From positions 1-40,679 of the forward strand of contig JAHHIK010000077.1 in assembly GCA_019358935.1 (NCBI GenBank): a DNA stretch of 40,679 bases, read 5' to 3'. Shown here piece after piece: positions 1-40,679 of the stretch. A model generated the notes under the pieces. The model was not told the DNA's origin. It ran no database searches and saw only the letters and a program-made list of their open reading frames with translations. The position numbers and the translations under genes are program-made. The DNA comes from Tolypothrix carrinoi HA7290-LM1 (lineage in GTDB: Bacteria > Cyanobacteriota > Cyanobacteriia > Cyanobacteriales > Nostocaceae). Within the stretch, counting starts at the first letter, position 1; every line of letters starts with the position of its first letter.

Positions 1-143
1 CATTGCCCATTGCCCATTGCCCATTGCCCATTGCCCATTGCCCATTGCCCATTGCCCATTGCCCATTGCCCATTGCCCATTGCCCATTGCCCATTGCCCA
101 TTGCCCATTGCCCATTGCCCATTGCCCCATGCCCAATGCCCAC
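1..143. repeat. STRR heptamer array (CATTGCC)x18 plus degenerate tail, running off the window start
   Basis: Perfect 7-bp period over 1-126. It lies just 3' of the hglT stop. Confidence 0.97.
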
Positions 144-146
144 TTT

Positions 147-1412
147 CTAGGCAGCCTTTACCTCAACCCGATTCGATGCTTGAACAACTTCATAGAGTTT
201 ATCTTCAAATTTTTGCGAACATGCAGACCAATCGAAATCAAGTATGGATGGGCGTGCCTGCCGTGTCAATTCTTCTTTGAAAGCGGGATTTTCCAGGATT
301 GCAATTACCTTTTCGGCGAAATCTTCTGCGTTATTAGGTTCGGCTAGCAAACCGTTGACACCGGGAAATATCTGCTCTGTAGTTGAAGGTGCATAGACTG
401 CAACAACCGGGGTTCCGGAAGCTAGAGCTTCGTTAGTGGTGGTGCAGAAGTTTTCTGTGACGGAGGGGTTGACAAATATGTCTGCTCGTGCAAACCAGCC
501 TAACAGTTCTTTTCCGTGGGACTCACCCCAGACGGTAACACCAGATTTAAACTTTTGAGCGCGTCTTTTGACTTCCTCATCAGCCGGACCGCTACCAACG
601 ATGACTAGATGAACGTTAGGAATTTTAGCAGCAATGAGGGGAAATGCATCTAAAAGTTGAGTGACATTCTTTTCTGGGGTAATGCGTCCGACAAAAAGTA
701 GCGTTGGGCGATCGTCGTTAGGAATCGGGTTATAAATAATGTTTTGGGGGTGAAATTTTTCGCAATCAATACCTTGATAGGGAAGATATTCACTGCGTTG
801 AGAATTCAGGCTTTGATATTTTTTCAATTGTTCCCGCGAAGAGAAGTAATTGACATCATAAGCCTCACTCATTTGCTTAACCAAAGTGGGAAGAATTGGA
901 CGAAATAAGTTGAAAATTACGTCTCCCAAGTAATATCGGATATAAGCAATGATATCGGTATGGAAAACAGATATGATTGGTGTGCCGGTTCGCTTTGCAT
1001 ATTCGGTTCCAATCGGACGACCGTAACCTTGCAAGAAAAGCGAGTAACATCCTCTCATTTGCGGTGCTTCTTCAACCACTACAATGTCAGGCTGGAATTT
1101 TTCCAACAACTCAGTATCACTCCAATACCGATTGTGCATCGGTTGCGGAAGAGACTTGTATAACATCAACGGTTGTGATGGAAATGCATAAGAAGAAAAT
1201 TTGGGAAAAACTCTTAATTCTTCTAACCCAGCCATCGGACGCGAGCCAACATTTTTTGGGTATTTGTCGTTAAATTCTGGATGAATAAGAAAAACTTCGT
1301 GTCCTTGCTGTAACAACCAGCGAACTCGTTGGTGTACTGCAATAGAAACTCCTGTCAGGAAGGGAGCATACAATCCTGTCAACAGCGCAATGCGAAGCGG
1401 TTGCTTTTTCAT
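147..1412 (-). CDS. hglT: GT4 glycosyltransferase, heterocyst glycolipid synthase HglT (421 aa)
   Basis: GT-B motifs (FVGRITPEKNV, ENFCTTTNEALASGTPVV). Start taken at ATG 1412 (MKKQPLRIA). Terminal position in the hgl island. Confidence 0.85.
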   Translation of the reverse strand: MKKQPLRIALLTGLYAPFLTGVSIAVHQRVRWLLQQGHEVFLIHPEFNDKYPKNVGSRPMAGLEELRVFPKFSSYAFPSQPLMLYKSLPQPMHNRYWSDTELLEKFQPDIVVVEEAPQMRGCYSLFLQGYGRPIGTEYAKRTGTPIISVFHTDIIAYIRYYLGDVIFNLFRPILPTLVKQMSEAYDVNYFSSREQLKKYQSLNSQRSEYLPYQGIDCEKFHPQNIIYNPIPNDDRPTLLFVGRITPEKNVTQLLDAFPLIAAKIPNVHLVIVGSGPADEEVKRRAQKFKSGVTVWGESHGKELLGWFARADIFVNPSVTENFCTTTNEALASGTPVVAVYAPSTTEQIFPGVNGLLAEPNNAEDFAEKVIAILENPAFKEELTRQARPSILDFDWSACSQKFEDKLYEVVQASNRVEVKAA

Positions 1413-1541
1413 AATTCCAATAAAGAAAGGGTATTTTTTATCAGAGAGAAACACTACGATCGCTCTAATAAAAGTTGGACTTAGGATTTACGCATTGACA
1501 CAGATTTCAAATTGTACAGAGTATTTGTACTCTGCTCCCCT

Positions 1542-1719
1542 GTAATGAGCGCTTCAGCGTTTAATTATTGAGCGCTTCAACGCTCACCCTTCGGGTTCGC
1601 CAGTCGCTCATGGGGGAGACCACGCCAGATGCTTCAAGCCGGGAGACCCGTCCAACGCACTGGCTCCCCTTGGCGTTAGCCTCTCCCTTTGGGAGAAGAC
1701 CGCGCTGGCTCACTACAAA
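1542..1719. repeat. Nested palindromic small dispersed repeats (REP/SDR-like composite)
   Basis: A GTAATGAGCGC...GCTCACTAC shell encloses GCCAGTCGC...GCGCTGGC, which encloses a 49-bp unit (1621-1669) homologous to the three units at 32491-32684. Confidence 0.75.
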
Positions 1720-1745
1720 CTCAATATTTCTATTTTTATCGCGCT

Positions 1746-1910
1746 TACTACCGTATCGGCATCAACTAAGGCAACTACCTTGTAGGAATTATTTAATTCT
1801 AAGACGGTTTGGACGATAGAACTGCATTTGAAACTGCAATTTTTGCGTACTATTGTCAAATAACTAATTTGGACGTTGGTTGCTTGTTGCTTTTGAATAG
1901 TATCGCTAGT
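1746..1910 (-). pseudogene. Internal fragment of a GT2 glycosyltransferase paralog of 2444-3697
   Basis: Manual translation QQATNVQISYLTIVRKNCSFKCSSIVQTVLELNNSYKVVALVDADT aligns with QQAAINVQISPLKMRRHNCSLKCSSLVQAISELDDSYSFVALIDTDT. No start codon. Confidence 0.85.
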
Positions 1911-1921
1911 TTGTACATTTT

Positions 1922-2037
1922 TGGCGTTGCTGATAACTAATTGAATTTGGTGATGTCAACATTGGGATCTAGCCCTCTGTAGAAGCAATTCATGAATTGC
2001 TTCTACGCTCATTCATACCTCAATTGGTGCAACGCCA
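1922..2037. mobile_element. MITE-like element
   Basis: Terminal IR TGGCGTTGC/GCAACGCCA, flanking CATTTT direct repeats, and an internal perfect 28-bp palindrome GTAGAAGCAATTCATGAATTGCTTCTAC (1979-2006). Confidence 0.65.
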
Positions 2038-2052
2038 CATTTTTAATCACCT

Positions 2053-2241
2053 TTACGCGATTGATTTACAAAGGTGAGTTAATAGTGCGATATTCAGCGG
2101 TGTTGTGAATGCATCAGCGGAAAAATTAGGGAAAGACTGTAACAACCATAAAATCCACTGGTGTACAGCGATGTAAATCCCCAATAACAAAATAATAGCT
2201 AATCCCGTAAAAATCGCCGTGCGATGAGATTGCTTTTTCAT
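2053..2241 (-). pseudogene. Truncated hglT paralog (62-codon ORF); remnant or small membrane protein
   Basis: MKKQSHRTAIFTGL...IAVHQWILWLLQSFPNFSADAF aligns with HglT MKKQPLRIALLTGL...IAVHQRVRWLLQ//FPKFSSYAF, with an internal in-frame deletion. Confidence 0.75.
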
Positions 2242-2443
2242 AGAAGGAAATATTTCATCAAAATGCTGCTTTTGGTGTGGATGGATTGAGGATTTACGCA
2301 GCAAATATTTGATGAAAATCCTGATGTATCTGCGCTAACAATCACAGATACATTTAGATTTATAAATTATGCATTTACAAATCGGGTAAGTTATGATTTT
2401 ATTTGAGGCGTTTTCACGTTTATTTTAAGCACTGAAGTGCTTA

Positions 2444-3697
2444 CTACAGAGAAAGTTTATTCTCACCAGATTGATCGGAAAGTTGATAAGGGTGGTATTT
2501 TACTAAGCGGATGTTCCAAGGTCCTTTGACTTCATAAGAAACGCCGCGCCAATTGACTGTTGATGTCCGCAAAGATGATAAAAAGGCTAATCCATAAACC
2601 CACTGTGTTAGGGGAATTGCTATCAGCATTTTCATGAGGATGAAAAATGATAGTTTTGTCGTGATTTTATCTGGAAAATGAATTACTTGGTGTACGCCTT
2701 TTTCTAATCCCAGCATGAGAAAAAGTAAACCGATGGTATAGATAGCGAAGCTGCTAAAGCACAAAGATGCTGCATCCGATTCTCCGCTCAAAAACGCCAC
2801 TAAACCTAACAGGATGACGAGGGTAGGTACTAAGATACTAGAAACAACATCACCAATCACCGCTGACCATAAAGGATGATAAAGTCGAGAAGAAAGTATT
2901 TGGCGTTGAAGACAACTGAGTAAGCTGGGTAAATCGCATTCTTCCCGATTCAACATCAAAGAAGGAACAAATTTAACTTGCATTTTCTGTTTTTTTAAAA
3001 CTTTGCATAGCAGCTTATCTTCGTTTAATGCTTGTCCCCATTTATCTAGCAGTCCTGTTTCTCGAAATAGTTCTGTTTTTAGCGCCAAATTACCACCCCA
3101 AGGAATGCGGAAGAGGAACATCTGTACAACGGTGGATATGTTGCCTTGGTAGCGTACCATAGATCCCCAATAGTTACCTGTGGGTACGTACCAACGGTTT
3201 CCAGTTGTGATGCCTATTTTGGGATGAGTCAGAGGAGTGACTAGTTCACGCAGCCAATTGGGATGGGGTATCGTATCGGTGTCGATGAGGGCAACAAATG
3301 AGTAGGAATCGTCCAACTCAGAGATAGCTTGCACTAGGGAACTGCATTTGAGACTGCAATTGTGGCGCCGCATTTTTAAAGGGCTGATTTGGACGTTGAT
3401 TGCTGCTTGTTGGCTGATATCAGTGGCGATTTTCCAAGCTGGATCTTCGTAACTATCGACGATTAACTTTAAATCATACTGTGGATAGTTTTGGTTTAAG
3501 AGCGATCGCAAACAATTCGACAAAAACGGATCGGCTCCGCGTAAGCAAAGAATTACCGCCGTTTTCGGCAACTGGTCATCTGCTAAGATGTTTTTGCTCT
3601 TTGAGTGCAAGTCAAACAAAAAAGCAACCGCTAAAAACATCTGTATAGCTAGCCAACCCAGCAAAGATTTAGACAGGAATATCGCCAGTTCTATCAT
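2444..3697 (-). CDS. Membrane GT2 glycosyltransferase (ceramide glucosyltransferase-like), hgl island
   Basis: N-terminal TM segment, VILCLRGAD, DTD (DxD), WGG, NED and RQ motifs, C-terminal TM segments. Confidence 0.85.
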   Translation of the reverse strand: MIELAIFLSKSLLGWLAIQMFLAVAFLFDLHSKSKNILADDQLPKTAVILCLRGADPFLSNCLRSLLNQNYPQYDLKLIVDSYEDPAWKIATDISQQAAINVQISPLKMRRHNCSLKCSSLVQAISELDDSYSFVALIDTDTIPHPNWLRELVTPLTHPKIGITTGNRWYVPTGNYWGSMVRYQGNISTVVQMFLFRIPWGGNLALKTELFRETGLLDKWGQALNEDKLLCKVLKKQKMQVKFVPSLMLNREECDLPSLLSCLQRQILSSRLYHPLWSAVIGDVVSSILVPTLVILLGLVAFLSGESDAASLCFSSFAIYTIGLLFLMLGLEKGVHQVIHFPDKITTKLSFFILMKMLIAIPLTQWVYGLAFLSSLRTSTVNWRGVSYEVKGPWNIRLVKYHPYQLSDQSGENKLSL

Positions 3698-3723
3698 TAA
3701 ATTTATTGCCTTTAAATGCAGTT

Positions 3724-4191
3724 TTATGGATCGAGTCCATATTTCATGTCTATGTTGACTGTGGTATTTTTCGAGAGCGAAAAACTAGCTTTGCTAAATT
3801 TTGGCGTACCCGTTGTGATTGATACTGTCGGATTATTGGAAATACCAAAGCCTTCTTTAGGGATGCCGAAAAAGTCTCTATTAAGTTGGCGATCGCCATT
3901 TTGATCGTCAACTACAGCTACAGCATAATTTCCCGGCTTCAAACCAGTAAATTGCTGTTTTAGAGAACTTACTGTAATTGGAAAGCAAGCACTTTTGACA
4001 ACATTCTTTGTACTTAAAGGAAATCCTTTTTCATTTGAGTAAATTCCTAAGCACAACTGACCTTTTTGATGTTTTATGCCATTAACTACTACAGTAAGTG
4101 TTATAGTTGGTTGGGCATTTGCTGTTTTAGCAAAGCTGGTGCTGACTAAAATAGCGAGTAACAAAGAACTGATTTTAGATAACTTCAACAT
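3724..4191 (-). CDS. DUF2141 family secreted protein
   Basis: Signal peptide; GNYAVAVVDDQNGD and PKEGFGISNNP motifs. Confidence 0.85.
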   Translation of the reverse strand: MLKLSKISSLLLAILVSTSFAKTANAQPTITLTVVVNGIKHQKGQLCLGIYSNEKGFPLSTKNVVKSACFPITVSSLKQQFTGLKPGNYAVAVVDDQNGDRQLNRDFFGIPKEGFGISNNPTVSITTGTPKFSKASFSLSKNTTVNIDMKYGLDP

Positions 4192-4231
4192 CAGTTATCG
4201 CTCCTGAATAGGTAATTTTTGCAATTATTTT

Positions 4232-4256
4232 GTAGAGGCACAACATATTGTGCCTC
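4232..4256. repeat. GTAG-type REP-like hairpin
   Basis: GTA followed by GAGGCACAA-CATA-TTGTGCCTC. Similar GTAG-led hairpins occur at 1979 and 34998. Confidence 0.55.
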
Positions 4257-4289
4257 ATTGCTTTTATTACACGCAAACAAAAACCACTA

Positions 4290-5279
4290 TTAATTGAAAG
4301 TTTTTATTTGCTGTTTTTGAATTGAATAGTTTCTCCAACGATTCCACAACATGTGAGCGGCTTTTGCCAAATCTTTAATTAAAAAAGATTCGTTCCCTCT
4401 GAGTTTTTTGTATAAACTAATATGACAAGATATTCGTTGATACAAATTCATTGGAAACAGCCATACGGAAAGAGTATATTCCCATAATATTCACCAATGT
4501 GGCAATAAAATTTGTCCTTCATTTGCCGAATCAAACCACACTGCATAAGCATAAAAATCAGGCAGCATATTCAAGGACAATTGTTGCTTGTTGTTAGTAA
4601 ACGACAAGTAATCGGGGAAAAACATACTCATTGATTGTTGCGGATGGACTCTGGCAAAAAACAGGCGATCGCCAATTTCATAAAACTTGCCAAGAATCCC
4701 CAGTCTTGACAATAAAATTCCATCTCCAAAACCGTAACTTCCCATCGGGGGTGTTATTCTTAAAGCACTAGCACGTATTACCCCGTAACATTGATAGCAT
4801 AAGTGCTTAGTCAGAAGCTCATGAAAACGCTCTTGGGGTTTTGGTGAATCTGTTTTCAGTTTGATATCATATGTGCGTAAGATATCACTGTTTTCGTCAA
4901 TCAAATATGCTTGAGAGTGACACAAAATTATTGACGGGTCTTTATCAAGTATTTCAATGCACCTACTGATAAAATCTGGAGCATGTAAATCATCATAAGC
5001 TGCCCACTTAAAATACTCCCCCGTAGACAATTCAAACACTCGATTGAAGTTAGGAGCGCACCCAATATTTCTTTCATTACGGTAATAACGGATGCGTTCG
5101 TCTTTGGTTGCGTATGTTCTACAAATTTCCTCTGTCTTGTCTGTTGATGCGTTATCGCAAATAATTAACTCGAAATCAGCAAACGTCTGAGCCAAAAGTG
5201 ATTCTATCGCTTCTTTGAGAAATTTTTCCCCATTATATACAGGTAGTCCAATACTCAATCGCGGCTGATTTTTGCTCAT
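4290..5279 (-). pseudogene. GT2 glycosyltransferase with one in-frame TGA at 4491-4493
   Basis: GT-A N-terminus (SIGLPVYNGE, DNASTD, YDD). The frame stays open for 66 codons after the TGA (ILWEYTLSVW...KTFN) to TAA at 4290-4292. Confidence 0.75.
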
Positions 5280-5289
5280 AGGATTACGC

Positions 5290-6294
5290 TTATTTCACGA
5301 TTTTTTGCAGGTCTGTCTGTTCAATCCATTCTTGTGTGCGTCGCATTCCTTCTGCTAAGTCAATTGTTGGTTGATAATTTAACAGAGTTTGTGCTTTAGT
5401 AATCGAATAGGCATAGGGACGGCTCATAAAATCTATAGATTCAGGCAGAATATCTGGTTCTTTCCGAAACAGTTTCTGTCCTTGACAGCGCAACTTGACA
5501 AATAATTTAATTTCATCTTTGGACATAGAAAAGGGTGCAGGTGCTTTGGCTATTTCTGCTAAACGCATGAAATAATCTTTCCAAGAAGTTTCTTGTCCGT
5601 CAGTAATATTAAATATTTCTCCGTGCGCTTCTTTTTCTATAGCTAAAAATATGGCATGAATCAAGTTATCTAGATATACATGATTCATGATTCCCTGACC
5701 ATCGTTTACGTAAGCAAATAGTTTTTGACGCATCAATAAAAGTGGTCGAACTATCCAAGGAATGCTTCCAGGTCCATAAACTTCTCCCGGTCTAATGATG
5801 ATGATGCCAAAATCTGGGGGAGAATTTAGTTGTAAAAGTGCCGTTTCTGCTTCTATTTTCGTTTCGCAGTAGGGATTTTTTTCCCCACAAAGGGGTCCAT
5901 CTTCGGTCACGCGATCGGGATAGTTGAAGCCGTAAACTAAACCGCTGGAAAGATGCACAAAGGTTTTAACACCAGCTTTTTTAGCGGCTTTAGCTATGTT
6001 GACGGTTCCGCTAACATTTATCTCTCGAAAACGGTCGATTGCCCCAGCTTCTTTGGCAAGTTCGGCTGTATGAAAAACTATGTCAACTTGTTCGCAAGCA
6101 ACTTCGGCAACAGCAGCATGATTAATATCACCTACCATCACCTCGGCACCCAATTGTTGCACTTTTTTCAAGTTATCTGGAGAACTTTGCAGTCCCCGGA
6201 CTTTCATTCCCTGCGCTATGGCTAGTTCAGCAGTACGCAAGCCGATAAATTGGTCAATACCGGTGATGAGGATGGTTTTGTTTTGGAGGTTCAT
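5290..6294 (-). CDS. NAD-dependent epimerase/dehydratase (extended SDR), hgl island
   Basis: ILITGIDQFIG (atypical Gly motif) and YCETK. Start at ATG 6294; the longer ORF-track N-terminus is translated STRR. Confidence 0.88.
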   Translation of the reverse strand: MNLQNKTILITGIDQFIGLRTAELAIAQGMKVRGLQSSPDNLKKVQQLGAEVMVGDINHAAVAEVACEQVDIVFHTAELAKEAGAIDRFREINVSGTVNIAKAAKKAGVKTFVHLSSGLVYGFNYPDRVTEDGPLCGEKNPYCETKIEAETALLQLNSPPDFGIIIIRPGEVYGPGSIPWIVRPLLLMRQKLFAYVNDGQGIMNHVYLDNLIHAIFLAIEKEAHGEIFNITDGQETSWKDYFMRLAEIAKAPAPFSMSKDEIKLFVKLRCQGQKLFRKEPDILPESIDFMSRPYAYSITKAQTLLNYQPTIDLAEGMRRTQEWIEQTDLQKIVK

Positions 6295-6295
6295 T

Positions 6296-6598
6296 ATTGG
6301 TTGTTGGGTGTTAGTTGATAGTTGATGGTTGATGGTTGATAGTTGATGGTTGATAGTTGATGGTTGATAGTTGATGGTTGATGGTTGATAGTTGATGGTT
6401 GATAGTTGATGGTTGATGGTTGATGGTTGATGGTTAATGGTTGATGGTTGATGGTTGTTGGGCATTGGGCATTGGGCAATGGGCATTGGTAATAATTCTT
6501 TTCCCCTTTCCCCTTTTCCCTTTCCCCTTTTCCCCTCTGAAAATTCCCACTATCCACTACCCACTAACAACTAACCACTATCAACTACCCAATATCTA
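6296..6598. repeat. Compound STRR block (TGGTTGA/TAGTTGA, GGGCATT, TTCCCCT, CCACTA units)
   Basis: Several adjacent 7-bp period arrays. Confidence 0.95.
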
Positions 6599-6600
6599 AT

Positions 6601-7779
6601 TTAAAAAATGTCTGCTGGGTCGGCGGAGCGGAGTTTATTAATTGCAAGTGTTCCAGAAGTAATACACATTAAAACTGTTGATACCAATACAATTAGTGCA
6701 TTATTCAAAGTCATCCTTATTGGCAAATTAGTAGCTTTCATTGCAAAGTCATATAAACCTAAGGAAAAAGCAAATCCCGGAATATAACTGAGAATTGCCA
6801 AGATTAAAGCTTGTTGAAAAACTACAATTAATAAATAATTATTCGCATAACCTATAGCTTTTAAAGTGGCGTAAGCAACGAATTGAGTAGCAATATTGCT
6901 GTAAAGAATTTGATAGACGATGACCACACCAACAACAGAAGCCATTGTTAGCATAAGGTTAAGGATAAAGCCAATCGGTGTTCTAATTGACCAATAATTT
7001 TTCTCAAAGTCAATAAAGCCTTGGTGAGTAAATATTTGGACATCATCAGGTAATTCTGCTCGCAAATGTGCTAAAACTGCTTCTGCATCAACACCAGGTT
7101 TAAGGGTAACAACACCCATATCTATCATTTCTGATGTACGGCTATTTGGATCTATTCTGAAGAAAGTTGAGTCACTAACAAGTAAACTTCCATCTACTCC
7201 AAAGGAGGGACCAAGGCTGAATAAACCACCCACTCTAACTCTGTAACCAGTTAATGCATTAAAGGGAAATATTTCAATTACTTGTTCTTTGTCTGATTTC
7301 TCAAAATTTGCGGCGATCGGTCCAAACTCTGGGCGAGAAAGTCGGTCAAAAAGCATCACGTCTGGAATTTTGAGTTTATCTAAATTTTGGTCAACTTCCG
7401 GTATATTCAAAACATTTCTACCTGGATCGATACCAATAACATATATTGAGTATTTCTCTCCGGTTTCGGGGTTTTTTAATTTAGCAAATTGTACATAGAT
7501 AGGGCTAACTGACTCTACACCATCAAATCCTAGTGCTTGAAACAAACGAGTGCGAGAAAAGCTTTGAGCCGATGTCAAAGATTTATATTGAGAACTAACT
7601 AAAAATAAATCTCCTCGCAAACTTTGATGTACTGCGGTAGCACTTGAATAAAGTGCATCTTGGAATCCAAGTTGGACAAACATCAGCAGCACAATAAATG
7701 CGATACCTGCTACAGCTACTAGAAAACGAACTTTTTGTTGAGCTAACTGAAGCCATGCTAAGGGAATTTTGAATGCCAT
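6601..7779 (-). CDS. hgdC: DevC-family ABC exporter permease
   Basis: KIPLAWLQL N-terminus, YATLKAIGY, and C-terminal KLRSADPADIF. Next to a DevB homolog in the hgl island. Confidence 0.85.
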   Translation of the reverse strand: MAFKIPLAWLQLAQQKVRFLVAVAGIAFIVLLMFVQLGFQDALYSSATAVHQSLRGDLFLVSSQYKSLTSAQSFSRTRLFQALGFDGVESVSPIYVQFAKLKNPETGEKYSIYVIGIDPGRNVLNIPEVDQNLDKLKIPDVMLFDRLSRPEFGPIAANFEKSDKEQVIEIFPFNALTGYRVRVGGLFSLGPSFGVDGSLLVSDSTFFRIDPNSRTSEMIDMGVVTLKPGVDAEAVLAHLRAELPDDVQIFTHQGFIDFEKNYWSIRTPIGFILNLMLTMASVVGVVIVYQILYSNIATQFVAYATLKAIGYANNYLLIVVFQQALILAILSYIPGFAFSLGLYDFAMKATNLPIRMTLNNALIVLVSTVLMCITSGTLAINKLRSADPADIF

Positions 7780-7781
7780 TA

Positions 7782-8005
7782 TTAGTTGTTAGTTGTTAAT
7801 TGTTAGTTGTTGGTTGTTGGTTGTTAGTTGTAGGATGTTAGTTGTTAGTTGTTAGTTGTAGTTGTTGGTTGTAAAAAAGTACTCATAACTACGCTCCCAC
7901 TATCCACTATCCACTATCAACTAACCAATAACCACTATCCACTATCCACTAACCAATAACCACTATCAACTAACCAATAACCACTAACTACTAACCAATA
8001 ACTAA
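7782..8005. repeat. Opposed STRR arrays (TTGTTAG)n then (CTAACCA/CTATCCA)n
   Basis: 7-bp periodicity with two halves of opposite polarity. Confidence 0.92.
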
Positions 8006-8007
8006 TG

Positions 8008-9210
8008 CTAGATTTTAATAGCGACATCTACTTGTAAGTTGGTTAAACGAGCAACTCGTTTACTATCTGCTGGATTGTCGAGGCGAATTTTTACTTTAAC
8101 TATTTTCCGGTCTGTATCCGATCCGGGATTGAGACTAAAGATATTTTGTTTGTCAATTTGCCAACCAATTTCACTTACAGTTCCCTGCAATGGTTGAGAA
8201 ATTGCAGGACTGGTAATGGTGGCTTTTTGACCGAGACGCACTTTTTGAATATCGGTTTGATAGACTTCTGCGACGACAAACATTTGCGATATTTTGCCTA
8301 TTTCCGCAAATCCAGAAGTGCTGATTACTTCTCCGGTTATGGCATGAATTTTCAAAATCTTTCCATCTATGGGAGATTTTATATAAGTTAAATCCATGTC
8401 TGCTTTTGCTTGAGCGATCGCTGTCATTGCACTTTTGACTTCGCTTTGTGCCAATTGAACATCTACAGGACGCACTTCTTTTATGCTTCCAAGTTTGGCT
8501 TTTTCCTGTTTTAGCTGGTCATTGAGAGTGTTGGTAGTGCGGTTGAGGGTAGCTTGAGCTTCTTCAAGTTGCTGTTGTACTGTCTTGAGTTGCAAAGTTT
8601 TACTATCTAATACTGAAGCAGCGATCGCACCTTCTTTAAATAATTGCTGGTATCGATTGTTCTCAGTTTCCGCATTTTCTAACTGCGCTTGAATGCGAGC
8701 GATGGTCGCTTGTTGAGTTGCGACTTCTCCTTTTAATTGCGACTCTAAACTAGCGATCGCTGCTTTTTGAGCATCGACATCTCCAGATTTAGCTCCTGCT
8801 CTTACCTGCCCTAATTTGGCTTGAGCAATTTGCAGTTTGTCTACAGACTGTTGCAAAGCTGATTTACTGCGAGCATAATCTTCTAGCAATGCCAATACTT
8901 GCCCTTTCTTAACCTGATCTCCTTCCTTCACTAACAGTTTTTCAACTCGCACACCATTAATTGAATGAGGAGCAGACAAATAAGTCACTTCACCTTCAGG
9001 TTCTATCCGTCCTAAGGCTGTAATAGCCACTCTTGCAGGGGCAGTTTTTGGCGGATTTACTGGCTGAGTTTGTGCTTTATATTCAGACGCAAATCTTGAA
9101 GAACCATAGAAAAATACTAGCCCGGTTGTTGCAGCAATTGAAGCTGCCAAAATTACTCGCCACCGACTTTGAGGTTTTTTAAATAAGTGGCTTTCTTTGT
9201 CTACTGACAT
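8008..9210 (-). CDS. hgdB: DevB-family (HlyD) membrane fusion protein
   Basis: N-terminal TM, ALGRIEPEGEV, LLVKEGDQV lipoyl-like half, coiled coil, AEVYQTDI, LTNLQVDV. Confidence 0.85.
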   Translation of the reverse strand: MSVDKESHLFKKPQSRWRVILAASIAATTGLVFFYGSSRFASEYKAQTQPVNPPKTAPARVAITALGRIEPEGEVTYLSAPHSINGVRVEKLLVKEGDQVKKGQVLALLEDYARSKSALQQSVDKLQIAQAKLGQVRAGAKSGDVDAQKAAIASLESQLKGEVATQQATIARIQAQLENAETENNRYQQLFKEGAIAASVLDSKTLQLKTVQQQLEEAQATLNRTTNTLNDQLKQEKAKLGSIKEVRPVDVQLAQSEVKSAMTAIAQAKADMDLTYIKSPIDGKILKIHAITGEVISTSGFAEIGKISQMFVVAEVYQTDIQKVRLGQKATITSPAISQPLQGTVSEIGWQIDKQNIFSLNPGSDTDRKIVKVKIRLDNPADSKRVARLTNLQVDVAIKI

Positions 9211-10852
9211 ATTTTCATCCCAATTTTGCTACGCCAGAGAATAGCCTAAATGGCTACATCAATTAACTGAAATCGACTTATCCAGAAATTAACTTTTATG
9301 AGCTTACATTGTCTGGTTTTAGCTTAATTTACGAAAATGTCATATTGTTGTATACGTAGACAAGGCAGTATCTTGCTTTCGTAGTTTGTTACCAAAATCG
9401 CATCCGCCACTAAGTAATATATTGGGGGCATTAAGAAGAGCGTTATCGCAAAGTCTCAATCAACTTTATCCTAAGTTTGTATTAGATAAAAAAATGTGCC
9501 CAAAAGCGCGTTCCCAAAAAACCTAAATATCAATCAGAACGAAACGCCGATGAAAGTAAAAATTACAAACTTGTTTTTCACTTTCGCAAAATTTCTTGAT
9601 TTTGTCAACTTAATTATTCTCTATAACCCTCAAACTAAAATGTCGTCGAAAATACTAAACGTATTTTTTGCAGTCTTCATTTAATGACAATAAATATTTA
9701 ATTTTGATGATTGGCATCTGTAAATAATCTGCTTGCTTTTCCCATTGTAATTGATTCATCAACTTCTCAATCTCCAATAGCCGTCCTAGAAATATAGCAA
9801 TTATTCAGAAATATTATGTTTATTGTGTACTATCAACAAATTCCTAATTGTTTGATAAATAACTTTTTAAACTTGTAAGTTTATTTTTATTTAAACTTGA
9901 TGATACTCGACTTAATTATGATGTTGTTTTAAAAATATCGACTGGTGAGTATGCATGATTTGGGTGTATTCATTGAATCTTTATATTAATTTACGAAAAG
10001 TTGTTATTTATTTTTTAATCTAGATAAAATAGATGGATAACCCAAAAATGGCAGAATTATCTGATTATAAATACAAGTTGTAAATTATACTTATGTGTTC
10101 TATTTTGTCCCAAATTGACATCAGGAAAAATCTATTTATTTTCTAAAATTATCCAAAACGAACTATTCAGTTTATTCAAGCTGTGCTAGTGTTTGTATTA
10201 ATTCAAATGCTTCAAAGCGGTGAGGCGCATAAGTTACTTTCTGAAAATATCAAAAGTAAGAATTACTAAAAAAAGCCTCATTGCCATCACCGAAGCGATA
10301 GTTTTATTGTTTTTCCGACTCTTAGATAAACCCCGATTAAAGGTGATGTTTTTTGTAACGTAATTGTCAACTTTTTGAAGGCGAGTTCTATAAAATGTAT
10401 TATCCGGGACGTTGAAACTGGCTATGACATTTATCAATCATAAGAACGTGGTTATTAACACCAGCTACGTTGCTGCAATTGAGCTAGATAATCAAACCAG
10501 GTCTGGAAAAAATGCGTTTATGTCCTAATAGCTACTACTAAGTTTTCACTCTTTTTATTCATTAGTCAAGCAGAAGGGGCACTGCAATTAGGCTTAGACC
10601 GATTTCAACAATGTAATCGACATAACAACACAATATCATTCATTCTATTGCTGTATAGTTTTGTTGCGGCATCGCCTGTTGTGTTATGTAGTGTTGCTAA
10701 TCGATAAAAGCATTTAGCGCGAACACTTCTGAGGATAGCGATCGCCCTTGGCGGCGGCTTCCGCTGCTTAGAAGAGATAGTTCCTGCATTGGTAGGCAAT
10801 AGAAATTGCTGTAGCTTCACACTCCACAGTACTAAGAATCAGGCTACCTCCT
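9211..10852. promoter_or_regulatory. AT-rich 1.64-kb divergent promoter region between hgdB and hglE, with a candidate NtcA-like site TGTAATCGACATAACA at 10612-10627
   Basis: No convincing ORF. TGT-N10-ACA with one mismatch to GTA-N8-TAC; its spacing to TATAGT (10654) is non-canonical. Confidence 0.45.
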
Positions 10853-13800
10853 ATGTCTGCTTATTCAATTGATACTGCACTTCAGCAGTTGAAAGACCAG
10901 ATAAACAATTGTGAACTGGCTGTGCTTAAGGTTATAGAGGAGAAAAAAATGAAGTCGGAAAATAAAATGTCAATCAACAAAATTAACAGACAACTTCAAC
11001 ACAATCCTATAGCCATTATTGGCATGGCTTCTCTTTTTCCGCAATCGCGAAATTTACAAGAATACTGGGATAATATCGTTAATAAAATTGACTGTATCAC
11101 CGATGTTCCTGCCTCACACTGGAACATAGATGAATACTACGACCCAGACCCCAGAACAACCAAAGATAAAACTTACTGCAAACGAGGCGGATTCATTCCC
11201 GAAGTTGATTTTAACCCGATGGAATTCGGATTGCCTCCTAACATTTTAGAAGTTACAGATGTTTCTCAACTGCTAAGTTTAGTCATTGCCAAAGAAGCAA
11301 TGGAAGATGCCAACTACAGCGAACTTCGCGAGTTTAATCGCGAGAACGTCGGTGTAGTTTTAGGTGTCGCACAAGGCGGACAATTAGCAATGCCACTAGC
11401 AGCCAGACTGCAATATCCGGTTTGGGAAAAAGTATTAAAAAGCAGCGGTTTATCTGATGAAGATACTCAAAAAATCGTCGATAAAATCAAAAGCGCTTAC
11501 GTAAATTGGAACGAAAACGCCTTTCCCGGCATGTTAGGTAATGTAGTCGCCGGCAGAATTGCCAACCGTCTCAACTTTGGCGGGATAAATTGCGTAGTTG
11601 ATGCTGCTTGTGCGAGTTCATTCGGTGCTTTAAAACTGGCAATTAGCGAGTTGACAGAACATCGCAGCGACATGATGCTAACTGGTGGAGTTGACTTAGA
11701 TAACTCCGTCATGGCTTATATATCTTTCAGCAAAACACCGGCAGTTTCTCCTGGTGATAAAGTCAAACCTTTCGATGCTAAATCGGATGGGATGATGCTA
11801 GGTGAAGGTGTCGGCATGATTTTGCTCAAACGGCTGGAAGATGCTGAACGAGACAATGACAAAATCTATGCAGTCATTAAAGGTATCGGCACATCCAGCG
11901 ATGGACGGTATAAAAGCATTTATGCACCGCGTCTAGAAGGGCAGGTAAAAGCCTTAGAACGTGCTTATGAAGATGCCGGCTTTGCACCCGAAAGCATCGG
12001 TTTGGTGGAAGCGCACGGTACAGGTACAATGGCAGGCGACCCCACCGAATTCTCATCTTTGAGAGAGTTTTTTGGTGAAGACAAAAGACAGCATATCGCC
12101 CTTGGTAGCGTCAAGTCGCAAATTGGACACACCAAAGCAGCAGCGGGTGCAGCAAGTTTAATTAAAACGGCTTTAGCGCTACATCACAAAATATTGCCCC
12201 CGACAATCAACATTACCGAACCGAACCCGAAACTAAATATCAAAAATTCCGCATTCTATTTGAATACCGAAACTAGACCTTGGATTCGCGCAGAAGGTGA
12301 ACCGCCAAGACGTGCCGGTGTCAGTTCTTTCGGCTTTGGTGGGACAAATTATCACGTTGTTTTAGAAGAACATACAGCCGACCACAATCGCGCTTACCGC
12401 GTACACAATACGCCGAGTGAGGTGGTGCTGTTCGCAGAAACTCACGCGCAACTGGTGAGTAAATGTGAAGAGATTTTAGGTAACTTGCGCTTACCTGATG
12501 CGGACAAACATTATGCAGCACTAATTGCAGAGTGCAAATCTACAGAAATTCCTTTAAATGCGCCTAGAGTCGGATTTGTTGTTGATTCTCTGACTCAAGC
12601 TGCCAAATTACTCCAAATTAGTCTCGATTGTCTGAGAAATCGCGCTTCATCTCCAGCTTGGGAACATCCCCAAGGAGTATATTACCGCGCTTCTGGTCTT
12701 AACCTCAAAGGCAAAGTCGTCTCTCTATTCTCTGGACAAGGTTCTCAATACCTAGAAATGGGTCGAGAACTGGCGATGAATTTCCCCAGCTTGCGGCGTC
12801 TTTATGGCTACATGGATAGTCTGTTACTCAAAGACAATTTGCAGCCACTTTCAGAAATCGTGTTTCCTCAACCGGCATTTGAGGAATCAGAGAAAAATGC
12901 TCAAGTTGCCGCATTGCAACGCACAGAATATGCTCAACCAGCAATTGGGGTGTTGAGCGCAGGTATGTATAAAATCTTGCAAGAAGCCGGGTTTGAGTCA
13001 GATTTCGTTGCCGGACACAGCTTTGGAGAACTGACCGCTTTATGGGCTGCGGGGGTTGTCAGTGAGGAAGATTACCTATATCTAGTAAAAGCTAGAGGAC
13101 AGGCAATGGCGGCTCCGCAAGACCCCGATCATGATGCGGGAGCGATGCTGGCTGTCAAAGAAGATATCAGTAAGGTGTCAGCGGTTTTAAAGCACTTTCC
13201 CCAAGTGACGATCGCTAATCTAAATTCCCCGAATCAAGTTGTCTTAGCCGGATTGACGACCGAAATCAACAAAGTGCGGCAAGCTTTGCAGGAAAAAGGT
13301 TATGCGGCTGTTTTGCTACCTGTCTCTGCTGCTTTCCACACACCACTGATTGCCTTTGCTCAAAAATCCTTTGCGATCGCTAGCAAAACTGTCAGCTTCC
13401 ACAGTCCGCAAATACCTGTTTATACGAATGTGACAGGTAAGCAGTATCCTCAAGAACCGCAAGCAATTCACCAAGTTTTGGAATCTCACCTCAGCAAATC
13501 GGTGCTGTTTAAGCAGGAGATTGAAAATATCTATGCTGCGGGTGGTTACTGCTTTGTGGAGTTCGGACCGAGGAGAATTCTTTCTAACTTGGTGAAAGAT
13601 ATTTTAGGCGATCGCCCGCATTTAGCGATCGCTTTGAATCCCAGCGCTCAAAAAGATAGCGATCGTTCTTTGCGAGAAGCTGTTGTACAGTTGCGCGTCG
13701 CTGGTTTGTCTCTCTTAAACCTCGACCCCTACCAACTTACACCGCAAGTTCCCCCAACCCAGAAAAACAAAGCGCTAAATGTCCGGTTAAACGGCACCAA

Positions 13801-16339
13801 CTATCGCTCTGAAAAAACGAAAAACGCCTTTACTGCCGCTTTGCAAGACGGACATCAAGTAACATTACCCGTCAGCCAATCTGAAGATAATGCGCTTGTG
13901 GTTCCCGTCTTTACCACTGAAGAAGGAGTGGAAGTGAAGTTAGAAGTGACTACTCCCACACCAGCAGTCATCAAAAGCAACGGACACAACAAAAACGCTG
14001 TTATCGATACCTTTGCGGTGAGTGATATTACCACACAAGAAACTCCTGAGATCCAACCTGCGCCTATCGATACCTCTGCGCTGAGTGATATTACCACACA
14101 AGAAACTCCTGAGATCCAACCTGCGCCATCTCATCAATTAGTTCTGGAGTCGCATATGCCCAAGCCAGAAAAACCTTTAAATTACCAACAGGTTTTAGAA
14201 AGTTTAGAGTTCCTCCTGACACAGTTTCAACAAAATCAAAGCGAAAATTTACAAGTTCACGGAACTTATCTAAATCATCAGATGGAATATGCGAAAACAT
14301 TTTTCCAACTGATGCAACAGCAGAATTCTGTGTTTGCTGGTAACTCTTCACAATCAGCGGCAGAACTTCTACCAGTTCTCAAAGCTAGTTTAGAGCGTAG
14401 CATGATGCAGTTTCACTCTCAACAAGGTGAAACCCTACGCATTCATGAGCAGTATCTCAAGGAACAGGTAGAGTATACCAAGAGCTTTTTTCAACTCATA
14501 CAGCAAGAGTATGCTCAGTTGGTAGGGACTGAAGTTAGCATCAATCCGCAGCCTATTGTAGAAGTACCCGCAGCCAAGGTTGTAGAAACAGCACCGCAAC
14601 CTGTTGTGGAAGTACCCGCAGCCAAGGTTGTAGAAACAGCACCTCAGCCTGTTGTGGAAGCACCCACAGCCAAGATTGTAGAAACACCACCGCAGCCCGT
14701 AGTCGAGGCACCCGTTGTTATTATCCCGGTAACACCACCGCAGCCTGTAGTTGAAGCACCGGCAATCACCGTCAAGGTAATAGAAACACCTCAGCCTGTA
14801 GTCGAAACACCCGCAGTCACCGCCAAGGTTGTAGAAACACCACCACAGCCTATTGTCGAAGCACCCGCAGTCAACGTTAATGTAGCAATCAGCACACAAT
14901 CTACATTAGCAACTACTTCTGATGCGACGGTAAACTTGACTGAGTTGGGTAACAACCTTTTAGCCATTACCAGCGATAAAACAGGCTACCCAGTCGAGAT
15001 GCTGGAAATGGATATGGATATGGAGGCTGACTTAGGAATTGACTCGATTAAGCGGGTAGAAATCCTCGGTGCGTTGCAGGAAATGTATCCTGACTTACCT
15101 AAGCCAAATCTTGAAGAATTAGCAGAAAAACGCACTATCGGTCAAATTGTCGAATATCTGCAATCTCATGCTTCGCAAAAAGTTTCCGTAGAAATAGCTA
15201 TTCAAGAAGTACAAACAGCTACGGAAGTTCCGGCAATTGTTATTCCTCAGCCAGTAGTTACAGAAATCGAAATCACAAAAACAGTTGAAACAATCGATGC
15301 ATCAACAGCTAGTGAGATTGCAGACTTGGGTGCAACTTTGTTAGCCATCACAAGTGATAAAACCGGCTATCCAGTAGAGATGTTAGAACTCGACATGGAT
15401 ATGGAAGCTGACTTGGGGATTGACTCGATTAAACGGGTAGAAATCTTGGGTGCGATGCAAGAAATGTATCCCGATTTACCCAAGCCGAATGTAGAAGAAT
15501 TGGGAGATTTACGCACCATCGGTCAAATTGTCGATTATCTCCAGAAGCTGGTTGGAGGTGAAAAAAAAAAGTTTCAGTATGAGTCAGACGAGGAATTAGA
15601 CAACGTTAAACATAATGTGCAACGTCGTCCCGTCCAACTGAAAATTCTGCCCCCACCCGATTCTTTAGACTTCGATTTACCAGAGGGACACATCTGTTTA
15701 ATTACCGATGATGGTTCCCTCACTACTTCTCAAGTGGCTGAATTACTGATAGAAAAAGGCTGGAAAGTGGTTGTATTAAGTTTCCCTCAATCGGTTGTTT
15801 TCCAAACAGCGCTTTTACCAGCAGGAGTGATTAATGTCAAGTTGTTGGATTTAACAGAGGAACATTTGCAACAACAATTGAGTGCGATCGCTCTTAATTA
15901 TGGTACGATTGGAGCCTTCATTCATCTCAATCCAGCCTTTCAAGTCAGCCACAACGGGAAAATTCCTTATCTTGCAGAAGAAAAGGCGATCGTTAAACAC
16001 GTTTTTCTGATAGCAAAACATCTGAAAAAATCCCTAAATGAAGCCGCACGTTATGGACGCAGTTTGTTCTGCACTACTGCGCGTCTTGATGGAGCATTTG
16101 GACTGGAACACAAAGTAAATTATGGTCCCATCAGTGCCGGTTTATTTGGATTAACCAAAACCTTGAAATGGGAATGGCAAAAAGTATTTTGTCGAGCAAT
16201 TGACTTACATCCAGCTATTAGCGCTCAAGAGTCAGCACAACATATCATAGCCGAACTTCACGACCCGAATAATTGTATTAGTGAAGTTGGATATGGTTCG
16301 CAAGGTAGAGTAACTATCGTCAGCGTTGCGAATTGTTAG
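10853..16339 (+). CDS. hglE: PfaA-like iterative type I PKS HglE (KS-AT-ACP-ACP) fused to a C-terminal HglF-like (KR structural) domain
   Basis: KS motifs DAACASS, HGTGT and GHTK; AT motifs GHSFG and AFH; two LGIDSIKRVEI ACPs. Alternative start at ATG 10949 has a strong SD (AGAGGAG). Confidence 0.92.
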   Translation: MSAYSIDTALQQLKDQINNCELAVLKVIEEKKMKSENKMSINKINRQLQHNPIAIIGMASLFPQSRNLQEYWDNIVNKIDCITDVPASHWNIDEYYDPDPRTTKDKTYCKRGGFIPEVDFNPMEFGLPPNILEVTDVSQLLSLVIAKEAMEDANYSELREFNRENVGVVLGVAQGGQLAMPLAARLQYPVWEKVLKSSGLSDEDTQKIVDKIKSAYVNWNENAFPGMLGNVVAGRIANRLNFGGINCVVDAACASSFGALKLAISELTEHRSDMMLTGGVDLDNSVMAYISFSKTPAVSPGDKVKPFDAKSDGMMLGEGVGMILLKRLEDAERDNDKIYAVIKGIGTSSDGRYKSIYAPRLEGQVKALERAYEDAGFAPESIGLVEAHGTGTMAGDPTEFSSLREFFGEDKRQHIALGSVKSQIGHTKAAAGAASLIKTALALHHKILPPTINITEPNPKLNIKNSAFYLNTETRPWIRAEGEPPRRAGVSSFGFGGTNYHVVLEEHTADHNRAYRVHNTPSEVVLFAETHAQLVSKCEEILGNLRLPDADKHYAALIAECKSTEIPLNAPRVGFVVDSLTQAAKLLQISLDCLRNRASSPAWEHPQGVYYRASGLNLKGKVVSLFSGQGSQYLEMGRELAMNFPSLRRLYGYMDSLLLKDNLQPLSEIVFPQPAFEESEKNAQVAALQRTEYAQPAIGVLSAGMYKILQEAGFESDFVAGHSFGELTALWAAGVVSEEDYLYLVKARGQAMAAPQDPDHDAGAMLAVKEDISKVSAVLKHFPQVTIANLNSPNQVVLAGLTTEINKVRQALQEKGYAAVLLPVSAAFHTPLIAFAQKSFAIASKTVSFHSPQIPVYTNVTGKQYPQEPQAIHQVLESHLSKSVLFKQEIENIYAAGGYCFVEFGPRRILSNLVKDILGDRPHLAIALNPSAQKDSDRSLREAVVQLRVAGLSLLNLDPYQLTPQVPPTQKNKALNVRLNGTNYRSEKTKNAFTAALQDGHQVTLPVSQSEDNALVVPVFTTEEGVEVKLEVTTPTPAVIKSNGHNKNAVIDTFAVSDITTQETPEIQPAPIDTSALSDITTQETPEIQPAPSHQLVLESHMPKPEKPLNYQQVLESLEFLLTQFQQNQSENLQVHGTYLNHQMEYAKTFFQLMQQQNSVFAGNSSQSAAELLPVLKASLERSMMQFHSQQGETLRIHEQYLKEQVEYTKSFFQLIQQEYAQLVGTEVSINPQPIVEVPAAKVVETAPQPVVEVPAAKVVETAPQPVVEAPTAKIVETPPQPVVEAPVVIIPVTPPQPVVEAPAITVKVIETPQPVVETPAVTAKVVETPPQPIVEAPAVNVNVAISTQSTLATTSDATVNLTELGNNLLAITSDKTGYPVEMLEMDMDMEADLGIDSIKRVEILGALQEMYPDLPKPNLEELAEKRTIGQIVEYLQSHASQKVSVEIAIQEVQTATEVPAIVIPQPVVTEIEITKTVETIDASTASEIADLGATLLAITSDKTGYPVEMLELDMDMEADLGIDSIKRVEILGAMQEMYPDLPKPNVEELGDLRTIGQIVDYLQKLVGGEKKKFQYESDEELDNVKHNVQRRPVQLKILPPPDSLDFDLPEGHICLITDDGSLTTSQVAELLIEKGWKVVVLSFPQSVVFQTALLPAGVINVKLLDLTEEHLQQQLSAIALNYGTIGAFIHLNPAFQVSHNGKIPYLAEEKAIVKHVFLIAKHLKKSLNEAARYGRSLFCTTARLDGAFGLEHKVNYGPISAGLFGLTKTLKWEWQKVFCRAIDLHPAISAQESAQHIIAELHDPNNCISEVGYGSQGRVTIVSVANC
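14003..14128 (+). repeat. Tandem 63-bp in-frame duplication in the HglE linker
   Basis: IDTFAVSDITTQETPEIQPAP / IDTSALSDITTQETPEIQPAP. Confidence 0.93.
14546..14885 (+). repeat. Seven Pro/Val-rich 16-18 aa repeats (PQPVVE.P..KVVET.) before ACP1
   Basis: Visible in both DNA (48-54 bp period) and protein. Confidence 0.9.
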
Positions 16340-16593
16340 TGGGTGGTGGATAGTTGTTAGTGGATAGTTGTTAGTGGATAGTTGTTAGTGGATAGTTGTT
16401 ATTGGTTAATACAACACCCAACAGCTAACCACTATCAACCAATAACCATCAACCAATAACCATCAACCAATAACCATCAACCAATAACCATCAACCAATA
16501 ACCATCAACCAATAACCATCAACCAATAACCATCAACTAACCACCATCAACCAACAACTATCAACTAACCACCATCAACCAACAACTAACAAT
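16340..16593. repeat. Opposed 14-bp STRR arrays (GTGGATAGTTGTTA)n and (CCATCAACCAATAA)n
   Basis: Direct inspection. Confidence 0.93.
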
Positions 16594-16599
16594 AAATTT

Positions 16600-18333
16600 A
16601 TGACAACACAAACACAAAATTCTACAACATCAGTTTTTTTAGTTAGTGGTGGTGCTAGAGGGATTACAGCGCAGTGCGTTATTAAATTAGCGCAGCATCA
16701 ACCTGGGAAGTTTATATTACTTGGTCGGAGTGCGATCGCTCAATCTGAGCCTGACTTTGCTCAAGATTGTTTTGAAGAACCTGTACTGAAAAAACGCATC
16801 ATGGAAAATCTTCTTTCTCAAGGAGAGAAGCCCACACCCATGAGTGTGCAAAAGATTTATAACAACATCATTTCCAGCCGAGAAATCAAAGAGACAATTT
16901 CCAGCATTGAAAAGGCAGGAAGCACGGCAGAATATATCAGCGTCGATGTTACAGATCCTATCGCCTTACAAGAGAAAATCGCCGCTGTTGTCAAGCGTAC
17001 AGGTGCTATTACTGGCATTATACATGGTGCTGGTAATTTAGCTGATAAGTTGATTGAAAAGAAAACTGAGCAGGATTTTGAAAAGGTTTACACGGCAAAA
17101 GTTAAGGGGTTAGAAAATCTTTTAGCTTGCGTGCATCCGAGTCAACTGCAACATTTAGTTTTGTTTTCTTCCGTAGCTGGTTTTTATGGGAATATTGGAC
17201 AAACTGATTATGCGATCGCTAACGAAATCCTCAACAAATCGGCTCATCTAATTAAACAAAAATATCCCGCTTGTCACGTCGTCGCTATCAATTGGGGTGG
17301 TTGGGATAGCGGAATGGTGACACCAGAACTGAAAAAAGCCTTTGCCGAAAGAGGAATTGATATTATTCCCGTAGAAGTCGGCACGAAAATGTTAGTTAAA
17401 GAACTCAATGCTATTAATCGCGCTACCACACAAGTTGTCATCGGTAGTCCAATTACTCCACCACCAGCAGAGTTAGATTCCGAATTACGAACCTATCGAA
17501 TTCGTCGCAAAATGACACTAGAAGCTAATCCCTTTTTAGTGGATCATACAATCGCTGGTTCTCAAGTTTTGCCAGCAACTTGCGCGATGTCATGGATGAT
17601 TAACGCTTGTGAAGAACTGTATCCTGGTTATACATATAACAGTTGTCGAGAATTTAAAGTATTGAAAGGAATTACCTTCAATCAAACTTTAGCGAGTGAA
17701 CATATTCTAGAACTGCAAGAAGTTGCTAAAGTTGGCTCTCAAAGCATCGAATTTCAAGCTACAATTTTGAGTAAAACTCCCGAAGGAAAAACTCACTATC
17801 ATTTCAAAGCTTTCGTTACTCTTCTGCGAGAAATGCCAGCCGTTCCTATCTATGATGGACTTAATCTGGAAGAAGATAACATCATTACCACCACTGGTAA
17901 AGCATTTTATCAAAATGGAGATTCCACATTATTTCACGGACCAGCCTTTCAGCAAATCACCAGAGTTTTAAACATCAATTCCGAAAAAATTACTGTAGAA
18001 TGTCTTTGGCAAAACATCACAGAACAACAACAAGGACAGTTTCCAGTTCGCTGGCACAATCCTTACACAACTGACTTAAGTACACAATCCTTATGGATTT
18101 GGTTAAGCCATTTACATCAAGAAGTTTGTTTACCCGGACAGTTAACTCATTCCGAACAATTTGCAGTCACACCATGCAACGAACCATTTTATGTTTCGTG
18201 CGAAATCGAAGGAAAAACCCAAACCAGCGTAACAGCTAACTTTATTTTACACAGTCGCCAAGGTGAAATTTACTCACGCATTATGGGAGCAAAAGCCGTA
18301 ATTTGGCCCATGCAATTATCCAAGCGTAAGTAA
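16600..18333 (+). CDS. hglG: HglG: ketoreductase plus dehydratase
   Basis: VSGGARGIT, HGAGNLAD and YAIAN (KR); FLVDHTIAGSQVLP and LFHGPAFQ (DH). Confidence 0.88.
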   Translation: MTTQTQNSTTSVFLVSGGARGITAQCVIKLAQHQPGKFILLGRSAIAQSEPDFAQDCFEEPVLKKRIMENLLSQGEKPTPMSVQKIYNNIISSREIKETISSIEKAGSTAEYISVDVTDPIALQEKIAAVVKRTGAITGIIHGAGNLADKLIEKKTEQDFEKVYTAKVKGLENLLACVHPSQLQHLVLFSSVAGFYGNIGQTDYAIANEILNKSAHLIKQKYPACHVVAINWGGWDSGMVTPELKKAFAERGIDIIPVEVGTKMLVKELNAINRATTQVVIGSPITPPPAELDSELRTYRIRRKMTLEANPFLVDHTIAGSQVLPATCAMSWMINACEELYPGYTYNSCREFKVLKGITFNQTLASEHILELQEVAKVGSQSIEFQATILSKTPEGKTHYHFKAFVTLLREMPAVPIYDGLNLEEDNIITTTGKAFYQNGDSTLFHGPAFQQITRVLNINSEKITVECLWQNITEQQQGQFPVRWHNPYTTDLSTQSLWIWLSHLHQEVCLPGQLTHSEQFAVTPCNEPFYVSCEIEGKTQTSVTANFILHSRQGEIYSRIMGAKAVIWPMQLSKRK

Positions 18334-18438
18334 TACGATTTTGGATTTTAGATTTTGGATTTTGGATTGTGAAATGGTGATTGCATCCCTGTTTCAACAG
18401 ATAATCTTCAAGATTCTATTTTCGCTTTTGGTATAATT

Positions 18439-18502
18439 TTCGTAATGAGCGCAAAGAGCGCTATTAGCGGAGCTTTCCCGTAGGGTAGCGCTCACTACGA
18501 AT
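18439..18502. repeat. TTCGTAATGAGCGC...GCGCTCACTACGAA palindromic repeat
   Basis: Same family as 1542-1719 and 27188-27240. Confidence 0.7.
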
Positions 18503-18694
18503 TCCTCATTTTTTACTTTCTTCCCACATCTTTCTCTGCGTTCTCTGCGTCTCTGCGGTTTTTTAATCAGTATTTCTTAAGTGGGAAACGAGTAACATTA
18601 CTTCCAGTCCGACAACAGCGTAAATCCTGATAAATCCTTTTCAGTTTGGGGAATAGCGTAAATCCTTTCAAGTTCGGGGATTCAATAATTACTG

Positions 18695-18962
18695 ATACCA
18701 AGTTGCATAAACGTAAAAAAGTTATCCTCAGCAAGTGAAGCAGGGTTATTTCATTCTTATCTGGCTTGCCTGGGGTTATAAACCCCAGGCTAATAGCTCA
18801 AGTCCTCTGAAGAGGACTATTAAAAATTTTCAGTCCACTTAAGTGGACTTTAGCTATTAGCCCAGAACTTAAGTTCTGGGTGGGTTATGCCAAGAATGAA
18901 ATAGCCCTGGCAATTGAAGCGTATACGCTTTGAGAATGACATCTTTACTCGCAACTTGGTAT
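18695..18962. mobile_element. Outer MITE with 12-bp TIR, containing a nested 169-bp MITE
   Basis: ATACCAAGTTGC (18695-18706) and GCAACTTGGTAT (18951-18962). Confidence 0.75.
18741..18909. mobile_element. Inner MITE: 18-bp TIR, 10-bp target-site duplication, several internal palindromes
   Basis: CAGGGTTATTTCATTCTT/AAGAATGAAATAGCCCTG (1 mismatch); flanks GCAAGTGAAG/GCAATTGAAG. Confidence 0.82.
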
Positions 18963-19019
18963 AAGACAATTCAATTTTGATTGACCCCCTTTTGCTAAAC
19001 CCAAACGAGGATATCAGCA

Positions 19020-20387
19020 GTGGATAAAATCGCCATAATTGGCTTATCATGCCTTTTTCCTGGGGCAAAAAACCCAGAAGAATTCTGGCAGAATCTTAAC
19101 GAACAAAAAGATTCAACATCATCTGTAACTATTGAGGATATCGGAGTAGATCCCGCAATATTTTACGATTCAGTAAAAGGGAAACCCGAAACAATCTATA
19201 ACCTCAATGGAGGATTTGTCCGTAACTTTAAATTTGAGCCAACTGAATACAATCTACCACCCGAACTACTTGCTAGTTTGGATAACACTTTTCAATGGTC
19301 GCTATACGCTGCAAAACAAGCGATTCAGCAAAGTGGTTATTTGGGTAATCAAGCTGTACTTTCCAAATGCGGCGTAATTTTAGGTACTTTATCTTTACCT
19401 ACAAAAGCTTCTAATCAATTGTTTGCTCCTATTTATCAGCAAACAATACAGCCAGCAATTCAGGAACTTTTACAAGATAAAGACTTTCATTTGCCTTCTT
19501 TACCGACATCTATCAAAGCGTCTCCTTATAACGCTATGATATCAGGATTTCCAGCAGCGATGGTCGCTCAAGCTCTGTCTTTATCGAATATTCATTTTTG
19601 CTTAGACGCAGCTTGTTCTTCACCTTCATATGCGATTAAACTGGCATCTCATTATTTGCGATCGCATAAAGCTGACTTAATGCTAGCTGGGGGAATTAGT
19701 TGTGCCGATCCGCTCTTTTTGCGAATGTTCTTTTGTGGTATCCAAGGATATCCCGAAAATGACATCAGCCGTCCTTTAGACAACACATCCAGAGGGCTAA
19801 TTACCGCCGACGGTATAGGAATGTTTGTCTTAAAAAGACACAGTGATGCTATCAGAGATGGCGATAACATTTTAGCGACAATTTGCGGCATTGGACTCTC
19901 AAACGATGGTAGGGGCAAGCATTTATTAAGTCCTAATTCTCAAGGGCAAATTCTCGCTTTTGAGCGAGCATACACTGAAGCTGAACTTAGCCCCAAAGAT
20001 ATCGATTATATGGAGTGCCATGCTACCGGCACATTATTAGGAGATACCACCGAATTTAACTCTGTCGAAACATTTTTTGGTGAACATCAAGCAACACCTT
20101 TAGTCGGTTCTGTGAAGGCAAATGTCGGACACCTAATGGTTGCTGCCGGTTCAGTGAGCTTAATGAAAGTCATTTTGAGCATGTGTGGAAATATAATTCC
20201 CGCAACAATTAATGTCACCGATCCTATCGGCTCTGATGACAATGTAATTGCACCTAAAAGAATTGTTATAAATGCCACTAAATGGCGCGGAAAAGCATCA
20301 GTTAAACGTGCAGCTATAAGTGCTTTTGGTTTTGGTGGAACTAACGCTCATTTAATTCTCGAAAGAGGGGAAAAAGAAAATGACTGA
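19020..20387 (+). CDS. hglD: HglD: standalone ketosynthase
   Basis: GTG start; DAACSS, HATGT, NVGH and SAFGFGGTNAH motifs. Confidence 0.88.
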   Translation: MDKIAIIGLSCLFPGAKNPEEFWQNLNEQKDSTSSVTIEDIGVDPAIFYDSVKGKPETIYNLNGGFVRNFKFEPTEYNLPPELLASLDNTFQWSLYAAKQAIQQSGYLGNQAVLSKCGVILGTLSLPTKASNQLFAPIYQQTIQPAIQELLQDKDFHLPSLPTSIKASPYNAMISGFPAAMVAQALSLSNIHFCLDAACSSPSYAIKLASHYLRSHKADLMLAGGISCADPLFLRMFFCGIQGYPENDISRPLDNTSRGLITADGIGMFVLKRHSDAIRDGDNILATICGIGLSNDGRGKHLLSPNSQGQILAFERAYTEAELSPKDIDYMECHATGTLLGDTTEFNSVETFFGEHQATPLVGSVKANVGHLMVAAGSVSLMKVILSMCGNIIPATINVTDPIGSDDNVIAPKRIVINATKWRGKASVKRAAISAFGFGGTNAHLILERGEKEND

Positions 20388-23300
20388 ACAATCTGCAAAA
20401 ATTGCCATCGTCGGTATGGATGCCTTTTTTGGTGAGTGTAATGGATTAGATGCTTTTGAACGTAGCATTTATGACGGAACACAGCATTTTATTTCTTTAC
20501 CACCGAAAAGATGGCAAGGTATCGAAGAGCAAGAAAACTTACTTATAAAGTACGATTTACCAGAAGACAAAGCACCAATAGGAGCATACATTAAAGATTT
20601 TGAAATCGATACTTTAGCTTACAAAATTCCCCCAAATGAAGTAGAAAAGTTAAATCCGCAACAATTATTACTGCTAAAAGTTGCCGATCGCGCTTTGAAA
20701 GATGCAGCAATTAAAGAAGGTGAAAATGTCGCAGTAATTATTGCTGCTGAAACCGAACTTTCTGTTCATCAGTTACAGCAAAGATGGAATTTCTCCTGGC
20801 AAATAAAAGATGGTTTAAACGCTGGGGAAATTTCCTTACCTAGCGAAAAAGTTACTCAATTAGAAACAATTGTTAAAGACGGACTTCACCATCAAGTTGA
20901 TATTGGTGAATATCTGAGTTACATCGGTAACATCATGGCGAGTCGGATTTCTTCGCTGTGGAATTTTAGCGGTCCTTCCTTCACCATCACAGCGGTAGAA
21001 AATTCCGCTCTCAAAGCGCTGGAAGTGGCAGAAATGCTACTTACTTCCGGAGAAGTTGATACTGTGCTAGTTGGTGCTGTAGATTTAGCTGGCGGTCTGG
21101 AAAATGTATTATTGCGGAGTCAATTAGCCAAAATTAATACAGGTGTCCCGACTCTCAGTTATGACCAAAAAGCCGACGGCTGGATGGTTGGGGAAGGTGC
21201 GGGAGCAGTTGTCCTCAAGCGTCACGACACCGCGCTAGAAAGAAATGAACGCATCTATGCAGTCATTGATGCTCTTAGCTTCGGGCAAGGTCATCATACT
21301 GCAACTCAATTAAATAGCGGTATTGTCACCGCAGATACAGAAACTGTCAACTCTGTCTGCAAACAAGCTTTTCAGATTGCAGGTATTGAACCGAAAGAGA
21401 TTAAGTATCTAGAAGTGTACGGTAGTGGGGTTCCCCAGGAAGACGAAGCGGAAATTGCCGGGTTACTGCAAGCTTATCCTCCGACTGGGGATGGATTAGA
21501 TTGTGCGATTGGTAGTGTTAAAGCTAACATCGGTCACACCTTTGTGGCATCGGGAATCGCCAGTTTGATAAAAACTGCTCTGTGTCTGTATCACAGATAT
21601 ATTCCTGGATGTCCGAAATGGTCTGGGGTAAAAACGCCGCAAGTTTGGCAAGGTAGTCCTTTTTACGTCGCTACCGAATCTAGACCTTGGTTTCTCGGCA
21701 AAGAAAGCACGCGCAGAGTAGCAGCAATTAACAGCATGGGCATAGATGGGACATTTGCCCACGTCATCTTGTCAGAACAACCGAACCAGAAGGAACGTAA
21801 TAGCACATATTTGCAACAAACACCATTTTATTTGTTTCCAATTGCAGCAAGCGATCGCACCGAATTACTACAGCATCTTACCGCACTTCAACAAAGCATC
21901 GAAAAGTCTACTTCTCTCTCAGCTACTGCTAGCAATACCTTTACAACCTTCCAACAGAATCCTCAAGCAAAATACGCTCTCTCCATTCTCGGACGTAACA
22001 AAAAAGAATTAACCAGAGAAATCGAATCTGCCCGCAAAGGTGTAAATAATGCCTTTGAAAAAGATATAGATTGGCTAACACCTCTTGGTAGTTATTTTAC
22101 AGCTAAACCATTAGGTAAACAAGGCGGTATTGCCTACGTTTATCCAGCAGCAGTCAACGCTTATGTTGGTTTAGGTCGAAATTTGTTTCGCTTATTTCCC
22201 AAAGTCCACAATGACGAGATTGTTCAAAGTCTTTACAAGCGTGCTGCTGACGTTGAGAGATTGGTATTTCCGAGAAGCTTGAATAAGTTGACAACCAGAC
22301 AATTAGAAACTCTGGAAAAGCAACTATTAGATGATTCTTTGGCATTATTTGAAGCAGAAATGCTGCATACCAGACTCACGACAACAATCATCCAAGACGA
22401 TTTTAAAATCAAGCCAAAATTTGTCTTTGGATATAGTTTGGGTGAAACTAGCATGATGGTTGCTCAAGGAATTTGGAGCAATTTTTACCAAGGAAGTAAC
22501 AACTTTAATTCATCTCCTTTATTTGGTGAAAGATTATCTGGTGCAAAAAACGCCGTTCGCGAATATTGGGGATTACCAAAAGCAACATCAAACGACAACA
22601 ATTTTTGGAGTAACTATGTATTGATAGCCTCAGCATCTGAGGTGCAAGAGTGTATTAAAAACGAGAATCGTGTTTATTTGACTCAGATTAATACACCCGA
22701 AGAAGTTGTAATTGCTGGTGAAACAGCAGCTTGTGAGAGAGTAATTAAAACTTTGGGTTGCGATGCTTTCCGCGCTCCCTTCGACCACGTAATACATTGC
22801 GAACCGATGCAATCGGAGTACGAGGAACTAGTTAAAGTTAACACATTACCGACAAGTAAAAAGCTTCCTGATGCTACTTTTTACTCAGCATTGGAGCATA
22901 AACCGATTGTACTTGAAAGTAATGCGATCGCTCACAGTGTCGCCAAAGTCCTCTGCTCGCAACTTGATTTTCTCCAATTAGTTAATCAAGTCTACTCTGA
23001 TGGAGCCAAAATATTTATCGAAGCCGGCGCGGGTAGTGTTTGTTCTCGGTGGATTGACAAAATTCTCGATGGGAAAGAACATCTCACCGTATCCCTAAAT
23101 CGAAGAGGTGTAGATGACCATACATCTTTTGTCAAGGCATTAGCGAAACTCGTCAGCCATCGAGTAGAACTCGACTTATCACCACTCTACATTCAGGCAA
23201 AAGAAACTAAAAGTCAACGATTATCAACAATCAGAAATATCACCTTAGGTGGTAAGCCAATTCTTTCTACAATCCTGAGTGAAGAAAACCGGAAACTTTT

Positions 23301-23736
23301 CCAAAATCAAGCTCAGAAAAAAGTAGTGAAACGTGTTCCCACCCAAGAACAAACTAGAGAACTGATAAATTATTCCAAAGCTGGTAGCAAACACAACAAT
23401 ATTCCGCCATCCCAAACAAAACAACAGGAAGTTACCATGAAAAATATCATTGATAACAGTTTTCAGCCTAGAGAAATATCACAATCTTATCAGTCCACCG
23501 CCACGAAAGAGAGAATTACTCAATCGATTCCTTGTCCACCTGTTGTAACTGAGATAAATCATACAGTAAATCTAACCGATTTACGCAATTCTCAGTATGA
23601 AAAATTGAGTAACAACAATTCAAGCATTACAAAAACCCACACTGCGTTTCTACAAGCTAGACAGGAATTTAGCCAGCAAATGAGTGAAATCATTCAATTA
23701 CAGTTAGCCTGCGCTGAAAATTTGTTGAATCAGTAA
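20380..23736 (+). CDS. hglC: HglC: Cys-less KS (chain-length-factor-like) plus AT (PfaB/C-like)
   Basis: TAVENSA replaces DAAC; AT motif GYSLG; overlaps hglD by 8 bp. Confidence 0.88.
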   Translation: MTEQSAKIAIVGMDAFFGECNGLDAFERSIYDGTQHFISLPPKRWQGIEEQENLLIKYDLPEDKAPIGAYIKDFEIDTLAYKIPPNEVEKLNPQQLLLLKVADRALKDAAIKEGENVAVIIAAETELSVHQLQQRWNFSWQIKDGLNAGEISLPSEKVTQLETIVKDGLHHQVDIGEYLSYIGNIMASRISSLWNFSGPSFTITAVENSALKALEVAEMLLTSGEVDTVLVGAVDLAGGLENVLLRSQLAKINTGVPTLSYDQKADGWMVGEGAGAVVLKRHDTALERNERIYAVIDALSFGQGHHTATQLNSGIVTADTETVNSVCKQAFQIAGIEPKEIKYLEVYGSGVPQEDEAEIAGLLQAYPPTGDGLDCAIGSVKANIGHTFVASGIASLIKTALCLYHRYIPGCPKWSGVKTPQVWQGSPFYVATESRPWFLGKESTRRVAAINSMGIDGTFAHVILSEQPNQKERNSTYLQQTPFYLFPIAASDRTELLQHLTALQQSIEKSTSLSATASNTFTTFQQNPQAKYALSILGRNKKELTREIESARKGVNNAFEKDIDWLTPLGSYFTAKPLGKQGGIAYVYPAAVNAYVGLGRNLFRLFPKVHNDEIVQSLYKRAADVERLVFPRSLNKLTTRQLETLEKQLLDDSLALFEAEMLHTRLTTTIIQDDFKIKPKFVFGYSLGETSMMVAQGIWSNFYQGSNNFNSSPLFGERLSGAKNAVREYWGLPKATSNDNNFWSNYVLIASASEVQECIKNENRVYLTQINTPEEVVIAGETAACERVIKTLGCDAFRAPFDHVIHCEPMQSEYEELVKVNTLPTSKKLPDATFYSALEHKPIVLESNAIAHSVAKVLCSQLDFLQLVNQVYSDGAKIFIEAGAGSVCSRWIDKILDGKEHLTVSLNRRGVDDHTSFVKALAKLVSHRVELDLSPLYIQAKETKSQRLSTIRNITLGGKPILSTILSEENRKLFQNQAQKKVVKRVPTQEQTRELINYSKAGSKHNNIPPSQTKQQEVTMKNIIDNSFQPREISQSYQSTATKERITQSIPCPPVVTEINHTVNLTDLRNSQYEKLSNNNSSITKTHTAFLQARQEFSQQMSEIIQLQLACAENLLNQ

Positions 23737-23741
23737 AAAAT

Positions 23742-23951
23742 AGGGAGTGGGGAGTAGGGAGTAGGGAATAGGGGGACAAGGGGGACAAGGGGGACAAGGT
23801 GACAAGGGGGACAAGGTGACAAGGTGACAAGGAGAATTTTTGAATAATACTCCCCAAGTCGTCCCCCCTCTCCCCCTCTCCCCCTCCCCCCATCCCCCCC
23901 TCTCCCCCTCTCCCCCTCCCCACTCCCCACTCCCCACTCCCCACTCCCACT
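23742..23951. repeat. Opposed G-rich/C-rich STRR block
   Basis: GGGAGT and GGGGACAA/GGTGACAA units, followed by TCCCCC and ACTCCCC units. Confidence 0.93.
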
Positions 23952-23976
23952 TCTTACAATTCGAGGGTTAACCACA

Positions 23977-25644
23977 TTGAAAACTGTAGATACATTATCG
24001 AATAAATATAATGATGGGCTTCGTTTTTCTGCCTCATCTTACAATCAAAATCAGCTTTGGAAATGTTCCTTAGATTGTGTATCTTTTGACCGCCAAGGTA
24101 TCAAAGAAAAACTTTTGGCTATAGATAAACCTTGTTATATCGTTAGAGTTGAAGGCAGAATCGGTGTCACTAACGAAGGTTATTCTTGTCCTAACGAACA
24201 TAGCGGTAAACCAGGAACAGTAGAACTGCTGATGGCTGTTCCACCAATTTCAATTCAAAACTTAGGCGATCCCACTTTTCTCTCTTTTCATAATGTAAAA
24301 TATGCCTATGCTACTGGTGCAATGGCTGGTGCTATTGCTTCCGAAGAAATGGTCATTGCACTAGGAAAAGAGAAAATTTTGAGTTCCTTTGGTGCAGGTG
24401 GATTAAGTCCGGAACGTCTGGAAGTAGCTATTAAACGCATTCAAGAAGCTTTACCTTATGGTCCCTACGCTTTTAATTTAATTCACAGTCCCAACGAACC
24501 CGCTATTGAACGTCGTGCAGTAGATTTATACCTTAAATATGGCGTAAAAACTGTAGAAGCTTCGGCATTTTTAGACTTAACTCCCAACATCGTTTATTAT
24601 CGGGTTGCTGGATTAAGTTTGAATGCAGCAAATGAAATCGAAATTAAAAACAAAGTCATTGCCAAAATTTCGCGCCGAGAAGTTGCCATCAAATTTCTCC
24701 AACCAGCACCAACAAAAATTCTCAAAGAACTACTTCAACAAGGATTAATCAGTGAATTACAGGCTAATTTAGCAGCCAAAGTTCCAATGGCTGATGATAT
24801 TATTGCCGAAGCAGATTCTGGTGGTCATACAGACAATCGTCCTCTAGTTTGTATGTTACCTTCAATTATTGCCTTGAGAGATGAAATTCAAGAACAATAT
24901 GAATATGAAAAACCAATTAGAGTTGGTGTAGCTGGAGGAATTGCCACCCCAGAATCAGCATTAGCTGCCTTTATGATGGGTGCTGCTTTTATAGTTACTG
25001 GCTCAATTAATCAGTCGTGTATTGAATCTGGAGCTTGCGAACATACTAAGAAATTGCTCGCTCAAGCAGAAATGGCTGATGTCATGATGGCTCCAGCAGC
25101 AGATATGTTTGAAATGGGGGTAAAACTTCAAGTTCTCAAAAGAGCAACTCTCTTCCCCATGCGAGCGCAGAAATTATATGAGTTATACAGAAGTTATAAC
25201 TCGGTTGAAGAGATTCCTCTCGCTGAAAGAGAGAAATTAGAAAAACAAGTTTTTCGCAAAACTATAGCTGAAGTATGGGAAGGAACTGCTGCTTATTTAT
25301 CGCAAAAGAATCCAGAAAAATTGGCGAAAGCAGTCAATAATCCTAAATTGAAAATGGCTCTAATTTTTCGCTGGTATTTAGGCTTATCTTCGCGTTGGTC
25401 TAGTTCTGGTGAAAAAGGTCGAGAAGTCGATTATCAAATTTGGTGCGGTCCAGCGATGGGTAGCTTCAATGACTGGGTGCGCGGTTCCTATTTGTCTGAG
25501 CCAGAAAATCGCCGAGTAGTTGATGTAGCTCATCACATCATGACAGGAGCCGCATTTTTATATCGCATACAAAACCTGAAAATTCAAGGACTGCAAGTAG
25601 CAGATTTTTACAGTCAATATCGTCCGGAAGTTTCTAAATTTTAG
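23977..25644 (+). CDS. hglA: HglA: PfaD-family enoyl reductase
   Basis: TTG start; GAMAGAIAS, EADSGGHTDNRP, APAADMFEMGVKLQVLK and DYQIWCGPAMG motifs. Confidence 0.92.
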   Translation: MKTVDTLSNKYNDGLRFSASSYNQNQLWKCSLDCVSFDRQGIKEKLLAIDKPCYIVRVEGRIGVTNEGYSCPNEHSGKPGTVELLMAVPPISIQNLGDPTFLSFHNVKYAYATGAMAGAIASEEMVIALGKEKILSSFGAGGLSPERLEVAIKRIQEALPYGPYAFNLIHSPNEPAIERRAVDLYLKYGVKTVEASAFLDLTPNIVYYRVAGLSLNAANEIEIKNKVIAKISRREVAIKFLQPAPTKILKELLQQGLISELQANLAAKVPMADDIIAEADSGGHTDNRPLVCMLPSIIALRDEIQEQYEYEKPIRVGVAGGIATPESALAAFMMGAAFIVTGSINQSCIESGACEHTKKLLAQAEMADVMMAPAADMFEMGVKLQVLKRATLFPMRAQKLYELYRSYNSVEEIPLAEREKLEKQVFRKTIAEVWEGTAAYLSQKNPEKLAKAVNNPKLKMALIFRWYLGLSSRWSSSGEKGREVDYQIWCGPAMGSFNDWVRGSYLSEPENRRVVDVAHHIMTGAAFLYRIQNLKIQGLQVADFYSQYRPEVSKF

Positions 25645-25652
25645 GTGTGTAA

Positions 25653-27173
25653 ATGAGTTTATCAAATACTGCGAATCAGCCTCATAGTGCTGAAGATATC
25701 CAAAGTTTTTTAGTGTCAAATATTGCTGAATTGCTCAAAGTCGAAACCGATGAAATAGATATCCAAGAAAACTTGGAAAATTACGGTTTGAGTTCAGCAC
25801 AGGCAATGATGATTGTCAGTAGATTAGAAGATTTACTTGGTTTTCAGCCGTCTCCTGTTCTACTGTGGCATTATCCAAATATTGAATCACTTTCACAGCG
25901 TTTAGCTGAAGAATCAGAAGATACAAAAATTATCGGTGATTCAAATTCGATTATCAAAAATACAACCCCTGTTGTAGATTTGAAGGCTGAAGCTGTTCTC
26001 GATTCTAGCATCCGTCCTGTCACATTATCTTTTCAGCCTGTAGTTGAACCAGAACGAATTTTTCTAACTGGAGGAACTGGTTTTCTCGGAGCTTTCTTAA
26101 TTGAAGAATTGCTACAGCAAACGCAAGCTAATATCTACTGTTTGGTACGTGCTGCCAATGTAGAAGAAGGCAAAAATAAACTGATAAAAAATCTCCGACA
26201 GTATGCACTTTGGGATGATAGTTTTAATTCCCGAATCATTCCTGTTGTTGGCGATTTGTCTCAGCCATTGTTAGGAATTGGTGCCGAACAATTTCAAATT
26301 TTGGCAACAAACATTGACACTATTTATCATAGTGCTGCTTTGTTGAATTATGTTTATCCCTACTCAGCACTGAAAGCAGCCAATGTTTTGGGAACTCAGG
26401 AAATTTTGAAATTAGCATGTCAAATCAAAGTTAAACCTGTACATTATGTTTCCAGCGTCGCTGTTTTTGAATCTAATGCTTATGCTGGTAAACTTGTCAA
26501 AGAAGACGATGAATTTGAGCATTGGGAAGGCATTCATCTTGGTTATTCTCAAACAAAATGGGTTGCAGAAAAGTTAGTTAAAATTGCAGGCGATCGCGGA
26601 CTCCCAATTACTATCCACAGACCCCCATTAATAGCCGGACATAGCCAAACTGGTGTCTCCAACACACACGATTTTATCTGCTTGATGGCAAAAGGTTGTC
26701 TGCAAATGGGAAGCTTCCCAGAAGTAGATTATATGTTGGATATGTCTCCTGTAGACTATGTAAGTAAAGCTATTGTTCATCTATCAAGACAGAAAGAATC
26801 GATAGGTAAAGCTTTTCACTTGCAACATCCTCAACCTGTTCCTTTAACTGTTTTAGTTGATTGGGTGCGCTCGTTTGGTTATCCAGTTGATGTAATTCCT
26901 TACGATGCTTGGCAAGAAAAATTAATTAACAATGTGACTTCTGCCGAAAATCCTTTATACACACTGCGACCCTTTTTGCTTGAGCGTAGAGCCGAAGAAC
27001 AATTGACAATTCCAGATTTATATTTGAAAGCAAGAAGACCGGAAATCAGTTGTGAGGATACCCTGAATGCGTTAGCAGGAAGTGGGGTTGTTTGTGCGCC
27101 AATTGATTCCAAATTGTTTATGACTTATACCGCTTATTTAATTGAAAGCGGTTTCTTAAATCTGGCTGACTAA
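25653..27173 (+). CDS. hglB: HglB (HetM): ACP plus thioester reductase
   Basis: N-terminal ACP (YGLSSAQA); [10 protein letters not shown] and [10 protein letters not shown] motifs. Confidence 0.92.
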
Positions 27174-27187
27174 ATAACTTTGACGAA

Positions 27188-27240
27188 TTCGTAGTAAGCA
27201 CTTCAGTGCTTTGAAAATAAGCGCTGAAGCGCTTACTACA
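27188..27240. repeat. Palindromic GTAG REP-like repeat
   Basis: GTAGTAAGCACTTCAGTGCTT...AAGCGCTGAAGCGCTTACTAC. Confidence 0.7.
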
Positions 27241-27258
27241 TCAACACAAAATAAATTT

Positions 27259-28254
27259 ATGAACCTTGAAAACAAAACTTTACTGATAACTGGAATTGGG
27301 GGATTTATTGGCTTGCGTGCTACCGAGTTAGCGATCGCTCGCAATATGCATGTTCGCGGACTCCAACACTCCCTAGCTAAGGCAAAACTAGCTCAAAACC
27401 TCGGTGCAGAAGTCGCTATCGGTAGCATTACCGATCCAATTGCAGCCTCACACGCTTGCCAAGGTGTTGATATTGTACTGCATACAGCCGCCCTGGTGAA
27501 AGAAGGAGGCGCATTAGAAGAGTTTCGCGAGGTGAATGTTGGTGGAAGCTTAAATATGGCTCATGCTGCCAAAAACGCTGGTGCAAAAATCTTTATTCAC
27601 ACCTCCAGTGTCATGGTATATGGCTTTAACTATCCCAACAAAGTGACAGAATCAGGACCCTTTTACGGCGATAATAATCCTTACTGTCAAACTAAAATCG
27701 AAGCGGAAAAAGAACTCTTAAAACTGAATTCACCTGATTTTGGCGTAATTATTATTCGACCCGCAGATGTCTATGGACCCGGAAGTAACTCTTGGGTAAT
27801 TCGTCCGCTTTCACTGATGCATCAAAGAAAGTTTTTTCTACCTAACGGTGGAAGCGGAGTAATGAATCATGTATATATAGATAACTTGATTGATGCAATT
27901 TTTCTCGCTATTGAAAAAGAAGCTTATGGAGAAGCTTTTAATATCACTGATGGGCAAGAAACTTCTTGGAAAGAATATGCTACTCGTTTAGCGAAAGTTG
28001 CAAATTTACCCAAACCCTTTTCTCTCCCAGCATCTGTAGTCAAGTTTTTAATTAAGCTGCAATGTTTGCAACAAAAAATGTTAGGTCAAGAACCAGACAT
28101 TTTGCCTGAATCTATAGATTTTTTAACTCGACGTTATGCTTATTCGATTGAAAAAGCAAAGAATCAATTAGGTTTTACGCCGAATGTTTCTTTAGAAGAA
28201 GGTATGGAATCTGTGCGGGAATGGTTGGAAAAAACAGATATAAAACAACTATAA
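27259..28254 (+). CDS. NAD-dependent epimerase/dehydratase, paralog of 5290-6294
   Basis: TGIGGFIG and YCQTK; long near-identical blocks shared with 5290-6294 (VYGFNYP, MNHVY.DNLI, FNITDGQETSWK). Start at ATG 27259. Confidence 0.88.
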   Translation: MNLENKTLLITGIGGFIGLRATELAIARNMHVRGLQHSLAKAKLAQNLGAEVAIGSITDPIAASHACQGVDIVLHTAALVKEGGALEEFREVNVGGSLNMAHAAKNAGAKIFIHTSSVMVYGFNYPNKVTESGPFYGDNNPYCQTKIEAEKELLKLNSPDFGVIIIRPADVYGPGSNSWVIRPLSLMHQRKFFLPNGGSGVMNHVYIDNLIDAIFLAIEKEAYGEAFNITDGQETSWKEYATRLAKVANLPKPFSLPASVVKFLIKLQCLQQKMLGQEPDILPESIDFLTRRYAYSIEKAKNQLGFTPNVSLEEGMESVREWLEKTDIKQL

Positions 28255-28342
28255 ATCAATAGACCTCTTGCATAAATATTATTTTATCTCACGCAGAGAC
28301 GCAGAGGCGCAAAGAAGAAGGTGAGAATAAAAAGTAAGATGT

Positions 28343-29050
28343 CTAATATTGCCAACATTGCAAATGCAAGTTTTGCCCAGCAACCGCAACAGCAGCAAGA
28401 TAATTATTAGCAGGTATCAGTTCTGTTAAACTCCATTCTTCAGATTGTAAAGTGGCTGGTTGTGTTGGTGTGAGCAAAATCTCTACTTGTTCTAGTTGAG
28501 ATAATCCGGCACCAGTTGCTTTTAAATAAGCTTCTTTGCAAGTCCAGTAACGAAAAAAGACTTGTTGCTGTTGACTGGGAGGAAGCGATCGCACTACCTC
28601 ATATTCTCTACTTGTAAAAAACCTCTTTGCCAAAGCTTCTACATCAGTATTTTCACGTATGCATTCTAAATCTACACCAATCGCTCGCCTGCAAACTCCA
28701 TACAACGCCAACCCCTGCGAATGAGACAAGTTAAACGACAGCCCACTAGTAGCAAAATTATCAGCTAAAATCGGTTTGCCACGACTTTCATAATCAAATC
28801 GCAGCGTTTGCGGTTCAACACCCAAATAGCGACCCAATATAGTTCGCAGCATACCACGACCAGCGATGAAATGCTGCCGATGCTGTTCAAAATAAAACCG
28901 CTCCGCTCGACAAAGTTCATCACTGGATAGAGTTTCTGCCAATTCTTGCAATTGCGATCGCGACAGCGAGAGCTCAACTCGCCACACATGAACATCATCC
29001 ACCGACAAACTTAAATCTGTCGGTGCTTTTAGCCATTGGTCATTTGTCAC
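28343..29050 (-). CDS. hetI: Sfp-type 4'-phosphopantetheinyl transferase
   Basis: GKP, FNLSHS, IGVDLE and WTCKEAYLKATG motifs; convergent at the island end. Confidence 0.88.
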   Translation of the reverse strand: MTNDQWLKAPTDLSLSVDDVHVWRVELSLSRSQLQELAETLSSDELCRAERFYFEQHRQHFIAGRGMLRTILGRYLGVEPQTLRFDYESRGKPILADNFATSGLSFNLSHSQGLALYGVCRRAIGVDLECIRENTDVEALAKRFFTSREYEVVRSLPPSQQQQVFFRYWTCKEAYLKATGAGLSQLEQVEILLTPTQPATLQSEEWSLTELIPANNYLAAVAVAGQNLHLQCWQY

Positions 29051-29055
29051 AAGAG

Positions 29056-29272
29056 TTGGTTGTTAGTGGATAGTGGATAGTTGTTAGTTGTTAGTTGTTA
29101 GTGGTTGGTGGTTGGTGGTTGGTAGTTGGTAGTTGGTGATTGGAGCGTTAGAGCGTGGTTGCTTGTCCCCACGCCCGTCGCCCTTGTCCCCCTTGTCTCC
29201 CTTGTCCCCCTTGTCTCCCTTGTCCCCCTTGTCCCCCCCTCTCCCCATCCCCCCCTCTCCCACTCTTCTCTC
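29056..29272. repeat. STRR block, partly inside the 3' end of the hydrolase ORF
   Basis: TTGTTAG/TTGGTGG heptamers and CCCTTGTC(C/T) nonamers. Confidence 0.9.
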
Positions 29273-30308
29273 CCAACCATTCTAAAATCCGATTCCAAGC
29301 CCACCACGGGTCTGGGTCTTGTGCTTGGCGTTGTCCTTCTTTGCTGCTTAAATAGCCTATATGACCACCGTGAGCAGTAAGTAACAAATCTATCACCGGA
29401 TTCTCCTCACAAGCGGCTTCTAATTCTGGGACGATCGCTGGATGAAAAAATGGGTCATCCTGGGCGTATATAATCAAAGTTGGTTTTTCTAACTTTGGCA
29501 GCAGTTGTAAAGCGCTGCTTGCTTTGTAATAAGCTTCGACGCTGGGAAAACCCAATCGCGGAATTACCAGTTCTTCATCAAAACCCCAAATGCTGTTAGC
29601 GCGTTCAATCGCTTTTGGGTCAATGGTTCCGGGATGCAAATCGTGGATTCGCCATGCGAGTTTTTTTAAATTCCGAGCGATACCTGCTTCAAAATATTTA
29701 CCAACGGGTTGTCTAACTAAATAAGAAAGCGATCGCAAAGAATCCAAACTCGGACAAATTACCGCACCACCGCCAATCTCACTTTCTGTTATTCCTAAAT
29801 TCTTATTTCCTCTAGTCAATTCTACAGCGGCTTTGAGCGCCCATAACGCCAATTGTCCTCCTAAAGAATATCCTGTAAACCAAAATTTTCCAGGGCATCC
29901 CATAGCCTTAGCAGCCGCCGCTATGCGAACAAAATCTTCCCCCTCATACAAACCATCGCTGGTCAAAGTCGGCGATAATTCTGCGGTTTTGCCGTGTGCC
30001 CGCCAATCAAACAACACTACAGCGTATCCTTGAGCGTATGCTTTGCGTCCCAGCACTCTCAAAATCCATTCTTTTTCTAACTCGCCTGTAATGCCATAAG
30101 TACCGACAATCGTGCTATGAGCATTTTTTGGTATGGCAACCAAGCCATAAATTGGTACACCTTGTCCACCTGTAAATACTTTTTCTTCATAAGGTGGCTC
30201 AGGATGTTGAGTAGTATCCCAATAACGTTTGCCCCACAAAGCGGCATATATAGTCATTTGGACACCGTTTCGCAAAAATCGAGGCGGATTGTAGGCAGCG
30301 TAACACAT
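29148..30308 (-). CDS. YheT-like alpha/beta hydrolase with a repeat-derived C-terminal tail
   Basis: GYSLGG nucleophile, AQDDPF and HGGHIGY motifs. Confidence 0.88.
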   Translation of the reverse strand: MCYAAYNPPRFLRNGVQMTIYAALWGKRYWDTTQHPEPPYEEKVFTGGQGVPIYGLVAIPKNAHSTIVGTYGITGELEKEWILRVLGRKAYAQGYAVVLFDWRAHGKTAELSPTLTSDGLYEGEDFVRIAAAAKAMGCPGKFWFTGYSLGGQLALWALKAAVELTRGNKNLGITESEIGGGAVICPSLDSLRSLSYLVRQPVGKYFEAGIARNLKKLAWRIHDLHPGTIDPKAIERANSIWGFDEELVIPRLGFPSVEAYYKASSALQLLPKLEKPTLIIYAQDDPFFHPAIVPELEAACEENPVIDLLLTAHGGHIGYLSSKEGQRQAQDPDPWWAWNRILEWLGEKSGRGGDGERGGQGGQGRQGGQGRQGGQGRRAWGQATTL

Positions 30309-30443
30309 AATATATAGATTTTAATGTACTTTAGTCTTAATGTTTATTTTAGATTTAAAATCTTTTTTATAATCATTAAAGCAATCTTTGTATCTCCCAA
30401 AGATTCTTAATTATCCTTAACTAGTAGTAGTAAATTTTTACGA

Positions 30444-31187
30444 ATGCCGAGGATTCTTGTCATAGACGATGACCCAGCGATTTCCGAACTTGTAGCCGTC
30501 AACTTGGAAATGGCTGGCTACGATGTCAGCCAAGCTGAAGACGGCATCAAAGGTCAGGCGCTGGCTCTCCAGCTGCAACCAGACTTGATCATGCTCGATC
30601 TGATGTTGCCCAGAGTAGATGGATTTACCGTTTGCCAACGCCTGCGACGGGACGATCGCACCTCTGAAATTCCCGTGTTGATGTTGACCGCTTTAAGCCA
30701 GACTCAAGATAAAGTAGAAGGCTTCAATGCCGGCGCGGATGACTACCTCACCAAGCCGTTTGAAGTTGAAGAAATGCTGGCGCGAGTACGAGCATTATTG
30801 CGCCGTACTGACCGCATTCCCCAAGCTGCCAAGCACAGCGAAATTCTCAATTATGGATCGTTGACCCTCGTTCCGGAAAGATTTGAGGCGATATGGTTCC
30901 ATGAAACTGTGAAACTAACTCACTTGGAATTTGAGTTACTTCACTGTTTATTGCAACGTCACGGACAGACAGTTTCTCCTAGCGAAATCCTTCGGGAAGT
31001 CTGGGGCTACGATCCAGATGATGACATTGAAACGATTCGAGTGCATATCCGCCATCTGAGAACCAAGCTAGAACCAGACCCCCGCCATCCGCGCTACATC
31101 AAGACCGTATATGGTGCGGGATACTGCCTTGAGTTACCCAGTGTTCCTCCATCCGCTGAGAGTGCTTCCACTTCAGTAGTCGAGTAA
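30444..31187 (+). CDS. rpaA: OmpR-family response regulator RpaA
   Basis: [17 protein letters not shown]...[18 protein letters not shown]...[18 protein letters not shown], recognised as RpaA. Confidence 0.93.
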
Positions 31188-31220
31188 AATAACTCTCAGT
31201 TAAGTCAGTTTAAGACATAA

Positions 31221-31260
31221 ATTGGCACTCTCAGACTGAAAAAATTCAGAGAGTGCCAAT
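31221..31260. terminator. Hairpin between convergent genes, probable terminator
   Basis: 12-bp stem ATTGGCACTCTC/GAGAGTGCCAAT. Confidence 0.7.
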
Positions 31261-31291
31261 CTTGCTTTGTGTATTTAATTTTCCGAAAAAT

Positions 31292-32017
31292 TTACCCATT
31301 CGCGGATTTCCGGCGGGAAATCAGGTAGATGCCTAAGAGGGACAAACCAGCAACAGTTCCAGGTTCGGGAATGGTTTTTGCTGGTGGAACCTCAGTGATT
31401 TTAGCATAAATAGCTGCTGTGGTTTCTTTTCCTTCAAGAACTCGAAACTCGCTGACATCAGTAGTGCTTCCCTTTTCTCTAAAGCCAGTTAACGAGAGTG
31501 TATATTTCTTGTCAGCAAAGGTAAAATTGCGATTGCCAAAGTTTTTACCCACATAAACAAAATCTGCGTTATCCGCAGGATTTGGTGAATCGTTGGGTGT
31601 ATTTTTTAGATGAAAGTCGAAGTTAAAAACTTCACTAACATTAACGCGATCGCCGAATGATACATGGAGATTTAAAGGTACAAAATCAACGCTTGTACCT
31701 GGTGTCACCGATCCATTAAAGTAAGTCAAATCACCTATCTTAAATAAAGATCCCATTTCACTAGAAAATGAATCTCCACTAAAGGTAAGTTGATTTTGAC
31801 CCGTGCCAAAATCATCAGCATCTCCCCAGCTAAATGAATTACTTCCCACACCCGAATAGATGGGTTTGGTATTCATACCCCCTGGAGTAGGTTCTCCCCA
31901 CACACCACTCGATTCACCTGAAAAAGTTAGAGCTTGAGCTTGACTGGAGAAACCAAGCGCTGTTAAAGCACTAACAGCAACAGACAAAGTAGTAACAAAA
32001 ACTGAACTTAGTTTCAT
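31292..32017 (-). CDS. Secreted PEP-CTERM protein (choice-of-anchor K-like domain)
   Basis: Signal peptide ending AQA; FKIGDLTYFNG; C-terminal IPEPGT-TM-RRK. Confidence 0.85.
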   Translation of the reverse strand: MKLSSVFVTTLSVAVSALTALGFSSQAQALTFSGESSGVWGEPTPGGMNTKPIYSGVGSNSFSWGDADDFGTGQNQLTFSGDSFSSEMGSLFKIGDLTYFNGSVTPGTSVDFVPLNLHVSFGDRVNVSEVFNFDFHLKNTPNDSPNPADNADFVYVGKNFGNRNFTFADKKYTLSLTGFREKGSTTDVSEFRVLEGKETTAAIYAKITEVPPAKTIPEPGTVAGLSLLGIYLISRRKSANG

Positions 32018-32459
32018 AGTTAGGCTACAACTCCTATCCAGGAGTTCGTCTCAAGTAGGCGACCCGTCCACAGTAGTAAATATACGGAACAGATGCCAAC
32101 CTATTCTTCTCATTTTCATGAACTCTTTATATTCAATTCGTAATTTCTTCTCAAAAGAGTTTATTTTCTAAACAGCTTTTGATGCTGTTGGCTCAAAATT
32201 TCCAGTAGTTTGATGCGTGTATTAGTCTAAATTGATTTGTAGATGCTTAGTAGACTGCTCTGATGAAGAACTACTGAAAATATTAATCCGTAGACTGCTC
32301 TGTTTTTCACAAAATAATCACTTGATACAAGCATCTTGCATGTAGGCAAGCATACTCGTATATTCTCTACGTATTTAACCCTGCGTTTTTATTATAACAA
32401 ATAATTTGGGATTTCTAGTGGCGATTACTTATTCCGTCAGAGAAAAATACACATCGAAT

Positions 32460-32789
32460 GGGGGCAGGGGGCAGGGGGCAGGGGGGACAAGGGGAGCCAG
32501 TGCGTTGCGCGGGTTTCCCGCGTTGAAGCATCTGGCGTGGACGAGGAGACAAGGGGAGCCAGTGCGTTGCGCGGGTTTCCCGCGTTGAAGCATCTGGCGT
32601 GGACAAGGGGACAAGGAGGACAAGGGGGACAAGGGGAGCCAGTGCGTTGCGCGGGTTTCCCGCGTTGAAGCATCTGGCGTGGACAAGGGGACAAGGAGAC
32701 AAGGAGACAAGGAGAATAATTCTTCTTTCTCCCCATCTCCCCATCTCCCCATCTCCCCATCTCCCCCTCTCCCCAGTCCCCCACTCCCC
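32460..32789. repeat. STRR block with three identical 52-bp structured units (32491-32542, 32553-32604, 32633-32684)
   Basis: GGGGAGCCAGTGCGTTGCGCGGGTTTCCCGCGTTGAAGCATCTGGCGTGGAC x3, embedded in GACAAGG repeats. Confidence 0.93.
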
Positions 32790-34010
32790 TTAGGGCGCGA
32801 GGGCGTTACCGCGAAGTAGACTAGCAATAGTCTTTGCGGTAATTTTGAGTTGAACGATCGGGTTTGCTGGAACAACCGTTTTATACAGATAGCTATCAAA
32901 AGTTAGCCGCTGCACATCCATGTCAGCGCACATTTCTACAAATGCTTCGCGGGTAGCGTCGGAACGATAAAAGACATTTTGCAGGATGTCCAACACTTTG
33001 TAGGTGAGACCGTATTTTTTATCCCAACGCTTCAAGTAAACCTTAAGGTCTGCTTCCGTGGGAATACAAACACCGCCGTTAGACATTTCTACAATCGTTT
33101 CCGCACACATCCGCCCGGATTTTGCGGCAAAGTAAATGCCTTCACCAGAGGACTTGGTAACGTAACCAGCAGCGTCACCTATTAAAGCGATGCGACCGAC
33201 AACGCGACGGGGACGGGGATGTTCGGGAATCGGGTGTGCTTCGACTTTGATAATTTCACCGCCGGCGAGTTTTCGGGCAGCGCGAGCGCGGATACCAGCT
33301 TGTAACTGTTTGATGCTGGCTTTGTGAACCTGCATTGTGCCGGTACCGACAGCTACGTGGTCGTATTTGGGGAAAACCCAGGCGTAAAAGTCGGTAGAAA
33401 CGTCATCGCCAACGTACATTTCGGCGAGGTCGTTGTAATATGCCATTTTGTCTTGAGGTAGACGAATGCGCTCTTGGAAAGCGATCGCATAATTATAATC
33501 CCCGGCATCCATCTCTTTGGCAATGCGGGAATTTGCTCCATCTGCCCCAATAATTAAATCAACTTTCAGGGTTTTGGCAATACCCTGTGCGCCGCTTTCC
33601 GTATGGTCAACGTAATGGATGGTATACGGGTCTGTATTGTTTGTGGGAAAATCGAGTTTATGAACAGTGGCATTAATTAAATTTGCGCCGAGTTTTGCCG
33701 CACGATTTCGCAGAAAGCCATCCAGCACTTCGCGCCGGCACATTCCTATATATTCATCTTCATTTACTAGATTGATATCAACCTCACGGTTCGAGGGCGA
33801 AATCATTTTCATTTTCCGCACTCGGCGATCGATAATCTCCGGAGGCAAATCAAACTCACTCACCATGCACAGGGGAATTGCACCGCCGCAAGGCTTGGCA
33901 TTGTCTAGCTTGCGCTCAAATAGGTAAGTTTCAATTCCAGCTTTCGCCAAAGTTTCGGCGGCACAAGAACCAGCTGGACCTGACCCAACAACAGCAACCC
34001 GTAGTGTCAA
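32790..34010 (-). CDS. chlP: Geranylgeranyl reductase ChlP (406 aa)
   Basis: TTG start at 34010 with GGAG SD; VAVVGSGPAG, AKPCGGAIP and SGEGIYFAAKSG motifs. Confidence 0.95.
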   Translation of the reverse strand: MTLRVAVVGSGPAGSCAAETLAKAGIETYLFERKLDNAKPCGGAIPLCMVSEFDLPPEIIDRRVRKMKMISPSNREVDINLVNEDEYIGMCRREVLDGFLRNRAAKLGANLINATVHKLDFPTNNTDPYTIHYVDHTESGAQGIAKTLKVDLIIGADGANSRIAKEMDAGDYNYAIAFQERIRLPQDKMAYYNDLAEMYVGDDVSTDFYAWVFPKYDHVAVGTGTMQVHKASIKQLQAGIRARAARKLAGGEIIKVEAHPIPEHPRPRRVVGRIALIGDAAGYVTKSSGEGIYFAAKSGRMCAETIVEMSNGGVCIPTEADLKVYLKRWDKKYGLTYKVLDILQNVFYRSDATREAFVEMCADMDVQRLTFDSYLYKTVVPANPIVQLKITAKTIASLLRGNALAP

Positions 34011-34138
34011 AGGTCTTCTCCCAATCTTGACATTTACCGAAAGCATACTACCACGTACTTTTGGCTCTTTTGTCTCTTTGGCTGACGCAAAAGCGTGAAA
34101 TGCAACATTCCTTAATTTTTCGCTACAAAAGCCAAAGT

Positions 34139-34459
34139 TGGGAATTGGGAATTGGGCATCGGGCATGGGGCATTGGGGAATGGGTAATGGGTAATGGGGC
34201 AGGGGGCAGGGAGACAAGGCAGACAAGGGAGACAAGGGGCTTTTTTAAGAGGGGAAAAGGAGAAAGGGGAAAGGGGAAAGGAAAGAATTATTACCAATGC
34301 CCAATTACCCATTACCCATTACCCATTACCCATTACCCATTACCCATTACCCATTACCCATTGCCCATTGCCCATTGCCCATTACCCATTACCCATTACC
34401 CATTGCCCATTGCCCCATGCCCCATGCCCAATGCCCAATGCCCCATGCCCAATTACCAA
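34139..34459. repeat. Compound opposed STRR block
   Basis: GGGAATT/GGGCAT/GGGTAAT, GACAAGG and GGGGAAA units, then (CCCATTA/CCCATTG)n. Confidence 0.95.
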
Positions 34460-34707
34460 TTCCTCATTTTCTGCTTTTGGCACTTTCTCAGTAGTATCAC
34501 GGTTATTCCCGCGCCAGCAAATATTATTCCGGCATTTGGTGGTTCCGGTACAGCTACGGATGCTTTTTGGTTATTTTTAGTAGCCAAAGCTTGACTTACA
34601 GTGTCTGGTTGCTTGTCCGGCGCTTTGTTTTGGTGTTTGTTGTGTCCATGATGACCACCACCGAAAAGCATCATAAAAGCTAAGATTACTTTTGTTACGG
34701 CTTCCAC
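34453..34707 (-). CDS. Very small PEP-CTERM protein (84 aa) with a His-rich patch
   Basis: AGGAG SD and GTG start; hydrophobic N-terminus, GGGHHGHNKH, VPEP-TM-RKCQKQK. Confidence 0.7.
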   Translation of the reverse strand: MEAVTKVILAFMMLFGGGHHGHNKHQNKAPDKQPDTVSQALATKNNQKASVAVPEPPNAGIIFAGAGITVILLRKCQKQKMRNW

Positions 34708-35157
34708 AGTATTTCTCCTATAAAGTCAAAATTATTACACTGGCTTAATAGAGCTAATGGTCAAAATTTTGACAAGTGTTTGAAGCAAATATGTAAGCCG
34801 CCTTCACATACGCTTTGGATAAGATTAAAATTATTTACCACCAATAACCTCTGTGAAGATGAGATCAAGACTGAAGTCCTGATTACAAAAATATTTGATT
34901 ACGGGCAATTAAATGGACATGATATAAGGTCTGTACGGGGGGTGTGGGATTTCTACCAATAATTTTTAACCGAACCGTATTGGCTTTCAAACGCAAAGTA
35001 GAGACGTTCCGTCAAAACGTCTGGCTCGATAAATTAGGAATTTTATATTAATATTCAGCAAGGCGGAAATAGCTGTATATCCACCTGACAATTCCCACTT
35101 TATAAACATGCATATTTACCTGAACGCCACCGTAATACTACTGAATATCAAATTTCA

Positions 35158-35691
35158 TCACTTTTGATTTTCATCCAAGATAGTTCCTTCCAGATTTGCT
35201 CCTTCCAAGTTTGCCCCATTCAAGTTTGCTTGGTTCAAATCGGCTTGACTCAAATTTGCTTGACTCAAATCTGCAACAGCTAAATCAGCTCCTGTCAAAT
35301 CAGCTTGATCGAGATTTGCCGCGCTCAGATTTGCCTCGCTCAAATCTGCGTCGCTCAAGTTGGCATCAATCATCTTGGCTACAGTCAATTCAGATTGACT
35401 AAGGTTAGCGTTGTGAAAAATTGCTCCCTCTAAAATTGCCCCATCCAAAATTGCTCCACTCAAGTTAGCTTCACTTAAATCGGCATTCGTTAAATTTGCC
35501 CCATTCAAGTCTGCTTGAGTTAAACTGCAAGAGCGCAAATTAGAAGAAGTCAAATTCGCACCATCAAGTATGGCTCTATCTAAAATTGCCCCACTAAGAT
35601 CCACTCCTTGCAAAGAAGCTTCACTCAGATTTACTTCTGTAAAATCTCTTTCACCTGCGGCATATTTTGCCAGAAGTTGTTCGGCTTTCAT
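35158..35691 (-). CDS. Pentapeptide-repeat protein
   Basis: LLAKYAAGERDF N-terminus followed by A(D/N)Lxx repeats. Confidence 0.93.
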   Translation of the reverse strand: MKAEQLLAKYAAGERDFTEVNLSEASLQGVDLSGAILDRAILDGANLTSSNLRSCSLTQADLNGANLTNADLSEANLSGAILDGAILEGAIFHNANLSQSELTVAKMIDANLSDADLSEANLSAANLDQADLTGADLAVADLSQANLSQADLNQANLNGANLEGANLEGTILDENQK

Positions 35692-35774
35692 CGGCTTTTC
35701 TCCGTAAGGCTTCTGCTATATCAATTAAGCCACAAATTAATCAGAAACATCCCTACCCTGCGATAGTTATTCAA

Positions 35775-36344
35775 TTAACGCATTGGTGTGGGAACCCATT
35801 TCTGGAAACCTTCTAGATGAATCCAATAAGCGTTATAGCCAATAAATCCCCAAATCAAACCGGCTAATATTAGCACAGCTACACCAATTAATCGCCAAGT
35901 TCGATTTTTCCAATAGAGTGTTGGCGCGGCACAGATGCCGCCCAACCCTGTTAAAATAAAGCCGATGCCTGATATCAGTGGTTGTTTTGTTAGCCCCAAG
36001 CTGATAATGCGTGAACCGATGACGATCGCCACTAAACCAACGAAAAAAGCATAAATCGCTATTGTCAGTAACTCCCATCCTTGAGAAAGAGCGATCGCCG
36101 TCGCCATGAACAACGCACCAAATAAAACGGTAGTTTCACCAAAAGCAATATTAAAGCTACTAATTACGGGCCAAGTCAAGATCATGTGCAAACCAGTCAC
36201 AAGAGCGATCGCACCCACAATCCCAAAACCCGGAATCCACTGTTTTTGACGAGGGTTATCTATCCCCTCATACAGATAGTAAGCCAGTAAAAACAACCCG
36301 GCTACCATGTTGATCAGCATTAGCGTGATGTAATCGATAAACAC
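35775..36344 (-). CDS. DUF981-family membrane protein
   Basis: MFIDYITLML start, LTWP..SSFNIAFGE, multiple TM segments; GAGG SD. Confidence 0.8.
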   Translation of the reverse strand: MFIDYITLMLINMVAGLFLLAYYLYEGIDNPRQKQWIPGFGIVGAIALVTGLHMILTWPVISSFNIAFGETTVLFGALFMATAIALSQGWELLTIAIYAFFVGLVAIVIGSRIISLGLTKQPLISGIGFILTGLGGICAAPTLYWKNRTWRLIGVAVLILAGLIWGFIGYNAYWIHLEGFQKWVPTPMR

Positions 36345-36424
36345 AATTCACCTCTTGCTCTGGTTCCGGGTTGCTCAAATAGAAGCGAACAAACTCAAAC
36401 TAACTCAAAGTACAATATCGCTTC

Positions 36425-36768
36425 GTGAAGTACCCCATCTTGCCTTCGGCTGAAGATGGGGCGTATCCCTTATCCAGACTTAGAACAAGGACGGTTTTAT
36501 TCGTCTTCGGAGTTTCCCGTCTCAACCGCCGATGCCTCCTCAAACCCGTGTTTGATTTGGTCTTACTCCGCGTCCACAGGCAGACACCCGCCTTCCGCAG
36601 GTGTATATCTTTTCCGTACATTCCTGTGTGGCTTATCTTTTACCGCCTTCGTATATGGGGGCGAACCAGTGACCGGAATCTTTTCCCCTTTCTCTCGCTC
36701 TTAGTCTTGGCAAGCGTCTTACCGCTACTGTAGCCGTTTGTTATGAGTCGAGTGGGTGGGTTAGCAAC
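36425..36768 (-). ncRNA. Putative structured RNA with an omega/reRNA-like 3' half
   Basis: TATAAT immediately upstream; stems with G.U pairs on the minus strand (36584-36604, 36468-36490); GCCTGTGGA...GTAAGACC...GGCAT...TTGA..GGAA pattern resembling tnpB 3' ends. Confidence 0.5.
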
Positions 36769-36808
36769 CATTATAATGGTAGCATATAACGAGTGTATTT
36801 GCTACCAT
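36764..36808. promoter_or_regulatory. Palindromic bidirectional -10 element and candidate RHH operator
   Basis: ACCATTATAATGGT (36767-36780) gives TATAAT on both strands; IR ATGGTAGCA (36776-36784) / TGCTACCAT (36800-36808). Confidence 0.55.
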
Positions 36809-36953
36809 GACTCAAATTAGTTTGCGGCTATCTGAATGGGAAAAAGAACATTTGCAGAAATACTGCGAACTGACCGAACCGAATCAAACAGAGGTGTTGA
36901 GAGAATTCGTTCGTCGATTGTCAATTCCCGGGGCATTGAACCTTCTTGATTGA
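36807..36953 (+). CDS. 48-aa ribbon-helix-helix (CopG-like) protein, below the ORF-track size cutoff
   Basis: MTQISLRLSEWEKEHLQKYCELTEPNQTEVLREFVRRLSIPGALNLLD: beta strand ISLRL followed by two amphipathic helices. Confidence 0.72.
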   Translation: MTQISLRLSEWEKEHLQKYCELTEPNQTEVLREFVRRLSIPGALNLLD

Positions 36954-37154
36954 CCGCCTATCCATCCCCACCCTATAGAGGGATGGGGAATTCCGGCGAA
37001 TTCGTTAAATTTCTTTTCAACTCAACTAAAAATGCTTCACTAACCCGTCTTTTTAATTCTTTAGTGAATTCATTCTTTTCCGCATCTTTCCAATGGCATA
37101 TCTTTAACTATACCATTGGTATGATTTTTCATTGTAACTACTTAAAATTTTTTG

Positions 37155-37535
37155 TTAGGCACTTACTTTATTACCTTTCTTTCCCCATCCGGATCTAACT
37201 TTTTTATGATAAACACCCCACTCTTGAATACCCCGTTGCTGAAGAATCGCTTTCGCATCGTCTATTTCATCTTTGACATTTTCTAATACAAGTAAAAAAT
37301 TACCTTGAAACAATTGAGATTTATAAAATTTGGCTCTTTCTTTAGGGATACCCCTTCTTGCTAAAGCACTACTGATACTGTCTTCTTCACCCATTGCGCT
37401 TTTAATCCAGGCATTAGTCAACAGGGATACTTTCTCTAAAGAAAAACCTGCGTTTTTCAGTTCACCAAGGGCAGCTTCGACATCTTGACGAATTGAGAAT
37501 ATACCCACAGCGTATTTGCATGTTGTGAAAACCAT
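37155..37535 (-). CDS. General stress protein (17M/YflT-like), short form
   Basis: AVGIFS...AALGELKNAGFSLEKVSL and GIPKERAKFY...GNFLLV; AGGAG SD. Confidence 0.7.
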   Translation of the reverse strand: MVFTTCKYAVGIFSIRQDVEAALGELKNAGFSLEKVSLLTNAWIKSAMGEEDSISSALARRGIPKERAKFYKSQLFQGNFLLVLENVKDEIDDAKAILQQRGIQEWGVYHKKVRSGWGKKGNKVSA

Positions 37536-37930
37536 TTTTACTTATACTCCTTTTAACCAGATTTAACTTAAGCTATATTGACATATTTTTTCATCAGTCA
37601 TAAGTATAGCTTTAATGCATTGATATTTAATATTGATTCTTAAATTAACTGTTACTTAACATTACGATTTTCTTTCTTTATTTAAGTCAGGAAAATCTCA
37701 CAAATTAAGTAATTTCTGAAAAATATGTCAACGTATCGTGATAATGTCAAAAAAAGTGCAAAATTTCGCATTCTTCATAGTCACAAGATTTCCAGATTTT
37801 AGTTTTAAAACTGATATTTATAGGGCAATGGGGAATTGGGCATGGGGCATGGGGCATACAAAGAAATTTGGCTTTATTCCCATTAAACAATTGCCCATTA
37901 AACAATTGCCCAATTCCCAAGGAGGTATTT

Positions 37931-38680
37931 ATGGCAGGTAAATTAGATAAGAAAGTAGCAATTATCACCGGAGCTTCATCTGGGATTGGTGAAGCAACAG
38001 CGATCGCACTCTTCGCAGAAGGGGCAAAAGTGGCGATCGCCGCTAGGCGTGGAGAACTCTTAGATAAATTGGCACAACGCATTGAAGCTAGTGGTGGCGA
38101 GGCTTTGCCAATTGTTGCCGATTTGACTGACGAAACTCAAGCAAAGAATTTGGTGCAAAAGGTACATGCTCATTACGGTCGCGTAGATATACTGATAAAT
38201 AATGCAGGTTTGGCATTATCTGGTGATATTGATGGCGCGGATACCTCAGATTGGCGACGGATGATAGACATTAACCTTTTGGGAGTGCTTTATGTGACTC
38301 ATGCTACTCTGCCGATATTTAAAGCGCAAAAAATGGGGCATATCGTTAACATCTCCTCAGTCGCGGGTAGAACAGCGCGGGCGGGCATCGGTGTTTATAA
38401 TTTGACAAAATGGGGTATCAACGGTTTTTCCGAAGCGTTGCGGCAAGAAGTATACAAAGACAATATCCGCGTTACCATCGTTGAACCTGGGATGGTAGAC
38501 ACAGAAATAGACAGTCATATAACTGATGCGATCGCTAAACAGCGTACCATAGAAAGGCGTAACTCTATCACACCACTGCAAAGCGAAGACGTTGCGGGGG
38601 CGATCGTTTACGCAGTCACCCAACCGCAGCGCGTTAACGTTAACGAAATCCTGATTCGACCAACTGAACAAGGATGGTAA
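37931..38680 (+). CDS. Classical SDR oxidoreductase (YdfG/clavaldehyde dehydrogenase-like)
   Basis: GGAGG SD and ATG 37931; TGASSGIG, NNAG, YNLTK, EPGMVDT and VNEILIRP motifs. Confidence 0.9.
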   Translation: MAGKLDKKVAIITGASSGIGEATAIALFAEGAKVAIAARRGELLDKLAQRIEASGGEALPIVADLTDETQAKNLVQKVHAHYGRVDILINNAGLALSGDIDGADTSDWRRMIDINLLGVLYVTHATLPIFKAQKMGHIVNISSVAGRTARAGIGVYNLTKWGINGFSEALRQEVYKDNIRVTIVEPGMVDTEIDSHITDAIAKQRTIERRNSITPLQSEDVAGAIVYAVTQPQRVNVNEILIRPTEQGW

Positions 38681-38704
38681 GCGTCGCTTTGTTCTATTAA
38701 AATT

Positions 38705-38894
38705 AGGACTTAAGCAAAATTCTCTCTTCCTCATTCCTCTGTGAACTCTGTGCCTCTGCGGTTCGTTAATTCCATCATATGGACGAACCGCAGAGAACGC
38801 AGCGAAAAGTCTGAGCGGAGGTTTCCTCCGATCAGACCTTTTCAAGAGAGAGAACACAGAAGTTGAGAATTTGAGAGATTTCTGCGTAAGTCCT
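38705..38894. mobile_element. MITE-like element with a nested hairpin unit
   Basis: 22-bp imperfect TIR AGGACTTAAGCAAAATTCTCTC / GAGAGATTTCTGCGTAAGTCCT; inner IR CTCTGCGGTTCGT/ACGAACCGCAGAG. Confidence 0.72.
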
Positions 38895-38931
38895 GTAGGA
38901 TAATAAAATTTGCCAGATAGCATCTCAACCA

Positions 38932-39984
38932 ATGAATGAATACTTCCGTGCGAATATTGATGCAATGGCTGGCTATGTTCCTGGTGAACAGCCTCAACCT
39001 AATAGCCAAATCATCAAACTCAACAGCAACGAAAACCCCTATCCTCCCTCACCGGCAGTGTTGGAAGTGCTGCGTAACTTTGATGCGGAATCGTTGCGAC
39101 GCTATCCAAATCCGTTTGCACAGGAGTTTAGACGCGCTACAAGTGAAGCTTTGAAAGTTCCTGCTGATTGGATTCTTGTCGGAAATGGCAGTGATGAAGT
39201 GTTAAATTTGGTGATTCGCGCTTGTGCAGAACCAGGACGCAAAGTAGTTTATCCTACGCCTACCTACGTGTTATATAGTACGCTGACGCAGATGCAATCA
39301 GCGGAAATTGTCGAAATTCCCTACACTGAAGACTATCGCTTACCTTTGGCAGAATTGATTGGCGCTAATGGTTATGTAACATTTATTGCTTCACCAAACA
39401 GTCCTTCGGGACATGTGGTTTCAACTGATGAACTGCGAAAATTAGCAAGTAATTTATCTGGGGTTTTGGTGATTGACGAAGCTTATGTAGATTTTGCTGA
39501 GGAGAATGCACTCTCTTTGGTTGCAGAATTTGAGAATGCGATCGCTATTCGCACACTTTCTAAAGGATACTCGTTAGCAGGATTGCGGTTGGGGTTTGCG
39601 ATCGCAAATCCGCAGTTGCTGAGTGGATTGTATAAGGTGAAGGATAGCTATAATATTGATGCGATCGCCTGTACAATTGGGGCAGCGGCGATGAGCGATC
39701 AAGCTTATAAAAATGCTTGTGCAGATAAAGTTAAGCGATCGCGCACAAAGTTAGCAGCAGAGTTGAAACAGTTGAATTTTCAGGTATGGGATTCTCAAGC
39801 TAACTTTTTGCTGGTACAGCCGAAAGAAAAAAATGCGGAATATCTATATCAAAGCTTGAAATCAAAGGGAATTTTGGTACGTTATTTCCCCCAGCCGGGA
39901 GTAAATGATAAATTACGGATTACAGTCGGTACAGATGAGCAAAATCAAGTTTTGGTAGAGACGTTGAGTGATTTAATGGAGTAG
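38932..39984 (+). CDS. hisC: Histidinol-phosphate aminotransferase
   Basis: IKLNSNENPYPP, GNGSDE, DEAY and RTLSKGYSLAGLRLG (PLP lysine) motifs. Confidence 0.93.
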   Translation: MNEYFRANIDAMAGYVPGEQPQPNSQIIKLNSNENPYPPSPAVLEVLRNFDAESLRRYPNPFAQEFRRATSEALKVPADWILVGNGSDEVLNLVIRACAEPGRKVVYPTPTYVLYSTLTQMQSAEIVEIPYTEDYRLPLAELIGANGYVTFIASPNSPSGHVVSTDELRKLASNLSGVLVIDEAYVDFAEENALSLVAEFENAIAIRTLSKGYSLAGLRLGFAIANPQLLSGLYKVKDSYNIDAIACTIGAAAMSDQAYKNACADKVKRSRTKLAAELKQLNFQVWDSQANFLLVQPKEKNAEYLYQSLKSKGILVRYFPQPGVNDKLRITVGTDEQNQVLVETLSDLME

Positions 39985-40011
39985 GCGATCGCGCTAACTT
40001 GCACCACATCA

Positions 40012-40137
40012 CCGTCACCCTAGAAGGGTGCGGCTAACCGAACCAAGTCCGCCTACGCGGACTATGAAAAATTAAGAATTTCAGCCCACAAAGGTGGGCT
40101 TTGTTTGTTTAGCCCCAGGCTTCTAGCCTGAGGGCGT
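40012..40137. repeat. Cluster of REP-like palindromes between convergent genes
   Basis: CACCCT/AGGGTG, GTCCGC/GCGGAC, AGCCCAC/GTGGGCT and CAGGCT/AGCCTG stems. Confidence 0.7.
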
Positions 40138-40159
40138 TTAGTTCTCCAAAAAATGCACC

Positions 40160-40558
40160 TCAACGCCACTCACCTTGTAAAGTGAAAGCAGACCAATAAT
40201 AAGGGTTTTGCAAACTTGAATTTTCCCAGAACTTCAGTTGTGCAGCACGCAAAGCAACTGTAGGCGACTTGCCCTGCTTCAACATTTGCGTGTAAAATTC
40301 TTGCATCAATTGTGCCGTCCCCGCATCGTCAACTTGCCAAAGAGACACGGCAACACGTTCTGCACCAGCATACATTAATCCTCTTGTCAAGCCTACTAAT
40401 CCTTCACCGTTGACATCTTTGCCTAAACCAGTTTCACAGGCACTAAGTACTACTAAATCGGCAGCAAAATCAAGATTAAAAATATCGCCTAGTCGTAAAT
40501 AACCTCTATCGGCACGTTTACCTTGTTTGTCTATTAGAGAGAGGACAATTCCTGATAA
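40160..40558 (-). pseudogene. C-terminal part of a CHAT-domain protein, interrupted upstream
   Basis: LSGIVLSL...DLVVLSACETGLG...SLWQVDD...PYYWSAFTLQG. Homology stops at 40558, with an in-frame TAA at 40574-40576. Confidence 0.78.
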
Positions 40559-40679
40559 GGGACTTCCAAGGAATTAAATCACCAAATTCAATAATGATAA
40601 TCATTGTTACGGGGGGTGGGGGAAGGAGAAGCAGCCAACGCAATACGGTTCGGTTAAGGAGGTTATCTGTTGGGGCAAG
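40559..40679. mobile_element. Probable inserted repeat element(s), truncated by the window end
   Basis: Abrupt switch to non-coding GGGACTTCCAAG...; contains CAATACGGTTCGGTTAA, the exact reverse complement of 34966-34982. Confidence 0.5.

Follow-up and report, generated by a model that had tools for sequence, protein, structure and literature searches.

We analysed a 40,679-nucleotide stretch of contig JAHHIK010000077.1 (hereafter the window) from the cyanobacterium Tolypothrix carrinoi HA7290-LM1, and found that positions 36425 to 37004 (minus strand) are a 580-bp non-autonomous insertion of the IS200/IS605 type. Its minus strand encodes a predicted RNA of approximately 346 nt, in which a TnpB omega-RNA core follows a 5′ module of approximately 155 nt. 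The element is probably a member of the IS605 family in which an RNA gene has replaced tnpB, and which lives as a trans-guide parasite on TnpB borrowed from other elements. Guide-only elements, PATEs and repression by Arc proteins have already been published; the new part is a portable structured RNA module.

A mobile element without tnpB

Nine of the ten other genomes of the genus carry both flanks of the insertion site, and the element is missing from all nine. The flanks are joined exactly in genome G009 (query position 725 to 1306; 99% identity in one flank and 96% in the other), so the limits of the element are 36425 and 37004, with zero target duplication. One metatranscriptome contig lacks the same 580 bases. 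The target motif (TAM) TTAA lies directly before the left end (37005-37008, minus strand) and remains in the empty site of G009. Read on the minus strand, this empty site consists of TTTAA followed by the sequence that is found after the terminal TCAC in the window, which is the geometry of TAM and guide in TnpB homing; the predicted guide (36405-36424, minus strand) is host DNA into which transcription would continue past the right end, and it is identical to the sequence behind TTTAA. The element inserts precisely and is mobile.

A first-pass annotation, made from the sequence of the window alone, had described two subterminal hairpins around about 580 bp that lack a transposase or nuclease ORF, and both hairpins were found. 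The left end (36966-36992, minus strand) has a hairpin at 36966-36988 with a 4-nt guide, AATT, at its foot (36989-36992). The right end (36425-36461, minus strand) comprises a hairpin at 36461-36433 and the terminal motif TCAC (36428-36425), and the stretch does end in GGGGUACUUCAC (36436-36425), as first noted. The foot of the right-end hairpin is GAUACG in the window, and GAAG is the family form. In IS608, the left-end guide pairs with the target. Among 30 left ends collected by a regular expression that required TT[AT][AC], 24 have the target TTAA and 5 have TTAC, and the final base of the left-end guide follows the target, being T with TTAA and G with TTAC. The TTAC-target members, with the guide AATG (L038, L065, L077, L091 and L109), are a subfamily that represents a natural one-base target switch. 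Like PATEs (Dyall-Smith 2011, PMC3119063; Meers 2023, 10.1101/2023.03.14.532601), as far as these are described there, the element has subterminal palindromes and no terminal inverted repeats, target duplication or transposase; it also inserts exactly behind a motif of 4-5 nt and has ends common to coding IS605-type elements.

We made two observations on the surroundings of the insertion site. A 126-aa ORF at 37155-37535 (minus strand), with no Pfam match above the cut-off, is kept in relatives beside the site. Arrays of 7-mer tandem repeats and short dispersed repeats, which are typical of heterocystous cyanobacteria, occupy 32400-32900 and 34200-34500, near a geranylgeranyl reductase-like gene.

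The element is not single-copy. Five long copies and one internally deleted copy are present in the genome, the four long copies outside the window being more diverged (on contigs C4, C19, C2 and C86; RNA identity to the window is 77% for C4 and 55% for C19). The internally deleted copy on C87 (L002:1684-1823, G000:C87) is a 140-bp sibling at another TTAA site, in which 126 right-end bases identical to those of the window are fused to the tip of the left end, and the left hairpin is gone. Further afield, DNA matches were found in 23 of the 41 genomes searched, many of which reach end sequences only; in plasmid searches, matches were confined to end sequences. A search with a pattern of the RNA core gave at least 119 loci, nearly all named ones cyanobacterial; as this pattern was derived from cassette copies, most coding parents were excluded by design. 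Among the matches listed, 4 of the 119 loci have a TnpB-like match upstream, three of them abutting the core (tnpB genes of Nocardia and Chloroflexota) and the fourth 1 kb off, and just 2 of the 76 listed loci with at least 1200 upstream bases have such a match. TnpB omega-RNAs overlap or follow a tnpB gene, and the window element contains none. The right ends of the family have 93 distinct 16-nt flanks in 103 ends. These sequence comparisons place the window element in a family of IS605-type elements without tnpB that is widespread in cyanobacteria. We also noted short palindromic repeats in variable hairpin loops of seven members (L070, L081, L084, L088, L138, L148 and L003), whose core is intact, and the start of a group I intron (L135:549-624; Rfam E 0.03, cut at the locus end) approximately 90 nt beyond the right end of another.

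The omega-RNA core and the 5′ module

The 3′ half of the RNA contains a three-stem TnpB omega-RNA core (36516-36580, minus strand), in which 36524-36521 can pair with 36429-36426 as a terminal pseudoknot. In an alignment of 21 rows, 95% of the cells of the core are paired and 13 of 36 pairs have double-sided changes, which none of 500 shuffles reaches; the four-pair pseudoknot with the last bases is 96% paired, with one-sided changes only. Hairpin C (36584-36604, minus strand), the first stem of the inherited omega-RNA region, has double-sided changes in seven of eight pairs, and its equivalent in L190 aligns weakly (E 0.25) with the 3′ end of the L035 tnpB gene. Between the core and the right-end hairpin lies an optional insert (36462-36515, minus strand) with a GACG/CGUC stem and a conserved loop, AAUAAGAC, which is kept in one alignment (A3) and missing from several members, e.g. 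L008, L015, L031 and L036.

These features are those of a TnpB omega-RNA. The scaffold stops at the right end of the element, the flank supplies the guide, TAM and guide together form the target at the empty site, and the stems are accompanied by a pseudoknot with the last scaffold bases. The right-end hairpin, TCAC, the three-stem core and the pseudoknot are shared with IS1341-group tnpB elements (L035 and L274-L280, NCBIfam guided_TnpB) and, in the published description, with ISDra2. One reading frame of the core still resembles the TnpB C-terminus, and the profile of the core has its best match in the 3′ ends of L035-type tnpB genes. The 3′ half is thus predicted to be an omega-RNA descended from a tnpB 3′ end. 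Of the pairings proposed in the first-pass annotation, two proved to be family features, UCAAAC/GUUUGA (double-sided changes in five of six pairs) and ACACCUGC/GCGGGUGU (seven of eight). The others were not borne out: CCUUGUUC/GGAUAAGG is unconserved, with all its pairs formed in just 1 of 21 rows, the alternative CGGAGU/ACUCCG also occurs in 1 of 21 rows, and CACAGG/CCUGUG occurs in 11 of 39, in a segment that is already part of a covarying helix.

The 5′ half consists of two domains. Domain A (36682-36770, minus strand) comprises a 5′-terminal hairpin (36769-36759) and a stack of long-range helices that includes a three-way junction and a large internal loop. Domain B (36614-36681, minus strand) has a covarying outer helix, all seven pairs of which have double-sided changes, a conserved UGG/CCA helix and a variable inner hairpin. 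The covariation that had been proposed as a check is present in the family, in the 5′ module as in the core: 27 of the 38 pairs of the module have double-sided changes and 94% of its cells are paired, which none of 500 shuffles equals, and pairing drops to approximately 40% in slid controls. Of 61 distinct long members, 39 are in this alignment; 16 Moorena-like rows and six others were left out for the sake of the alignment. Because the helices were selected on the alignments used for counting and kin rows are not independent, the covariation counts are not probabilities. In the minus-strand reading, 117 G-U pairs stand against 11 A-C pairs, so we assign the RNA to the minus strand. Folding of the single sequence is no better than chance (z -1.56 for 342 nt and z -0.49 for the 5′ 188 nt), and since the RNA folded alone is unremarkable, the evidence for structure is purely comparative. 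An internal control agrees with a selected module, in that domain A changes more slowly than synonymous sites in the neighbouring ribbon-helix-helix (RHH) gene: identity to the window in domain A is 94% for L182, 89% for L180 and 72-75% for L008 and L107, while the synonymous RHH sites differ by 76% (L182), 85% (L180) and 76-91% over kin. Taken together, the comparative data indicate that the 5′ half is an RNA module under selection.

The suspicion voiced at first, that the 5′ part is unlike tnpB coding sequence and is an extra RNA domain rather than the result of a simple deletion, was well founded. Searches with tblastn and nhmmer against 53 tnpB loci gave no tnpB alignment above shuffled controls, and the structured module is common to two TnpB lineages (see below). 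Profiles of the domains score at best 5.0 and 12.6 bits against tnpB genes, compared with 4.4 and 9.3 bits for shuffles. Neither domain A nor domain B occurs at any of 12 loci of tnpB-coding relatives, so a simple deletion does not account for the 5′ module. Domain B does, by eye, resemble tnpB codons for DRWF..SKRC, and a remodelled coding origin for this domain is possible.

A search of Rfam 15 with 29 stretches, covering IS605-orfB, RAGATH-18, HEARO, ribozymes, riboswitches and group I introns, gave nothing at threshold. The nearest relevant row, RAGATH-18 (27.5 bits vs 44.9, E 0.1), concerns the core of a single locus of the second lineage. Likenesses to hammerhead, pistol, twister and hatchet ribozymes, group I introns and RNase P were dropped on the test of Rfam alone, which gave no match. 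The two strands of the internal loop of domain A are often ACAGAAA and GCAGAAA in alignment A2, and the window copy has diverged there; the strands may resemble the interlocking T-loops seen in RNase P and T-box RNAs.

Domain A is detected in 41 of 151 genomes of the order with one model (R2), and a longer model finds 18 of 151 genomes of the phylum. Domain A was found in none of 121 genomes of another phylum (that of G293) or of three non-cyanobacterial genomes, and its pattern had no match in viral contigs. When 21 new domain A loci were inspected, 19 continued into an omega-RNA core, 5 of them ending in TCAC and 14 in TCAA; among metagenome loci with enough sequence, domain A runs into the core in 25 of 27. 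The left end of the TCAA group is another one, shared with the tnpB element on C110; the core of the group scores 91 bits against C110 and 64 bits against C13. The TnpB proteins of this second lineage are 35-37% identical to that of L035, and a UGG..UCCA helix is visible by eye in the second lineage as well. In a tree of domain A, the TCAC and TCAA groups lie on two sides of one well-supported branch, so that a single transfer or swap suffices to explain the distribution. One helix of domain A flips from G-C to C-G between the groups, with double-sided pairs there at 10 of 18, which is not above shuffles.

Some mobile members carry a different 5′ module, or only a short leader, and domain A is therefore dispensable for mobility. 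In six minimal members (L036, L066, L076, L086, L123 and L151), the leader between promoter and core consists of a small hairpin and a hairpin with a CCAA loop. A second, unrelated conserved 5′ module lies approximately 60-250 nt upstream of a TCAC-type core in L042, L045, L061, L083 and L153; by eye it can fold into a long helix and a pseudoknot, and it could be another new structured RNA. Domain A also occurs on cores that are perhaps from further TnpB lineages (L236:1501-1836 and L190:1501-1860), for which blastn support is weak (E 0.002-0.07), and we do not claim a third captured lineage. In L232, domain A, domain B and hairpin C give way, downstream of 1600, to unrelated DNA and a sequence resembling an IS607 omega-RNA, probably because of a nested insertion.

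Promoter and predicted ribbon-helix-helix repressor

The RNA had been proposed to begin just after a TATAAT (36775-36770), with a start near 36763. The family alignment instead supports an extended -10 promoter, TG-C-TACCAT (36776-36784, minus strand), with a predicted start at about 36770-36769. The pattern TAnnnT lies 11 nt before the first conserved RNA base in 88 of 93 distinct copies (other offsets account for at most 6 of 93), and 57 of these 88 copies have the TG. As the offset of the -10 element is fixed, the terminal hairpin would sit at the extreme 5′ end of the RNA. A sigma-70 scan found no promoter, because a -35 box is absent. In three of the four RNA runs studied (of 24 listed), contigs of relatives, mostly less than 95% alike, cover 36470-36770 and little of the RHH gene or the flanks; since these contigs are strandless, give neither start nor level and may come from DNA, and since the RHH gene varies between members, they amount to a weak hint that the RNA region of relatives is transcribed.

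Divergent from the RNA is the 48-aa ORF on the plus strand that the first-pass annotation had listed (36807-36953), a predicted Arc/CopG-like RHH repressor (Pfam RHH_1, E 0.007, below the cut-off). Its AlphaFold model has a pLDDT of 82.7, and the nearest PDB folds are RHH proteins at approximately 1 Å rmsd, with E>0.6 and none at E<=0.001. Synonymous divergence from kin (pS 0.76-0.91) far exceeds non-synonymous divergence (pN 0.05-0.12), which indicates that the gene is under purifying selection. Two residues of the window copy, W11 and P26, are R in four close kin, and the gene may be starting to decay. A 9-bp inverted repeat, ATGGTAGCA (36776-36784) and TGCTACCAT (36800-36808), is the predicted operator (36776-36808, no strand assigned), and it lies over the RNA promoter and the start of the RHH gene; by eye, each RHH sequence family has its own repeat in this place. 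The window RHH is 65% identical to one that is divergent from a tnpB gene in L025, and the same RHH families adjoin tnpB in L025 and L281. RHH genes are retained in 25 of 42 long-family loci, while the TCAA loci inspected appear by eye to have none, and a search of viral contigs gave one weak relative.

Arc repression of IS605 promoters has been demonstrated (Moon 2026, 10.64898/2026.09.24.754181), and the arrangement seen here resembles the one described there, with a small divergent RHH gene and inverted sites that cover the divergent promoter. However, the Arc genes of that study accompany tnpA and/or tnpB, both of which are missing from the window element, where the regulated unit is an RNA gene. 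We found no PATE, non-coding, non-autonomous or cyanobacterial Arc case in the available parts of that paper.

A probable trans guide for borrowed TnpB

The proposal of a regulated, RNA-only unit that uses TnpB in trans, which the first-pass annotation had put forward, is supported by the copies, the covariation, the 5′ module, selection on the RHH gene and the operator-like repeat. The data point to a selfish unit that is guided to its own empty site, rather than to a supply of guides for a host function. TnpA made elsewhere would peel the element out and paste it behind TTAA, and the element's own promoter would yield an RNA of approximately 350 nt that ends in flanking DNA. A TnpB of the same lineage, from another element, would load the 3′ core; the flank-derived guide and TTAA would match the empty site left by excision, where cutting and recombination would restore the element, as in the model of Meers 2023 for TnpB. 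The Arc-like RHH protein would repress both divergent promoters. The 5′ module, i.e. the terminal hairpin with domains A and B, may protect the RNA and present it for loading or for 5′ trimming by TnpB. TnpB normally trims the 5′ end of a guide RNA from its own message (Nety 2023). A free omega-RNA arises without such a message and has to have a start and protection of its own, and a role in stability and loading is our best guess for the module; we give this role somewhat less than an even chance. In ISDra2, whose omega-RNA also has a terminal pseudoknot, the region 5′ of the 116-nt scaffold is dispensable (Nakagawa 2023, PMC10097598), so TnpB may not need the 5′ module.

The genome has seven matches to Y1 transposases, and L035-type tnpB is intact, with D-E-D motifs, in 9 of the 10 other genomes of the genus. 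The tnpB-coding relatives have TTAA at all seven recognisable left ends, TCAC ends in 11 of 12 and common hairpins, and the window's left end is also found on intact tnpB elements (L274-L276). The IS1341-group elements of the genus thus have the same left end and target as the window family, which differs from them in having no tnpB. From such matches, a working TnpB partner is likely. Trans guiding is favoured because the core stems and the pseudoknot are kept far inside the region that TnpA needs, and because the guides vary by copy and equal the flank. Several points count against it. No intact cognate tnpB was found in this assembly, where C84 is frameshifted, C95 is truncated, and contig ends interrupt C33 and C97; the core of the cassette is now distant from those of its tnpB relatives, with a top profile score of 36 bits and most scores below 21, whereas the second lineage is still close at 91 bits; and, in the window copy, the RHH protein has its two odd substitutions and the right-end foot is off the family form.

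If the core and the ends were merely a vehicle, or the part that is switched, the 5′ module could be the selected part, with an activity of its own (binding of a protein or small molecule, or catalysis). The alignments A1 and A2 have invariant unpaired letters, the loop letters of domain A are conserved across the two lineages (41-71% identity) though their TnpB proteins share only 35-37%, and a second unrelated module fronts the same core in five loci. However, domain A nearly always comes with the core (in the 19 of 21 genome loci and 25 of 27 metagenome loci given above), no ribozyme or riboswitch family matches, and some mobile members manage with a short leader; we therefore consider such an activity improbable. 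Less probable still is that the RNA is a decoy, which binds TnpB with poor or no cutting and so damps resident TnpB elements. A core that has diverged from tnpB-linked scaffolds and has acquired extra inserts would suit a decoy, and Nety 2023 describes inhibition of cleavage in cis by part of the tnpB mRNA, but the terminal pseudoknot and the exact junction of TCAC and guide are retained, and an element that damps others gains nothing for itself that could account for scattered recent insertions.

Two further explanations seem very unlikely to us. The RNA could be a host-domesticated guide gene for a nuclease-dead TnpB, i.e. a TldR-like regulator with fixed targets, and its own promoter and repressor are in keeping with this, as are 51 TnpB-family matches in the genome, not all of which were screened for catalytic residues. 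Yet the element has no adjacent TnpB, the site is empty in nine of nine relatives, and the guides vary between copies in the diverse flanks counted above. The five guides match their own genome behind TTAA only as 12-mers with two mismatches, 4 to 11 times each, which looks like chance, although this was judged without a formal control. The slimmest chance goes to an ordinary deletion remnant, a plain PATE carried by TnpA with a decayed tnpB inside, a reading that is largely refuted. The descent of the 3′ part from a tnpB 3′ end fits it, as do the likeness of domain B to DRWF..SKRC codons and a weak tblastn match of the 5′ part to the start of the TnpB zinc finger (E 0.009, in a two-sequence database), but decay is at odds with the double-sided changes of the 5′ module beyond all 500 shuffles, its slower change than synonymous sites, its conserved promoter, and domain profiles that do not rise above shuffles on tnpB genes. 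An IStron does not fit either, as there is no intron match over the RNA, which starts 234 nt inside the left end.

The trans-guide reading has precedents. Some PATEs of Geobacillus stearothermophilus bear an omega-RNA and need TnpB in trans (Meers 2023), and the window family is like these in having an omega-RNA for such use. PATEs are, however, described as deletion products with fused ends, whereas the window family has its own promoter, often a repressor, and the new covarying module. Standalone omega-RNAs of OMEGA systems (Altae-Tran 2023, PMC10691335) are likewise mobilised, RNA-only loci for use in trans with compatible effectors, and their biological role is called unknown there; the accessible text of that study mentions no accessory 5′ domain or repressor, both of which the window family has. 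In ISDra2, the 5′ region of the omega-RNA is a dispensable overlap with coding sequence (PMC10097598), whereas here it is a separate module. Guide RNAs of CsrA-associated TldRs (10.1101/2025.07.22.666180) are also TnpB-derived guides with added functional structure, upstream or extended, but, as described, they adjoin a dead TnpB and have fixed host targets, whereas the window element lacks an effector and takes its guide from the flank of the insertion. In the portions available to us of the literature (including PMC13565253, PMC3542288, PMC13639567, 10.1101/2022.10.12.511977 and the TldR study), we found neither an RNA-only family from cyanobacteria nor a 5′ module of this kind. Motif tables from surveys of structured RNAs (e.g. 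PMC8632094) or ISfinder entries could contain a description of the module.

The module is a new structured RNA motif, absent from Rfam; in one cyanobacterial order, 41 of the 151 genomes sampled have it. The family supplies testable sets of RNA, cognate TnpB lineage, TAM and exact empty site, which bear on guide production and loading when there is no tnpB message, and its natural 5′ cap might stabilise or improve engineered TnpB guides. Tentatively, and with odds well short of even, domains A and B could be a portable cyanobacterial RNA adaptor that makes any TnpB omega-RNA an independent, competitive trans-guide gene; recruitment of TnpB, of the ribosome or of some other host factor would be one way to do so. 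If so, fusion to the scaffold of a new TnpB lineage would found a new family of RNA-only parasites, and would be a natural step from transposon-bound omega-RNAs toward free guide genes. Standalone omega-RNAs have so far been regarded as leftovers of deletions. In this family the RNA-only form has been under long-term selection, which implies that the use of TnpB in trans is a real evolutionary niche.
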